From contig CAVZYA010000002.1 of NCBI GenBank assembly GCA_963779415.1, forward strand, positions 1,376,001 through 1,440,000: a stretch of 64,000 nucleotides of DNA. The letters run 5' to 3'. Positions 1 through 64,000 of this stretch are shown here, one piece after another; the stretch's first letter is position 1; the number at the start of each line of letters is the position of its first letter. The translations under genes were made by a program, and so were the position numbers. The DNA is from an uncultured Acidobacteriota bacterium. GTDB lineage: Bacteria > Acidobacteriota > Thermoanaerobaculia > UBA5066. The notes beneath the pieces are model-generated. The model searched no databases. It was not told the origin of the DNA and saw only the letters and a list, made by a program, of their open reading frames with translations.

Positions 1-276
1 GTCGTCGGAGCCGCGGCGGGCGCCGTCTTCGGGCGGCGGCGCCTTCTTCCCGCCGCCGTCGGCGCGGCGCTCTGGATCGGCGCCGGAATCGCACTCGACT
101 CTCTCTCTCCGCCCGGACCCCGCGAACGGCTCATCCGGGCGTACGTGGCGGACGTCTACTTCGGCCAGCGCGGAACGCTCGAGCGCGAGATCGCGGCGAC
201 CGGCGCCGCCCAGCCTCGCCTCCTCGCACGCCGCGAGATCGAGGGGACCCTCGGTCCGACGCCCTGGCCCTTCTAG
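1..276 (+). CDS. 3' end of a hypothetical membrane protein (runs off window start)
   Basis: Open frame 1 (VVGAAAGAVF...GTLGPTPWPF) ending at TAG 274-276, convergent with and overlapping the next gene's stop. Confidence 0.5.
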   Translation, partial: VVGAAAGAVFGRRRLLPAAVGAALWIGAGIALDSLSPPGPRERLIRAYVADVYFGQRGTLEREIAATGAAQPRLLARREIEGTLGPTPWPF

Positions 277-2174
277 CGCCTCCGAAGGAGGAGAAGGAGG
301 GTGAGCCCGGAGACGCCCGCGAGCGCCATCCCCGCCCGGAAGGAGTCGGGCCTGTAGTCGAGGACGACGCGGTGCTCGCCACCCGGAACCGGAAGGACCA
401 TCGGGTCGCCCGGTTCCATGGTGAGCGGCACCGCGACGCCGTCCACGGCGGCTCGCCATCCGGGGAAGTACGGGTTCGCGATGACGAGCCTCCCCGAAGC
501 CGCGGCCGAAACGCCGAGCGTCCAGCGGGACGGGAGATGTTCGGACACCACGACGCTCCCGTCGGTCCCTTCCAGCCTCACGCGCGGGAGGACACGGCGA
601 TTCCGGAGGAGCTTTCCGTCCGGCCCCGCGTAGACCTCCTCGAGGTCGAGCCCGAGCCGCTCGTTCAGCGTCGGCGCGCCGAAAGAAAACTGGGGATGAA
701 GGCAGAGATACTTCACGTTCCAGAAGTCGAGGCCGCTTCCGCCGTGTCCGAGGTCCCAGGGCGCGATGGCGTCGGAGACGGTCGGCGTCGCCCGGAAGCG
801 TCCCAGCGCGGCCCGCGTCCGCCGCCAGCCCGATGGCGACAGGGCATCGTAGCCGCGGACGTCGTCGAAACCGAGCGTCGTCGCCATGTTCGGCGGGAGA
901 AACGTGTGAAGCGGGAGGATCCGGAAGACCTCCTTGTCGGCGCGAAGGCGTTCGAGGAGCGGCGTCGTGAGAGCCAGGTCGCTCCGCGGCGTGACGTCCT
1001 GGACGCCTCGCGCCGAGAGGAGGAGCTCGAACGCCGCGAGGGAGGAGAGGGAGGCGGCGAGGACGCGCGCCGGGCGGCCTCTCCCGGCGGCGCGGGCACG
1101 CCCGGCGAGCGCGTCGAGCCCCGCGGCGGCGAGGCATCCGAGCGGGATCGGGAGAAGGAGGAGCGCGCGCGACCAGTAGATCGGCGTCGTCCGGGCAAGG
1201 AGGCGCGCGGCGGCGTTGTCGTATGCGATCAGGAGGATCAGGGCGGCGGAGGCCGCCCAGAAGAGCATTTCGCGCCGGGGCCGTCCCAGAAGGAGCCCGG
1301 CCGGAACCAGGAGGAGGACGGCGAGCGAGACGGCGGCGGCCGTCTCGACGGCGTTCGGCGACGGAGCACCCGGAAACACGAGGCGGACGAGAGCCGAGAG
1401 CGGAAGGACGAACGGGTGGCGGTCGCCGCCGGTGTGCGCGTCGCTCAGGAGGAAATACTCCGTGAACGGAAGCCAGAGAGGCGCCGCAAGGCCCGCCCCG
1501 GCGAGGGCCGCGCCGAACGTCTTCGCGGCCCGGAGCGGCGACGCCGCGAGAAAGAACGTCCACGCGCCGGCGAGGAGCGCCGCCATCAGGGCGGTCTCGG
1601 GGTGGCCGCCCGCGAGGACGACCGCCGTCGAGAGCGCGAGGAGAACGGCGTCACGAGGTGAGGCGCGCCGGGCGAGCCGTCCGGCGAAGAGGAGGACGAA
1701 CGGGAACGGCCCGGCGGTGAGCGTCTGCGGGTGGCCGAGCCAGGAGACGAACGCGCCCGAGAGCGCGTACGCCGCGGCGCCGAGGGCGGCCGCCTCGGGC
1801 GACCGGCCCCGGTCCCTGAGGAACGCCCAGGCGCCCGCAAGGGCGACGAGGAGCCGCAGCAGGAGCGAGAGGTTCCAGCCGCTGGCGACGCCGAGCGCGA
1901 GGGCCGGCCAGAACAGGGGCGAGCCGAGGGCCGACACGCCGTTTCCGAGCAGGGGAACGCCGCCGTCCTGGTGCGGGTTCCAGAGGGGAAGGCGACCGGC
2001 GCGAAGCTCCGACCCGGCGAACTCCGCCCAGGGAGCGAACTGCCAGACGGGATCGGAGAGGCCCGGCGCGCCGAGCGTGCGAGCGGGATAGTAAGGCGCC
2101 CACGGCCAGATCCGGCTTCGAATGCCCTCGGAGAGGAGGACGCCGCGGTACATGCCGAGGGCGAACCAGAGCAC
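273..2174 (-). CDS. YfhO-family multi-TM membrane protein (GT-C-like glycosyltransferase)
   Basis: PLWNPHQDGGVPLLGN, GGHPE, DVRGYD and C-terminal YFPGWRAAVDG...GEHRVVLDYRP motifs typical of YfhO; start uncertain. Confidence 0.8.
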   Translation of the reverse strand: MLWFALGMYRGVLLSEGIRSRIWPWAPYYPARTLGAPGLSDPVWQFAPWAEFAGSELRAGRLPLWNPHQDGGVPLLGNGVSALGSPLFWPALALGVASGWNLSLLLRLLVALAGAWAFLRDRGRSPEAAALGAAAYALSGAFVSWLGHPQTLTAGPFPFVLLFAGRLARRASPRDAVLLALSTAVVLAGGHPETALMAALLAGAWTFFLAASPLRAAKTFGAALAGAGLAAPLWLPFTEYFLLSDAHTGGDRHPFVLPLSALVRLVFPGAPSPNAVETAAAVSLAVLLLVPAGLLLGRPRREMLFWAASAALILLIAYDNAAARLLARTTPIYWSRALLLLPIPLGCLAAAGLDALAGRARAAGRGRPARVLAASLSSLAAFELLLSARGVQDVTPRSDLALTTPLLERLRADKEVFRILPLHTFLPPNMATTLGFDDVRGYDALSPSGWRRTRAALGRFRATPTVSDAIAPWDLGHGGSGLDFWNVKYLCLHPQFSFGAPTLNERLGLDLEEVYAGPDGKLLRNRRVLPRVRLEGTDGSVVVSEHLPSRWTLGVSAAASGRLVIANPYFPGWRAAVDGVAVPLTMEPGDPMVLPVPGGEHRVVLDYRPDSFRAGMALAGVSGLTLLLLLRRR

Positions 2175-2306
2175 GCCGCCGGCGGCGAGGAGCGCGAGAA
2201 AGGCGGGAAGCGCGCGCCGTACGCTCGCGCCGACATCCGGGGGGTCGGGGGCTCGAGAGGAGCGGATTCGATGAGTCTACCGAAGCGCCGGGGAGCGGCC
2301 GCGCGA

Positions 2307-2335
2307 TTGACGCGGCCCCGGCCCCCGTATATGGT
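2307..2335 (+). promoter_or_regulatory. sigma70-like promoter for the pyr operon
   Basis: TTGACG (2307-2312), 17-nt spacer, TATGGT (2330-2335), 12 nt upstream of the ATG at 2348. Confidence 0.6.
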
Positions 2336-2347
2336 GCCGCGCCAGTC

Positions 2348-2995
2348 ATGGGAGACACCCCGGGAACGTACCGGAAAGTCCGACTGATGGACGCGCCGGC
2401 CATGAAGCGCGCCACGATCCGGATGGTGCAGGAGATCGTCGAGTCGCAGGGCGGGACCGAGGGCTTCGTCCTCATCGGCATCCGGACCCGCGGCGTCCCG
2501 CTCGCGCGCCGCCTCGCGGAAGAGCTCGAGCGCCTCGAGAACGCGCGGGTCCCGGTCGGCGTCCTCGACATCACGCTCTACCGCGACGACCTGACGACGA
2601 TCGCCGCCTCGCCCGTCCTCAGGCGGACGGAGATCTCCTTCCCGGTCGAGGGGAAGACCGTTGTCCTCTGCGACGACGTTCTCTACACGGGCCGGACGGT
2701 CCGGGCGGCGATCGACGCCGTCCTCGACTTCGGGCGTCCCCGGAAGATCCTCCTCGCGGTCCTCGTCGACCGCGGCCGCCGCGAGTTCCCGATCGAGGCG
2801 CAGTTCGTGGGCCGGCGCGTCGCGACCTCCGCCTCCGAGATCGTGAACGTGACGTACCGCGAGACGGACGGCGAGGACGACGTCTGGCTCCTCGACCGCG
2901 AGGCCTCTCTCCGCCCCGCGAACGGCCCCCGCAAGCCGCGCGCCGTCCGTCCCTCCCGGCGAGCGGGAACGAAGAAGGGGAAGCGCCGGCCGTGA
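2348..2995 (+). CDS. pyrR: PyrR bifunctional pyr regulator / uracil phosphoribosyltransferase
   Basis: [37 protein letters not shown] motifs; heads pyrBC. Confidence 0.95.
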
Positions 2996-3969
2996 GCCGT
3001 CGCCCCGACCCGTCCCCGAGCGCTCCGGCCGACCGTTCCCACGTCTTCTCGAGGAAGGACCTCGTCGACATCGAGTCGATCTCCGAGGACGACATCCGCC
3101 TCGTCCTCGACACGGCCGAGTCGATGCGCGAGATCAACCAACGCGCGATCAAGAAGGTCCCGACGCTTCGCGGAAAGCTCGTCGCGAACCTCTTCTTCGA
3201 GTCGTCGACGCGGACCCGCTTCTCGTTCGAGATCGCCGAGAGGCGCCTCTCGGCCGACTCGATCGCGTTTTCGGCGGCGGGCTCGTCCGTCTCGAAAGGG
3301 GAGACCCTCCTCGACACGGCGAGAAACCTGATGGCGATGGCCCCCGACGCCATCGTCCTGCGCCACTCACGCTCCGGGGCGCCGCACCGGCTCGCGCAGG
3401 AGCTGTCCTGCGCGGTCGTGAACGCCGGGGACGGGACCCACGAGCACCCGACGCAGGCGCTCCTCGACGCCCTGACGATCCGCCGGGCGAAAGGGCGGCT
3501 CGCGGGGCTCAAGGTCGCGATCTGCGGCGACGTCGCGAACAGCCGCGTCGCGCGCTCAAACGTCGGCCTCCTTTCGAAAATGGGGGCGGCCGTGACGCTC
3601 TGCGGGCCCCGCACCCTACTGCCGCCGGAGATCGAGCGGACCGGGGCCTCCGTCACGACGCGGATCGAGGAAGCGCTCGACGGGGCCGACGTCGTCATGA
3701 TCCTCCGCGTCCAAAAGGAGCGAGGGGGCGGCTCCGGGTTCCCTTCCGACCGCGAGTATTACGATCTCTTCGGGCTGACGCCGGACCGGCGCCAGCTCGC
3801 CAGGAAAGATGCCATCGTGATGCACCCGGGACCGATGAACCGAGGCGTCGAGATCGACTCCGCGGTGGCGGACGGGCCCGACTCGGTCATCCTGGAGCAG
3901 GTGGAGAACGGCGTGGCGGTGAGAATGGCCGTGCTCTACCTTCTGATCGGAGCGAGCGGCGATGAGTGA
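2992..3969 (+). CDS. pyrB: Aspartate carbamoyltransferase catalytic subunit
   Basis: [30 protein letters not shown]; GTGA overlap with pyrR. Confidence 0.97.
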
Positions 3970-5275
3970 GACGCCCGTCCTGATCCGCGGCGGACGGGTC
4001 GTCGACCCCTCGCGCCGGCTCGACCAGACGCTCGACGTCCTGCTCCGGGACGGCGTGGTCGCGTCCGTCGCCGAGAAGATCTCTCCTCCCAAGGGGGCCG
4101 AGATCGTCGACGCCGCCGGGCTCGTCGTGGCGCCGGGATTCGTCGACCTCCACGTCCATCTCCGCGAGCCGGGCTTCGAGTACAAGGAGACGATCGCGAC
4201 AGGGACGGCGGCCGCGGCCGCGGGCGGCTTCACGGCCGTCTGCGCGATGGCGAACACGGATCCGGTGACGGACGACGCGCCGACCGTGGCGTTCGTCGTC
4301 CGGCGCGCGCGGGAGACGGGGCGCGTCCGCGTCCACCCGATCGGCGCGATCTCGAAGGGGCTGAAGGGCGAAGAGCTGGCCGAGATCGGGTCGATGAAGG
4401 CGGAAGGGATCGTCGCCGTCTCGGACGACGGCAAGGGGGTCCAGAACGCCGGGCTGATGCGCCGGGCGATGGAGTACGCGTCGATGTTCGAGCTCCCGGT
4501 CGTCATCCACGCGGAGGACTCGGGACTCGCCATGGGCGGCGTCGTGAACGAGGGGTGGGTCTCGACGCGCCTCGGCCTCGCCGGACAGCCGGCGGCCGCC
4601 GAGTCCGTGATGGTGGCGAGAGACGTCCAGATCGCGGCGCTCGCGTCGGCGCGGCTCCATGTGGCCCACGTCTCGACGCGGGCCAGCCTCGAGGCGATCC
4701 GGGGGGCGCGCCGGCACGGAACGGACGTCACCTGCGAGGCGACGCCGCACCACCTGACGCTCACGGACGAGGATGTCGCACGGTCCGGCTACGACACCCG
4801 CTTCAAGGTGAACCCGCCGCTTCGCGGCGAGGCCGACCGGCTCGCGCTCGTCGCCGCGCTCGCGGACGGAACGATCGACTGCGTCGCGACGGACCACGCG
4901 CCGCATCATTCCGACGAGAAGGCGCTGGAGTTCGCGGACGCGCCGTTCGGCCTCATCGGCCTCGAGACGGCGCTCCCGGTCCTCGTGGAGTCGCTCCTCC
5001 TGCCGAAGCATCTCTCCCTGATGCGCCTCGTGGAGGTCCTCTCGACGGCGCCGGCCCGCCTCTTCGGACTCCCGTACGGGACGCTCGCCGAAGGGGTCCC
5101 CGGCGACGTCGTTCTCTTCTCCACGACGCGCTCCACGCACGTGACGCCCGACGGGTTTCACTCGAAGGCCCGGAACTCGCCCTGGGTGGCCCGCACCCTG
5201 AGGGGTCGGGTGGAGCGGACCTGGCTGGCGGGGCGGGAAGTCTTCTCGCGGGGGCCCGGGGGGGCGAAGCCGTGA
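3962..5275 (+). CDS. pyrC: Dihydroorotase
   Basis: [36 protein letters not shown]. Confidence 0.97.
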
Positions 5276-5709
5276 AGGAAACGAGGTCGAGGCGTCCCGC
5301 CTCCGGCGTGGCTCTCGCGACGGCGCCGCGCGCCAAGAGGATCGTCCTCGTGGACGAGTCGCCGCTCTATGCCGCGGCGTGGCGCGCGCTGCTCGAGTCG
5401 CGTTACGGCGGCCGGGTGGCGTTCGAGGCGTTCCGGAATCCGCTCGAGGCGCTGCCGACGCTCGGACCGGACGTGAGCCTCCTGATGGTCGACCTCGACC
5501 TGCCGCTCTTCGGCGGCCGGAAAGTCTTCGAGCTGGCGAAGGAACGGGGCGTCCCGATGCGGCGCATCGTGATCCTCTCCGAGCGTCCGGCGGAGGACCT
5601 CCACGCGCTCTTCCCGCAGGACGCCTGCCTCGCGGTCGTGAACAAGATCGAGCCGCAGCAGCAGAGCGCTTTCCTGATGATCCTCGACTCGATCGTTCTC
5701 CGGCATTAG
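5272..5709 (+). CDS. Single-domain response-regulator receiver (CheY-like) protein
   Basis: IVLVDES, MVDLDLP (phospho-Asp position), IVILS, VNK; GTG start overlaps pyrC stop (GTGA). Confidence 0.7.
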   Translation: MKETRSRRPASGVALATAPRAKRIVLVDESPLYAAAWRALLESRYGGRVAFEAFRNPLEALPTLGPDVSLLMVDLDLPLFGGRKVFELAKERGVPMRRIVILSERPAEDLHALFPQDACLAVVNKIEPQQQSAFLMILDSIVLRH

Positions 5710-7073
5710 TCCCCGGCGGGTTCGCTCCCCTCCAGCATCCGCTCGCGGAGGAGATCGTAGATCGGCCGGCCGCCGAGAAGCGACGCCGTGAGGAAGGCGG
5801 CGGCCGAGGCCGCGAGCATCGGAATGAGAAGCGTCGTCGTCGCGGTCATCTCGGCGATCAGGACAATGCCGGTGAGCGGCGCCTGCACGACGGCGGCGAA
5901 GAAGGCCGTCATGCCGACAACGGCCAGCGCCGCGGGAGTCGGTGCGAAAGTCCCGAAAGCCGGGCCGAGTGTGGCGCCCACGAGCGACCCGAGAGCTGCG
6001 CCGACGAGAAGGAGCGGTGCGAAGAGGCCGCCGGGCGTCCCGGCCGAATAGGAGACCGGCCCCAGCGCGAAGCGGACCGCGAAGACGAGCGCGAGCGAAA
6101 GGGTCGGAACGCCGCCGGCGAGGATCCGCTGGTTCAGGAAGTGGCCGTCGCCGACCATCCCGGGTCCGAACCAGGCGAAGAGCCCGACGGCCGCTCCAAC
6201 GAGGGCCGCCCGGAGCTCGACCGGCCAGCGAACGCGTCCGGCATTCCACTCGAGCCCGACCACGACGGCCCGGTTGTAGACCACGGCCAGAGCCCCGAGA
6301 ACCCCGCCGAGGAGAAGGTATGCGGCCAGCTCCCGGGGCGCCGGCTCCGTGAGCGGGGCCACTTTGAAGTCGAGGACGTCCCCGAGAATCGGGCGCGAGA
6401 CGGCGAGCGCGGCCGCGGAGGCGAGCAGCGTGGCGAGCGTGAGCCGCAGGCGGAAGGACCGGACCAGCTCCTCGAAGACGAAGATCGCCCCGCCCAGCGG
6501 CGCGTTGAACGCGACGCCGAGCCCCGCGCCCGCCGCGGCGGCCATCACGACCTTGGCATCTTCCGCCCCCGTCCGAAACCGGCGCGCGACCGCGGTCCCG
6601 ATCGTCGCACCCATCTGGACCGTCGGACCTTCGCGCCCGAGCGCCAGTCCCGATCCGATCGCGACCAGGCCCCCGACGAACTTCACGGGGAGGACGAGAA
6701 GCCCCGCATGGGCGGACTCGCCGCGCATCACCGCTTCGACGTGCTGGATGCCGCTGCCGGCGGCGAGGGGAGCGAGCCGCACGAGGGATCGCGCGACGTC
6801 CACGCCGATTGCCGCCGCGACGAGGGGGATTGCCAGGCCGGCAGGGCCGAAACCGTGCGCCCATTCGATCAGGCCGTCGCGCATCCGCTCTGCCGCTACG
6901 AGTGACAGCCGGAACCAGGACCCGACGAGCCCCATGAGGAGTCCCGCCCCGAGGGCTGCGGCGCAGAGGCGGCCGACGCCCGCCAGGGCCAATCCGTCGG
7001 CGTCGGGTGGCGGAGTGCCGGGTCGTTTCGTCACGGTTTCCAGCCTTCGCCCGGCGCGCCCGCCGGATCCCAT
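5706..7073 (-). CDS. clcA: ClC-family H+/Cl- exchange transporter
   Basis: GSGIQ, LGREGPTVQMG, AFNAPLGG, PGGLFAP, PIYD motifs; start uncertain. Confidence 0.9.
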   Translation of the reverse strand: MGSGGRAGRRLETVTKRPGTPPPDADGLALAGVGRLCAAALGAGLLMGLVGSWFRLSLVAAERMRDGLIEWAHGFGPAGLAIPLVAAAIGVDVARSLVRLAPLAAGSGIQHVEAVMRGESAHAGLLVLPVKFVGGLVAIGSGLALGREGPTVQMGATIGTAVARRFRTGAEDAKVVMAAAAGAGLGVAFNAPLGGAIFVFEELVRSFRLRLTLATLLASAAALAVSRPILGDVLDFKVAPLTEPAPRELAAYLLLGGVLGALAVVYNRAVVVGLEWNAGRVRWPVELRAALVGAAVGLFAWFGPGMVGDGHFLNQRILAGGVPTLSLALVFAVRFALGPVSYSAGTPGGLFAPLLLVGAALGSLVGATLGPAFGTFAPTPAALAVVGMTAFFAAVVQAPLTGIVLIAEMTATTTLLIPMLAASAAAFLTASLLGGRPIYDLLRERMLEGSEPAGD

Positions 7074-7145
7074 GTCACGATGAATTCGCATCATACGTTT
7101 CTGGAGGATCGACGCCGCCGATGGAGTCCATGTAGATTACGGCGC

Positions 7146-7976
7146 GTGAAGGAGCTCTGGTCGCAGCGGGACGACGTGGCGCTCGCGGTGTTCGTGGCCG
7201 CCGTCGCCGCGGAGGACCTTCTCGGCGCGCTTCAGGCGATCGACGGCTCCTCCCCGACGGACCGGGCCGCGGACGAGACCGATCTCGACCGGTGGGCCGG
7301 GCGCGTCGCCGGCCGGGTCGGGGAGTCCGCGTCCGCGTTCATGCAAGCCCGCGCTCTCGCGGAGGTTCTCGGGGTCGAGGAAGGCTTCGCGGGAGACGAG
7401 GACGACTATTACCACCCGGACAACGGGCTCTTTCACACGGTCCTCGTCCGGAAGCGCGGCATGCCGATCCTCCTTTCCGCCGTCTGGATGGAAGTCGGAC
7501 GTCGAGCCGGCCTCTCCATGGAGGGAGTCGGGATGCCGGGGCATTTCATCGTCCGCGTCGGATCGAGTCCGGGAGTCCTCGTCGATCCGTTCGCGGGCGG
7601 GAGCCGGATCACGGTGGACGAGTGCCGCCGGAAGCTGGAGTCGATGTCGGGCGGAAAGCTCCCGTGGCGCTCGGATTTCATCCGGGGAGTCGGCGTGGCC
7701 GGAATCGTCGAGCGCGTCCTCCACAATCTCGCCGGCGCCTACGGGCGAAGGCACGACGAAGGGGGCCGCTTCCGCGCCCTGACCTTCCTCACCTCCCTCC
7801 GGCCGGACGAGCCGGACAACCTCTTCGCGCGCGCCGAGATCGCCGAGACCCTCGGCGTGCGCGACCTTGCCGAGAAGGTCTGGGCCGAGATCGTGGAGCG
7901 CTTTCCCGAATCCCAGCAGGCGCAGGTGGCGTCGGAGAAGCTGGAGGGGGGCGGGGACTCTCCCGTCGTCAACTGA
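7146..7976 (+). CDS. SirB1 / transglutaminase-like (Transglut_core2) protein with TPR tail
   Basis: GFAGDEDDYYHPDN, RKRGMPILLS, GVGMPGHFIV, DPFAGG. Confidence 0.85.
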   Translation: MKELWSQRDDVALAVFVAAVAAEDLLGALQAIDGSSPTDRAADETDLDRWAGRVAGRVGESASAFMQARALAEVLGVEEGFAGDEDDYYHPDNGLFHTVLVRKRGMPILLSAVWMEVGRRAGLSMEGVGMPGHFIVRVGSSPGVLVDPFAGGSRITVDECRRKLESMSGGKLPWRSDFIRGVGVAGIVERVLHNLAGAYGRRHDEGGRFRALTFLTSLRPDEPDNLFARAEIAETLGVRDLAEKVWAEIVERFPESQQAQVASEKLEGGGDSPVVN

Positions 7977-8077
7977 GGCCCCCGGCCCCGGCCGTCCGCC
8001 GTTTCTTCGTGAGACAAATTCTCGATGGTAGTATGCATAAAATTTGGTGATCGGGTACTTATGAACGGAGGCCTCCG

Positions 8078-8980
8078 ATGAGAGCGACCCGCAGCCTGTG
8101 CCTGACCTCGACCGCAGCGCTCCTCGCGTTCGCGCTTCTCCTCCCGGCCTCTCCGGCCGCGGCCCAGATGGGCGGCGGAAACAACATGAGCGGGCCCGCC
8201 GACTGGATGTCGGAGGAGATCATCGTCCCGACGGGCGTGAGGGACGACGGGAAGGGGGGCGCGTTCTTCCAGACGGACCTCTGGATCCGCTGCCAGACGG
8301 TCCCCACGGCCGTCACGCTCTACTTCAACCTCGCCGACGCCCCCTCCTCGATCTCCGCGGCGACCGTCTCCCTCGCGCTGTCCCAGCCCGTCACGTACTT
8401 CCCGGACGTGGTGTCGAACGTCTTTCTGTTTCCGAAGGCATCGGGGAACATCCGCATCGTCGCGTCCGGTCCGATCGCGGCCACGGCGCGCATCTACAAC
8501 AGCGCCGGGGGAGGGGCCTTCGGCGTCACCCTCATGGGGATGCCTTCGAGCATGTCGCTCCGGCCGATGCCGATGATGAGCGGCTCCTTCGGGATGGACG
8601 ACTTCGCGATCTACATGGTCGGCCTTCTTCCGCAGCCCGCAAGCCGCGTCAACATCGCGGTGGTGAACACGGGCGAGACGGCGGTCAGCGGCGTCGTCGA
8701 GATCCTCGACGGCGAAGACTCCGCACCGTCGGGATCGGGGCCCTCGTCGCTCGCCTTCACGATCCAGGGCTACTCGTCCCACCAGTTCAACGACGTTCTC
8801 GCGAACCTCCACGCGAAGACGGGGAACGACGCGACGCTCCAGGTCCGCGTCCGGCTGAACCAGGGCTCGGCGGGGACGGTGATGGCCTACGCCGTCGTGA
8901 ACGACAACGCGACGAACGACGGCTACGTCGTCATGGGAAACATGATGAACGGCGGCCGCGGCATGGGAGTGACGCCCTGA
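8078..8980 (+). CDS. Secreted Met-rich hypothetical protein (beta-sandwich domain)
   Basis: Signal peptide ending AAA-Q; GGAGG RBS; GAFFQTDLWI, ARIYN, AYAVVNDNATND; 17 Met in 300 aa. Confidence 0.8.
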   Translation: MRATRSLCLTSTAALLAFALLLPASPAAAQMGGGNNMSGPADWMSEEIIVPTGVRDDGKGGAFFQTDLWIRCQTVPTAVTLYFNLADAPSSISAATVSLALSQPVTYFPDVVSNVFLFPKASGNIRIVASGPIAATARIYNSAGGGAFGVTLMGMPSSMSLRPMPMMSGSFGMDDFAIYMVGLLPQPASRVNIAVVNTGETAVSGVVEILDGEDSAPSGSGPSSLAFTIQGYSSHQFNDVLANLHAKTGNDATLQVRVRLNQGSAGTVMAYAVVNDNATNDGYVVMGNMMNGGRGMGVTP

Positions 8981-9035
8981 CGGGGAGCGCCGGATCGGTG
9001 CGGAGGTAGTCCGCGGTCCCGGCACTCTCCGATCT

Positions 9036-11474
9036 CTATCGAGAGGCCGTCGGGACGCCGATGCGGCGGAGGATGTCCTTGTAGCGGGGGTCGTCCCGGA
9101 GACTGTCCCAGGCGGGGTCGGCCACCATGTGGAGAAGCTGCGGCGTCCGTTCGTCGTAAGCCTTTTCGAGCCACTTCATTGCGAGGTCCTTCTCGCCGGC
9201 CTCCGCGTAGGCGCTGGCCAGGCCCTGCGCGCTCCCGCGGCCCGCCTGCACCTGCGCGGCGACGTAGTCGGCATGGGCCTTCAGGGCCGCCCGCGGACCG
9301 CCGGCACGGAGCCCGGTTTCGAGGACCCGGGTCCCCTCGCTGTCCAGCCCCACCCGAAGCTTGTATTCCGCGATTGCCTCGTCGTACTTCCCGGTTCGCC
9401 AGAGCGCTTCTCCCAGAAGGCCGTGCGCCATCCCGAGTTTCGGGAACGCCGCGGTGACGCGGCGGCCTTCGGTGATCACCTCGTCGTAGCGCCGGGCGGC
9501 CATCGTGTGGAACAGGACGACGACCTCGGCGAGGGGAGACGTCGGCTCGTAGCTCCTCCCGATCTTCACCTGCTCCAGGCTCTCCTCGAAGCGGCCGGTG
9601 ACCATCAGATAGTCGGCCCAGGCGTGCCGGGCCAGGAAATCGTGAGGGCTGAGCGCGACGGCTTCTCCGAGCCGAGCCCTGGCCGAGTCGAAGTTCCAGT
9701 CGTAGTAAAGCTCGATGCTCCCGAGGATGCCGTGGGCTTCTCCGAGCCGGTCGTCCAGGGCGAGAGCCTTCAGTGCGGCCTCCCGGGCGGCCGGAATGGC
9801 CTCGGCAGCGGAGGCCTGCCTGAAGAAGGCGAGGATGAAATTTGCCGCCGCCACGCCGCTCCAACCCCGGGCGAACGAGGGATCGAGGTCCACGGCGCTC
9901 TGGAACTCGGCGCGTGCCCTGTTCAGCTTGTCCGCCGAGATTGCCGTGAGCCCGAAAACGATCTGACGTCCCCTGAGGTACGCGTCCCAGGCCTCCGGGC
10001 GGACCCGCGCCGCCGCGTTCGTCTCCGGGGGCGGCGTCGGCCCGCGTCCTTCGGCCACCTTCAACCGGACCTCCTCGGCGATGTTCCGCGAAACGTCACT
10101 GAGAAGCCGGAGAACGTCGTGAAGGTCGCGGTCGTAGCTCTCGGCCCAGATGTGCTCGTCCGTCGAGCCCCGGATGAGCTGTGCGGTGATCCGGACCCGG
10201 TTCCCCTCGCGCAGTATGGAGCCCTCGATGAGGGCGTCGACGCCCAGCTCTTTCGCGATCTCCTTCAGAGGCTTCTTTTCACCCCGGTATTGCATGACGG
10301 AGGTTCGCGACGTGACGCGGAGGACCCCCAGCCTTGCGATCTCCGTGATGAGCGCGTCATGCATCCCGTCCACGAAGTAGTCCTGCGAGGCGTCGTGCAT
10401 CAGGTTGTCGAACGGCAGGACGGCAAGCGCTTTCAGGCTGGCCGAACCGGGCGACGCCGGTCCGGAGCTCTTCAGGCGCGGGATCAGGAGGAACGCCGCC
10501 GCGGCGACGAGCAGGGCGGCGCCCGCGGCGATCCAGATTCCCGGCCGGCGGGCCGAAGTCGGCGGGGCGGCCGCCGAGGGAGCTGTGGAGGGACGCGACG
10601 AAAGCTCCGCCTCGACCCCTTTCAGCTCGGCCGAGAGGTCGATCGCCGACTGCTGCCGCTGGCGCGGGTCCTTCTCGAGGCACCGCCGGACGATCCTCAC
10701 GAAGGCGGCTGGAAGGTCGGTTCGAATCCCTTCGAGCGCCGGAGGATCCGCCTTGAGAATCGAGGCCGCCACTTCGGCCTCGGTCGCACCGGCGAAGGGC
10801 CGCCGGCCGCTCGCCATTTCGTAGAGCATCGCGCCGAAGGAGAAGAGGTCGGACCGGGCGTCCGCCTTCTCGCCGCGGAGTTGCTCGGGGGCCATGTAGG
10901 GGACCGTCCCGAACACCTGTCCGGCCCGCGTCAGCGCCTCGGTTGCCGCCTCCGTCTCGACGTGGACCGAAGAGGAGGCGCGAACCTTCGCGAGGCCGAA
11001 GTCGAGCACCTTCACCCGTCCCTCGTCGGTGACCATGACGTTGGCCGGCTTCAGGTCCCGGTGGACGACGCCGTGGCCGTGGGCGGCGGCAAGGGCGTCG
11101 GCGATCGGAATCGCCCACTCGAGGATCTTCTTGATCGGAAGCCCGCCCGCCTCGATCAGCTCGGAAAGAGGGCGGCCGCGGATAAGCTCCATCACGAGGA
11201 GATGACGACCAGGAGAACCGGGGGAACCGGGGATCTCCTCGAAAGAGTAGATGGCGGCGATTCCCGGATGGTTCAGGATCGCGAGCGTGCGAGCCTCCCT
11301 CTCGAACCGCGCCTTCCTCTCTTCGTCCTCGAGGAAATTCCCCGGCAGGACCTTGATGGCGACTTCTCGTCCGAGTCGCATGTCACGGCCTCTCCAGACT
11401 TCTCCCATCCCTCCGGCCCCGAGGAGACCGAGCACCTCATAGGCGCCAAGACGGGACCCGGCGGCGAGCGCCAT
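9036..11474 (-). CDS. Hanks-type Ser/Thr protein kinase with TM, TolB-like and TPR domains
   Basis: LGAGGMGEV, VAIKVL, HRDLKPAN, DFGLA, GTVPYMAPE; LAVLPFDN domain; helical repeats. Confidence 0.95.
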   Translation of the reverse strand: MALAAGSRLGAYEVLGLLGAGGMGEVWRGRDMRLGREVAIKVLPGNFLEDEERKARFEREARTLAILNHPGIAAIYSFEEIPGSPGSPGRHLLVMELIRGRPLSELIEAGGLPIKKILEWAIPIADALAAAHGHGVVHRDLKPANVMVTDEGRVKVLDFGLAKVRASSSVHVETEAATEALTRAGQVFGTVPYMAPEQLRGEKADARSDLFSFGAMLYEMASGRRPFAGATEAEVAASILKADPPALEGIRTDLPAAFVRIVRRCLEKDPRQRQQSAIDLSAELKGVEAELSSRPSTAPSAAAPPTSARRPGIWIAAGAALLVAAAAFLLIPRLKSSGPASPGSASLKALAVLPFDNLMHDASQDYFVDGMHDALITEIARLGVLRVTSRTSVMQYRGEKKPLKEIAKELGVDALIEGSILREGNRVRITAQLIRGSTDEHIWAESYDRDLHDVLRLLSDVSRNIAEEVRLKVAEGRGPTPPPETNAAARVRPEAWDAYLRGRQIVFGLTAISADKLNRARAEFQSAVDLDPSFARGWSGVAAANFILAFFRQASAAEAIPAAREAALKALALDDRLGEAHGILGSIELYYDWNFDSARARLGEAVALSPHDFLARHAWADYLMVTGRFEESLEQVKIGRSYEPTSPLAEVVVLFHTMAARRYDEVITEGRRVTAAFPKLGMAHGLLGEALWRTGKYDEAIAEYKLRVGLDSEGTRVLETGLRAGGPRAALKAHADYVAAQVQAGRGSAQGLASAYAEAGEKDLAMKWLEKAYDERTPQLLHMVADPAWDSLRDDPRYKDILRRIGVPTASR

Positions 11475-11617
11475 TGTGGAAGTCGCTTTCGCGATTCTAG
11501 GTCCGCGGCAGCCGGCGAGCTCCGGAGCCTGCTCTTTCGGAGGCGTTCACGACCCGATAGCATCCGGCGAATGTCTCCCGTCCCCCATCGGACGTGGCGT
11601 TCGCCGAGGCCTCGCTG

Positions 11618-12427
11618 ATGCGCCCGCTCGATGTCGCCGTGGCGGCCGCCGAGGAGGCAGGGGCGCTCCTCATCGACTTCTTCGGCTCGCTCGATCCCGC
11701 GGACGTGGAGGAGAAGGCGAAGAACGACATGGTCTCCCGCGCGGACCGGGAGGCGGAGGCCGTCCTCCGGCACGTGCTTCTCGGCGCCTACCCTCATGAC
11801 TGCTTTCTCGGCGAGGAGACCGGGAAGAGCGGCGGCGCGGCAGGCGCTCCGGTCTGGATCGTCGACCCGCTCGACGGGACGGCGAACTTCATCCGCGGCT
11901 TTCCACACTGGGCCGTCTCGATCGCGCGGACGACGGGGGGGCTCGAGGGACCGCTCGAGGTCGGCGTCGTCTGGGATCCGGTCAAGGAGGACCTCTTCAC
12001 GGCCGCGGCGGGTGCCGGCGCCTGTCGAAACGGCGCCCGGCTCCTGGTCCCGGCGCGCGGGTCGCTCGACGGGGCGGCGGTCGCGACGGGCTTCCCGTTC
12101 CGCCAGCAGGGAAAGATCGACCTCTACCTGGCGATCTTCCGCGAGGTCTTTCTCGCGGCTCGCTCAATCCGCAGGGCCGGGAGCGCGGCGCTCGACCTCG
12201 CTTACGTCTCCGCGGGAATCTTCGACGGCTTCTTCGAGTTCGGCCTCTCGCCCTGGGACACGGCAGCGGGCGCGCTCCTGATCACTGAGGCCGGAGGGTT
12301 CGTCACCGACTTCGACGGGGGAGGGAGCTGGCGGACTCGCGGAAACGTCCTTGCCGGGTCGCCCGGAACGCACGAGGCCCTCCTCGAGGTCGTCCGGTCC
12401 CTCGGCGTCACCGAGTCGCGGCTCTAG
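11618..12427 (+). CDS. suhB: Inositol monophosphatase family protein
   Basis: GEE, WIVDPLDGTANF, RRAGSAALDL, WDTAAG; start either GTG 11594 or ATG 11618. Confidence 0.9.
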   Translation: MRPLDVAVAAAEEAGALLIDFFGSLDPADVEEKAKNDMVSRADREAEAVLRHVLLGAYPHDCFLGEETGKSGGAAGAPVWIVDPLDGTANFIRGFPHWAVSIARTTGGLEGPLEVGVVWDPVKEDLFTAAAGAGACRNGARLLVPARGSLDGAAVATGFPFRQQGKIDLYLAIFREVFLAARSIRRAGSAALDLAYVSAGIFDGFFEFGLSPWDTAAGALLITEAGGFVTDFDGGGSWRTRGNVLAGSPGTHEALLEVVRSLGVTESRL

Positions 12428-12433
12428 AGGGCC

Positions 12434-14263
12434 TCAGTCCCGCTTCGCCGGTGGCGCTTCGGAATAGAGGCCGTCCAGGAGCTGCCGGTAGTGCTGCTCG
12501 ACGACCTTGCGGCGGACCTTGAGGCTGGGCGTCAGCTCGCCGGTTTCGACCTTCAGCTCGGACGGGAGGATCGCGAAGCGCTTGATCGTTTCGTGCCGCG
12601 CCAGGCGCGAGTTGACGTTCTCGATGTGCGGCTTCAGGAGCGAAAAGACGCGGTCGTCCTTCACCAGTTCCTCATAGGGCTTCCCGGCGAGCCCTTCCGC
12701 CTTCGCCCACGAGAGGATCTCCTCCTCGGCGACGCTGATGAGCGCCGTGCAGAAGCTCCGGTTGTTCCCGTGGAGGACGGCGTAGCTGATGAGCGCCGAC
12801 TCGACCTTCAGGAGCCCCTCGACGACCTGGGGCGCCACGTACTTGCCGCCGGAGGTCTTGATGAGGTCCTTCTTCCGGTCGGTGATCGTCAGGTGCCCGT
12901 CCGGTCCGAGGACGCCGATGTCGCCGGTGTGGAGCCACCCTTCGGCGTCGAGCGCTTCGGCGGTCTCGACGGGCCGGCCGTGGTAGCCGCGCATGACGCC
13001 GCGGCCGCGCAGAAGGATCTCTCCGTCGGGCGCGAACGTCACCTCCATCCCCGGGATGATGGTCCCGACCGTTCCAAACCGGTTGTGGTCGATTCGGTTG
13101 AAGAAGGTGACGGCCGTCGTCTCCGTGAGGCCGTACCCCTCCAGAATCGGGATGCCGCAGGCGTCGAAGAACTCGCCCAGCTCGTGCGCGAGCGGAGCGC
13201 TCCCGCAGGGGCAGAATCGGAGCCGTCCGCCGAACCTCTCCCGAATCTTCCCCAGGACGAAGTGGTCGGCGAGGCGGTGCCGAAGGGCAAGCCAGGGGCC
13301 GGGCCGGCGCCCCTCCCGCCGGAGACGGGAGTTCTCCATCCCGACGTCGAGCGCCCAGTCGAAGATCGCCTTTTTCGCCCGGCCTGCGGCGAGGAGCTGA
13401 CCGACGATCTTCGCGTGGGCCTTCTCGAAAATCCGCGGCACGGCGCAGAAGAAGGTCGGTTTCACGACGCCGAGGTTCTCGACGATCCTGTCGACACGCC
13501 CGTCGACCGCGGTCGGGACGCCAACGTGGATGCAGAGGGCGACGGCCGCCTTCCCGAAAACGTGGGCGAGGGGGAGCCAGAGAAACTGGCGGTCGGAGGG
13601 AGAGAGGATCCCGAGCGAGGCCGCAATCGTCCCGGCCTCGAAGAGCCAGTTGTCGTGCGTCAGCTCGACCCCCTTCGGCCGGCCCGTCGTTCCCGACGTG
13701 TAGATCAGCGTCGCCACGCTCTCCGGCGTCGCCCCCAGCGCCGTCTCGTCGACGGCGCCGGGATGGCCTTCCTGCCACTCGCGGCCGCGGATCTCGAGGT
13801 CGGCGAGCGAGAGGGCCCCTTCGGGAAGCCCGCCAGATGTGTCGATCAGGATCAGCTGACGCAGCTCCGGCAGCTCGCTTCGGCGGGAGAGGATCTTCTG
13901 CGCCTGCGCCACGTCCTCGGCGAAAACGACGACCGAGCGCGAGTCGGAGAGGATGAACCCGGTGTCGTCGGGCGTGGAGGCCGCGTAGACCGTGACGGTG
14001 ACCCCTCCGGCGAAAAGGATGCCGAGGTCCGCGAGGATCCACTCGAGCCTCGTGTTCGAAACGATCCCGACCCGTTCTCCCGGCTCGACGCCGAGCGATC
14101 GAAGACCGCCGGCAATCGCCCGGACCCGCCCGTCCGTCTCCTTCCAGGTCAACGGCTTCCAGCCGCCTCCCTCGGGAGAGAGATAGGCCGTCGCCTCCGG
14201 TGTGGCGCTTGCGCGCCGGGAGAAGAGGTCGGGGATCGATCGGGCCATCGGCGAAGCATCCAT
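12434..14263 (-). CDS. fadD: Long-chain fatty acid--CoA ligase (AMP-binding)
   Basis: YTSGTTGRPKG, EGYGLTET, GWLHTGD, DRKKDLIKTSGGKYVAP, LTPSLKVRR. Confidence 0.92.
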   Translation of the reverse strand: MDASPMARSIPDLFSRRASATPEATAYLSPEGGGWKPLTWKETDGRVRAIAGGLRSLGVEPGERVGIVSNTRLEWILADLGILFAGGVTVTVYAASTPDDTGFILSDSRSVVVFAEDVAQAQKILSRRSELPELRQLILIDTSGGLPEGALSLADLEIRGREWQEGHPGAVDETALGATPESVATLIYTSGTTGRPKGVELTHDNWLFEAGTIAASLGILSPSDRQFLWLPLAHVFGKAAVALCIHVGVPTAVDGRVDRIVENLGVVKPTFFCAVPRIFEKAHAKIVGQLLAAGRAKKAIFDWALDVGMENSRLRREGRRPGPWLALRHRLADHFVLGKIRERFGGRLRFCPCGSAPLAHELGEFFDACGIPILEGYGLTETTAVTFFNRIDHNRFGTVGTIIPGMEVTFAPDGEILLRGRGVMRGYHGRPVETAEALDAEGWLHTGDIGVLGPDGHLTITDRKKDLIKTSGGKYVAPQVVEGLLKVESALISYAVLHGNNRSFCTALISVAEEEILSWAKAEGLAGKPYEELVKDDRVFSLLKPHIENVNSRLARHETIKRFAILPSELKVETGELTPSLKVRRKVVEQHYRQLLDGLYSEAPPAKRD

Positions 14264-14322
14264 TGATTCCTCCCAAAGGGAGGTGAGGACAAGCTAGGTC
14301 CTCGGCTGACGCTTCGCAAGGA

Positions 14323-15318
14323 CTACCGCGAAAGGGCGCGACCGACCGCCTCCGCGATCACCTCGCCGAGTCGGTCGTTTCCCGCATCGGTCAGGTGACA
14401 GATGTCGATGAAATGGGCGGAGTCGCGTGGGATCGCTTCCGCGACCCGAGCCAGCGGAAGGCCGAATCTCTCCGCGAGGCTCTCCACGACCGCGTTGTGC
14501 GTCCTCACGCCGGCCACCGTCGAGCCGATGTTTCCCCAGAAGTGCCGCATGACCTTCTCGTCCGCCCGGATCCTCGCGAGGAGCTTCCCGTCGTCCGTCG
14601 GCAGTGCGATGGCGAAGGTGGCGAGCACCATCCTCGCGTTCCGGCCACGGGCCGTCCCGAGGATCCCGATCAGGTTCTCCTCGAAGAGGACGCGGCTCCG
14701 GATCCGGTCCGGAGCGAAATCGGGAACGGACCGGAGCGCCTTGTCGACGAGGTGGTACTTCAGGAGGCCCAGAAGAACGGAGGAGTGCCGCGTCCTCCAG
14801 TCGAAGTAGCCGACGGTGGGGAGCCCCTCGAGCCACGGAAACGAGTTGTAGATGTTGTCGTTGATCCCGCCGTACCAGACGACGACGTCGGGAGACCAGG
14901 CGGCCGCGTTCTTCTCGAAATTCGCGCGGTTCACGAAAGAGGTGTACCGGGGCTTGCCGCAGCTCATGACGCGGAACCCCCTGCCCGGATGGACGCGCCG
15001 GAGGTTCTCCTTCACGGAGGCGACGTACCTCGCCGAGAAGGAGGTCGACTCCCCGAGGAGAAGGACGCGCGTCTCGCCGGACGCCTTCGGTAGCGCGTCG
15101 TCGCCGACGCAGCCGACGTCGTTCAGGACCATCCCGGGAAGCTCCGTCCGGGGCGCGTACGTGTAGAGAATCTCGTCGTCGAACCGCATCCCGGCCGGGG
15201 TGACCCTCGCGACGAGGTATCGGCTCGCGGCCTCGGCGAGGACGAACGCGAGGAACGTCGAGACGGCGAACGTCGCCCAGCTCTTCGCCCGCTCGGAGAG
15301 CCGGCCGCCGGCCTCCAC
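14323..15318 (-). CDS. Membrane-anchored SGNH/GDSL hydrolase family protein
   Basis: N-terminal TM, LLGEST block I, YGGIND, FIDICHLTDAGN. Confidence 0.75.
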   Translation of the reverse strand: MEAGGRLSERAKSWATFAVSTFLAFVLAEAASRYLVARVTPAGMRFDDEILYTYAPRTELPGMVLNDVGCVGDDALPKASGETRVLLLGESTSFSARYVASVKENLRRVHPGRGFRVMSCGKPRYTSFVNRANFEKNAAAWSPDVVVWYGGINDNIYNSFPWLEGLPTVGYFDWRTRHSSVLLGLLKYHLVDKALRSVPDFAPDRIRSRVLFEENLIGILGTARGRNARMVLATFAIALPTDDGKLLARIRADEKVMRHFWGNIGSTVAGVRTHNAVVESLAERFGLPLARVAEAIPRDSAHFIDICHLTDAGNDRLGEVIAEAVGRALSR

Positions 15319-15671
15319 TATGTGGCCGTCCCCCTGTCGCTCGCCGGGGCCCGGGCCAGGAGAAGCGTCAGGACGGCGTGCAGGGCGACCGCTGGCCAGA
15401 GGAGGATGCCGGTCATGACGCCCGCGAGACCGCCCCAGGCGAGATAGAGCGTGACGGCCGCGCTATAGGTCAACATGCCGACCCGCGGCGGGCCCGGCCA
15501 GCAAGCGACCCCAAGGGCGATCAGGGCGATGCCGGCCACGCGCGCCACGACAAGGGCCATTTCGGTCAGCTCGGCGCCGAGCAGCAGTTGCCCGACCAAC
15601 GACGGGACGACCAGCAGCGCCAGGCCCGTGACCGCCTCGGCCACGGCGGCGACAGTCAGTGGTCCCTTCAT
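15318..15671 (-). CDS. Small hypothetical membrane protein (about 4 TM), downstream of the sulfatase
   Basis: 117-aa hydrophobic ORF starting 4 nt after the arylsulfatase stop. Confidence 0.7.
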   Translation of the reverse strand: MKGPLTVAAVAEAVTGLALLVVPSLVGQLLLGAELTEMALVVARVAGIALIALGVACWPGPPRVGMLTYSAAVTLYLAWGGLAGVMTGILLWPAVALHAVLTLLLARAPASDRGTAT

Positions 15672-15675
15672 CCCG

Positions 15676-18168
15676 TTAGTCCTTCGCCTGGGCGACGGTC
15701 TCCTGCATCTGCTTCCGCTCCTCGGCCGTCAACTGGTTCGCTCCGAGCTTGAAGGTGAGCTTGTTGATCGTGCCGGTGAACGGGAACGGAGAATCGTAGC
15801 GATACTCCAGCAGCGCGACGCCAGTGCGCGTGTCCGATCCGATGTCTAAGGTCTCATCCTCCGGGAATGTGATCGGCGTCGTGTGCTCCATGATGTTCCG
15901 GGCCACTTCCTGGCCGTCCACGGAGAGCACGCCCGTCCCGCCCTTGCCCAGGCCCGGGCCGTCGGACTTGAAGTCGAAGACGATGGTATGCCTGCCGGCG
16001 GCGAGCTCCGGCCCGTCCCACACCGTGCGCTTGAGGTCGAGCAGGTTGTAGAGGAAGACCGGCTTGCCCCGGCCGATTCCGAACTCGCCCTTGCTGAGAA
16101 AGAGCCCGTAGCCGCCGAAGCGCCCCCCGTCGGTGACGATCATCCCTTCCGCGCCTCCATCGGGGATCGTGACCTCGGCGGTGATGGTGTACGACTTGTT
16201 CAGGATGCTCGGGGCGCCGCTGTTCGGGACGCCCGTCAGCGTTCCCGTGTAGGTGAAGACCGTTCGTCCCCCTGTGAGGTTCGGCTTCGGCGCGTTCCAG
16301 CGCGTCAGGGACGAGTTGTCGAGTGGCAGCACGTCATGCTTCTTCGCCTCCAGATAGAAGAGGGACTGCATCTGCTTGAGCTTCTCCGGCATCCGGGCTG
16401 CCAGGTCGTCGGATTCGGTGGGATCCTCCTTGACGTTGTAGAGCTCCCACTTGTACCCCGTGATCACGTCGGGCGGCTTGGCCGTGCTCAGCTCCCACGG
16501 GAGCGTCGCCGGGGTCGTGGCCGCCACCCAACCGTCGTGGTAGATGGCGCGGTTGCCGAGCATCTCGAAATACTGCGTGGTATGCCTTGTGGGCGCGTTG
16601 GCGTTCGCCTGGTCCCAAGAATAGGCCATGCTCACGCCGTCCATCGGGCGCTGCTTAATGCCGTCGAGCGTGTCCGGCAACGGGATGCCGCTCGCCTCGA
16701 GGATGGTCGGAGCAATGTCGATGAGATGGTGAAACTGGCGGCGGATGCCGCCCGCGTCGTTGATGTGGCCGGGCCACGACATGGCCATGCCCTGGGCGGT
16801 GCCGCCGAAGTGCGACGCCACCTGCTTCGTCCACTTGAACGGCGTGTCCATCGCCCACGACCAGGGTGCCGCAAAGTGCGGGAAGGTTCGCTCGGACCCC
16901 CAGAACTCGTACCAGAGAAGCTGGTCCTTGACGGGCACTTCAACGCCATTGAAGGTGGTGAACTCGTTCGGTGTGCCGTTGAGCATCCCTTCAGGGCTCG
17001 CGCCATTGTCGCCCGCGATGTAGATGATCAGGGTGTTGTCGAGCTGGCCGAGGTCTTCGACCGCCTGGATGACGCGACCGATCTCGTAATCGGTGTACGC
17101 GAGGTACGCCCCGTAGACCTCCGCCTGCTTGATGAACAGCTTCTTCTCCACGAACCCGAGGGAATCCCACTCCGGCAGCTCCTTCGGCCAGGGGGTCAGC
17201 TTGGCGTTCGGAGGCATGATGCCGAGCCGCTTCTGGTTGGCGAAGATCGTCTCGCGCAGCTTGTTCCAGCCGCCGTCGAAGAGGTGCATGTCGCTGATCT
17301 TCTTGATCCACTCCGGCGTCGGATGATGTGGCGAGTGGGTGCCGCCCGGCACGTAATAGACGAGGAACGGCTTTTCGGGCGCGATCTCCTTGAGTTCCTT
17401 CATGTACCGGATCGCCTCGTCGGCCATGGCGGTGGTCAGGTTCCAGCCCGGTTTGCCCTGGAACGGGTAGATGGCCGTCGTGTTGCGGTAGAGGTTCGGC
17501 TGCCACTGGCTGGCGTCGCCGCCGACGAAGCCGTAAAAGTACTCGAAGCCCATGCCGTTCGGCCACTGGTCGAAGGGCCCGGCCTGGGTCGATTGGTAGA
17601 AGGGCGTGTTGTGGTCCTTGCCGAACCACGACGTCGCGTACCCGTTCTCCCTCAGGATGGTGCCGATGGTGCCGTTCTCCTTCCGGATGACCGAGTCGTA
17701 TCCCGGGAATCCCGTCGCAATTTCGCCCACCACTCCGAAGCCGGCCACGTGGTGGTTGCGCCCGGTGATCAAGGCCGCGCGCGAGGGCGAGCAGAGCGAC
17801 GTGGAGTGGAAATTCGTGTAACGCAGCCCGTTCTTCGCGATGCGATCCATGGCCGGTGTCGGAACGACGCCGCCGAACGTGCCCGGCGCGCCGAACCCGC
17901 TGTCGTCGGTCATGATGAGGAGCACGTTAGGCGCGCCCTTCGGCGGCACGACGCGCGGTGCCCACCACGCTTTCGACTCCGAGGCCTTTTCCTTGATCAC
18001 CCCGCCGAATTTCGGATCGGGCGGCGGAAGCTGTTTCCCGCTGATCGTGGCGGTGGCGCCGGGCGAACCGGGCGTGCCGGTCACCTGCTGTGCGAGGCCG
18101 GACGAGGAAGAGAGCGTAAAGGCGACACCGGAGACCGCGAGGGCGACGACCAGCTTGGCTGCCTTCAT
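15676..18168 (-). CDS. Secreted arylsulfatase (Cys-type, formylglycine-dependent) with C-terminal LamG-like domain
   Basis: Signal peptide; NVLLIMTDD; SLCSPSRAALITGRNHH (CxPxR); AGGAG RBS. Confidence 0.93.
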   Translation of the reverse strand: MKAAKLVVALAVSGVAFTLSSSSGLAQQVTGTPGSPGATATISGKQLPPPDPKFGGVIKEKASESKAWWAPRVVPPKGAPNVLLIMTDDSGFGAPGTFGGVVPTPAMDRIAKNGLRYTNFHSTSLCSPSRAALITGRNHHVAGFGVVGEIATGFPGYDSVIRKENGTIGTILRENGYATSWFGKDHNTPFYQSTQAGPFDQWPNGMGFEYFYGFVGGDASQWQPNLYRNTTAIYPFQGKPGWNLTTAMADEAIRYMKELKEIAPEKPFLVYYVPGGTHSPHHPTPEWIKKISDMHLFDGGWNKLRETIFANQKRLGIMPPNAKLTPWPKELPEWDSLGFVEKKLFIKQAEVYGAYLAYTDYEIGRVIQAVEDLGQLDNTLIIYIAGDNGASPEGMLNGTPNEFTTFNGVEVPVKDQLLWYEFWGSERTFPHFAAPWSWAMDTPFKWTKQVASHFGGTAQGMAMSWPGHINDAGGIRRQFHHLIDIAPTILEASGIPLPDTLDGIKQRPMDGVSMAYSWDQANANAPTRHTTQYFEMLGNRAIYHDGWVAATTPATLPWELSTAKPPDVITGYKWELYNVKEDPTESDDLAARMPEKLKQMQSLFYLEAKKHDVLPLDNSSLTRWNAPKPNLTGGRTVFTYTGTLTGVPNSGAPSILNKSYTITAEVTIPDGGAEGMIVTDGGRFGGYGLFLSKGEFGIGRGKPVFLYNLLDLKRTVWDGPELAAGRHTIVFDFKSDGPGLGKGGTGVLSVDGQEVARNIMEHTTPITFPEDETLDIGSDTRTGVALLEYRYDSPFPFTGTINKLTFKLGANQLTAEERKQMQETVAQAKD

Positions 18169-18204
18169 GCGAGGCTCCTTTGTTTCGATCTGGATTCTTT
18201 CATG

Positions 18205-18710
18205 TCAGAGATCGGAGCGGGTCTCGAGCAGTCTCTTCCGCGTGTAGGCGATCAGGCCGCCGGCGTCGATGATCGCCTGCCGGGCTGCCGGGAGCGGGAC
18301 GACGGCCAACGACTCTTCCCGGTCGTCCGGTTGATGACGCGGTCGCCCGCGACCTCGAGCTCGTCGCCGACCGACGCCTCGAGGTCCGGGGGCCGTGACG
18401 ACGTGAAGGCCGAGGTTGATCGCGTTCTGGAGGAAGATCCGGGCGAAGCTCCTTCGCCACGATCGTCAGCTCGTACCCCTTGAGCGCGGAGACGGCCTGC
18501 TCGCGGGAGGAGCCGCAGCCGAAGTTCTTCCCGCCGACGAGGATCGACCCGGCGGGGAACTCCTTCGCCCTCAGCCGCGCGTTGAAGCCGGCGTCGTCGG
18601 CGAACGCGAACTGCGGCGTCTCGGTCGGGAGGACGGTCGCCATGTAGCGGCCGGGGTAGATGACGTCGGTGGAGACGTCGTCGCCCGAGGACGCAGACGA
18701 CCTTCGCCAT
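18205..18710 (-). CDS. Aconitase-family small subunit (LeuD/HacB-like), frameshifted in assembly
   Basis: Fragments GDDVSTDVIYPGRYMAT, GKNFGCGSSREQA, FARIFLQNAINLG, IIDAGGLIAY across frames. Confidence 0.85.
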
Positions 18711-18711
18711 C

Positions 18712-20017
18712 TCAGCGCGCTCCCTTCCGCGGGTCGGTGATGACGCCCGCCACGGCCGAGGCCGCGGCGACGGCGGGAGAGCAGAGGTAGACCTCGGAGG
18801 TCGGGGTTCCCCATCCGCCCCTTGAAGTTCCGGTTCGTCGTGGAGAGGGCGACCTCGCCGTCCCCGAGCGCCCCCTCGTGGACGCCGAGGCAGGGGCCGC
18901 AGCCGGCGTTCATGACGACGGCGCCCGCCGCGCATGAAGTCGGCGATGTAGCCTCTTCGCCAGCGCCTCCTGCTAGATCCTGCCCGGAGGCGGGGAAGAC
19001 GAGCATCCGGGTCCCCGCGGCGACCTTCTTCCCGCGGAGGACGTCGGCCGCGGCGGCGAGGTCGTCGAGCCGGCCGTTCGTGCAGGAGCCGATGACGACC
19101 TGGTGGACCCTGACCCCTTCGACCGCCTCGACCGGCTTGACGTTGTCGACGGTGTGCGGGCAGGCGATCTGCGGCCCGAGAGCGGAGACGTCGACCTCGA
19201 GGACCCGCTCGTAGACCGCGTCGGCGTCCGGGGACGACGAGGTCGAGCGGGTCCGTGACGCCCGCTTCCTCGCGGAGGTAGCGGAGCGTCTCGTCGTCGG
19301 CGGGGACGATGCCCGACGTGGCCCCCGCCTCGACCGACATGTTGCAGAGGACGAGGCGGCCCGAGGTCGGACATCTTCCGGATCGTCTCGCCGTGGAACT
19401 CGAGCACCCGGAAGTTCGCCCCCTGCGCGCGTGAGCTTGCCGATCAGGTGGAGGATCAGGTCCTTCGGGCCGACGAAACGGCGGGAAGTCGCCCGTTCAC
19501 GACGACCTTGATCGTCGTCGGCACCTCGACGTTCAGGGCGGCGCCGAGCGCCCAGACGCTCGCCATCTCGGTGGCGCCGATGCCGAACGCGAAAGCGCCG
19601 AGCGCCCCGTGGCTCGTCGTGTGCGAGTCGGTCCCGACGACGACCTGGCCCGGGCCGGACGTAGCCGTACTCGGGAAGGATCTGGTGGCAGATGCCGCCG
19701 TGTCGCCCCGGATGTCGTGGAACCGGGCGATCCCGTGCTGCGGCGACGAACTGCGCGGACTTTCTTCTGGTTCGTCGCGGTCTTCGGCGACTCGGCCGGG
19801 ATCCGGTGGTCGAAGATGATCGCGATCCGCGACGGGTCCCAGACCTTCGGCGTCGCGCCCGGTCCCCTTCGTAGATCTCGAGGAACTGGTTGATGACGAG
19901 CGCGGCGTTCTCGTGCGACATCGCGAGGTCGACGCGCGGCTCGACGACGTCCCCCGCCTTCGCGCCGCGGGCGCCCGCGGCGCGGGCCAGGATCTTTTCG
20001 ACGACGGTCTTGCCCAT
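18712..20017 (-). CDS. Aconitase-family large subunit (LeuC/HacA-like), frameshifted in assembly
   Basis: [43 protein letters not shown] (three Fe-S Cys). Confidence 0.88.
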
Positions 20018-20046
20018 GTGGTGCTCTCCCTGTCGACGGATCTCCT

Positions 20047-21271
20047 TCAGACGACTTCCGCTCGATCGCTCTTCCTCAGCTCGGCGATCTCCTCCGCCGC
20101 GTAGCCGAGGCCGCCGAGGATCTCCTCCGTGTGCTGGGCCCCGAGGCGCGGAGGCGGCGCGTCGATACGCGCCCGGGCGTCCTTCGAGAACTGCGCGGTC
20201 AGGTTGAAGAGGGGGAGGTCGCCGATCGCCGGGACGCGTCGACGGTCCGCAAGCGTCCTCCGGTGGGCGACCTGCGGCTGCGCGAGCGCCTCCGCGAGCG
20301 TGAGGATCGCGCCCGAGGGGACGTCGTGCGCGTTGAGCGCCTCGACCCACTCGGCCGTCGGCCTGCTCCGCGAGCTTCTCCTCGAGGAGCGGCGTCAGAG
20401 CCTGCCGGTTCTTCTTCCGCGTGTCGCGCTCGGCGAAGCGCGGGTCGGCCTTCAGCTCCGGCACGCCGAGGACGTCGGCCACCGCCTCCCACTGCTCCTG
20501 CTTGTTGGCGGCGATGTTGATCGTAGCCGTCCTTCGTGCGCGAACGTCCCCGACGGCGCGGCGGTGAAGTTGTCGTTCCCGAGCAGCGACCGGCGGCTGC
20601 CCGCCGATCAGGAGGTTCGCGGCGACCCAGCCCATCAGCGGCATGATCGAGTCGAGAAGAGCGACGTCGATCATCTGCCCCTCGCCCGTCCTCTCGCGGT
20701 GGAAGAGGGCGGCCATGACGGCGAAGGCCGCGTTCAGCCCTCCGACGGTGTCGCAGACCGGAAATCCGGCGCGGAGCGGGTTCAGCCGCTCGTCGCCGTT
20801 GACGGCCATCTCGCCGGAGAGCCCCTGGATGATCTGGTCGTAGGCGGGCTTCTCGCGCGTCGGGGCCGGTCTGGCCGAAGCCGGAGATCGCGCAGTAGAC
20901 GAGGCGCGGGTTGACCTCGCCAGGCCTCGTACGCGAGGCCGAGCCGCTTCATGACGCCGGGGCGGAAATTCTCGACGAGGACGTCGGCCTGTCGCGAGCG
21001 AGCCTCCGGAAGACCTCGCGCCCCTCGGCGCGTCTTCAGGTTCAGGGTCACCGACTTCTTGTTCGCGTTCTGGGCGAGGAAGCTCGTCCCCATCAGCTCC
21101 TTGTTCAGCTTCGGGACGTTCCCCAGCTTCCGCGCGAGGTCGCCGTCTGTCGGGTTCTCGATCTTGATCACCTCGGCCCCGAGGAGGGCGAGGTGGAGCG
21201 TCGCGAAGGGGCCCGAGAGGACGTTCGTCAGGTCGAGGACGCGGACTCCCTCGAGGAGCCTTCTTCGTCAT
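20047..21271 (-). CDS. Class III CoA-transferase (CaiB/BaiF), frameshifted in assembly
   Basis: EGVRVLDLTNVLSGPFATLHL, VIKIENP, NANKKSVTLNLK, ENFRPG, PAYDQIIQGLSG. Confidence 0.88.
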
Positions 21272-22220
21272 GCCGTCCCCCGCGCCGGGGCGGCCGCTGC
21301 GGGACCGGCCCGGTCTTGTGGACGCGCCCCGGCATCTCGCGGCCGAAGAAGGCCGCGACGTCGCGGGCGACGTCCGATCAGGGCGGCGAGGTCGACGTCG
21401 CGTGCGGAGATCCATCCGCTGGAGGGCGTGGACGAGGTCTTCGGTCGCGACGTTCCCGGCCGCGACCTTCGTGAACGGGCAGCCGCCGAGCCCGGCGAAG
21501 GAGGACTCGAACGACGTGACGCTCCGGCGCGCGAGGGCGGCGAAGACGTTCGCCATCCCGACCCCGTAGGTGTCGTGGAAGTGGCAGGCCGCCTCGATCC
21601 CGGGCGCGAGGGCGAGGAGACCGCGAGTAGAGGCGGGTCACCTGCGCCGGGTGCGCGTGCCCGGCCGTGTCGGCGAGGCTGATCTGCAGGAGCCCCGCGT
21701 CGACGTAGGCGCGGGCAGATACCGAGAACCCGCTCCTCGGGAACCGGCCCTTCGTAAGCCGCAGCCGAAGGCCGACTGGACGGAGACCTGGACGGGCTTT
21801 CCGGCGGCGAGCGGCCTCATTCGCCATCGCAAGGATCCGCCGCGTCGCCTCCTCGGTCCCCATGCCCGTGTTCTTCCGGCTGTGCGTCTCGCTGGCGGAG
21901 ACGCCCATGCAGAACAGCTCGACTCCGCGGCGAGGCCGCGCTCGAGCCCCTTCTCGTTCAGGACGAGAGCCCGAGAGGAGGGCGCGTCCGTCCCGGCGCG
22001 CCGTCGCGTCCTGAGGCGGCGGAAGAGCGCATCGGTGTCGGCCATCTGCGGGACCTTCCCCGGGTGGACGAAGGAGCCCACCTGCACGACGTCGAGGCCC
22101 GAAGCCGAGAGCCGCGCGATCCAGTCGGCCTTCGTCTCCGTCGGCACGACGCGTCTTCTCCACCTGCAGGCCGTCGCGAGGCCCGACCTCGTGGAGGACG
22201 ATCTTCCGCGTCGGATCCAC
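21268..22220 (-). CDS. HMG-CoA-lyase-like DRE-TIM metallolyase, frameshifted in assembly
   Basis: EVGPRDGLQ, VPQMAD, SASETHSRKN, SLADTAG, HFHDTYG, GLGGCPF, GNVATEDL. Confidence 0.88.
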
Positions 22221-22232
22221 GTCGGCGGCGCC

Positions 22233-23358
22233 TCAGAGGGCCCGGGCGACGGCTTCGCCCATCTCGAGCGTCGTCGCTTTTCCGCCCATGTCGTACGTCC
22301 GGACCTTCCCCTCGGCGACGACCTTCGCGACGGCCGCCTCGACGCGGCGCCCCTTCTCCCCCTCGCCGAGCCAGTCGAGCATCATCTTCGCGGCGAGGAT
22401 CGTGGCGAGCGGGTTGACCTTGTACTGCCCGGCGTACTTCGGCGCCGAGCCGTGCGACGGCTCGAAGACCGCCAGCTTCTCGCCGATGTTCCCCGAGCAG
22501 CCGAAGCCGAGGCCGCCCACCATCTGGGCCGCGAGGTCCGAGATGATGTCGCCGTAGAGGTTGGGCGCCACGAGGACGTCGTACTCGAACGGGTTCTTGA
22601 GGAGCCACATGCAGATGGCGTCGACGTTCGCGTCGTCCGTCGCGATGTCCGGGAACTCGGCGGCGACCTTTCGTCGCCTCCTCGAAGAAGAGGCCGTCGG
22701 ACGCGCGGACGACGTTCGCCTTGTGGACGATCGTCACCTTCTCGCCGCCCGTGCTTCCGTGGCGAACTCGTAGGCGGCCCGGGCGATCCGCGAGGAGCCC
22801 TTCCGCGTGTTCACCTTGCAGGAGATCGCGTACTGCGTCGCGCGGGCAGCGGGGCGAAGGGCGCGAACGGCCTTCGAGAGCTTCGCGAGGACGCCCGAGA
22901 GCTCGAGCGGGACGGGCGAGAACTCGACCCCCGCGTAGAGGTCCTCGGTGTTCTCGCGGAAGATGACGAGGTCGATCCCGTCCTTGAGGTTGAGCGGATT
23001 CCCCGGGTAGGCCTTGCAGGGCCGCAGGCAGACGTAGAGGTCGAAGAGCTGCCGCATCCGGACGATCGGGGAGCGGTAGGTGAGCCCCTTCCCCTTCAGC
23101 TCCGGGACGAGCTCTTCCTCGGCCGCGCTGACCGGCTTCGAGGTGATCGCCCCGAACATCGCCGCGTCGACGTTCCGGAGGAGGTCGACGGTCCGCTGCG
23201 GGGAACGCGTCCCCCTCCCGGCGCCAGAACTCCCAGCCGATGTCGCCGTGCGGGTAGACGGCGTCGAGCTTCAGCGCGTCGAGGACGAGCCGCGCCGCCT
23301 CCATCACCTCGACGCCGACGCCGTCTCCCGGCAGCCAGGCGATCCGGTACTGACTCAT
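22233..23358 (-). CDS. Isocitrate/isopropylmalate dehydrogenase family, homoisocitrate-dehydrogenase-like; frameshifted in assembly
   Basis: LPGDGVGVEV, FGAITSKP, YRSPIVRMRQ, RENTEDLY, HKANV, NLYGDIISD, FEPSHGSAPKYAG. Confidence 0.88.
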
Positions 23359-23424
23359 CGAAAAGCTCCCCCGCGCCCCTTCGGGAGGCGCCTTCCGAAG
23401 CGTCGCCGGGCCACGATCCATGGT

Positions 23425-23446
23425 CCATGAGCCAGATGGCTCATGG
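23425..23446. promoter_or_regulatory. Perfect palindrome, candidate operator upstream of the dehydrogenase-lyase operon
   Basis: CCATGAGCCA-GA-TGGCTCATGG: 10-bp arms with a 2-nt spacer. Confidence 0.5.
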
Positions 23447-23470
23447 CCGGAGCGCCCCTTGGTTGCGACC

Positions 23471-24953
23471 TCACCAGGGGAGGCCGCGGATCTCCCGCGC
23501 GCGGCGGTAGACGGCGTCGTACGCGGAGGCGGAACGGTCCCACGAGAAGTCCTGCGCCATGCCGTTCGCGATCAGGCGGCTCCACGCGCCGGGGTGATGG
23601 AAGAGCCCCTGCGCCCGGAGGATCTCGGCGGCCAGCTCGTGCGAGGCGGGGTTCTCGAAGACGAAGCCGGTGCCGCGGTCGAGGTTTTGGCCGTCGAAGC
23701 CCGCGACGGAGTCCGCGAGACCGCCGACGCGCCGGACGATCGGAGGCGTCCCGTAGGCGAGCGAGTACATCTGGTTCAGGCCGCACGGCTCGAAGCGCGA
23801 CGGCATGACGTAGGCGTCCGATCCGGCCTCGATCTTGTGGGCCAGCTCCTCGCTGTAGCCGACGAAGGCGGCGGCGCGCCCGGGGTGCTGCGCCGCGAAC
23901 CGGCGGATCGCATGCTCGAGCTGCGGCTCGCCCGTGCCGAGAAGGACGATCCGGACGCCCCGGCGGATCAGCTCGGGCGCGGCCCCCATGACGAGGTCGA
24001 AGCCCTTCTGGTCGGTCAGCCGGCCGACGGAGCCGAGGACCATTCCGGTGTCGTCCGGGTCGAAGCCGGCGATCCGGCAGAGGTCTCGCCGGCAGAGCGG
24101 CTTGCCCGAGAGGTCGGTGAGCGAGTAGCGCGCGGCGATGGCGTCGTCGACGGCGGGATTCCAGACGTCCGTATCGACGCCGTTCAGGATTCCGACGAGC
24201 CGGTCGCTCCGCATCCGGAGAATCCCGTCGAGGCCGGCGCCTCCTTCGCGCGTCGTGATCTCCCAGGCGTAGGTGGGCGAGACCGCCGTGATCATGTCGG
24301 CCGCCACGATCGCCCCCTTGAGGAGGTTGACGGCACCGGCGAACTCGATCGCCCCGCCCGTCCACGCCTCCGGCGGGAGGCCGAGCGCCCGGAACTCCTC
24401 CGGGCCGTAGACCCCCTGGTAGGAGACGTTGTGGATCGTCAGGACCGAAGCGACGTCGTCGAACCAGCGGTCGCGCCAGCTGCTCCAGGCCCCCAGCATG
24501 ACGGCGAGAGCGGGGTGCCAGTCGTGCGTGTGGAGGATCTGGGGGCGCCGACCCATCCGCCTCATCGCCTCGATCGCGGCCCGGACGAAGACCGTGAACC
24601 GCCAGAGCCCGTCGTCGCGCCCCGAGGCGTCCGGCGCATAGATCCGGGTCCGGTGGAAGAGCGGGTCGTGCGCCACGAAGAAGACGGGGACCGTGCTTCC
24701 CGGAAGCGTTCCGCGGAGAAGGCCGATCGTGTAGGCGCGGCCGAGGACGGAGACCTCGAACGGGGGGATCGCCTGCTCGGGCCAGGTCGAGCCTCCGGCG
24801 ATACCAGTCCGCGGTCTCGAGGTGGAACGGGAGGAAGACGTCGACGTCGTGCCCGCGGGCCGCCTGGGCCTTCGGGAGCGCGCCGACGACGTCGCCGAGG
24901 CCTCCCGTCTTCGCGAATGGAACGCACTCGGCAGAGAGGTGCGTGATCCTCAC
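23471..24953 (-). CDS. glgA: Glycogen synthase, frameshifted near 24790
   Basis: SAECVPFAKTGGLGDV, HTHDWH, TIHN, GILNGVD, MPSRFEPCGLNQM, VGGLADSV. Confidence 0.92.
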
Positions 24954-25815
24954 GCGGCCCCTTGCGCCGCCGGCCGCGGACTCCCAGAGAACCGCGGCGT
25001 AGCCGACGACGCGCGAGAGGTCGCCGAAGGCGTCGCCCGAGTCCCCCTGCGCGACGATTCGGGGCGGCGCGGCCCCGAGGATCTCGAGCGCCCGGAGGAG
25101 CGCCGTCGCGGGGAGGACGCCGCACATGGAGATCCGATCCCTCCCGAGGATCGTGTCGAAGAAGGCCTGCGGCTCGCCCGCTTTGAGCGCGGCGAGGGCG
25201 CGGTCGTCCTTCACGCGGTTCTGCGTCCGGGGAAGGTAGTGGTTGAGGTCGGAGGAGACGACGATCGCCACGACGCTCGCCGCGCTCGCCGGCGCGGTGG
25301 ACGGCCCCGGCGACGGCGTCGCCGACCGCGAGGCAGAGAGCGAGATCGGGCTCGCCGATGGAGACGCAGACGATCGAGAGGTCCGGGACCGCCTTCTGGA
25401 GGAACGGGAGGATCACCTCGATCGAATGCTCGTCGCGGTGTGCCGCCTCGTCCTCGCGGATCTCGCGGCAGAGGGAGAGGAGGTCGGCCGCGAAGGCCGC
25501 GTTCGCGGGGACGTCGCCGAGAGGCGTCCTCCATGCGGCGGAAGGCGACAGGGCCGCCGCGGCGCCGGCCCCGTGATGGTTCGGGCCGAGGAGGAGGACG
25601 GTGGACGGCCACGCGACGGAGGCGACCCCCGCCGCGGCGATGCCGCCGGAGTAGACGTGACCGGCGTGGGGGAGGAGGAGCGCCCGGAAGCGCTCCGCCG
25701 GGACGCGGGGAGAGGAGTGCGCGGCGAGAAGCCGCCCGACCGTGGCCGAGAGGCGCGCGGGCTCTCCCTCGTAGAACGTGCCGGCGACCGCGGAGGGCCG
25801 GACGGATCTCTTCAA
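24950..25815 (-). CDS. AmmeMemoRadiSam system protein B (MEMO1 family), frameshifted
   Basis: VRPSAVAGTFY, PHAGHVYSG, GPNH, EHSIEVILPFLQ, SSDLNHY, SMCG, VVGYA. Confidence 0.88.
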
Positions 25816-26653
25816 TTCACGAGGACGGTCGCCGCATGGCGTCTCGCCCCGGCGGCGACGGTGATGGTCGCGGTCCCGGGCCCTTCGGCGCGGACGACGC
25901 CGTTCGCGACCGAGGCGACCTTCGGGTCGGAGGTCGTCCAGACGAGCGCCGGCTCCTCGACGAGCGCCCCGGTCGAGTCCTTCACGACGGGGTTGATCCG
26001 CTGCGTGTCCCCCGTCTTCAGGATGAGGGTGAGCGGGGCGATGTCGAAGGAGGCGATTTCGCGAAAGAGGACGCGCAGCTCGCACCCGGCCGACAGCTCG
26101 CTGCCGAGGCTGGCCGTCACGGCGGCCTTTCCCTCGGCGACCGAGGTGACGAGGCCCGTATCCGTCACCGCGACGACCTTCGGGTCGGAGGTCGCCCACT
26201 TCGCCGGGATCGCCACCGGCTGTCCCTTCGAGTCGCGGGAGTCGATGGTGAGGTTGAGGGTCGTTCCGGCGGGACCGACGAGCGTGGCGCGGGGCGGGAT
26301 GACGGACATCGAGGAGACGTCGACGACCTCGACCGAGGCCGTTCCGGAGAGCGGCGCCCAGCTTGCCGACGATCTGCGTCCGGCCCGGGCCGACGGACTT
26401 CACGATCCCCGAGGGCTCCACCGTGGCCACTTTCGGGTTGGAGCTTTCCCACGTGACGTTCTGCGTCGGGAACCGGCTTCCCCTTCTTGTCGAGGACCTC
26501 GGCCTTGACGGAGACGTGGCGGTCCTTACCGAAGACCAGGATCTTGGGCGGCGTCACCCGCACCTCGGCCGGCTTCGGCCTGCACGCGGAGAGGAGGACG
26601 CCCAGGAAAAGAAGCGCCGCGATGCCGCGGCGCGGCGTGCTGGCTTTCCTCAT
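25812..26653 (-). CDS. Lipoprotein with Ig-like (Big_2) repeats, frameshifted
   Basis: LLSAC lipobox; repeated W-x-(T/S)SDPKV(A/V)xV...G...G motifs. Confidence 0.78.
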
Positions 26654-26667
26654 GTCGTCGGCCGATT

Positions 26668-27401
26668 CTAGCCCGGAGGAGGCCCCTCTTCCTCCTCTTC
26701 GGGGCTCTCGGGCGCGGACGGAGGACCGAAGGCGCGCTCCTCGATGAGCGCCGCGCGGCGCCGGTGCGCGGCGGGATGGGCGAGGTAGTACGCCGGACCC
26801 GGGATCATCGCCGCGAGCCATGCGGCCTGCGGACCTCGTCAGGCGCGCGGCCGGGACGCCGAAGGTGTTTCGGGCGGCGGCCTCGATCCCGAAGACCCGC
26901 TCGCCCCACTCGACGGCCGAGAGGTAGTGCTCGAGGATCTTCTCCTTCGGGACGAGGGCGTCGAGGACGAGGGCGATGGCGGCCTCGCGCCCCTTCCGGA
27001 AGAGCGACCGGTCGGAGGAGAGCCAGAGGTTCTTCGCGAGCTGCTGCGTGATCGTCGAGGCCCCGTGCCTCCACCGCCCTTTCCGGCCGGCGATCTTCCG
27101 GTTCCACCGGGCCGCTTCGCGGACGGCCTCCCAGTCGATCCCCCGGTGCTGGAAGAAGCGCGCGTCCTCGGCGGCGACGACGGCCTCGACGAGGGCGGGC
27201 GCGACGTCGCGGAGGGGAACGGGGCGCCGGTCGATGGCGTCGCTCTTCCCGGCCGCGCGAAGCGCCGCCTGCCGCGCCCGGATGAAGGCCGTCGTCCGCG
27301 GGCACGCGCCACCGGAGGGCCACGATCGCCGGAAGCGGCACGAACCAGAGCGCCCCCGCGAGAGCGAGCGCGACCGCGAGAAGAGCGCCGGGACGCTTCA
27401 G
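26668..27401 (-). CDS. mtgA: Monofunctional peptidoglycan transglycosylase, frameshifted
   Basis: AAEDARFFQHRGID, GASTITQQLAKNL, RKGRE, EWGERVFGIEAAA; start uncertain. Confidence 0.85.
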
Positions 27402-28747
27402 CCGACCGTCTCTGCGAGAGCCGCCCGCAGCCTCTGGACGCCGAGGAGCGCTTCGTCCTTCGTCAGCGTGAGCGGAGGCCGGAGGCGGATGGCCTTCTCG
27501 CCCGAGGCGAGGGCCATGACGTTGTGCTTCCGGAGCCACGTCGCGAGGACGTCCCCCCGGGTCTTTCCGTCGGGGAGGTCGAACGCGATGAAGAGCCCGC
27601 GGCCGCGGACGTTCGTCATCCGGCCCGGGAACTCGGCGGCCAGCTCCTCGAGCCGCGCCTTCAGGAACTCTCCGACGACGCGCGCGTTCTCGATGAGGTT
27701 CTCCTCCTCGATGATCTCGAGGAATCGTCGGCAGCGGATCATGTCGACGAGGTTCCCGCCCCACGTCGAGTTGATCCGCGACGAGACGGCGAAGACGTTC
27801 TCCGGCTCCTCGAGGATCCGGTCGTTCGACGCGAAGCCGCAGACCTGAGTCTTCTTCCCGAAGGCGAAGAGGTCCGGCGTAACGCCCATGGCCTGGAATC
27901 CCCACCAGTGGCCGGTCAGACCCATCCCCGTCTGGACCTCGTCCATGAGGAAGAGCATGTCGTTCTCGTCGCAGAGCTCCCGCAGCGTCCGGAAGAACTC
28001 GGGGCGGAAGTGGTTGTCGCCTCCCTCGCCCTGGATCGGCTCGATGATGAGGGCGGCGATGTCGTCGCGATGGTCGACGAGGGCCTGCCGGATCTGCGCC
28101 TCGGCGATCCGCTCGCCGGCGACCGTCCGCTCGAGGCTCTCGGGAGTGAGGGGGAAGACGAGCTTCGGGTTGGTGACCCGCGGCCAGTCGAACTTCGGGA
28201 AGTACATCGTCTTTCGCGGGTCCGCCGTGTTCGTCAGCGAGAGCGTGTAGCCCGAGCGTCCGTGGAACGCCTGCTCGAAGTGGAGGATCTTCGTCCCCAC
28301 CTCGCGCCGGTAGCCCTTGCGGAAGTTCTTCCGTACCTTCCAGTCGAACGCCGCCTTGAGCGCATTTTCGACGGCGAGGGAGCCCCCTTCCACGAAGAAG
28401 AGGTGCCTGCCGTGGCTCTTCGGAACCGCGAGGCGGGCGAAGGTCTCCACGAAAGCGGCCATCTCGCACGTGTAGATGTCGCTGTTGGCCGGCTTGTTGA
28501 CGGCGGCGCCGGTCAGCTCCTCCAGGAACTCCGGCGACGTCATCTTCGGGTGGTTGTAGCCGATCGGGCAGGTGGCGAACTGCGAGAAGAAGTCGAGCAC
28601 CTCGACGTCGTGCAGGGAGTCGTAGAGGACGTTCCCGCGCGACCTCTTCAGGTCCATGACGACGTGATAGCCGTCCACCAGCATGTGCCGGGAGAGGCTC
28701 GCAAGGACACTCTTCGACTCGATGACGGAGGGGGCGAGGGAGGCCAT
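27398..28747 (-). CDS. lat: L-lysine 6-transaminase (class III PLP aminotransferase)
   Basis: KPANSDIY, AVENALKAAFDWK, AFHGRSGYTLSLTNT, EPIQGEGGD, GKKTQVCG, SRINSTWGG. Confidence 0.9.
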   Translation of the reverse strand: MASLAPSVIESKSVLASLSRHMLVDGYHVVMDLKRSRGNVLYDSLHDVEVLDFFSQFATCPIGYNHPKMTSPEFLEELTGAAVNKPANSDIYTCEMAAFVETFARLAVPKSHGRHLFFVEGGSLAVENALKAAFDWKVRKNFRKGYRREVGTKILHFEQAFHGRSGYTLSLTNTADPRKTMYFPKFDWPRVTNPKLVFPLTPESLERTVAGERIAEAQIRQALVDHRDDIAALIIEPIQGEGGDNHFRPEFFRTLRELCDENDMLFLMDEVQTGMGLTGHWWGFQAMGVTPDLFAFGKKTQVCGFASNDRILEEPENVFAVSSRINSTWGGNLVDMIRCRRFLEIIEEENLIENARVVGEFLKARLEELAAEFPGRMTNVRGRGLFIAFDLPDGKTRGDVLATWLRKHNVMALASGEKAIRLRPPLTLTKDEALLGVQRLRAALAETVG

Positions 28748-28790
28748 AGCGGGCGGATTCTATCCCGGCGGAAGGGGCGGCGCCGCGCCG

Positions 28791-29945
28791 TCAGCTTTTC
28801 AGAATGACGGGAACCGCGCCGGCGGCGCCGGGGCCGGGAGGGGCGGCCACGACGCAGTTCTTCCCCTTCGTCTTGGCCGCGTAGAGGGCCGAGTCGGCCG
28901 CCTTGAGAAGCTCGTTCTTCTGCTCGGGCGGCGTCTGCTTCGGGGGACAATGCGCCCGGTAGGAGGCGACTCCCGCCGACATCGAGATCACGTTCTTCAG
29001 GTTCAGCGCGGGCTCTCCCGGGCCGATCGCCATCGGCAGGAACGTCCATTCCGCGACGGCGCGGCGGAGGTTCTCGGCGACGGCCGTCGCCTGCTCGAGG
29101 TTCTGGTCGAGGAGGATGACGGTGAACTCGTCCCCCCCGTACCGGCAGGCGAGCGAGACCGTCTCGGCGAGAACCCTCTGCATGATGAACGAGACCTCCC
29201 GGAGAACCTGGCTCCCGGCAAGGTGTCCGTGCTCGTCGTTCACCCTTTTCAGGTGATCGCAGTCGATGAAGAGGAGCGCGAGGTCGCCCTCCTTCGTCCC
29301 CGAGAGCCGCTCGATCTCGCGCTGGAGCTTCCGGTGGAAGTAACGGTCGTTGAAGAGCGACGTGAGCGAATCGCGGCGCGCCACCTCGCGCGCCCGGCGC
29401 TCGTCGAGGAGGTTCTGCAGGGCGAGGGAGAGGGTGTCCCCGAAGAGCTCCATCAGCCGCTCGTCCTTCCGGGAGAAGGCCTCCTCCTCGAGCCGGTTGA
29501 CGAGGGCGAGCGAGCCGCAGATGTTGCTTTCGATGACGACGGGGACGGCCAGGACGTTCCGGACCTCGAAGCCGAGGAGCTGGTCGAGCTCCCGCGAGAG
29601 GGCGGCGGCGCCGCCGATGAAGTTGATGGCCGTCTTCTCCCCTCGCGCGTAAACAAATCCCGCGATCCCGTCGACGGGGCGCACTTTCTGTCCGACGACG
29701 GCCTCGGCGAGATCACCGGCCGTGACGATCACCGTCAGCTCGTTGCGGGATCGGTCGTCCTCCTTCGACACCGGGTCGTCGAGGAGAAGGACGCCGACCC
29801 GGGTGGGGACGAACTCGAGCGCCCGGTTGACGAGGGCAATCAGGAATCGCTCGGGAGGAACACCGCTCGTCTCGTCGAGAAGACGGTGCCGCTCCATGTA
29901 GCGCGAGAGAAGCTTCGGGGAGATCACTCTCGCCGGCGGCGTCAT
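28791..29945 (-). CDS. GAF-GGDEF diguanylate cyclase
   Basis: GAF region (GIAGFV, VLAVPV); DSLTSLFN, VNDEHGHLAG, RYGGDEF. Confidence 0.92.
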   Translation of the reverse strand: MTPPARVISPKLLSRYMERHRLLDETSGVPPERFLIALVNRALEFVPTRVGVLLLDDPVSKEDDRSRNELTVIVTAGDLAEAVVGQKVRPVDGIAGFVYARGEKTAINFIGGAAALSRELDQLLGFEVRNVLAVPVVIESNICGSLALVNRLEEEAFSRKDERLMELFGDTLSLALQNLLDERRAREVARRDSLTSLFNDRYFHRKLQREIERLSGTKEGDLALLFIDCDHLKRVNDEHGHLAGSQVLREVSFIMQRVLAETVSLACRYGGDEFTVILLDQNLEQATAVAENLRRAVAEWTFLPMAIGPGEPALNLKNVISMSAGVASYRAHCPPKQTPPEQKNELLKAADSALYAAKTKGKNCVVAAPPGPGAAGAVPVILKS

Positions 29946-29982
29946 GCTGTCCGATTCTAGGTCACCTCCCCTGGACAGGCCG

Positions 29983-31841
29983 TCAGAAAAGGCGGGGAAG
30001 AAGCCGGCCGGCCTCTTCGCGGACCTCGGCGATCTTGGCCTCGTATTCCCCGAGCTGCGGTGCGAACCGGAGGAAATCCAGATCCGAAAGGAGCTTCTCG
30101 GCGCCGAGCCGAAGCTCTTCGGAGACACCGTTCGCCTCGAGACTAGCGAGGATGGTGGCCGCGCCGGCTCCTTCCGGGACACCGTAGCGTCGGCCGAGCC
30201 CCTCCCGGAGGGACCGGTCGATCCGGGCGGCGGCTCGTTCCTTCGTCTCGCCCGGCTCGGGGGAAATTGCCGAGGCGACGTCGACCCGTGGCGAGCGCCG
30301 CTTCCGGACGACGAGCCACGTCCCTGTGATCGCGAGAGCGGCGCCGGGGAGGGCGACGAGAAGCCAGAGCGGAACCGCGACGGTCCCCTTCGAGAGGTCG
30401 AGCACCGGAGCGCCCGGCGCGGAGTCTCCTGCGGAATGCGGGACGGCTGCCGCGGGAGGCGTCGGGAGTGTCGTCACCGCCGCTTCCGACGGCGCCGGCG
30501 AGGCGGCGGTCAGCGCGGCGGCAGGCGCCGCCGCCCCCGTGGCGACGAGCCGAAGCGGCGTCGTCGCCTTCGTCACGACCTTCCGCTCGACCGTGTCGTA
30601 CGTCGGGATCTCGACCGGCGGAATCGTGAGTTCCCCCGGCGCGGAAGGAACGATGACGTACTCCCATTCGACCGATCCCGGCCGGCCGGAACGCGGGGGC
30701 TCGGTTCGTGCCGTGGGCGGGTAGACCTTCGCGTTGACGACGGAGAGCTTCGGGGGGTCTGTCGCCGTCCGGAGGCCGCCGGGGCCTGCGAGCCGGATCT
30801 TGAGGGTTGCCGCTTCGCCGGCGGGGACGCTCGTCTTGTCGAGGCGTGCCGTCAGATCGAAGTGACCGACGGGGCCGCTCCACGCCTTCGCCCCCGGAAC
30901 CGGGAGGATCCTGAGGACGAGCGGCTTCGAGGCGATTTCCACGGGCTGCGGCCGGGAGAAGAAGCCGAACGGGTCGCCGCCCGAGTCGCCCGTGGCCCGG
31001 ACGTTCGTCCGGACCTTCATCGGCGGAATCGTGACGGTTCCGGGCGCGAGGCCGGAGACGAGCTTCTTCAGGAGCGTGAAGCGGACGACGGGGCGGCCGT
31101 CCACGATTTCGCGCCGTCCGGTCGGGCGCTCGGGGCGCTCGAGGTCTTCGGCCCACGCGCCGGGGAACTTCGGCGGCTCGATCCATTCCAGCCCCTGGAC
31201 GTCGGCCGTCGTCACGAGATCCACGGTGAGCGTCACCTCCTCGCCCACGACGGCGGTCGTCTTGTCGGCGGTGACGAGGAGGTCGACGAACGGCTTCTCG
31301 CGCGGGCTTTCACCCGTTCCGCCCGGGCCGATGCCGGGGCCGGGGCGCGGGGCTCCCATACCGCGGCCGCCGAAGAACGCGGCGATCGGGTCCTCCGGCT
31401 CCTCCTCCATCGCGGGGCTTCCGGCGCCTCGTCCGCGCGGCGGGCCGACCTCGACGAGAAACGGCGCCGCCTTGACGCTCTTCCCGCCGATCGTCCAGAC
31501 GGTCTCACCCACCTCGGCGGCTCCCTCCCCTTTCGGCCGGAGGTAGTAGGTCAGGCTGAGCGAACGGCTGAAGACGCCGTTCACGAACGACATCTGGTCC
31601 GATCGCGACGGACCGCCGGCGAGCGTCAGGTTCCTGAGGGGGAGAGGCGAGGGGGGCTGGATCTCTCCCGAGAGGCTCCCCGAGATCCTGTACGTGAGCC
31701 GGATCAGCTCGTTCGCGGCGACCTGATTCCTGTCGGCGAAGACCTCGATCCGGACGTCGTCGGCGCGTGCGCCGCGCCGGCGAAGACGCCGGCCGCGAGG
31801 ACAACGAGCACCGAGAATGCCGCGACCCGCACGCGCCTCAC
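29983..31841 (-). CDS. batD: BatD-family protein, frameshifted near 31765
   Basis: Signal peptide, SFVNG, GPVGHF, Ig-like repeats, C-terminal TM; last gene of the moxR-bat operon. Confidence 0.8.
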
Positions 31842-33649
31842 CAGTCCCTCGCGTCGCGCCGCTTCGATCTCTGCATGGCGAGCTTCCGCCGTTGCTCGTC
31901 GAGGTCGGCCTTCTGGATCGCTGCGAGAAGCTGCTCGGCCTGTTCCCGGCTCATCTTCGCCTTCGACTCGAACTCGCGGTCGCGCTTTTCCTGTTCCTTC
32001 TTCTTCTCGTCCCCCGAACTCCCCTGCGGCGAGGGGGTCGGCGTCGGCGATTTTCCGCCCGTCTTCTGGTTCTTCTCGTCGTCCTCCTTCCCCGACGGCT
32101 TCTGCGGCTGCTGCTGTTTCTTCTTCTCCTCTTCGGCCTTGCGGACGCAGAGCTCGTAGTTGTACGAGGCGTCTTCCCGCCCCGGGCTCCGCTTGAGGGT
32201 CTGGCGGAAGGCTCCCGCGGCCTTTTCGTACTCCCCGCTCCGGAGAAGCAACGTCCCTTCGTTGTACGCCGCGTCCGCGGAGACGTCCCGGTTTCCGCCC
32301 TTCTCCGCCGTCTGGAGGGCGGAAAGCGCGTCCTCCGCCTTCCCGGCGCGCGAGAGCGCGGAGCCGAGGTTGTACGGGCCGATCGGATCCTTCGGCGCGA
32401 GCTCCGTCTCGCGGCGGAAATGGGTGGTGGCATCGTCCCACCGCTTCTCCTCGAGCGCCTTCTTGCCGAGCTTGGCTTGCCCGCGAGGCGAGCCGAGGAG
32501 ACGCTCGATTCCGGGGAGCGGTGTCGGCGAGGGAGCGGGCGTGGGTGCCGGAGGCTCCTGGGCCGCGGCCCTGCCGGCGAGCGCCGCCACGGCGAGGAGC
32601 GCGGCGGCGCCCGTCTTCGCGGAACGGCGCGGACGCGGCAACCCGAGAAGGAGGAGCCCGAGCGACGCGACCGCGATGGCGAGCGGAATCTGGAACCGCT
32701 CCTCGAGGTTCGTCGCGAGGGTGGCGGAAAGAGGGCGCCGCGCCGAGAGGTCGATCTGCCGCGCGACCGCGGAGAGATCGGTCCTGCCGGGCGAGACGAC
32801 GGAGAACGTCCCTCCCGTCTTCGCGGCGATCGACCGGAGGAGGCCGGGGTTCGGCTTCGAGATGACCGGCGCGCCGGAGGCGTCGGTCTTGTAGCCGGTC
32901 TGCTGGCCTGATACATCGATCTCCGGGACCGGCGCGCCCTTCCCGTCGCCGCCACCGACGAAGACGGTGTGGACGACGATCCCTTCTTTTTGCGCCTTCT
33001 CGGCCGCGGCGTCGGCTCCTCCTTCGAGATCCTCGCCGTCCGAGATGAGGATGACGTGCCGTCCGCCGGTGGCGCCGGCGCGGAGAAGCTCGGCCGCCGC
33101 CGCGATGCCCGCCGCGAGGGAGGTGCCGGGTCTCGTGCCGATGCCGGGCTCGAGGGCGTCGAGGAAGACGCCGACCGCGGCGCTGTCGAGCGTGAGCGGG
33201 ACGAGCGTCTGCGCCTCTCCCTCCAGGCCGATGAGGGCGACACGGTCCGAAGGGAGGTTCGAGAGGAGGGAGGCGGCCGCCTGACGGGCCACGACGAACC
33301 GGGACGGCGTGACGTCGGTGGCATTCATCGAGGCGGAGGTGTCGAGGACGAAGACGACGTCGGCGCCTCGCCGCTCGACGGACTCCGTTCGCTCGCCCCA
33401 GCGGGGCCGCGCGAGGGCGGCGCCGAGCGCGAGCGCCGAGACGGCGACGAGGATGCGGAGGAAGAGCGTTCTCCTCCTTCCGCCCTCCGTGCCGCGGGCC
33501 GAGAGGACGGGAGCGACGATGGCGCCCTGTCTCCTCGCGGCGGCGCGGGACGCGACGGCGATGAGAAGGACGGCCACGACCGTCGCGGCGAGGCCCGCGG
33601 CGAGGAGGGCCGGCGCGGAGAAGACGGAGAGGAGCGCGGGGAGCTTCAC
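31838..33649 (-). CDS. batB: VWA + TPR protein (BatB/BatC-like)
   Basis: ALARPRWG, LDTSASM MIDAS, ISDGED, TPR YNLG/YNEG, terminal RDW. Confidence 0.85.
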   Translation of the reverse strand: MKLPALLSVFSAPALLAAGLAATVVAVLLIAVASRAAARRQGAIVAPVLSARGTEGGRRRTLFLRILVAVSALALGAALARPRWGERTESVERRGADVVFVLDTSASMNATDVTPSRFVVARQAAASLLSNLPSDRVALIGLEGEAQTLVPLTLDSAAVGVFLDALEPGIGTRPGTSLAAGIAAAAELLRAGATGGRHVILISDGEDLEGGADAAAEKAQKEGIVVHTVFVGGGDGKGAPVPEIDVSGQQTGYKTDASGAPVISKPNPGLLRSIAAKTGGTFSVVSPGRTDLSAVARQIDLSARRPLSATLATNLEERFQIPLAIAVASLGLLLLGLPRPRRSAKTGAAALLAVAALAGRAAAQEPPAPTPAPSPTPLPGIERLLGSPRGQAKLGKKALEEKRWDDATTHFRRETELAPKDPIGPYNLGSALSRAGKAEDALSALQTAEKGGNRDVSADAAYNEGTLLLRSGEYEKAAGAFRQTLKRSPGREDASYNYELCVRKAEEEKKKQQQPQKPSGKEDDEKNQKTGGKSPTPTPSPQGSSGDEKKKEQEKRDREFESKAKMSREQAEQLLAAIQKADLDEQRRKLAMQRSKRRDARDW

Positions 33650-34701
33650 TCGGGCACCACGGGGACGACGAACGCGGCGAGGAGCCCGGCAACGGCGAGG
33701 AGCGCGGCGCCCGGCACGGCGGCCTGGGGAAAGACTTCGCGATAGCGGGTGAAGCGGGCCGTCTTGATCTCGCTCTTCTCGAGCCGGTCGATCTCCGAAA
33801 AGATCTCGACGAGGCTCTTCGCGTCGGTGGCCCGGAAGAACTTCGCGCCGGTCGCCGAGGCGATCCGCTTGAGAAGGGCCTCGTCGACGTCCACGTTCGC
33901 GAGGATCCGGCGCTCGACGACACGTCCCGTCTCGGGGTCGCGGATCGGGACGGGGATCTCGACCGGGCCGGAGACGGTGCCGACCCCGATCGTATAGACG
34001 CGGACGCCGAGCGCCTTCGCGATGCCCGCCGCGGTGTCCGGGTCGATCTCGCCGGCGTTGTTGCCGCCGTCCGTCACGAGGACGATCACCTTGGACTTCG
34101 CCTTCGACGGGCGGAGACGGGCGAGGGCGTTCCCGAGGGCCATCCCGATCGCGGTCCCGTCCCCCTGGTCGCCGAGCGTCAGGGAGGCGAGGCGGTCGAG
34201 GAGCATCGCGCGGTCCGTCGTCAGCGGGACGACCGTGCGGGAGCGTCCCGCGAAGACGAGAAGGCCGAGACGGTCGCTCGTCCGCCCCTCGACGAACTGG
34301 CGGACCGCGCTCTTGGCCACGAAGAAGCGGTTGCGCGGCTTGAAGTCTTCGGCCGCCATCGAGCCCGACGCGTCGAGGGCGATGAAGATGTCGACCCCTT
34401 CCGTCCACGACTCCGTCCGCTCGAGGCCGAGGCGCGGGCGCGCGAAACCGACGACCAGCGCCGACCATCCGAGGAGCGCGAGAACGAACGGGACGTGCCG
34501 GAGTCGGACGCGCCACGTCGGGCGCGTGGCCGCCGCGAACGCGAGCGTCGGAACCGCGAGGGCCCCGTCTCCCCGCCGTTCGCGCCGGATCCGGAGGAAG
34601 ACCGCGAGCGGGACGAGGAGGAGGAGGAGCAGAAGCTCCGGGTCGCGGAGCGTGAGCCCCGGAGGAACGAGGGCGCGGAGAGACGCGAAAGGCCCCGTCA
34701 T
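33646..34701 (-). CDS. batA: VWA domain protein (BatA-like)
   Basis: LDASGSMAAEDF, PLTTD, GTAIG, VTDGGNNAG, VYTIGVG. Confidence 0.9.
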   Translation of the reverse strand: MTGPFASLRALVPPGLTLRDPELLLLLLLVPLAVFLRIRRERRGDGALAVPTLAFAAATRPTWRVRLRHVPFVLALLGWSALVVGFARPRLGLERTESWTEGVDIFIALDASGSMAAEDFKPRNRFFVAKSAVRQFVEGRTSDRLGLLVFAGRSRTVVPLTTDRAMLLDRLASLTLGDQGDGTAIGMALGNALARLRPSKAKSKVIVLVTDGGNNAGEIDPDTAAGIAKALGVRVYTIGVGTVSGPVEIPVPIRDPETGRVVERRILANVDVDEALLKRIASATGAKFFRATDAKSLVEIFSEIDRLEKSEIKTARFTRYREVFPQAAVPGAALLAVAGLLAAFVVPVVPE

Positions 34702-35681
34702 GACGCCTTCTCCGTCCCGGAAGGAGCCGGGGGCGGGGCGAGGCGCGCCTCGACGTGCTCGTGGAGTCTCCGGGCGCGGACGAGGTGATTCCGGGCAGTG
34801 TCGCGCGTCGAGCGCCCCCGCCCGAACTTCACGAAGTCGGCTGCGGAAAGAAGCTCCGAGAAGCCGATCTCCCGCGGCGGGTCCAGCTCCTTCTCGGCGA
34901 GACGCCGGAGGGTCTCGAAGCTCGTCCACTCGAGAACCGGCATCTCGAGCCGCCGCTCGAGGTAGCGCTTCACGGCATGGGTCAACTCGGCGTAGAAGCC
35001 TCGCGGGTCGTCCCCCAGAAGGTCGGCCTCCCGCTCGAGGCGCGAAAGCTCTCCGAGCAGCTCCTCACCCGGCGGAATGGAGGAGAGGGTCTCCTCGGCC
35101 TCGGTCCTCCGGCGCTTCCGGAGAAAGGCCCATGCGAGGGCGGCGGCGAGGAGAAGCGCGAGCGTGGTGACGCCGGCCCAGAAGAGGAGCGACGGGCCGG
35201 GAAGCCGGACGGGCCGGTCTTCCTTCGGCGCGAGCGCGTCGGGCTTGGCGTCCTTCGGGAGGCGCGAGGAGACGTCGAGCGTCACGGACGGCGGTCGCAG
35301 ATCGAGAGGAGGGCCGGGCAGGCCGTCGCTCTTTCTTTCCTCGAACGTGACGTGCGGTCCCGGCACCACGACCTTTCCGGCCATGAACGGAAGGAAACTG
35401 ACGGTCTGCTTCCAGAGAACGGCGCCGTCCTTGTCTCCCTTCGTCTCGACGACGGGCTTCTTCGGCACGTCGAACTCGAGAACGGAGCCTCCGGGAGGGC
35501 GCTGACCTTCGGGGGGCTCGGGCGTGACGAGCGCGTCGAGGGTGAGCGTCGACCCCGCCGGAATCCGTGCCGAGTAGGTGACGGTCACGCGGTCGCCGAC
35601 GGAGACCTCGGTCCGGTCCACCGCGACGTCGAAGACGACCGGCGCGGCGAGGAGGGGGAGAAGGAGGAGAGACCGGGTCAT
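34698..35681 (-). CDS. Hypothetical membrane-anchored protein of the bat operon
   Basis: Signal peptide, Ig-like region, TM, ADFVKFG tail; ATGA overlaps on both sides. Confidence 0.75.
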   Translation of the reverse strand: MTRSLLLLPLLAAPVVFDVAVDRTEVSVGDRVTVTYSARIPAGSTLTLDALVTPEPPEGQRPPGGSVLEFDVPKKPVVETKGDKDGAVLWKQTVSFLPFMAGKVVVPGPHVTFEERKSDGLPGPPLDLRPPSVTLDVSSRLPKDAKPDALAPKEDRPVRLPGPSLLFWAGVTTLALLLAAALAWAFLRKRRRTEAEETLSSIPPGEELLGELSRLEREADLLGDDPRGFYAELTHAVKRYLERRLEMPVLEWTSFETLRRLAEKELDPPREIGFSELLSAADFVKFGRGRSTRDTARNHLVRARRLHEHVEARLAPPPAPSGTEKAS

Positions 35682-36565
35682 CGGCCGGCGGCCTTCCGCC
35701 GCTCCCGCTCCTTGAAGAACCTGACGAGCGCCATCTCGTACGGCGCGTCCGTACGGAGCGGGATGGAGTCGATCCCGGCCGACCGGAAGACGGCGAGAGG
35801 CGCCGGGAAGGGTGAGGAGGTCTGGCGTGCCCATGCGGCGCGGAAACCCGGATCCGCGAGATCGAAAACGCGGACCGCCCCGGTCTCCGCGTCGCGGAGC
35901 CGGACGAGGCCGGATCCGGGCATCTCCGTCTCCCGCGGATCGGTGATCGGGAGGGCCACGACGTCGTGCCGCCTGTTGAGCGTCTTCATCGCTTTCTCGT
36001 AGGCGGGGGAGAGGAAGTCGGAGATCACGAAGACGACGGCGCGTTGCTTGAGAAGCGCCGCGGCGCTCCGTAGGGCGAGGGAGAGGTCGGTCGCTCGCCC
36101 TTTCGGATCGAGGTAGAGCGCGTCCCGCGCGATCGCGAGAGCGTGGTCGACTCCCTTGCGCGGCGGAATGAACCGCTCGAGCCGGTCCGTGAAGAGGAGC
36201 GCGCCGACGCGGTCGTTGTTCTTCACCGCGGCGAAAGCGAGGAGGGCGGCGAGCTCGGCCATCAGGTCGCGCTTCGTCAGGTACTTCGAGCCGAAGGCCT
36301 GGGACGGCGAGACGTCGAGGAGCAGAAGGACGGTCAGGTCCCGCTCCTCGACGTACTTCTTGACGTGGGGGACGCCGGTCCGCGCCGTGACGTTCCAGTC
36401 AATGGCGCGGACGTCGTCGCCCGGGACGTACTCGCGCACCTCGGAGAACTCCATGCCGCGTCCGCGGAAGACGGAGTGGTACTCGCCCCCCAGCCCTTCG
36501 TTCACGAGCCGGTTCGTCCGGATCCGGATCCGGTGGATCTTGCGGGCGACGTCCCGGGGCAACAT
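35678..36565 (-). CDS. DUF58 (VWA-like) protein
   Basis: GRGMEFSEVREYVPGDDVRAIDWNVTAR, ISDFL. Confidence 0.93.
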   Translation of the reverse strand: MLPRDVARKIHRIRIRTNRLVNEGLGGEYHSVFRGRGMEFSEVREYVPGDDVRAIDWNVTARTGVPHVKKYVEERDLTVLLLLDVSPSQAFGSKYLTKRDLMAELAALLAFAAVKNNDRVGALLFTDRLERFIPPRKGVDHALAIARDALYLDPKGRATDLSLALRSAAALLKQRAVVFVISDFLSPAYEKAMKTLNRRHDVVALPITDPRETEMPGSGLVRLRDAETGAVRVFDLADPGFRAAWARQTSSPFPAPLAVFRSAGIDSIPLRTDAPYEMALVRFFKERERRKAAGR

Positions 36566-36579
36566 GGGGGCTCCCGGCC

Positions 36580-37611
36580 TCAGGGAACCTCGACGCGCTC
36601 GAGGATCCGCGAGACGACCTGGTCGCTCGTCACGTTCTCCGCCTCGGCCTCGTAGGAGAGGAGGACCCGGTGGCGAAGGACGTCGAGCGCGACGCTCTTG
36701 ACGTCCTCCGGGACGACGTACCCGCGCCCCTGAAGGAAGGCGTGCGCGCGGGCTGCCGCGAGCAGGGCGAGCGTCGCGCGGGGCGAGGCGCCGTACGCGA
36801 CGAAATCCCCCAGCTCGGCGAGCTTGTAGCTCTTCGGGTCGCGCGTCGCCGAGACCAGCTCGACGAGATAGTTCTTCAGCCGCTCGTCGGCGTAGAGGGA
36901 CCGGACGAGCCCCCGCAGCTCCCGGATCGAGGTGGGGTCGAGGACGGGACGTACGGATGCCGACGCCTCCGCCTCGGTCATCTCTCCCATCCGCTCGAGA
37001 ATCTGCTTCTCCTCGGCCTTCGTCGGGTAGCCGACCTTCAGCTTCATCAGGAAGCGGTCGACCTGCGCCTCGGGGAGGGGATACGTCCCTTCCTGCTCGA
37101 TCGGGTTCTGCGTGGCGAGGACGAGGAACGGGTCCGGAAGCGGCGCCGTCCCGTCGCCGAGCGTCACCTGCCGCTCCTGCATCGCCTCGAGGAGCGCCGA
37201 CTGGACTTTCGCCGGGGCGCGGTTGATCTCGTCGGCCAGGACGATGTGGGCGAAGATCGGCCCGCGCCTCGCGACGAACTCCTGCGTCTTCGGGTTGAAG
37301 ACGAGCGTTCCGACGAGATCCGCCGGGAGGAGGTCCGGGGTGAACTGGATCCGGGCGAACGAGACGTCGAGGCCGCGCGACAGCGTCCGGACGGCCAGCG
37401 TCTTGGCGAGGCCGGGGACCCCTTCGAGCAGGAGATGCCCGTCGGCGAGGAGGCCCACCACGAGCCGCTCGACGAGGAGCGCCTGGCCGACGATGACCTT
37501 ACGGATCTCGGCGAGGAGGGCGTTGACGAGAAGGGACTTCTCCCGGACCTTCTCGGCGAGTGCCGCCGGGTCCGGGGCGCTTCGAACGGGGGAAACGGGT
37601 TCAGTCGTCAT
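36580..37611 (-). CDS. moxR: MoxR-family AAA+ ATPase
   Basis: EGVPGLAKT, RIQFTPDLLPAD, DEINRAPAKVQSALLEAM, ATQNPIEQEGTYPLPEAQ. Confidence 0.95.
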   Translation of the reverse strand: MTTEPVSPVRSAPDPAALAEKVREKSLLVNALLAEIRKVIVGQALLVERLVVGLLADGHLLLEGVPGLAKTLAVRTLSRGLDVSFARIQFTPDLLPADLVGTLVFNPKTQEFVARRGPIFAHIVLADEINRAPAKVQSALLEAMQERQVTLGDGTAPLPDPFLVLATQNPIEQEGTYPLPEAQVDRFLMKLKVGYPTKAEEKQILERMGEMTEAEASASVRPVLDPTSIRELRGLVRSLYADERLKNYLVELVSATRDPKSYKLAELGDFVAYGASPRATLALLAAARAHAFLQGRGYVVPEDVKSVALDVLRHRVLLSYEAEAENVTSDQVVSRILERVEVP

Positions 37612-37721
37612 TCGGATCGCTCGCTGCCGCCGGAGGGACGGCGTCTATTCAGGCACCCCGCGGGGTGCCGGGTCATGGCACCAGCAAGCGCGATGCCGGT
37701 CCTTTTTCGTATCCTCCGCCG

Positions 37722-38078
37722 ATGCGGCGTTTCGGGTGGGTCCTGACCTTTGCCGTCTTCGTTCTCGTCGCCTCGGGGGAGGGGGACGCGGCGAAGAAGA
37801 AGCCCCGGCCGACTCCGACGGCCACGCCGACCCCCGTTCCGCTCCTCAGGGCCGCGGGCTCCTGCCTTTCCTACGTCCCGGGGAAGAGCCTCGTTCTCGC
37901 CGAGGTGGGGAGGACGGGAAAGGCCTTCCGGATCGACTCGACGACCCGGATCGAGACCCGGATCCGGGCGGGGGGGCGCCTTCGGATCCTCTACGCCGAG
38001 GGGCCGGACGGACCGGTCGCCCGAAGCATCCTCCCGGGCCCCATCGTGGCGACGCCGACGCCGGTGCCGGCGAAATGA
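37722..38078 (+). CDS. Small secreted hypothetical protein with PT-rich linkers
   Basis: Signal peptide; PTPTATPTP; TATCCT 6 nt upstream of the ATG. Confidence 0.65.
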   Translation: MRRFGWVLTFAVFVLVASGEGDAAKKKPRPTPTATPTPVPLLRAAGSCLSYVPGKSLVLAEVGRTGKAFRIDSTTRIETRIRAGGRLRILYAEGPDGPVARSILPGPIVATPTPVPAK

Positions 38079-38079
38079 A

Positions 38080-38406
38080 TCAGAAGTGGGGTTCGAACTT
38101 CCGCTCGAGGGCCGCCTGCGGCGACAGGCCGACGACGCGCTCGACGACCTGACCGCCCTTGAAGAGCATCAGAGTCGGGATCGACATGATGCCGTAACGT
38201 TCCGCGACGGACGGGACGTCGTCCACGTTCAGCTTCGCGACGGTGATCTTGTCGCCCCATTTCTTCGCGAGGGCCTCCACGATGGGACCGACCTGACGGC
38301 AGGGACCGCACCAGACGGCCCAGAAGTCGACGAGTACGGGCTTGGTGCTCTTCAGGACCGAGGACTCGAAATTCGTTTCGGAGAGGTCGAGGAGGTTTCC
38401 GGACAT
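38080..38406 (-). CDS. trxA: Thioredoxin
   Basis: VDFWAVWCGPC, SIPTL. Confidence 0.96.
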   Translation of the reverse strand: MSGNLLDLSETNFESSVLKSTKPVLVDFWAVWCGPCRQVGPIVEALAKKWGDKITVAKLNVDDVPSVAERYGIMSIPTLMLFKGGQVVERVVGLSPQAALERKFEPHF

Positions 38407-38465
38407 GGAGGTTCCTTTCTCGTGGGGACGGGAACGCGGCCCCGACGCCGCGGCAGGATGGTAGG

Positions 38466-39317
38466 GTGCCGGCGGTGAGAGCGTCAAGGCGGCCGCGCTG
38501 GGGGCAGAACTTCCTCGCCAACCCGCGCACGTCGCGCCGGATCGTCGACGCGCTCGGCCTTGCCCCGGGGGAGACCGTCGTCGAGATCGGACCGGGACGC
38601 GGCGCGCTGACGGGACCGCTTCTCGATGCCGGGCTCCGCGTCGTCGCCATCGAGATCGACCCGGGCCTCGCCGCATCGCTTCGCTCGGGGGCCGCGGGAC
38701 GCCCTCTCGTGGTCGTGACAGAGGACGCTCTCCGGGCCGACGTCGGCGCGGCGCTCTCGGACACGGGGGCTTCACCGCCGGTCTCACTCGTCGGCAATCT
38801 GCCGTACGAATCCGCAACGCCCATGCTTCGCGCCTTCGCGAGGCGGGCCGATCTTTTTTCACGCCTCGTCGTCATGGTCCAACGCGAGGTGGCCGACCGG
38901 CTCGTCGCGCTTCCGGGGACCGGGGCGTACGGGTACCTCACGCTGGACGTCGGCGCCCACGCGAAGGTCCGTCGCCTCTTCGACGTCCTGCCGGGAGCGT
39001 TCTCGCCCCCTCCGAAGGTGACGTCCTCGGTCGTGGAGCTTCTCCCGCATTCCGCCTCGCCGGGGGCGGAGGAAGCCCTCGCCGTCGCTTCGGCCGCCTT
39101 CATGGGCCGGCGGAAAAGCCTTTTGAATGCCCTCTCGGCGCGCTGGGGGCGCGAGCGGGTCGCCGATGCGCTGGCCGAGGCCGGCATTCCGCCGCTCTCG
39201 AGGGGAGAGGATCTGCCTCTTTCGCGCTTCGTCGAGCTTGCCAGGGCGCTCGGTGCTCCGACGAAAACGCCGCCGCAAGGCCGCTCCCGCCGCAAGGGGC
39301 CTGCTACAATTTCCTGA
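38466..39317 (+). CDS. rsmA: 16S rRNA dimethyladenosine transferase
   Basis: WGQNFL, EIGPGRG, GNLPY, MVQREVA, FSPPPKV; start may be GTG 38475. Confidence 0.95.
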   Translation: MPAVRASRRPRWGQNFLANPRTSRRIVDALGLAPGETVVEIGPGRGALTGPLLDAGLRVVAIEIDPGLAASLRSGAAGRPLVVVTEDALRADVGAALSDTGASPPVSLVGNLPYESATPMLRAFARRADLFSRLVVMVQREVADRLVALPGTGAYGYLTLDVGAHAKVRRLFDVLPGAFSPPPKVTSSVVELLPHSASPGAEEALAVASAAFMGRRKSLLNALSARWGRERVADALAEAGIPPLSRGEDLPLSRFVELARALGAPTKTPPQGRSRRKGPATIS

Positions 39318-40147
39318 TGTCGGTGACCGTGTTTCACGCGGTCCTGCTGGGGGTCCTGCAGGGTCTGACGGAGTTTCTTCCCGTCTCGTCCACGGCTCAT
39401 CTCGCTCTTGCGCAAGGGTTGATTCCGGGCTTCTCCCAGCCGGGGATCCTCTTCGACGTCCTCCTCCACGTCGGGACCCTCGTCGCGGTCGTCGCGTTCT
39501 TCCGGGTCCGGCTCGTCCGGACGGCAACGGGGCTCGCCTCGGCGGACGCCGGCGAGCGTCGGGCCGCGTGGCGGCTCGTCGGGCTGCTCCTTCTCTCGGT
39601 CGCGCTCACGGGAGTCCTCGCGCTTCCCCTCAAGAAGCTCGCGGTCGAGTCGATGACGAACGTCCGGTTGATCGGCTTCTCGCTCTGCGGGACGGCCATC
39701 CTTCTCTCGTTCGCGCAGGTCATCGGGACTCGCCGTGGCGAGGGTGGGCGGACGCTCGCCGAAATCCGGCCGCGCGATGCGGCGATCGTCGGCGTCTGCC
39801 AGGCGGCCTCGGCCGTCTTCCACGGCCTCTCCCGCTCGGGCAACACGATCTCGGTGGGGCTCTTCACCGGCATGTCGCGCGAGGCCGCCGCGGAGTATTC
39901 CTTCCTCCTCTCGATCCCGACGATTCTCGCCGCGGCGGCGGTCGAGAACGTCTCGGCCCTTCGCCACCATCCCGAGGCGCTCGGGGCGTCGGCGTGGCCC
40001 GTCTACCTGGTCGGGATGGCGGTCGCGGCCGTCGTCGGGTACGTCGCCATCGCCGCCCTTCTCCGTCTCGTCGTCGCCATGAGGCTCATCCCGTTCATCG
40101 TCTACACGGGCCTTCTCGGGCTCTTTCTCGTCGCGCGGGGCGTCTGA
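39317..40147 (+). CDS. uppP: Undecaprenyl-diphosphate phosphatase
   Basis: QGLTEFLPVSSTAHL, GLSRSG, YSFLLSIP. Confidence 0.94.
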   Translation: MSVTVFHAVLLGVLQGLTEFLPVSSTAHLALAQGLIPGFSQPGILFDVLLHVGTLVAVVAFFRVRLVRTATGLASADAGERRAAWRLVGLLLLSVALTGVLALPLKKLAVESMTNVRLIGFSLCGTAILLSFAQVIGTRRGEGGRTLAEIRPRDAAIVGVCQAASAVFHGLSRSGNTISVGLFTGMSREAAAEYSFLLSIPTILAAAAVENVSALRHHPEALGASAWPVYLVGMAVAAVVGYVAIAALLRLVVAMRLIPFIVYTGLLGLFLVARGV

Positions 40148-40151
40148 CGTG

Positions 40152-42578
40152 ATGGCCGCCGTCACGCCCTCTCCGGTCCGGACGGCGCTCGAGAGGCGGA
40201 GGGACGAGTTCCTCGGCATCCTGATCGTTGCCGCGGGAGTCCTGCTTCTCGCGGCGCTCGTCTCGTATCACCCGCAGGACCCGTCGCTCTTCTCCTCGGT
40301 CCAGGACCCGACCGTCCACCCGAGCAACTGGGCCGGGCGCTTCGGCGCCTCCTTCTCGGACGGCGCTCTCCAGTTCTTCGGCCTCGCCGCGTTCGTCTTC
40401 CCGATCGTCCTTCTCGCCGCGGGCGTCCGGCGCTTCCGGTCGAAGGCTTCGCACTCCTGGGGCGCGCGCGGGGCGGGGCTCGTCCTGATCCTCCTCTCCG
40501 CCGCGCCGCTCGCGCATCTCGCGTTCGGCCGACCGCACCTTCTCGGCGGCGGCCTCGGCGCCGGGGGATACGTCGGGGACGTGATCGGCTCGTTCCTCGT
40601 GGCCGGGCTCAACGCGCCGGGAGCCGCGATCCTCCTCGTGTCGCTTCTCCTCATCGGCGGACTCCTCGCGACGTCGGTTTCGCTCGGCGACGGCGCCGGC
40701 CGGACGGCGCTTCGGCTCTCCGGCTGGTGGCGCGGCTGGCGGCTCGACCGGCAGCGCCGGAAGGAGCAGTCGAACAAGGAATCGCTTCGCCGCGAGGTCG
40801 TCAAGAAGCACCTCGAGCGGGCGAAGGAGGAGGCCGCACGTCCGGCCGAGAAGGTGAAGCCGGAGCCCGAGGGTGAAGTCGTCTTCATTCCGTCGGTCGC
40901 GACGCTCCGGGTCCGCGAGAAGACGGGGACGGGGCGCTTCTCCATCCGGAAGACGGTCACGGGGGCCGGCGAACCGCCCGAACCGACGCGCCCGGTGGCG
41001 CGCCCCGCGCAGCTGAAGAAGTCCGAGGCGCCGCAGCGCGTCCTCCCGTTCCCGTCGCCGAAGGAGTCGAACGGCTGGATCTTTCCGCCCGAGCGCCTCC
41101 TTCGCGCGGCGCCGAAGAGGGACCGCGAGCGCGACCGCGAGGAGTTCCGGCAGACGATGGAGCTGATCGCCTCGAAGTGCCTCGAGTTCGACGTCGAGGG
41201 GATCGTCGACACCTTCACGCCAGGGCCCGTCGTCACGACGTACGAGTTCAAGCCCTCGGCCGGGGTGAAGGTGGCGCAGGTCTCGAACCTCGAGAACGAC
41301 CTCGCCCTCGCCCTCGCCGCCGAGAAGGTCCGGATCGAGAGGATCCCGGGGCGGGCGGCCGTCGGCATCGAGGTGCCGAACCGGAACCGGGACGTCATCG
41401 CCCTCCGGGAGGTCATCGAGGGCGAGCGCTTCCGGAAATCTCCGTCGCTCCTGACGATCGCGCTCGGCCTCGACGTCCACGGCGAACCGGTCGTCGCCGA
41501 CCTCGTCCGGATGCCGCACCTTCTCGTGGCCGGGATGACGGGCGCCGGGAAGAGCGTCGGGATCAACGGCATGATCACGTCGATCCTCTTCAAGGCGCGG
41601 CCGGACGAGGTGAAGTTCATCTTCGTCGACCCGAAGATGAACGACATGAAGGACTACGAGGACCTGCCGCACCTTCTCGTCCCCGTCGTCACGGAGCCGA
41701 AGAAGGCGGCGAACGCCCTCAACTGGGCCGTCGAGGAGATGGAGGGGCGCTACCGGCTCCTCTCCGAGTGGCCGGGCGTCCGGAACATCGAGCAGTACAA
41801 CGCGGCGATCCGGGACCCGAAGGCGCTGGCCGAGGTGCGCGAGAAGATCGGCGAGGCGCTGAAGTCGGGGGCGGACGGCTCCATCGCTCCGATGCCCTAC
41901 ATCGTCATCGTCATCGACGAGCTGGCCGACTTGATGATGACGGCCCCGCGCGAGATCGAGGACTCGGTGGCCCGCCTTGCGCAGAAGGCGCGCGCCGTCG
42001 GGATCCACCTGATCCTCGCGACGCAGCGCCCCTCGGTGGACGTCATCACCGGGACGATCAAGGCGAACCTCCCGTGCCGGATCTCCTACACGACGCGGAC
42101 CCGGATCGACTCCCGGACGATCCTCGACCAGATGGGCGCCGAGCAGCTCCTCGGGCAGGGAGACATGCTCTTCCTCGCCCCCGGGACGTCGTACCTGATG
42201 CGGATCCACGGCGGGTTCGTCTCGGGAGACGAGATCAAGGAAATCTGCCGCTTTTTGAAGAAGCAGGGGAGGCCGATCTACGATGAGAGCGTCACGGCCG
42301 ACCGGGAGCCGGCTGGCGGCGCTGCGAACGGCGCCCGGGCCTCTTCCGACGACGCCGATCCGATGTACGACCAGGCGGCGCGGCTCGTCGTCCGAGAGCG
42401 GATGGCGTCGATCTCGTTCCTCCAGCGGCGGCTCGAGATCGGCTTTTCGCGCGCGGGAAAGCTCATCGACATGATGCAGCGCGACGGCATCGTCGGGCCG
42501 CCCGCCGGCGGCGCCAAGAGCCGCGACGTCCTCGTCCCCCCCGAATACTTCGAGGAGATCGACCGAAGCCGGCGGTAA
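40152..42578 (+). CDS. ftsK: DNA translocase FtsK
   Basis: 4TM N-domain, PHLLVAGMTGAGKS, IDELAD, ATQRPS, gamma domain. Confidence 0.96.
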   Translation: MAAVTPSPVRTALERRRDEFLGILIVAAGVLLLAALVSYHPQDPSLFSSVQDPTVHPSNWAGRFGASFSDGALQFFGLAAFVFPIVLLAAGVRRFRSKASHSWGARGAGLVLILLSAAPLAHLAFGRPHLLGGGLGAGGYVGDVIGSFLVAGLNAPGAAILLVSLLLIGGLLATSVSLGDGAGRTALRLSGWWRGWRLDRQRRKEQSNKESLRREVVKKHLERAKEEAARPAEKVKPEPEGEVVFIPSVATLRVREKTGTGRFSIRKTVTGAGEPPEPTRPVARPAQLKKSEAPQRVLPFPSPKESNGWIFPPERLLRAAPKRDRERDREEFRQTMELIASKCLEFDVEGIVDTFTPGPVVTTYEFKPSAGVKVAQVSNLENDLALALAAEKVRIERIPGRAAVGIEVPNRNRDVIALREVIEGERFRKSPSLLTIALGLDVHGEPVVADLVRMPHLLVAGMTGAGKSVGINGMITSILFKARPDEVKFIFVDPKMNDMKDYEDLPHLLVPVVTEPKKAANALNWAVEEMEGRYRLLSEWPGVRNIEQYNAAIRDPKALAEVREKIGEALKSGADGSIAPMPYIVIVIDELADLMMTAPREIEDSVARLAQKARAVGIHLILATQRPSVDVITGTIKANLPCRISYTTRTRIDSRTILDQMGAEQLLGQGDMLFLAPGTSYLMRIHGGFVSGDEIKEICRFLKKQGRPIYDESVTADREPAGGAANGARASSDDADPMYDQAARLVVRERMASISFLQRRLEIGFSRAGKLIDMMQRDGIVGPPAGGAKSRDVLVPPEYFEEIDRSRR

Positions 42579-42727
42579 CGGCTCGTTTCGCGACATCCGG
42601 ATCGAGGACGACGGCTACGACGCCTTTCTCGGCGACGGCGGTCTCTTCCTCGGAGGTGCGGCTTGGCCGCCCTGGATCCCGATGAGAATTGCAGCGAGAA
42701 TGCAGCCTGAGATCCCGTTCATGTTCT

Positions 42728-43177
42728 CTAGTCGGTCCGGTGCGGCAGTTCCAGGAGGCGGACGTCCTCGAGGTCCTTGGGCCGGCCGGAGGCGCGCTTC
42801 GAGGCGATGAGGTCCTCCCGCGAGGCCACGAAGAACTCCTGCCCCTGATAAGACATCGCAATCTTCCGCGCCCATGCGCCCTCGAAGGCGAGCCCCGGGG
42901 TGGAGGTCTGGACGTCGATCCGGACCCGGTCGCTGAAGACCGTGATCTCGCGCGAGAGAACGTCCTCCGGACTCGTGAGGGCGGTCGTCCCGAGGCCGGC
43001 CGCGGACAACGCCGCGAGCAGCCGCCTCGCATTCTCCGGAGTCGCCTCGATCAGGAGGTCGAGGTCGAACGTGGCACGCGGAACGCCGTGGGCGATCGCC
43101 GCGATCCCGCCGATCACGACGTACCTAACGTCGTGGGAGCGTAAGAACGCAAAGACGCTGAGAAGGCGTTTCAGCAT
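42728..43177 (-). CDS. Nucleotidyltransferase-superfamily protein (candidate TA component)
   Basis: VIGGIAAIAHGVPRATFDLD (GG...DxD), KRASGRPKD. Confidence 0.85.
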   Translation of the reverse strand: MLKRLLSVFAFLRSHDVRYVVIGGIAAIAHGVPRATFDLDLLIEATPENARRLLAALSAAGLGTTALTSPEDVLSREITVFSDRVRIDVQTSTPGLAFEGAWARKIAMSYQGQEFFVASREDLIASKRASGRPKDLEDVRLLELPHRTD

Positions 43178-43331
43178 CGGATCCGCGGATCAGCTCCGGG
43201 TTCTGCTCGAGCGCGAGCTCCGTGACCTCCTCGAAGAGCTCCAGCCTCTCCGGGACCGTGAGGCTCTGGAACCAGCGGGCCTTCGCCTCCGGCGTCTCCT
43301 CCTCCCGGTCGTGCGAGACGTGGGGCGTCAC
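43125..43331 (-). CDS. Small partner protein of the nucleotidyltransferase (candidate antitoxin)
   Basis: 68-aa helical ORF (EETPEAKARWFQSL..ERL) overlapping the NTase by 53 nt; GATAAT 6 nt upstream of the GTG. Confidence 0.65.
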   Translation of the reverse strand: MTPHVSHDREEETPEAKARWFQSLTVPERLELFEEVTELALEQNPELIRGSDAETPSQRLCVLTLPRR

Positions 43332-43338
43332 GCCGCCA

Positions 43339-46561
<3,223 letters not shown>

Positions 46562-46663
46562 TTACGCCGCGACACGCTCCTCCCTCTCCGCGCGGGAAGC
46601 GCTGCACATCCACATGGACATCTCCATGCCGATGAGGGTGGAAAGGGGAGCGATGGCGCTCAT
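46562..46663 (-). CDS. Met-rich leader peptide (MSAIAPLSTLIGMEMSMWMCSASRAEREERVAA)
   Basis: 33-codon ORF between promoter and terminator; Met at codons 13, 15, 17 and 19, then Cys; not in the ORF track. Confidence 0.78.
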   Translation of the reverse strand: MSAIAPLSTLIGMEMSMWMCSASRAEREERVAA

Positions 46664-46672
46664 GATCGACGG

Positions 46673-46701
46673 AAAGTAGACGCCGGGCGGAGCGTTGTCA
46701 A
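46673..46701 (-). promoter_or_regulatory. sigma70 promoter of the met leader/operon
   Basis: TTGACA (46701-46696), 17-nt spacer, TACTTT (46678-46673), 9 nt before the leader ATG. Confidence 0.8.
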
Positions 46702-46801
46702 GGAAATCCCGAGAAACTCACGATTCCGGTCCGAGGACCGGGTAGGAGGAGAACCTCTCCCCGCGCGGCGTCGGGCGCGTGGAGAGTCTGATGAGATGGA
46801 T

Positions 46802-46831
46802 TTCGGGGAACCCGGATTCGGGTTCCCCGAA
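46802..46831 (-). terminator. Hairpin downstream of HU
   Basis: Perfect 13-bp stem TTCGGGGAACCCG-GATT-CGGGTTCCCCGAA right after the HU stop; no clear U-tract. Confidence 0.6.
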
Positions 46832-46840
46832 CCCCTACCG

Positions 46841-47128
46841 CTACTTCTTGGCGCCGAGGATCGAGTCCTTGGCGGCCTTGGCGACGCGGAACTTCACGAC
46901 GCGCTTCGCCGGGATCTTGATCGCCTCTCCCGTCGCCGGGTTGCGACCCATGCGCGCCTTCCGGTTCACGAGCACGAGCTTGCCGAGGCCCGGCAACGTG
47001 AAGGAGTTCTTCGCCTGCTTGTAGGCGAGTCCCGCCAGCTCCTCGAGAAACTGCGCCGCGACCTTCTTCGTGGTCCCGGTCTTCTCCGCGAGGTGCTCGG
47101 CAATCTGAGATTTCGTAAGTCCAGCCAT
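46841..47128 (-). CDS. hup: HU family DNA-binding protein
   Basis: LPGLGKL, RKARMGRNPATGEAIKIPAK; AAGGA RBS. Confidence 0.95.
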   Translation of the reverse strand: MAGLTKSQIAEHLAEKTGTTKKVAAQFLEELAGLAYKQAKNSFTLPGLGKLVLVNRKARMGRNPATGEAIKIPAKRVVKFRVAKAAKDSILGAKK

Positions 47129-47248
47129 GGATTCGTCCTTTCGTTCGATTCGCTTGCCCGTAGGCTGGGAGATTCTATACACGATTTCCCGCGCTTTTCG
47201 AAGGAAATCGTGAAAGGGCGGTCCGCGGCGCCCGATAGACTCCGGCGG

Positions 47249-48262
47249 GTGCGGATCGTTTTCTTCGGATCACCCGCCTTCGCCGTGACGTCGCTCACGG
47301 CTCTTCTCGACGCGGGACACGAAATCGCACTGGTCGTCACGCAGAGCGCGAAGCCCGCCGGACGCTCGGGCGCTCCGGTGCCGCCGGCCGTCGCGCGCGT
47401 GGCCGCCGAACGTAGCCTTCCGATCTTTCAACCCGAGAGCCTGAAGGGGGACGAAGCCCCCCGGCGCCTCGCGGCAGCCGGCGCGGACCTCTTCGTCGTC
47501 GCGGCGTACGGGAAGATCCTCCGGCAGAAAGTCCTCGACCTGCCGCGTCTCGGCTGCGTGAACGTCCACGGCTCGCTCCTCCCGCGCTGGCGCGGTGCCT
47601 CTCCGGTGCAGGCGGCTCTCCTCGCGGGCGACGAAACGACGGGCGTCTCGATCATGAAGATGGACGCCGGGATGGACACCGGGCCCGTTTACGCGATGCG
47701 CGAGACGCCAATCCTCGAGACCGACGATTCGGAGACGCTCGGCGCGCGGCTCGCTTCTCTTGGTGCCGATGCGCTGATCGAGACGCTGAGTTTCTTAGAA
47801 GGTGAATCGGGCATAGATGGCTCGCCGAAGCCCCGCGGGACGGCCCGTGCGGAGGCGCCGGCAGTGAGCGCGCCTTCCAAGAAGATCTCTTTTCCTCCCA
47901 TCCCCCAGGACGATTCCGTCGCGACGTACTGCCCGAAGATCACGCGCGAGGACGGGGTCGTCGACTGGACCCGGCCGGCGATCGAGCTGGTTCGTCGAGA
48001 CCGCGCCTTCACTCCCTGGCCGGGCCTCTTCACCTTTCGAAGAAAGTCGCGCCTGAAGCTCTCGAGCCTGTCGCTCGTCGCAGGAGAGCCTTCCGGTCTG
48101 CCTCCGGGAACCGTCATTTCCGTCTCCCCGTCTCTCGTCGTCGCCTGCAGCGTCGGGGCAGTGGCGTTGGGTGCGCTGCAGGCGGAGGGGCGAAAGCGGC
48201 TTCCCGCGGCTGAGTTCGTCCGCGGAGAGCGGGTGGTCCCGGGCGAACTCTGGCCGTCATGA
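47249..48262 (+). CDS. fmt: Methionyl-tRNA formyltransferase, with a ~30-aa insertion
   Basis: VRIVFFGSPAFA, AAYGKIL, NVHGSLLPRWRGASP, MDTGP, TPWPG. Confidence 0.95.
   Translation: MRIVFFGSPAFAVTSLTALLDAGHEIALVVTQSAKPAGRSGAPVPPAVARVAAERSLPIFQPESLKGDEAPRRLAAAGADLFVVAAYGKILRQKVLDLPRLGCVNVHGSLLPRWRGASPVQAALLAGDETTGVSIMKMDAGMDTGPVYAMRETPILETDDSETLGARLASLGADALIETLSFLEGESGIDGSPKPRGTARAEAPAVSAPSKKISFPPIPQDDSVATYCPKITREDGVVDWTRPAIELVRRDRAFTPWPGLFTFRRKSRLKLSSLSLVAGEPSGLPPGTVISVSPSLVVACSVGAVALGALQAEGRKRLPAAEFVRGERVVPGELWPS
47792..47883. repeat. Palindromic element (MITE/RPE-like) inserted in frame in fmt
   Basis: Ends TTCTTAGAAGG / CCTTCCAAGAA (10/11 inverted match); internal hairpin; homologous pieces at 50910-50928 and 51015-51062. 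Confidence 0.65.
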
Positions 48263-49617
48263 CTCCGCCGGCGGGCCCGTCCGTCCGCTCGGTCCGGTCG
48301 CTCGCCCTCGGCATCCTCCTCCGTGTCGAGCGGGACGGCGCCCACGCGGCGCCGCTCCTCGACGCCCGCGGAGTCTCGCTCCCCCCTCGCGACCGCGATC
48401 TTCTTCGTGCCCTCGTGAAGCGGACGCTCCGGGGCGCCATCCGCCTCGACCACGTCCTCTCCCGGTCGTGCGGCCGCCCGGTCGCAAGCCTCGATGCCGA
48501 GATTCGCGCGGCGCTCCGGCTCGGGGCGGCGCAGCTTCTCCTCTTCGACCGGATCCCGACGCACGCGGCCGTCGGCGAGACGGTGGCGGCGGTGAAGGAG
48601 ATCGCTCCGCGAGGGGCCGGTCTCGTCAACGCGGTTCTCCGGCGCGTCGCCTCCTCGGAGGAGCGGCCCGGCCGGGTTCTCCTTCCGGAGAACGCCGATC
48701 CGGCGGCGCGCCTGGCTCTCGAGGTCTCGCACCCGGAATGGCTGGTCCGGCGGTGGATCTCGGACCTCGGGGAGCCGGCCGCGCGCGCCGCCCTCGCCGC
48801 GGACGAGATCGACGCGCCGATCGATCTCCTCGCCGACCCCCGTCTCGGGACGGTCGACGAGATCCGCGCGACGCTCTCCGCGGCCGGAATCGGGACCGAG
48901 CCCTCGCCCTGGGCGCCGCTCGCGCTCACCGTCATCGGAGGGGACGCGACGTCCCATCCGCTCGTCCGTTCGGGAGCGCTCGCGGTCGTCGACGCGGCGG
49001 CTCAGGCGATGATCGAGGCGTTGCCGCCTTCGGACCTCGCCCTCGACCTTGCCGCGGCGCCGGGAGGCAAGACGCGGACGCTCCTCGCGCGCGGTCTCGC
49101 AAAGCGGGTCATCGCCCTCGAGCGGACGGCGTCGCGCGCCTCGCGCCTCGCCACGAACCTCGAAGCCTCGGGACGGCGTCGCGAGGCCCTCGTCGTCCGG
49201 GCGGACGCCACCCGCCCCCCGCTTCCGGCCGGCCGGTTCGGCGCGATCCTCCTCGATGCTCCCTGCTCGGGGACGGGGACCCTCCGGAAGAATCCCGAGA
49301 TCAGGCTTCGTCTGCGGGAGGAGGATCTCTCCGGATTCGCGGCGCGCCAGCGCGCTCTCCTGAAAGCCGCTCTCCGACTCCTCGCGCCGGGCGGCACCCT
49401 CGCTTACGTCACCTGCTCGCTCGAGCCCGAGGAGAACGAAGAGGTCGTGGACGCCGTTCTTCGCGAGGCCCCGGGATCCTTCTGCGTGACGCCCGATCCC
49501 GGCCGGCTCCCGCCCCCTCTTGCGGCGTGTCTCCGGCCGTCGGGCCTCTTCCGCGTTCCGCCGGCGGAGACGAACGACGGCTTCTCGCTCCTCGTCGTCC
49601 GGCGCTCCCCGGGCTGA
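48259..49617 (+). CDS. rsmB: 16S rRNA m5C967 methyltransferase
   Basis: NusB-like N-domain, SHPEWL, AAPGGKT, LDAPCSGTG, TCSLEPEENE; follows fmt. Confidence 0.93.
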   Translation: MTPPAGPSVRSVRSLALGILLRVERDGAHAAPLLDARGVSLPPRDRDLLRALVKRTLRGAIRLDHVLSRSCGRPVASLDAEIRAALRLGAAQLLLFDRIPTHAAVGETVAAVKEIAPRGAGLVNAVLRRVASSEERPGRVLLPENADPAARLALEVSHPEWLVRRWISDLGEPAARAALAADEIDAPIDLLADPRLGTVDEIRATLSAAGIGTEPSPWAPLALTVIGGDATSHPLVRSGALAVVDAAAQAMIEALPPSDLALDLAAAPGGKTRTLLARGLAKRVIALERTASRASRLATNLEASGRRREALVVRADATRPPLPAGRFGAILLDAPCSGTGTLRKNPEIRLRLREEDLSGFAARQRALLKAALRLLAPGGTLAYVTCSLEPEENEEVVDAVLREAPGSFCVTPDPGRLPPPLAACLRPSGLFRVPPAETNDGFSLLVVRRSPG

Positions 49618-49648
49618 CTCGACGAAGAGGCGCTTATCATCGCGCGGC

Positions 49649-50353
49649 GTGATCCCGCTCCGCGACAACGTTCCCCGGCGGACCATTCCGTTCACCAATA
49701 ACCTGCTCCTTGCGGCGAATGTCTTCGTCTTCTTCCTCGAGATCACGCAAGGGGACGCTGGGGAAGCGTTCCTCGCGCGCTGGGCGTTCATCCCCGATCG
49801 TCTCTTTCACCCCGCCGCATGGGGGATGTCGCCGGGCGCGAGCTTCGTCACGATCTTCTCGGCGATGTTCCTCCACGCCGGCCTTCTCCACCTCGGCGGA
49901 AACCTCCTCTTTCTCTGGATCTTCGGGGACAACGTCGAGGACGCGCTGGGACACGTCCGGTATCTCTTCTTCTATCTCGCCTCGGGCCTCGCGGCGGCGG
50001 TGCTTCAGACGATCCTGAATCCCGCGTCGGCCGTCCCGAACATCGGCGCCTCGGGGGCGATCGCGGGGGTGCTCGGGGGTTACTTCGTCCTCTACCCGCG
50101 CGCCCGGGTCGTGACGCTCGTGCCGCTCTTCTTCCTCTTTCCGCTCATCGAGGTTCCCGCCGGCCTCTACCTCCTCTTCTGGTTCGTGATGCAGTTCTGG
50201 ATGGGCTCGGCGAACCTCGCGAGCGCCGGCCGGCACCCGGAGGCGGGGGGCGTCGCTTTCTGGGCCCACGTCGGCGGCTTCGTCGCGGGCGTGATCCTCG
50301 TCCTTCTCGTCCGTCCCCGGCGCCGCCCGGCGGCCCGCTACCGGATTCTCTGA
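49649..50353 (+). CDS. Rhomboid intramembrane serine protease
   Basis: MFLHAG, GDNVED, IGASGAIAG, AHVGGF. Confidence 0.92.
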   Translation: MIPLRDNVPRRTIPFTNNLLLAANVFVFFLEITQGDAGEAFLARWAFIPDRLFHPAAWGMSPGASFVTIFSAMFLHAGLLHLGGNLLFLWIFGDNVEDALGHVRYLFFYLASGLAAAVLQTILNPASAVPNIGASGAIAGVLGGYFVLYPRARVVTLVPLFFLFPLIEVPAGLYLLFWFVMQFWMGSANLASAGRHPEAGGVAFWAHVGGFVAGVILVLLVRPRRRPAARYRIL

Positions 50354-50361
50354 GCCACCCC

Positions 50362-51714
50362 ATGCGGCGCGCGGCATCACCCGGAGCCGGGACCGTCGTC
50401 GCGTGGAGCCTCTACGAGCTGGGGGCGACCGCGTTCGCGATGAATCTCCTCTCGCTTCACTTTCCGCTCGACATCGCGACGCGCTCTCCGCGCGGGAACG
50501 AGAAGTTCTCCGTCGTTTTCGGCCTCTCGATGGCGGCGGTCGCCGTCGCCGCCCCGTTCCTCGGGTCGCTCGCGGACGCGCACGGGAAGCGGCGGTTTCT
50601 CGTCCCGTTCGTCCTCGTGGGGGTCGCCGGAACCGCGCTCGTCGCCCTCCCCGCGCCGGTCGGCGTGACGCTCCTCGTCTTCGCGCTCGCCAACATCGCC
50701 TTCCAGTCGGCCTATGTCTTCTACAACGCCATGCTCCCGGACGTGGCGGCACCGGAGGCGCAGGGGCGCGTCTCCGGCTTCGGCGTCGCGGCGGGGTACG
50801 TCGGCTCCCTCCTCGCGATGTTCCTCGCCCTCCCGTTCGTCTCGGGAGAGATCCGGGCGAAGCTGCCGGTCGCATTCCAGTCGATCTGCGCCGCGATTTC
50901 GGTGAGCCCAGTTTCTTCGAATGTGAATGCGCCCTGGGTCCGGGCCAACGCGTATCTGCCGACGGCTTTCCTCTGGCTCGCCGCGGCCATCCCGCTCCTC
51001 TTCTTCGCACGACTGCCGAAACCTCGCGGCAGCGCCGGCAATGCCTCTCTACCTTCCAAGAAATCTTCTTCGTCGTCTTCGAAACTCTCCTCGGTCTCCT
51101 CGTCCTTTCGCGACGTGGTCGCCACGGTCCGGTCGCTGCCGTCGACCCCGTCGATCCTCTGGTACCTCGTCTCCTCGTTCCTCTACTTCGACGTCATCCA
51201 CACGGTCCAGATCCAGATGGCGACCTACTCGAAGTTCGCCGTCGGGATGTCGGACGGCGAGGTGCAGCTCTTCCTTCTCCTCTGCACGGCGGTCGCGGTC
51301 CTCGGCGGCCTCCTCTACGGGTTCCTCTGCCAGCGGGTGACGATCCGGACGGCGACGCTCGTGGCGCTCGTGAACTGGGCCGCCGTCTTCGTCCTTTCCC
51401 TCGTCGTCCGGGACCACCGGCTCTTCCTCGGCGTCGGGTTCCTCGCGGGGATCGGCCTCGGCGGCGTGAAGGTCACCTCCCGTCTGGCGCTCATCGCCCT
51501 CGTCCCGAAAGAGCGCCTGACGGAGTTCTTCGGCTTCTTCACGCTGGCGGGAGAGGCCGCTTCGGTCCTCGGCCCGCTCGTCTGGGCCGCCGTCCTCTCG
51601 CTCTTCCCGGACCGGAGCCCTTCGGGCTACCGGGCCGGGCTCTTCGTCCTTCTTGTCGTCCTTCTCGGCGCCATCGGAGCCTTCCGGAAAGTCCGGTTCC
51701 CGAGAGAAGCGTGA
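50362..51714 (+). CDS. MFS transporter (UMF1/Atg22-like)
   Basis: AWSLYE, APFLGSLAD, FYNAMLP, GRVSGFGVAAGYVGS, EFFGFF; multi-TM. Confidence 0.88.
   Translation: MRRAASPGAGTVVAWSLYELGATAFAMNLLSLHFPLDIATRSPRGNEKFSVVFGLSMAAVAVAAPFLGSLADAHGKRRFLVPFVLVGVAGTALVALPAPVGVTLLVFALANIAFQSAYVFYNAMLPDVAAPEAQGRVSGFGVAAGYVGSLLAMFLALPFVSGEIRAKLPVAFQSICAAISVSPVSSNVNAPWVRANAYLPTAFLWLAAAIPLLFFARLPKPRGSAGNASLPSKKSSSSSSKLSSVSSSFRDVVATVRSLPSTPSILWYLVSSFLYFDVIHTVQIQMATYSKFAVGMSDGEVQLFLLLCTAVAVLGGLLYGFLCQRVTIRTATLVALVNWAAVFVLSLVVRDHRLFLGVGFLAGIGLGGVKVTSRLALIALVPKERLTEFFGFFTLAGEAASVLGPLVWAAVLSLFPDRSPSGYRAGLFVLLVVLLGAIGAFRKVRFPREA
50910..51062. repeat. Degenerate fragments of the fmt-inserted element inside MFS loops
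   Basis: 50910-50928 matches 47789-47807 at 17/19; GCCGAA-CC-CGCGG, GCGCCGGCA-TG and CCTTCCAAGAA recur at 51015-51062. Confidence 0.55.
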
Positions 51715-51737
51715 GAGCGCGCTATCCTCGGGCCCTC

Positions 51738-52898
51738 ATGTCCACCGTCACCGCCCCCGCGACCGTCTCCGTCCCCCTCCTCGACCTGAAAAAGCAGTAC
51801 GCGTCGATCCGCGAGGAGGTGAAGCGGACCGCCGACGAGATCTTCGAGAGCCAGTACTTCATCCTCGGCCCGCGCGTCGAAGCCTTCGAGAAGGCCGTCG
51901 CCGCCTACGTCGGGACGAAGCACGCCGTCGGGATGTCCTCCGGGACCGACGCGCAGCTCGCCGCGATGATGGCCCTCCGGATCGGGCCGGGGGACGACGT
52001 CGTCACGTCGCCGTACACCTTCTTCTCCTCGGCCGGCGCCATCGCTCGGCTCGGCGCCCGCCCCGTCTTCTGCGACATCGACCCGGCCACCTTCAACGTC
52101 GACCCGGTGAAGCTCGCCCGGGCGATCACGCCGAAGACGAAGGCGATCCAGCCGATCCATCTCTACGGGCAGTCGGCCGACATGGACCCGATCCTCGACG
52201 TCGCGCGGAAGAAGGGGATCCCGGTCATCGAGGACGCGTGCCAGTCGCTCGGCGCGGCGTACCGGGGGAAGAAAGCGGGCTCGATGTCCGAGTTCGGCTG
52301 CTTCTCCTTCTTCCCGTCGAAGAACCTCGGGGCGTTCGGAGACGGCGGGATGGTGACGACGAACGACGACGCGACGGCCCAGACGCTCCGCGCCATGCGG
52401 ATGCACGGCGAGACGTCGCGCTACTACCACCGCTTCGTCGGCGGCAACTTCCGCCTCGACGCCTTCCAGGCCGCCATCCTCCACGTGAAGCTCCCGCACC
52501 TCGATGGCTGGGCCGAGGGACGGCGAAAGAACGCGAAGGAGATCGAGGCGCTCTACCTCGAGGCCGGCGGCCTTCCGTACGAGAAGGGGGGGCTTTCGTT
52601 CCCGCGCGAGGCGGCCGGCTGCTTCCACGTCTTCAACCAGTTCGTCGTCCGCGTCGGGAAGGGGCGCCGCGACGCCCTAAAGGAGCGGCTGACGGAGCGG
52701 CAGATCGGAAACGCCATTTACTACCCGCTGCCGCTCCACCTGCAGGAGTGCTTCGCGTACCTCGGAGGCAAGGTCGGGGACTTTCCGGAGTCCGAGAAGG
52801 CCGCCGCAGAGACGCTCGCGCTCCCGGTCTTCCCCGAGCTCTCGGCGGAGCAGAAGCGCTTCCTCGCCTTCACGCTCGCCGAGTTCTCGAGGAGCTGA
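51738..52898 (+). CDS. DegT/DnrJ/EryC1/StrS aminotransferase
   Basis: SSGTDA, IEDACQ, SFFPSKNLGAFGDGGM, NFRLD. Confidence 0.93.
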   Translation: MSTVTAPATVSVPLLDLKKQYASIREEVKRTADEIFESQYFILGPRVEAFEKAVAAYVGTKHAVGMSSGTDAQLAAMMALRIGPGDDVVTSPYTFFSSAGAIARLGARPVFCDIDPATFNVDPVKLARAITPKTKAIQPIHLYGQSADMDPILDVARKKGIPVIEDACQSLGAAYRGKKAGSMSEFGCFSFFPSKNLGAFGDGGMVTTNDDATAQTLRAMRMHGETSRYYHRFVGGNFRLDAFQAAILHVKLPHLDGWAEGRRKNAKEIEALYLEAGGLPYEKGGLSFPREAAGCFHVFNQFVVRVGKGRRDALKERLTERQIGNAIYYPLPLHLQECFAYLGGKVGDFPESEKAAAETLALPVFPELSAEQKRFLAFTLAEFSRS

Positions 52899-52912
52899 GA
52901 AGCCCCGGAAAT

Positions 52913-53428
52913 TCACTTCACCCGGGTGACGGTCACCTCGACCTGCGTCCGTTTCTTCGAGCCGACGTCGTCGACGCTGGCGAGGAGGACCGGCTTGCCG
53001 AGGGCCGGCCGCGTGGAGACGGCCTCGCTCAGCGTCCGGAGGATGGGAGTTCCCTTGGTCTCGGCCTGTTCCGGGATCGCGAAGCTGGAGACGTCGACGT
53101 CGGCCTCGAGGACCACGTCGCCCGGCTCCCGCTCGAAGACTCTCGAGCCGATCCGGAGACCGACGTCCTGGTACTGGACCCCCTTCTCGGCCGAGAGGAC
53201 GATCGGGACCCGGCTCCCGACGCGGAGATTGCCCGATCCCCCTTCGTTCACGACGAGCGTGTAGGAGCGCTCGTTCACGCGCTTTCCCCCCTCCAGTTCG
53301 TAGATCTGGAAGTCGAGCCGGAAGGCGGAGTGGGGGCGTTCTGCCCGGGCCGGAGCTTCCTGCGAGGCGGCGGGGAGGGCGAGGGCGAGAGAGGCGGCGA
53401 TCGCGGCGAGAAGTCTCTTGGTGTTCAT
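52913..53428 (-). CDS. Secreted hypothetical protein resembling a short secretin-like beta domain
   Basis: Signal peptide; GSRVPI...QYQDVGLRI pattern; ATGA overlap with upstream gene. Confidence 0.65.
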   Translation of the reverse strand: MNTKRLLAAIAASLALALPAASQEAPARAERPHSAFRLDFQIYELEGGKRVNERSYTLVVNEGGSGNLRVGSRVPIVLSAEKGVQYQDVGLRIGSRVFEREPGDVVLEADVDVSSFAIPEQAETKGTPILRTLSEAVSTRPALGKPVLLASVDDVGSKKRTQVEVTVTRVK

Positions 53429-53979
53429 CGGTTCTCCTTTGTTCCTTCTGTCTCTTCGGCGGGGGGATCGAGAAGGCCGAAGTGGTTCTGCATTTCGTCG
53501 AGCGGGGTCGAGGCGACGTAAGCGAGGAGGAGGCGGTCCTCTGCGCCGAGCGGCGAGGGGGTGGGAAAGACCTCCCGGACGGAAGGGGGGGAAGGCGGAC
53601 GCTTCCGCCGCGGCGTCTTCACCGCCGGGACGGCCGATTCGATGATTCGGGCCGGCCGTTCGGCTTCGGGTGCCGTCAGGCGCGTCACGACTCTTTCCGC
53701 GGCCGGGGCCGGGCGGGTCGTGGTGACACTCTCCGTCGCGGCGCGGGGGGGCTCGCTGCGAAAGAGGACGGAGCCTCCAACCGCGGTCAGAAGTGCGGCC
53801 GCCGCGAGAAGGATCCACGGCCAGCGCCGGACTTTCTCCTCGGGCAGGGGAGTCGTCTCCGGCTCTCTCCGCAGCCTTTCGAGAACGCGCTCTTCCAGCC
53901 CGGGCGCGGGCTCGCTCTCTGCCCACGCCTCGAGCCCTCTGTCGAGGAGATGGTCGAGGTCCGGACGTTTCTCAGACAC
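53425..53979 (-). CDS. Putative single-TM anti-sigma factor
   Basis: EPAPGLEERVL, TM helix, FPTPSPL; directly after the ECF sigma. Confidence 0.65.
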   Translation of the reverse strand: MSEKRPDLDHLLDRGLEAWAESEPAPGLEERVLERLRREPETTPLPEEKVRRWPWILLAAAALLTAVGGSVLFRSEPPRAATESVTTTRPAPAAERVVTRLTAPEAERPARIIESAVPAVKTPRRKRPPSPPSVREVFPTPSPLGAEDRLLLAYVASTPLDEMQNHFGLLDPPAEETEGTKENR

Positions 53980-53980
53980 G

Positions 53981-54636
53981 TTATCTTCCTCCCGCCTCGC
54001 GTTCGAGAGCTTCCCTGAGGAGCCCCCGGGCGCGACGGAGCCGCGTCCTGACGGTCCCCTCGGGGATGCCGAGGATCTCGCCGACCTCGAAGGAGGTGAG
54101 ATCCCCCGTCATCGAGAGCCGGAGAGTTGCGGCGAGGGCTTGAGGCAGGCTCGCGACGAGACGTTCCATCAGACGCCTCAATTCGGCTCTCTCGGCGAGT
54201 TCGTCCGCGCCCGCACCGGAGCTTCCGAAGCTCTCGCGCGACCGCCGCGTCGGGATCGTCCAGCGAGACCGGGACGAGGCGGGGACGCCGGTCGAGGGCG
54301 ACGCGCCAGGCGATTCGCGCGAGATACGTCTTCATGTCGCGTACGTCGGGGAGCCTTTCCCGAAACCGGAGGAGACGGAGGAAGACCTCCTGCGTGGCGT
54401 CCTCGGCGTCGCTCCGGTTCCGGAGGACCGAGAAAGGTGATCCGATAGACGAGCCGGGAGTGGAGCCGGACGGCTCTCTCGACATCGGCGTCGACTCCGT
54501 CGGGAACGGCTGCCATCTCCGCGGGTTCGATCTCGCGCGTCAAGACGGCCTGCCGAACCATCCCGGTCTCCCCGTCATGGGAGTGAAGACCGGTCTTGCC
54601 GTCCCAGCGTTCGCGCTCACTCGAAATGGCCATCAT
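53981..54636 (-). CDS. ECF RNA polymerase sigma factor, frameshifted
   Basis: DAEDATQEVFLR, YLARIAWR (region 2); EVGEILGIPEGTVRTRLRRAR (region 4); start uncertain. Confidence 0.85.
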
Positions 54637-54755
54637 TCCTGGACTGGAGACTTATACGGATGTGAGCGGCCCGGCAGCGATACGGCCTTGAGGGAGCTTT
54701 TCAGATTCTATAACTAATGCAATTCCAATACTTTCCGCGTAATCTTCGTGGAGTC

Positions 54756-54784
54756 TTGACAGATTTCGAGAAGGGGACTAATTT
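54756..54784 (+). promoter_or_regulatory. sigma70 promoter of groESL
   Basis: TTGACA (54756-54761), 17-nt spacer, TAATTT (54779-54784). Confidence 0.75.
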
Positions 54785-54786
54785 GG

Positions 54787-54813
54787 CTGGCACTCACCGC
54801 GAGCGACTGCTAA
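54787..54813 (+). promoter_or_regulatory. CIRCE element (HrcA operator)
   Basis: CTGGCACTC-N9-GACTGCTAA versus consensus TTAGCACTC-N9-GAGTGCTAA, upstream of groES. Confidence 0.88.
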
Positions 54814-54899
54814 CAGCAGGGAGCGCGCGGGGAAGACAACCGTATCAGAGCCCGCTGGCCGGCAAGGCCGGATCGATCAAACCCACGAAGGAGTCCGAA

Positions 54900-56846
<1,947 letters not shown>

Positions 56847-56878
56847 GTCGACGGACCCGAAACGATAAGGGTGTTCCC

Positions 56879-56912
56879 TCGGCCCGGCGGAGACGCCGGG
56901 CCGATTTCATTT
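56879..56912 (+). terminator. Intrinsic terminator after groEL
   Basis: TCGGCCCGGCG-GAGA-CGCCGGGCCGA followed by TTTCATTT. Confidence 0.8.
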
Positions 56913-56968
56913 CGGGTTCCAGATACGGTCCAGCACATACAGATACCCATAGGTGTAATATCTGGTGT

Positions 56969-57208
56969 ATGCGGACCAACATCGTTCTGAACGACGAGCT
57001 CGTTCGCGAGGCCATGAAAGTCTCGCGTGCGCGATCGAAGCGGGCCCTGGTCGAGGAGGCCCTGCGCACCTTCGTCGAGGTCCGGGCGGCCGAGGAGCGC
57101 TCCGCGACGTACCGGGAGAAGCTCCGGCGTCTCGGTCCCGCGCTGCGCGCGCTGAAGCTTCGCCAGCCTCCCCGGGAACTTCTGCGAGCCGACCGGGATC
57201 GGGCGTGA
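56969..57208 (+). CDS. vapB: VapB-type antitoxin (RHH)
   Basis: MRTNIVLNDELVREAM...SKRALVEEAL; GTGA overlap with the PIN gene. Confidence 0.88.
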   Translation: MRTNIVLNDELVREAMKVSRARSKRALVEEALRTFVEVRAAEERSATYREKLRRLGPALRALKLRQPPRELLRADRDRA

Positions 57209-57621
57209 GAACCTTCGTCCTCGACACGAGCGTTGCCGTAGCCTGGTACCTGCCCGAGAGCTTTTCCGCCGGCGCCCGGTGCTTCCAGACGCACCTTCTC
57301 GAAGGGCGGATCCGCTTCGTCGTCCCGTCGTTGCACTACTGGGAGATGGCGAACGTCCTCCGGACTTACGTGAAGCGCCACGAGATCGAGCCCACCCTCG
57401 CCCGCGACATCTACGCCCTCCACCTCGACGCTCCGATCGAGACGGATGAGCCCCCGCGAACCGACGTGCTGGCCGCAGCGCTCGAGTTCGACGCGACCGC
57501 CTACGACGCCGTCTTCATCGCACTGGCGCGAGCTCTCGACGTACCGCTCCTGACCGCGGAGCGGAGGACGACTCCGTGGGTCGTCCGGCTCGGAAAGCGA
57601 GTCGAGGTCGTCTCGGGCTGA
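57205..57621 (+). CDS. vapC: VapC PIN-domain toxin
   Basis: VLDTSVAVAW, EMANVL, YDAVFIALA, LLTAE. Confidence 0.9.
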   Translation: MRTFVLDTSVAVAWYLPESFSAGARCFQTHLLEGRIRFVVPSLHYWEMANVLRTYVKRHEIEPTLARDIYALHLDAPIETDEPPRTDVLAAALEFDATAYDAVFIALARALDVPLLTAERRTTPWVVRLGKRVEVVSG

Positions 57622-57654
57622 CAGGTTCTTCGGACCGTCCCGGAGCTTCTTCTT

Positions 57655-58218
57655 TCAGGACGTCTCGCTCCGAAGAAGCTCTTCGATCTTCGCGGCGGCC
57701 TCCGCGAGGTCAGCGACGACGAAGTCGGGCCCAGCGCCTTCGGGAAAGGCCTGCTTTTCGCCGTAGCCGGTCCTCACGAGAAACGTCGTCGCCCCGACGT
57801 TCCTGCCCGCGTCGACGTCGTCCTTCTTGTCTCCGACGAAGAACGACCGCCAGAGATCGCCGCCGTGATCGGCGGCTGCGCGGTCGAGAAGGGTCCTCTG
57901 CGGTTTGCGGCAGGCGCAGCCGTCCTCCGGTGCGTGCGGGCAGTAGTAGAGCCCGTCGAGGGCGGCCCCCTCGGCAGCGAGAAGCTCGCCGAGCCGCGCA
58001 TTGACGCGCGCGACGTCCTCGTGCGTGAGATACCCGCGCCCGATCCCCGACTGGTTCGAGATGACCGCCACGCGAAGCCCAAGCGCCCGGAGCCGGTGGA
58101 TGGCGGCTGCCGCTCCGGGAATCAGCTCCACGTCGTCGGGATCCTTCGGGAACCCCTTCTCGACCATGATCGTCCCATCGCGGTCGAGAAGGAGGAGTCG
58201 ATGGTGGAGAGCGTGCAT
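57655..58218 (-). CDS. gmhB: D-glycero-D-manno-heptose 1,7-bisphosphate phosphatase (HAD IIIA)
   Basis: LDRDGT, SNQSGIGRG, YCPH..CACRKP, VGDK. Confidence 0.9.
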   Translation of the reverse strand: MHALHHRLLLLDRDGTIMVEKGFPKDPDDVELIPGAAAAIHRLRALGLRVAVISNQSGIGRGYLTHEDVARVNARLGELLAAEGAALDGLYYCPHAPEDGCACRKPQRTLLDRAAADHGGDLWRSFFVGDKKDDVDAGRNVGATTFLVRTGYGEKQAFPEGAGPDFVVADLAEAAAKIEELLRSETS

Positions 58219-58291
58219 CGGAGGCTCGCGACATCTTAGCGGCCGTGTCCCGCCTGCGCCCGCGTGCCGCTCTCCCGTAGAATCGACTGGC

Positions 58292-59957
58292 TTGAGCGAG
58301 AGCGAAGTGCCCCGGTCCCGGCCGAATCCGATCGGGGTAGCGGGCGCTCTCGTCGCGGTGCTGGTGCCGCTCGTTCTCGTCGGGTACCTCGGGGCGGGCT
58401 CAGCTTCCCTATGGCTGGATGAGATCACGTACTACCGGCTTCAGGGCGATTTCGCTTTCCGCGCCGCCGAGATCGGCCGCTCGGGATCGGTGATCGCCCC
58501 GTTTTTCGCCAATTTCTTCTTCTGCGACCTCCAGAGGGCCTTTCAGGCTCCGATCGTCGCCCTCGGCCTGATCGATCCTCTGGAACACCCGGAGTGGCTC
58601 GTCCGCGCGCTCCCGATCGTGGCGTATGCGGCAACCTCGCTCCTGATCGTTCTCTGGCGGGTCCGGCGGGAAGGCGACACGGCGACCGCTCTGCTCGGCG
58701 GTCTTCTCTTCGCCGCAGCCCCGATCTGTCTCTTCTATGCGTTCGAGGGGCGCGTCTATGCGCTCGTCTCGCTACTGGCCGTCGCGCTTCTCATGCTTCT
58801 CGAGCGGGCCTCCCGGTCCGGGGGTGCCGGAAGCCTCCTGCTCGTCGCCGCGCTGAGCGTCTTCGTGGCTCGCCTCCACCTCTGGACGGTCTGCCTCTTC
58901 GCGTCTCTCCTCGTATGGGGAGTCGTCGAGGCCATTCGCCGCGCGCCGGGCCACATCGCCCGTCCGGGCCGTGCTCGCTTCGAGCCTCGCCGGCCTCGGC
59001 GCGGTCGGTCTCGAGTATCTCTACATGAGGGCGACGCAGCCGGCCGACCCGCTCTTCCGCCTCTTCGCGAGGCAGCCCCTCGGCTGGACGCTCGAGCAGA
59101 CGGTCCTCTCGATCTTCTCGGGGCCCGGGCAGGTGCAGCACGCCTTCGCGGGGATGCAGGCGCTCCTCTTCGTCCTCCTGTGCATCGTCCTCCTCGCCGT
59201 CCTCGTCGTGACGACCATCCGGGCCCCTAGGTCCGGGGAGACGTTCGGGGCGCCGGACGCCGCGGCCGTGGCTGCCGGAGCGCTCGCCCTTTCGGTGGCT
59301 CTCGCCGTCGGGTTCGGGTACTTCGTCCACGGGCGCTACCAGGTCCCCCTCGTCGCGACCCTCTTCTACGCGGTGGCGCGGGGTCTCACGACGCGGCGGG
59401 AACGGCTTCTCGCTCTCCTCCTCGTCACGGCGGAGATCGTCCTCCTGCCCCAGACGGCATCGGCTATCCGGGCCAAGTCGAACAACCGAGAGATCGCCGA
59501 CCTCGTCCTTTCGAAGAGCGACCGGTCGTCGACGGCCGTGATCGTGCAGAACGGCGTGATCTCGGGCTATCCCGCGCCCCACCATGTGATCGGGCTGGAC
59601 TTCTACCTGAACGACCTTCATCCGAAAGAGGCGCCGATCCCGATCTACGAGCTCCCGGACCTTCGGTCGACGAACGGGGAGCACGGGACGTACCGGTACT
59701 TCAACGGCGGGGAGGCCTTGCTCGCGCGGACTCTCGAGAGTCCCGTTGCGCGGTATCGCACCTGGGCGGTCGGCGAGGATCGGCCCGACGTCTGGGTCGT
59801 CCATCCCCTCTGGCCCGTCATCCCGTCCGAGCAGCAGATCGCGGACCTGCTCGGCATCCTGACGCGGGAGTCGGGCTTTCGGATCGCCGGACGCTTCATG
59901 GCTCCCGGCTATCCGCGATCCGAAGTCGTGCATCTCGTCCGCACCTCGGGCCGCTAA
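58292..59957 (+). CDS. GT-C/PMT-like membrane glycosyltransferase, paralog 1; frameshifted near 58945
   Basis: SLWLDEITYY, YAFEGRVYAL, many TMs, soluble C-domain LDFYLN. Confidence 0.7.
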
Positions 59958-59973
59958 GATCGGGTCGTACGGG

Positions 59974-61633
59974 ATGCCCGGAATCCGCTCTATTCGCCTT
60001 CGCGCGGTGGCGCTGGAGTTCCTTACCGTCGCCGCGCTCCTTGCGCCTCTTGTCGTCTGTTTCTGGAGCGGCCTTTCCCGCGCCTCTCTCTGGCTCGACG
60101 AGATCACCTATTACTACGGCGAGGGCGACGTGGCGCTCAGGGCCGCCGAGCTGGGGCGCCCCGGTTCGATCATCGCGCCCCACCTCAGCACGTTCTCTTA
60201 CTGTGACGTCCAGGAGTTGCTGCACTGGGCCTTCGGACTCATGGGATGGACCGTCTACCGGGAGCCGGAGCTCTACCTCCGGATCTTCTCGATCGTTTCG
60301 TACGCGGTGGCCGTGGTCGTCCTGTACGTGTTCTTAAGGCGGCGCCTGTCACACCGTGGCGACGCGATTCTCGGCGCCGCCGCTTTCGCCACGACTCCCA
60401 TCTTTCTTCACTACGCTTTCGAGGCGCGGGTCTACGCGATGGCGACGATGCTGGTCGTCCTCACCGTGGTCGCCGTCGACCGGGCGGCCGAGAGGCCATC
60501 CCGCCCCAGGCTTGCGCTCGCGGCGCTCCTGGGCCTCGTCACCGTCCACGCGCACATCTGGACGGTCTGCCTTTTCGGCGCGCTTGCTGCTGGTTGCGGC
60601 GTACCGGCTCTGGAGGACGCGCCGGCTCACGCCCTGGGCCGCATCGGCCCTGGCGGCTGCGATCCCGGCTCTCGTCCTCGCCGGCGCCCAGGTCCTGTAC
60701 TTTCGCCTGACGGATCCGGGCGCGCCGCTCTTCCCCCCTTTCCAGCGCCAGGAGCCCGTGAACACGCTCGTTCAGCTCGTCCTGTCGAATTTCCTGGGAG
60801 TCATGCAGACGCAGTACCTCGTCCGCGGGACCGGGAGCGGGTACCTGCTCGCCTGCGTCGGAGGCGCGGCGCTTCTCGCCGTGGCGTGGCTTTCGGCCCG
60901 CGAGCTCGCGAGGAGACGGGGGACGGGAAGGAAGGAGGCCGACTGGACGAACGTCGCCGTCGGCGCGCTTTTCTTCTGCTGGCTTCTCGCTGTCGGATAC
61001 GGCTATTACACCCAGGCCCGCTATCACGTCCCTCTGATGGGCGCTTTCTTCCTCGCGGTGACGCGCTTCCCGTCGAAGGTCAAGAGGCTACTACTCTCCC
61101 TCATGCTGGTCTGCAACGTGGGCCTCTTCCCGGCGACCGTCGATGTGATCGGCTACAAAGGGAACGGACGCCAGATGGCCGACTTCATACTGAAGGAGGG
61201 GAGCCGGGATGTTTCCGTCGTCTGCCAGCACATTCTCAGCGGGGTCTACCCGCTGCCCGTGGAGTCGGTCAGCCTCGACTTCTACCTGAATTTTCTCCAT
61301 CCCGGCGAGAAGCCGATTCTCCTTTATCAGATGCCCGATCTGACCGTCGTCAACGGCCGCCGAGGTGTCTACGATCTGTTCACGGGAGGCCTGCCCTTAC
61401 TGCGGCAGTACGCCAGGTCGATGCCGGAACTCTGGCGGAAGGAGCGGGCCCGGCTGGGGGACCATGTCTTCGTCGTCCAGGAGCTGTGGAACATAGAGGA
61501 GGGAAATCGGCAGAGCCAGGATTTCGCCCGCGTGATGCTGGAGCGGGCGGACTGGGAGGTGGCCGGGAAATGCTACTTTCCGGGCTTCACCCGGGCGCTT
61601 ATCGTTGAGCTCCGGAAGAAGGCGGGTACCTGA
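59974..61633 (+). CDS. GT-C/PMT-like membrane glycosyltransferase, paralog 2; frameshifted near 60580
   Basis: SLWLDEITYY, YAFEARVYAM, LDFYLN; collinear with paralog 1. Confidence 0.7.
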
Positions 61634-61643
61634 CGGCGGGCGA

Positions 61644-62531
61644 TCAGCGGATCCGGATTGCGTGGATACGGTGATGCGCGAGAAGGGACGCGACGGCGCG
61701 AAACCGGCTCCCTTCGAGGTTTGGGTGTCGCTGGAGGGCCGGCTCCAGCTCCGAGGCCCATCCGTCGCCGCCGAAGAAGGGGAAGCGGCCCGGTCCGTAG
61801 AGGAATGGCTCGACCGCGCCGGTGATGGGTGGCGCCGCCGGTCCGCGTCGGAAGCGCCGGCCGAAGGGGAGACGGCTGAGCGTTCCCGTCAGGAGGGTCT
61901 CGCCCGTCTCGACGAAGAGGTCGGGCCACCACGGGCAGTCGACATACGCGTCGGTCACGATCGATCCGTAGCGCCGGAGCTCCGGCTCGAGGAGTCTGGG
62001 CCTCGTCGCAGGGTGGTCGAAGAGTTCCATCGGGCGCGGGCCGGGCTGGACGAGCCGTAGTGTCTTCCGAACGAAGACGCCGTACGACGCCGGGTGCGTC
62101 ACCGACACCCAGAGCTGCTTGCTCGCGCGCCGGACTGCCTCGGCGAGGTAGGCCTTCCAGTCACGGACCGACGGGAGGGCGTTGTACGTGAGGACCACGT
62201 CGAACGTCTGGTCCGGCCAGCCCGCCGAGACTCGGGCGTCGAGCCGGTCTTCCACGCCCACCGTCCGGTAGACGCCGCGGACGACCTCGGCGGCCTCCGC
62301 GTCGGGAACAACGACGGTGACGCGGGCGCCCCTCATGGCGGCCGGCAGGAGGTGGAGGCCCGGGATTCCGGCCATCCCGTCAACCGGCCCTTCGAGTGCC
62401 GTCGCGACGTCGAGGGTCGCGAGCCACGCCTTCAGGAGCTCATAGACGGCCCACCGCTCATACGCCGTGCCGAGGCCGACGTCGCGGCGGGCTGGCGGCG
62501 GGAGCGGGACGACGCCGTCGCTTCGGGTCAT
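61644..62531 (-). CDS. Hypothetical protein, possibly class I SAM-methyltransferase-like fold
   Basis: LEGPVDG, FDVVLTYNAL, YLAEAVR; ATGA overlap with the epimerase. Confidence 0.6.
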   Translation of the reverse strand: MTRSDGVVPLPPPARRDVGLGTAYERWAVYELLKAWLATLDVATALEGPVDGMAGIPGLHLLPAAMRGARVTVVVPDAEAAEVVRGVYRTVGVEDRLDARVSAGWPDQTFDVVLTYNALPSVRDWKAYLAEAVRRASKQLWVSVTHPASYGVFVRKTLRLVQPGPRPMELFDHPATRPRLLEPELRRYGSIVTDAYVDCPWWPDLFVETGETLLTGTLSRLPFGRRFRRGPAAPPITGAVEPFLYGPGRFPFFGGDGWASELEPALQRHPNLEGSRFRAVASLLAHHRIHAIRIR

Positions 62532-63487
62532 CTGGCCGATTCCTCGAGAGCGGCCGCCGTCTTCCTGAGGCCCCCCTCGTATGAAGTTGGCGGCTCCCAT
62601 CCAAGAAGGGCGCGCATCCGGTCGATCCGGTAAGCACGGTCCACGGTGACAGTCTGCAGCTTCTCGCGCGTGACGGGAGGCTCGCCCGATCGAAACCGGA
62701 AGCCAAACGCCCCGATCGTCTCGAAGACCAGTCCGGCGGTCAGAGCAACAGGGACTGGAACGCGGAGGGGCGGGACAGGCCGGTCGGCAATGTCGCCGAC
62801 GAGCGTCGAGAGCCGGCGGATCGTGATCGGATCGCGGTACGTGCAGATGAACTCCGCCCCTTCGAGATCCGGGCGGAGTGCCGCTTCGGCGATCGCGAAG
62901 GCGAGATCCTCCACGTAGACGAGCTGGACGCGGCTCGCGCCGCTGCCCGACGACGGGTATTTCCCCGCCTTCACGAGACGGAAGAGCTTGTCGATCATTC
63001 CGTTCGTGTCCCCCGGTCCGTACGTGATCGACGGGCGGACGATGGCGTACGGCAGTCCGGACGTCCGGACCATCTGCTCCGTCGCGACCTTGCTCCACCC
63101 GTACGGGCCCACGGGCGCAAAGGGGCAGGTCTCGTCGATCGGCAGCCCCTTCGGCCAGCCGAAGACGGCGATGGAAGAGACGTCCACGAAACGTCCGGTC
63201 CGGCCTCGCGCTCCCGCGAGCAGACGCTCCGTCAGCGCAATGTTCTGTCGCCCGTACTCTTCAGGCGGAACTCCGTGTCTGTGACGGACGGCCGCCGCAT
63301 GAACGAGTGCGGCAGACGGTTCACCTCGCCGCTCCCACTCGTCGAAGGTCCGCCACATGACACCGGGTATCTGCGCCGGAGCGGAGGGCCGGCGGTGGAG
63401 TGCCACCACCGGGACGCCCCGCCGCGCCAGCTCGCGCGCCACGTGCTCCCCGATGAATCCGGTTGCCCCGGTGACGACGACGGTCAT
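62528..63487 (-). CDS. NAD-dependent epimerase/dehydratase (extended SDR)
   Basis: VTGATGFIG, SSIAVFG, YGWSK, YGPGD. Confidence 0.92.
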   Translation of the reverse strand: MTVVVTGATGFIGEHVARELARRGVPVVALHRRPSAPAQIPGVMWRTFDEWERRGEPSAALVHAAAVRHRHGVPPEEYGRQNIALTERLLAGARGRTGRFVDVSSIAVFGWPKGLPIDETCPFAPVGPYGWSKVATEQMVRTSGLPYAIVRPSITYGPGDTNGMIDKLFRLVKAGKYPSSGSGASRVQLVYVEDLAFAIAEAALRPDLEGAEFICTYRDPITIRRLSTLVGDIADRPVPPLRVPVPVALTAGLVFETIGAFGFRFRSGEPPVTREKLQTVTVDRAYRIDRMRALLGWEPPTSYEGGLRKTAAALEESAR

Positions 63488-64000
63488 GCCCGAGCCTCGT
63501 TCGTCTTCCTCGGCCACATCTCGCCGACTGCCGTGATCGAGAGGCCGCCCGCGACGAAGACGATCAGAAGCCAGGCGGCGTGGTAGAGGAGGGCTGCGGC
63601 CGCGGTCGGGCCTGCCGGCTGGCCGAGAGCGGTCGCGAAGACGAGGGTGCCGTACCACTCGGCGGACCCGACGCCGGCCGGCGGCGCCGGGACGACGGCA
63701 AGCAGGTCGAGGAGAGCCGTCCCGACGATCGCGACGACAAAGGGCAGGCGATGACCGGCCGCGTGAAAGAGGGCGGAGAGCCCGGCCGCCTGCGCCAAGA
63801 GGGAGCCGAGCGAGAGGGCGAGGAGCTTCGCGGCGAGGGCCGGTCGGATCCCGAGGGTCACGGTGGCGTCCGCGAAGGAGCGAAGCGTCCGGGCCACCGG
63901 CTCCTGCGCGCGGAGCGGCACGACGCGGAGCAGCGGCGACAGAAGCTTCGCGAGGTGGTCGCCGTGGCGACTCCATGCGAGGAGCAGGGCCGCGGCCGCA
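63484..64000 (-). CDS. Lysylphosphatidylglycerol-synthase-TM / flippase-like membrane protein, 3' part (runs off window end)
   Basis: Hydrophobic helices; PAPPAGVGSAE motif; ATGA overlap with the epimerase. Confidence 0.7.
   Translation of the reverse strand, partial: AAAALLLAWSRHGDHLAKLLSPLLRVVPLRAQEPVARTLRSFADATVTLGIRPALAAKLLALSLGSLLAQAAGLSALFHAAGHRLPFVVAIVGTALLDLLAVVPAPPAGVGSAEWYGTLVFATALGQPAGPTAAAALLYHAAWLLIVFVAGGLSITAVGEMWPRKTNEARA

Follow-up and report, generated by a model that had tools for sequence, protein, structure and literature searches.

The current analysis points to a five-gene metabolic cassette that would act on a 2-substituted malate, like those produced by LeuA, CimA or homocitrate synthase, and would mainly cleave it without recourse to a synthase, a reading to which we assign, from sequence, a probability of roughly 0.55. 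The cassette is uncharacterized and common to many bacterial phyla, and our literature searches found no description of it. It probably interconverts a 2-oxoacid and CO2 with a shorter 2-oxoacid and acetate or acetyl-CoA, dispensing with the usual condensing synthase. Within the window, i.e. the 64,000-nucleotide stretch of DNA analyzed from the source genome (G000), the five co-oriented genes occupy positions 18205-23358 of the minus strand and are separated by intergenic gaps of approximately 0-30 nt:

22233..23358, minus strand: DH, NADP-type beta-decarboxylating dehydrogenase of the Iso_dh family, 6 frame breaks
21272..22220 (ends approximate), minus strand: HMGL-family acyl-CoA lyase, a paralogue of HMG-CoA lyase, 12 frame breaks
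20047..21271, minus strand: CoAT, family III (CaiB/BaiF) CoA-transferase, 9 frame breaks
18712..20017, minus strand: archaeal-type LeuC/HacA-like large subunit of an aconitase-family hydro-lyase, 14 frame breaks
18205..18710, minus strand: archaeal-type LeuD/HacB-like small subunit with the specificity loop YMAT, 4 frame breaks

A first-pass annotation had already recognized this tightly packed, co-oriented arrangement, and its family assignments agree with the family matches obtained here; the strings FGAITSKP...YRSPIVRMR and YMAT that it singled out are both present in the translations. It had also remarked upon the absence of LeuA or homocitrate synthase and suggested that a CoA-lyase and a CoA-transferase replace it. 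There is indeed no PF00682 synthase within the cluster, the leuA of the genome lies approximately 275 kb away, and the lyase/CoAT pair occupies the place of the synthase-like step.

None of the five genes has an intact open frame in the window copy. Frameshift-aware alignment to intact orthologues yields a total of 45 frame breaks, consisting of 37 single and five double surplus bases versus three deletions. As divergence of the frame-corrected proteins does not exceed that of intact orthologues, these breaks point to a locally unpolished consensus, i.e. sequencing errors, rather than to pseudogenes. The corrected proteins are identical to those of the congener G003 at 338/366 (DH), 242/303 (lyase), 327/390 (CoAT) and 128/160 (LeuD) positions, while the corrected LeuC matches that of G021 at 349/415. 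We consider it improbable that the genes are decaying pseudogenes with 45 genuine breaks, in which case the function would be absent from the source organism. Such decay would fit the clustering of the breaks at the cassette (~9 per kb vs 0 to ~1 per kb in neighboring genes) as well as the many unbroken genes elsewhere in the window and genome, but surplus bases account for 42 of the 45 events, whereas bacterial pseudogenes are biased toward deletions. Furthermore, the corrected DH (82.8-84.1% identity) and CoAT (81.1-82.7%) are as close to the outgroups as the intact G003 copies, or closer (80.9-83.3% and 76.9-77.9%, respectively, each for three of four outgroups). The flanking sulfatase is unbroken, but glgA contains one break and the neighboring genes D and E are broken as well, showing that the noise extends beyond the cassette; in G003, likewise a 3-contig assembly, LeuC contains a single break. 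Contigs of relatives, taken from runs X1, X2, X3 and X5, either lack the surplus base or contain the missing one at 8 of 12 listed indel positions (76 more exist). Together, the excess of surplus bases, the corrected identities, the flanking genes and the contigs of relatives favor an unpolished consensus.

The first-pass annotation had proposed a neighborhood survey, and this reveals the five genes to be co-conserved both in relatives and in other phyla. DH orthologues (≥73% identity) are encoded by 23 of 41 relatives, 20 of which also encode a CoAT orthologue (≥70%) together with the lyase; in 16 relatives, DH and CoAT reside on the same contig less than 3 kb apart. Among 19 cross-phylum loci with a DH of ≥71% identity, 10 contain all five genes and two others contain DH-lyase-CoAT running to the contig end, whereas five have no partner genes in the sequence examined, two of these being cut by a contig end. 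According to record titles, the phyla include Acidobacteriota, Latescibacterota, Bacteroidota and Eisenbacteria as well as a Hyphomicrobiales MAG. The genes are arranged in a different order in L022, L049 and L018, and no conservation of flanking genes was found across the loci. In G019 and G024, lyase-CoAT is found at a locus apart from DH-LeuCD, which indicates that the two modules are separable. An alternative lyase had been predicted for DH carriers devoid of CoAT, and this is what the other three of the 23 (G010, G022 and G033) encode: a DH-PEPM-LeuC-LeuD arrangement, in which a single petal-death-protein-like C-C lyase of the ICL/PEPM family fills the lyase/CoAT slot. Among the 41 relatives, the PEPM orthologue is confined to these three genomes, whose best matches to the cassette lyase are just 39-42% identical, and none of the 23 DH carriers has both modules or neither. 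The same layout recurs in L021 (Aminicenantes) and L024 (Anaerolineae), and a quick DH tree requires at least two switches between lyase/CoAT and PEPM. The PEPM protein contains the KRCGH lyase motif and is closest to the petal death protein 1zlp (188 bits, compared to 154 and 147 for methylisocitrate lyases), which we take to be a 2-alkylmalate lyase; its score against the NCBIfam prpB model is 220-223 bits vs a cut-off of 354. This pattern of replacement supports the proposal, central to the first-pass annotation, that a 2-substituted malate is cleaved or formed without a synthase, and it also suggests that the net reaction is CoA-neutral.

From the families present, we infer the order of the reactions as well as their direction. 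DH would reductively carboxylate a 2-oxoacid (2-oxoacid + CO2 + NADPH <-> 3-substituted malate), LeuCD would convert the product to the 2-substituted malate, and the family III CoAT would then load CoA onto it, presumably from the acetyl-CoA released in the following step, which would be the most economical donor, although this choice of donor is conjecture. Finally, the HMGL-type lyase would cleave the resulting CoA ester to yield acetyl-CoA together with a 2-oxoacid shortened by one carbon. If CoA cycles in this manner, the net conversion would be 2-substituted malate = acetate + 2-oxoacid, which is the type of reaction expected of the single petal-death-protein-like lyase in some genomes. 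As every step would be near equilibrium, the cassette should be reversible in principle, but it may run mainly toward cleavage, shortening 2-oxoacids derived from amino acids and employing reductive carboxylation as an electron sink. The first-pass annotation had likewise entertained a reversible and possibly catabolic route, which we judge to be the better reading.

The intact DH orthologue P0001 matches PF00180, with AksF2 as its best NCBIfam model (332.7 bits vs a cut-off of 540), and DH forms a separate clade having the loop FGAITSKP...YRSPIVRMRQ and the motif HGSAPKY. The latter, an NADP-type Lys-Tyr motif, is found in every member of the DH clade examined, whereas NAD types have APDI. 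The DH structure model (pLDDT 89) yields a tie between NAD-IDH and HICDH in Foldseek, and DH scores nearer to ICDH/HICDH than to LeuB, in line with the kinship to HICDH noted in the first pass. The lyase orthologue P0002 reaches NF004283 (273.9 bits, cut-off 246), with B. subtilis HMG-CoA lyase 1ydo as its best solved relative (1.9e-61). For the CoAT orthologue P0003, no NCBIfam equivalog cut-off is reached, and succinate-hydroxymethylglutarate CoA-transferase 9br6 is the closest among solved structures (5.1e-76). The intact LeuC orthologue (L013:10709-11995) exceeds the cut-off of subfamily model NF001614 (543.7 vs 385) and is best matched by the large subunit of M. jannaschii isopropylmalate/citramalate isomerase (7e-121; homoaconitase, 1.4e-110). 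LeuD aligns its loop YMAT with YLVY of 3vba, YLRT of 2pkp and YNLT of 1v7l, such that the loops given in the first-pass annotation for isopropylmalate isomerase (YLVY) and HacB (YLRT) are correct, and [Y/F]MAT is present in all 21 cassette-type LeuD orthologues extracted.

The cassette is also independent of housekeeping pathways. Elsewhere, G000 encodes leuA, leuB, leuC, leuD, ilvA, dapB, citrate synthase, AcnA, NADP-ICDH and a liu/HMG-CoA-lyase cluster, and the housekeeping LeuBCD and HMG-CoA lyase are thus separate from the cassette proteins. A role in Ile, Leu or Lys biosynthesis is unlikely, since some carriers have neither IlvD nor a LeuA-type synthase and LysW was found nowhere (0/10 genomes, named controls matching); DapB is encoded by G000 and G033. 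It is very improbable, in particular, that the cassette serves as an energy-saving substitute for citramalate or isopropylmalate synthase, making 2-oxobutyrate for isoleucine or 2-oxoisocaproate for leucine without hydrolysis of the thioester. This would account for its resemblance to LeuA/CimA-LeuCD-LeuB operons and for the nearness of its LeuCD to isopropylmalate/citramalate isomerase, and a review (PMC8307300) describes how (R)-citramalyl-CoA lyase plus a CoA-transferase can form (R)-citramalate indirectly from acetyl-CoA and pyruvate. However, G000, G003, G010 and G022 already have IlvA, IlvD and a full leu operon, whereas searches of the carriers G033 (97% complete), G049 and G050 returned no IlvD, and these would therefore be unable to complete any branched-chain amino acid. 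Moreover, no PF00682 protein at all was found in G049 or G050, and G049 has no LeuB, citrate synthase, other Iso_dh protein, monomeric IDH or further aconitase-family protein above the family cut-off. The CoA-free lyase variant would also be thermodynamically poor for condensation, by an estimate from the citrate-lyase equilibrium, and DH, being of NADP type, differs from the IPMDH-family and HICDH sequences compared, which are of NAD type (APDI).

The side chain of the substrate is less certain. A small or branched alkyl group, giving citramalate from 2-oxobutyrate or isopropylmalate from 2-oxoisocaproate, is a tentative choice that falls short of even odds; homocitrate (from 2-oxoadipate) is doubtful, citrate (from 2-oxoglutarate) is unlikely and any other side chain quite improbable. 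The clues to specificity conflict: a LeuD without Arg and a DH with Ile at the ICDH Asn both fit an alkyl side chain, whereas the neighbors of clade B DH paralogues fit tricarboxylates. The closest relatives of the lyase and CoAT act on HMG, and citrate is its 3-carboxy analogue. As G000 already has LeuBCD, AcnA/ICDH and the liu pathway, a route for alkyl or citrate substrates would be partly redundant there, which favors homocitrate.

The first-pass annotation had put forward homocitrate and 2-oxoadipate, an assignment for which we find no specific support; a corresponding reversed front half of the aminoadipate pathway could serve lysine breakdown (2-oxoadipate + CO2 + NAD(P)H -> homoisocitrate -> homocitrate -> homocitryl-CoA -> 2-oxoglutarate + acetyl-CoA). 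G000 showed no canonical enzyme set for such chemistry, meaning that an isomerase and DH dedicated to it would be non-redundant; the best NCBIfam matches are, for DH, the methanogen HICDH model AksF2 and, for LeuC, HacA (463.5 bits), the LeuD loop has a final Thr, as does that of HacB, CoAT is nearest to succinate-glutarate/HMG CoA-transferases, and the OFOR (2-oxoacid:ferredoxin oxidoreductase) and acyl-CoA:acetate CoA-transferase upstream in L020 could carry 2-oxoglutarate onward. All HICDH and homoaconitase models nevertheless remain far below their cut-offs for the cassette proteins, and, among solved structures, isopropylmalate/citramalate isomerase outscores homoaconitase for both LeuC and LeuD. 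DH has Val aligned with the Thermus HICDH Arg that we presume to be a specificity residue, albeit with an Arg one residue further on and another before Ser, and LeuD has Ala at the Arg of HacB. With the NADP-type motif in place of the APDI of HICDH, a replacing PEPM enzyme closest to a presumed 2-alkylmalate lyase, and no lysine-catabolic genes conserved next to the cassette, we regard this route as rather unlikely. Similarly unlikely is a citrate module, in which LeuCD would be an aconitase, DH an NADP-isocitrate dehydrogenase, and CoAT plus lyase a soluble-CoA citrate lyase. Such a module could either break down glutamate, by reductively carboxylating 2-oxoglutarate to citrate and cleaving the latter without ATP, or synthesize citrate with conservation of the thioester. 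The nearest solved relatives of the lyase and CoAT act on HMG-CoA and HMG, whose 3-carboxy analogues, by chemical inference, are citryl-CoA and citrate, and DH has the NADP-ICDH-like Lys-Tyr motif and retains Ser of the ICDH S-x-N loop. Clade B DHs adjoin citryl-CoA-lyase-like (CCL-like) plus succinyl-CoA-ligase-like or fused ACL-like genes, as well as aconitase-like genes, a PrpD-like gene and an OFOR, and the layout of L020 equals that of L058 (CoA-transferase, OFOR, DH...) with lyase and CoAT replacing the ACL-like pair. Furthermore, G042, G046 and G047 gave no further matches for citrate synthase or isocitrate dehydrogenase, and the sole additional aconitase-family gene among them is that adjoining leuB in G046. 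Yet clade B is separate and well supported (SH-aLRT 100, quick tree), so its contexts are evidence from paralogues only, and one of its holders, Labilibaculum, has a monomeric IDH too. Nearly all carriers examined, G000 included, have AcnA and an ordinary ICDH, which would render a second set redundant; in addition, the ICDH Asn is Ile in DH and the LeuD loop offers no Arg for a third carboxylate.

A synthase-free cassette that would mainly cleave a 2-substituted malate has parallels among several known systems. The cassette lyase shares NCBIfam subfamily NF004283 with HMG-CoA lyase (LiuE/YngG) as well as EVGPRDGLQ, HxH and GLGGCP, which we take to be the catalytic motifs of that family. However, the liu-cluster enzyme of the genome (402.8 bits) is just 39-42% identical to it, and at the loci read the cassette lyase is never beside methylcrotonyl-CoA carboxylase genes. 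The petal death protein/ICL/PEPM superfamily (methylisocitrate lyase, 2,3-dimethylmalate lyase) includes the replacing enzyme of G010, G022, G033, L021 and L024, with no such lyase in the 64-kb window. In Chloroflexus aurantiacus, (R)-citramalyl-CoA lyase (EC 4.1.3.46) and succinyl-CoA:(R)-citramalate CoA-transferase (EC 2.8.3.20), presumably HMGL-family and family III enzymes respectively, act reversibly on a 2-substituted malate as proposed for the cassette; we know of no report of these enzymes with a dedicated LeuCD and dehydrogenase. Citrate lyase (CitDEF) resembles the proposed logic in that the product of the lyase step serves as acyl donor for charging the next substrate molecule, with net conversion of an acid to acetate and a 2-oxoacid. 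Its families are unrelated, the cassette having no CitE, CitF or ACP, and its prosthetic group on an acyl carrier would be replaced by free CoA, if this indeed cycles. The closest parallels in organization are the LeuA/CimA/homocitrate-synthase elongation modules, with which the cassette shares isomerase and beta-decarboxylating dehydrogenase families, a tight operon logic and a class of intermediates, the 2- and 3-substituted malates. Where these modules employ a DRE-TIM synthase, the cassette instead has a short HMGL-type CoA-ester lyase plus a family III CoAT, or an ICL/PEPM-type lyase, as well as a DH with an NADP-type motif, and it is found both alongside biosynthetic pathways and without them.

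Five co-oriented genes, separated by intergenic gaps of about 0-30 nt, make up a cassette that may be, at a probability of roughly 0.3, a widespread and undescribed "reverse 2-oxoacid elongation" route, in which 2-oxoacids derived from amino acids would be reductively carboxylated with NADPH, isomerised and then split to a shorter 2-oxoacid and either acetate or acetyl-CoA. The genes were identified by family match as follows:

22233-23358, minus strand, Iso_dh-family beta-decarboxylating dehydrogenase (DH)
about 21272-22220, minus strand, HMGL-family lyase
20047-21271, minus strand, family III CoA-transferase (CoAT)
18712-20017, minus strand, LeuC-like large subunit
18205-18710, minus strand, LeuD-like small subunit

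The strings quoted for this region in the first-pass annotation, FGAITSKP...YRSPIVRMR and YMAT, were both found in the translations, and the LeuA-type synthase that it had reported missing is indeed not encoded within the cluster. None of the five genes has an open frame, and plain table 11 ORFs were rejected as gene models across the region, where one ORF of 1118 aa is a chimera of three frames. Frame breaks were instead counted with a frameshift-aware dynamic programme that aligned intact orthologues to the window DNA. This yielded 45 breaks in the cassette (DH 6, lyase 12, CoAT 9, LeuC 14, LeuD 4). In 42 of them the DNA has extra bases (one in 37 cases, two in 5), and the other three are deletions. 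After frame correction, the proteins remain well conserved, with identities to the congener G003 of 338/366 for DH, 242/303 for the lyase, 327/390 for CoAT and 128/160 for LeuD, and of 349/415 for LeuC against G021. Relative rates give no sign of extra change on the branch of the window: identity of the corrected DH to those of G017, G021 and G012 is 84.1, 82.8 and 84.1%, compared with 80.9, 80.9 and 83.3% for the intact DH of the congener, and CoAT follows the same pattern, while against G004 the window is slightly more distant. The noisy patch also extends past the cassette, spanning 18314-27304, with about 9 breaks per kb in the five genes and a lower density beyond them, namely one break in glgA (23474-24949) and one or two each in the upstream genes D and E. 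Genes past 27.4 kb are intact, as is the sulfatase at 15679-18168, and long intact ORFs occur across the rest of the window. This clustering suggests that coverage was low, or polishing lacking, in this part of the assembly. In contigs from four public runs, the surplus base was absent or the missing base present at 8 of 12 indel places, from a list with 76 further entries; these contigs come from relatives (word shares of at most 0.15) and cannot prove the sequence of the source strain itself. Among the public runs listed as matching the region, none was of RNA. Taken together, the conserved corrected proteins, the relative rates, the wider noisy patch and the contigs of relatives make it very probable that the breaks reflect a locally unpolished consensus rather than gene decay. 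The congener, assembled into three contigs, carries an otherwise intact orthologous cassette with a single frame break in LeuC (L011, 11081-12310). Directly downstream of LeuD, the window encodes on the minus strand the above sulfatase-family protein of 830 aa with a signal-like N-terminus, whereas a racemase gene and others occupy that place in the congener, and the downstream flank is therefore non-syntenic.

The DH belongs to a distinct clade with the long loop FGAITSKP...Y-R-S-P-I-V-R-M-R-Q. When aligned to ICDH (6ltf), it keeps the Ser and has Ile in place of the Asn of the substrate loop, which we take to be the S-x-N loop of E. coli ICDH (Ser113/Asn115). In the alignment to Thermus HICDH (3asj), a Val faces the specificity Arg, presumably Arg85. 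Every member of the DH clade that was examined carries HGSAPKY, and the NADP-ICDH of the source genome has HGTAPKY with the same Lys-Tyr pair, which we assume corresponds to the 2'-phosphate motif Lys344/Tyr345 of E. coli ICDH; NAD-type enzymes have APDI. None of the ICDH, HICDH or IPMDH models reached its cut-off on DH, the HICDH models AksF2 and AksF scoring 332.7 and 283.3 against 540 and 500. An assignment as LeuB was rejected, both because the leuB equivalog TIGR00169 scores only 188.8 against a cut-off of 353.2 and because the source genome has its LeuB elsewhere, in a leu operon. The AlphaFold model of DH (pLDDT 89) matched NAD-IDH, HICDH and NADP-ICDH folds about equally, and the top Foldseek matches (37-41% identical, TM 0.78-0.86) did not separate ICDH, HICDH and IPMDH.

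The remaining proteins are similarly placed within families. The lyase falls inside the HMG-CoA-lyase subfamily NF004283 (273.9 bits against a cut-off of 246; 1.9e-61 to 1ydo) and scores only 41-66 bits on synthase models with cut-offs of 414-950. CoAT has the CoA_transf_3 fold, with structural matches to 9br6, 4ed9, YfdE and Frc, and is closest to human succinate-hydroxymethylglutarate CoA-transferase (9br6, 5.1e-76); none of the NCBIfam equivalog models reached its cut-off on it. Matches to PF00330, PF00694 and PF00180 establish a two-subunit isomerase of the LeuCD/HacAB type alongside a beta-decarboxylating dehydrogenase, and the subfamily models passed were NF001614 (543.7 against 385) and TIGR02087 (109.3 against 108.95). 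Both subunits are slightly nearer to the isopropylmalate/citramalate isomerase of M. jannaschii than to its homoaconitase (LeuC 7e-121 versus 1.4e-110; LeuD 1.5e-28 versus 1.6e-24). The specificity loop of LeuD reads YMAT, compared with YLVY in the isomerase, YLRT in homoaconitase and YNLT in the P. horikoshii subunit; the Arg of the YLRT loop is presumably Arg26 of HacB, to which we ascribe a role in specificity. A methanogen-type HacAB was rejected on this loop and on model scores (HacA_Meth 463.5 against 550; HacB 96.8-108.5 against 230).

The first-pass annotation had named ordinary LeuBCD plus an unrelated HMG-CoA lyase as the alternative to its reading, and the housekeeping counterparts of these were located elsewhere in the source genome (three contigs, 92% complete), from which the cassette is distinct. 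Canonical leuC, leuA and leuB lie at C2:1665597-1674955 (LeuB at C2:1673918-1674955, 409 bits on PF00180) with IlvD and IlvA adjoining, and an intact E. coli-type NADP-ICDH, AcnA, citrate synthase and DapB are also encoded away from the cassette. A leucine-catabolic (liu) cluster at about 822-828 kb of C1 encodes carboxylase subunits, an enoyl-CoA hydratase and an HMG-CoA lyase. The latter scores 402.8 bits on NF004283. The cassette lyase was rejected as the ordinary enzyme on its context, which is not that of a liu cluster.

The joint conservation of the five genes, which the first-pass annotation had proposed as a check, was evident both among relatives and in other phyla. DH orthologues (at least 73% identity) are found in 23 of 41 relatives and CoAT orthologues (at least 70%) in 20; the 41 count the unpublished genomes G025 and G030, in both of which the result was negative. 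By coordinates, 16 relatives have DH and CoAT on a single contig no more than 3 kb apart, and four have them on separate contigs; two of these four genomes are fragmented (G006, G018), and in the other two the split is real (G019, G024). In G024 (L014, 7012-8436), genes for a DcuC-family carboxylate carrier, an M14 peptidase and an enolase-superfamily protein come next after the detached lyase-CoAT pair, all in its orientation. A cross-phylum scan that sampled each species by a single genome gave 80 loci, of which 19 have a DH of at least 71% identity. All five genes are present at 10 of these 19, with record titles from Vicinamibacteria, Thermoanaerobaculia, other Acidobacteriota, Latescibacterota, Bacteroidota and Eisenbacteria; two run from DH through lyase and CoAT to a contig end, two have a different layout considered below, and five have no partner gene in the available DNA, two of these ending at a contig edge. 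The arrangement is not fixed: L022 has the order LeuCD-DH-lyase-CoAT, CoAT-lyase is divergent in L049, and L018 contains an insert of 4 kb. Such variation is the pattern expected from functional linkage rather than inherited synteny. No flanking family was common to the ten five-gene loci. Some neighbours occur at single loci and were given no weight as evidence: in L020 an OFOR and an acyl-CoA:acetate CoA-transferase, in L024 a LIV-type ABC transporter, in L021 and L026 AcnX or proline-racemase-type genes, and in L027 and L030 ACAD/ETF genes. L027, titled as a Methanomassiliicoccales archaeon MAG, has a cassette-type DH (73% identical, loop YRSPIVRMRQ) adjoining acyl-CoA dehydrogenase and enoyl-CoA hydratase genes, and its presence on an archaeal-labelled contig reflects either horizontal transfer or a binning error.

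One of the key features of the system is an exclusive gene replacement. In L021 (Aminicenantes) and L024 (Anaerolineae), a single ICL/PEPM-family gene (PEPM) lies between DH and LeuC, and lyase and CoAT are absent. As predicted beforehand, the DH-bearing relatives without a CoAT orthologue (G010, G022 and G033) all have the order DH-PEPM-LeuC-LeuD. Since PEPM orthologues occur in exactly these three of the 41 relatives, and since the protein in them most like the cassette lyase is only a liu-type paralogue (39-42%), the 23 DH-bearing relatives divide into 20 with lyase/CoAT and three with PEPM, none having both or neither. On a quick maximum-likelihood IQ-TREE phylogeny of 63 DH rows, built from tblastn matches with at least 330 aligned residues, at least 44% identity and no stops, and therefore leaving out shorter or broken DHs such as that of the window, the modules switched at least twice on well-supported branches. 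The PEPM protein contains the KRCGH lyase motif. Its best match, at 188 bits, is the petal death protein of carnation, a lyase of (2R)-alkylmalates; methylisocitrate lyases follow at 154 and 147 bits. In the PEPM-type genomes G049 and G050, no HMGL-family (PF00682) protein of any kind was found, and in G049 neither a citrate synthase nor a further aconitase-family (at the family cut-off) or isocitrate-dehydrogenase-family protein. The PEPM of G033 (family f2; L098) is 93% identical to that of G010 (family f1; L100) and their DHs cluster with SH-aLRT 98, which points to a probable recent transfer of the whole DH-PEPM-LeuCD version. Given the exclusive swap, both versions should catalyse one net reaction, and the simplest reading is that lyase and CoAT jointly perform that of the single PEPM lyase.

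That net step would convert a 2-substituted malate to acetate and a 2-oxoacid, with CoA presumably cycling between CoAT and the lyase. Every step of the cassette should be reversible. Cleavage, in which a 2-oxoacid would be reductively carboxylated and acetate or acetyl-CoA then released, is the favoured direction, given that no synthase is present, that the DH motif is of the NADP(H) type and that one lyase variant is CoA-free, which by an estimate from the citrate lyase equilibrium makes condensation thermodynamically poor. Two biosynthetic roles were rejected: isoleucine/leucine synthesis, judged unlikely as the source genome has IlvA, IlvD and the leu operon and no IlvD was found in the carriers G033 (97% complete, two contigs), G049 or G050, and LysW-type lysine synthesis, as LysW was absent from the 10 genomes checked, in which the named controls matched.

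As for the substrate, the clues conflict, and a single set of odds is consequently spread over several candidates. An alkylmalate is a reasonable possibility at somewhat under even odds, in keeping with the absence of Arg from the LeuD loop, the Ile at the ICDH Asn position, the likeness of PEPM to the petal death protein and the citramalate precedent of Chloroflexus. Homocitrate, which the first-pass annotation gave as its leading example, in a route involving 2-oxoadipate, beside citrate and citramalate, is a more doubtful candidate. It is the only one not redundant with the source genome's own enzymes, it gives the best family-model hits and the DH loop has extra Arg residues; however, the HICDH and HacAB models fall below cut-off, Val aligns with the HICDH Arg and the LeuD loop is YMAT. 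The synthase-free five-gene unit of that proposal is supported, its specific homocitrate assignment is not. Citrate is a less likely candidate, for which the analogy to HMG, the traits shared with NADP-ICDH and the contexts of a sister clade speak, and some other substrate is less likely still.

This sister clade, clade B, comprises DHs at 45-65% identity that separate with SH-aLRT 100 on the quick tree. Its loci (L035 and L038 in Anaerolineae, L045/L043 in Verrucomicrobiae, L058 on a closed MAG chromosome, L047 and L048) have citryl-CoA-lyase-like and succinyl-CoA-ligase-like genes or fused ACL-like genes as neighbors, together with a small HD-domain gene and one or two aconitase-like genes; a PrpD-like gene or an OFOR also occurs in places. 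No further citrate synthase or isocitrate dehydrogenase was found in G042, G046 or G047, and among these three an aconitase-family gene outside the cluster occurs only in G046, beside leuB. A role as the only ICDH was rejected for the clade at large, since Labilibaculum also has a monomeric IDH; it holds just for MAGs of unknown completeness and the closed MAG chromosome G042. Clade B clusters may thus constitute a tricarboxylate (TCA-like) module, possibly an undescribed one, and these contexts, which are those of paralogues alone, keep citrate among the candidates for the cassette.

Within the reverse-elongation reading, cleavage of the C-C bond would have been solved in at least two ways, by a CoA-cycling lyase/CoAT pair and by a single PEPM lyase, and a third, ATP-dependent version resembling ACL/CCL may exist in the paralogous clade. 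Searches over the searchable part of the full-text literature returned no description of the operon, nor any of homocitryl-, isopropylmalyl- or HMGL-type citryl-CoA chemistry. A passage of one review outlines citramalate formation by a reversible (R)-citramalyl-CoA lyase and a CoA-transferase (PMC8307300). Databases label the lyase orthologues "hydroxymethylglutaryl-CoA lyase", each of the best 120 homologues being either unnamed or called HMG-CoA lyase, and one carrier, Mesoterricola sediminis, whose lyase is 73% identical, is cultured.

Should the reading hold, the carriers would number hundreds of uncultured Acidobacteriota, Bacteroidota, Chloroflexota, Latescibacterota and other genomes, in which the genes are presently annotated as just "HMG-CoA lyase", "CoA transferase" and "LeuCD". 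Soil and sediment bacteria that degrade peptides would possess a built-in electron sink and a source of extra acetyl units, and their metabolic reconstructions would change with respect to amino-acid fermentation, CO2 incorporation and acetate yield, while pathway engineering would gain a reversible, ATP-free module for the addition or removal of C2 units. The textbook module of chain extension by synthase, isomerase and dehydrogenase would likewise have a common sibling that requires neither a synthase nor a net thioester loss and that can run in reverse. The isomerase and dehydrogenase are shared with the LeuA/CimA/HCS elongation pathways, whereas the CoA-releasing DRE-TIM synthase of those pathways has no equivalent in the cassette. 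In citrate lyase, an acyl carrier cycles much as CoA is proposed to do here.
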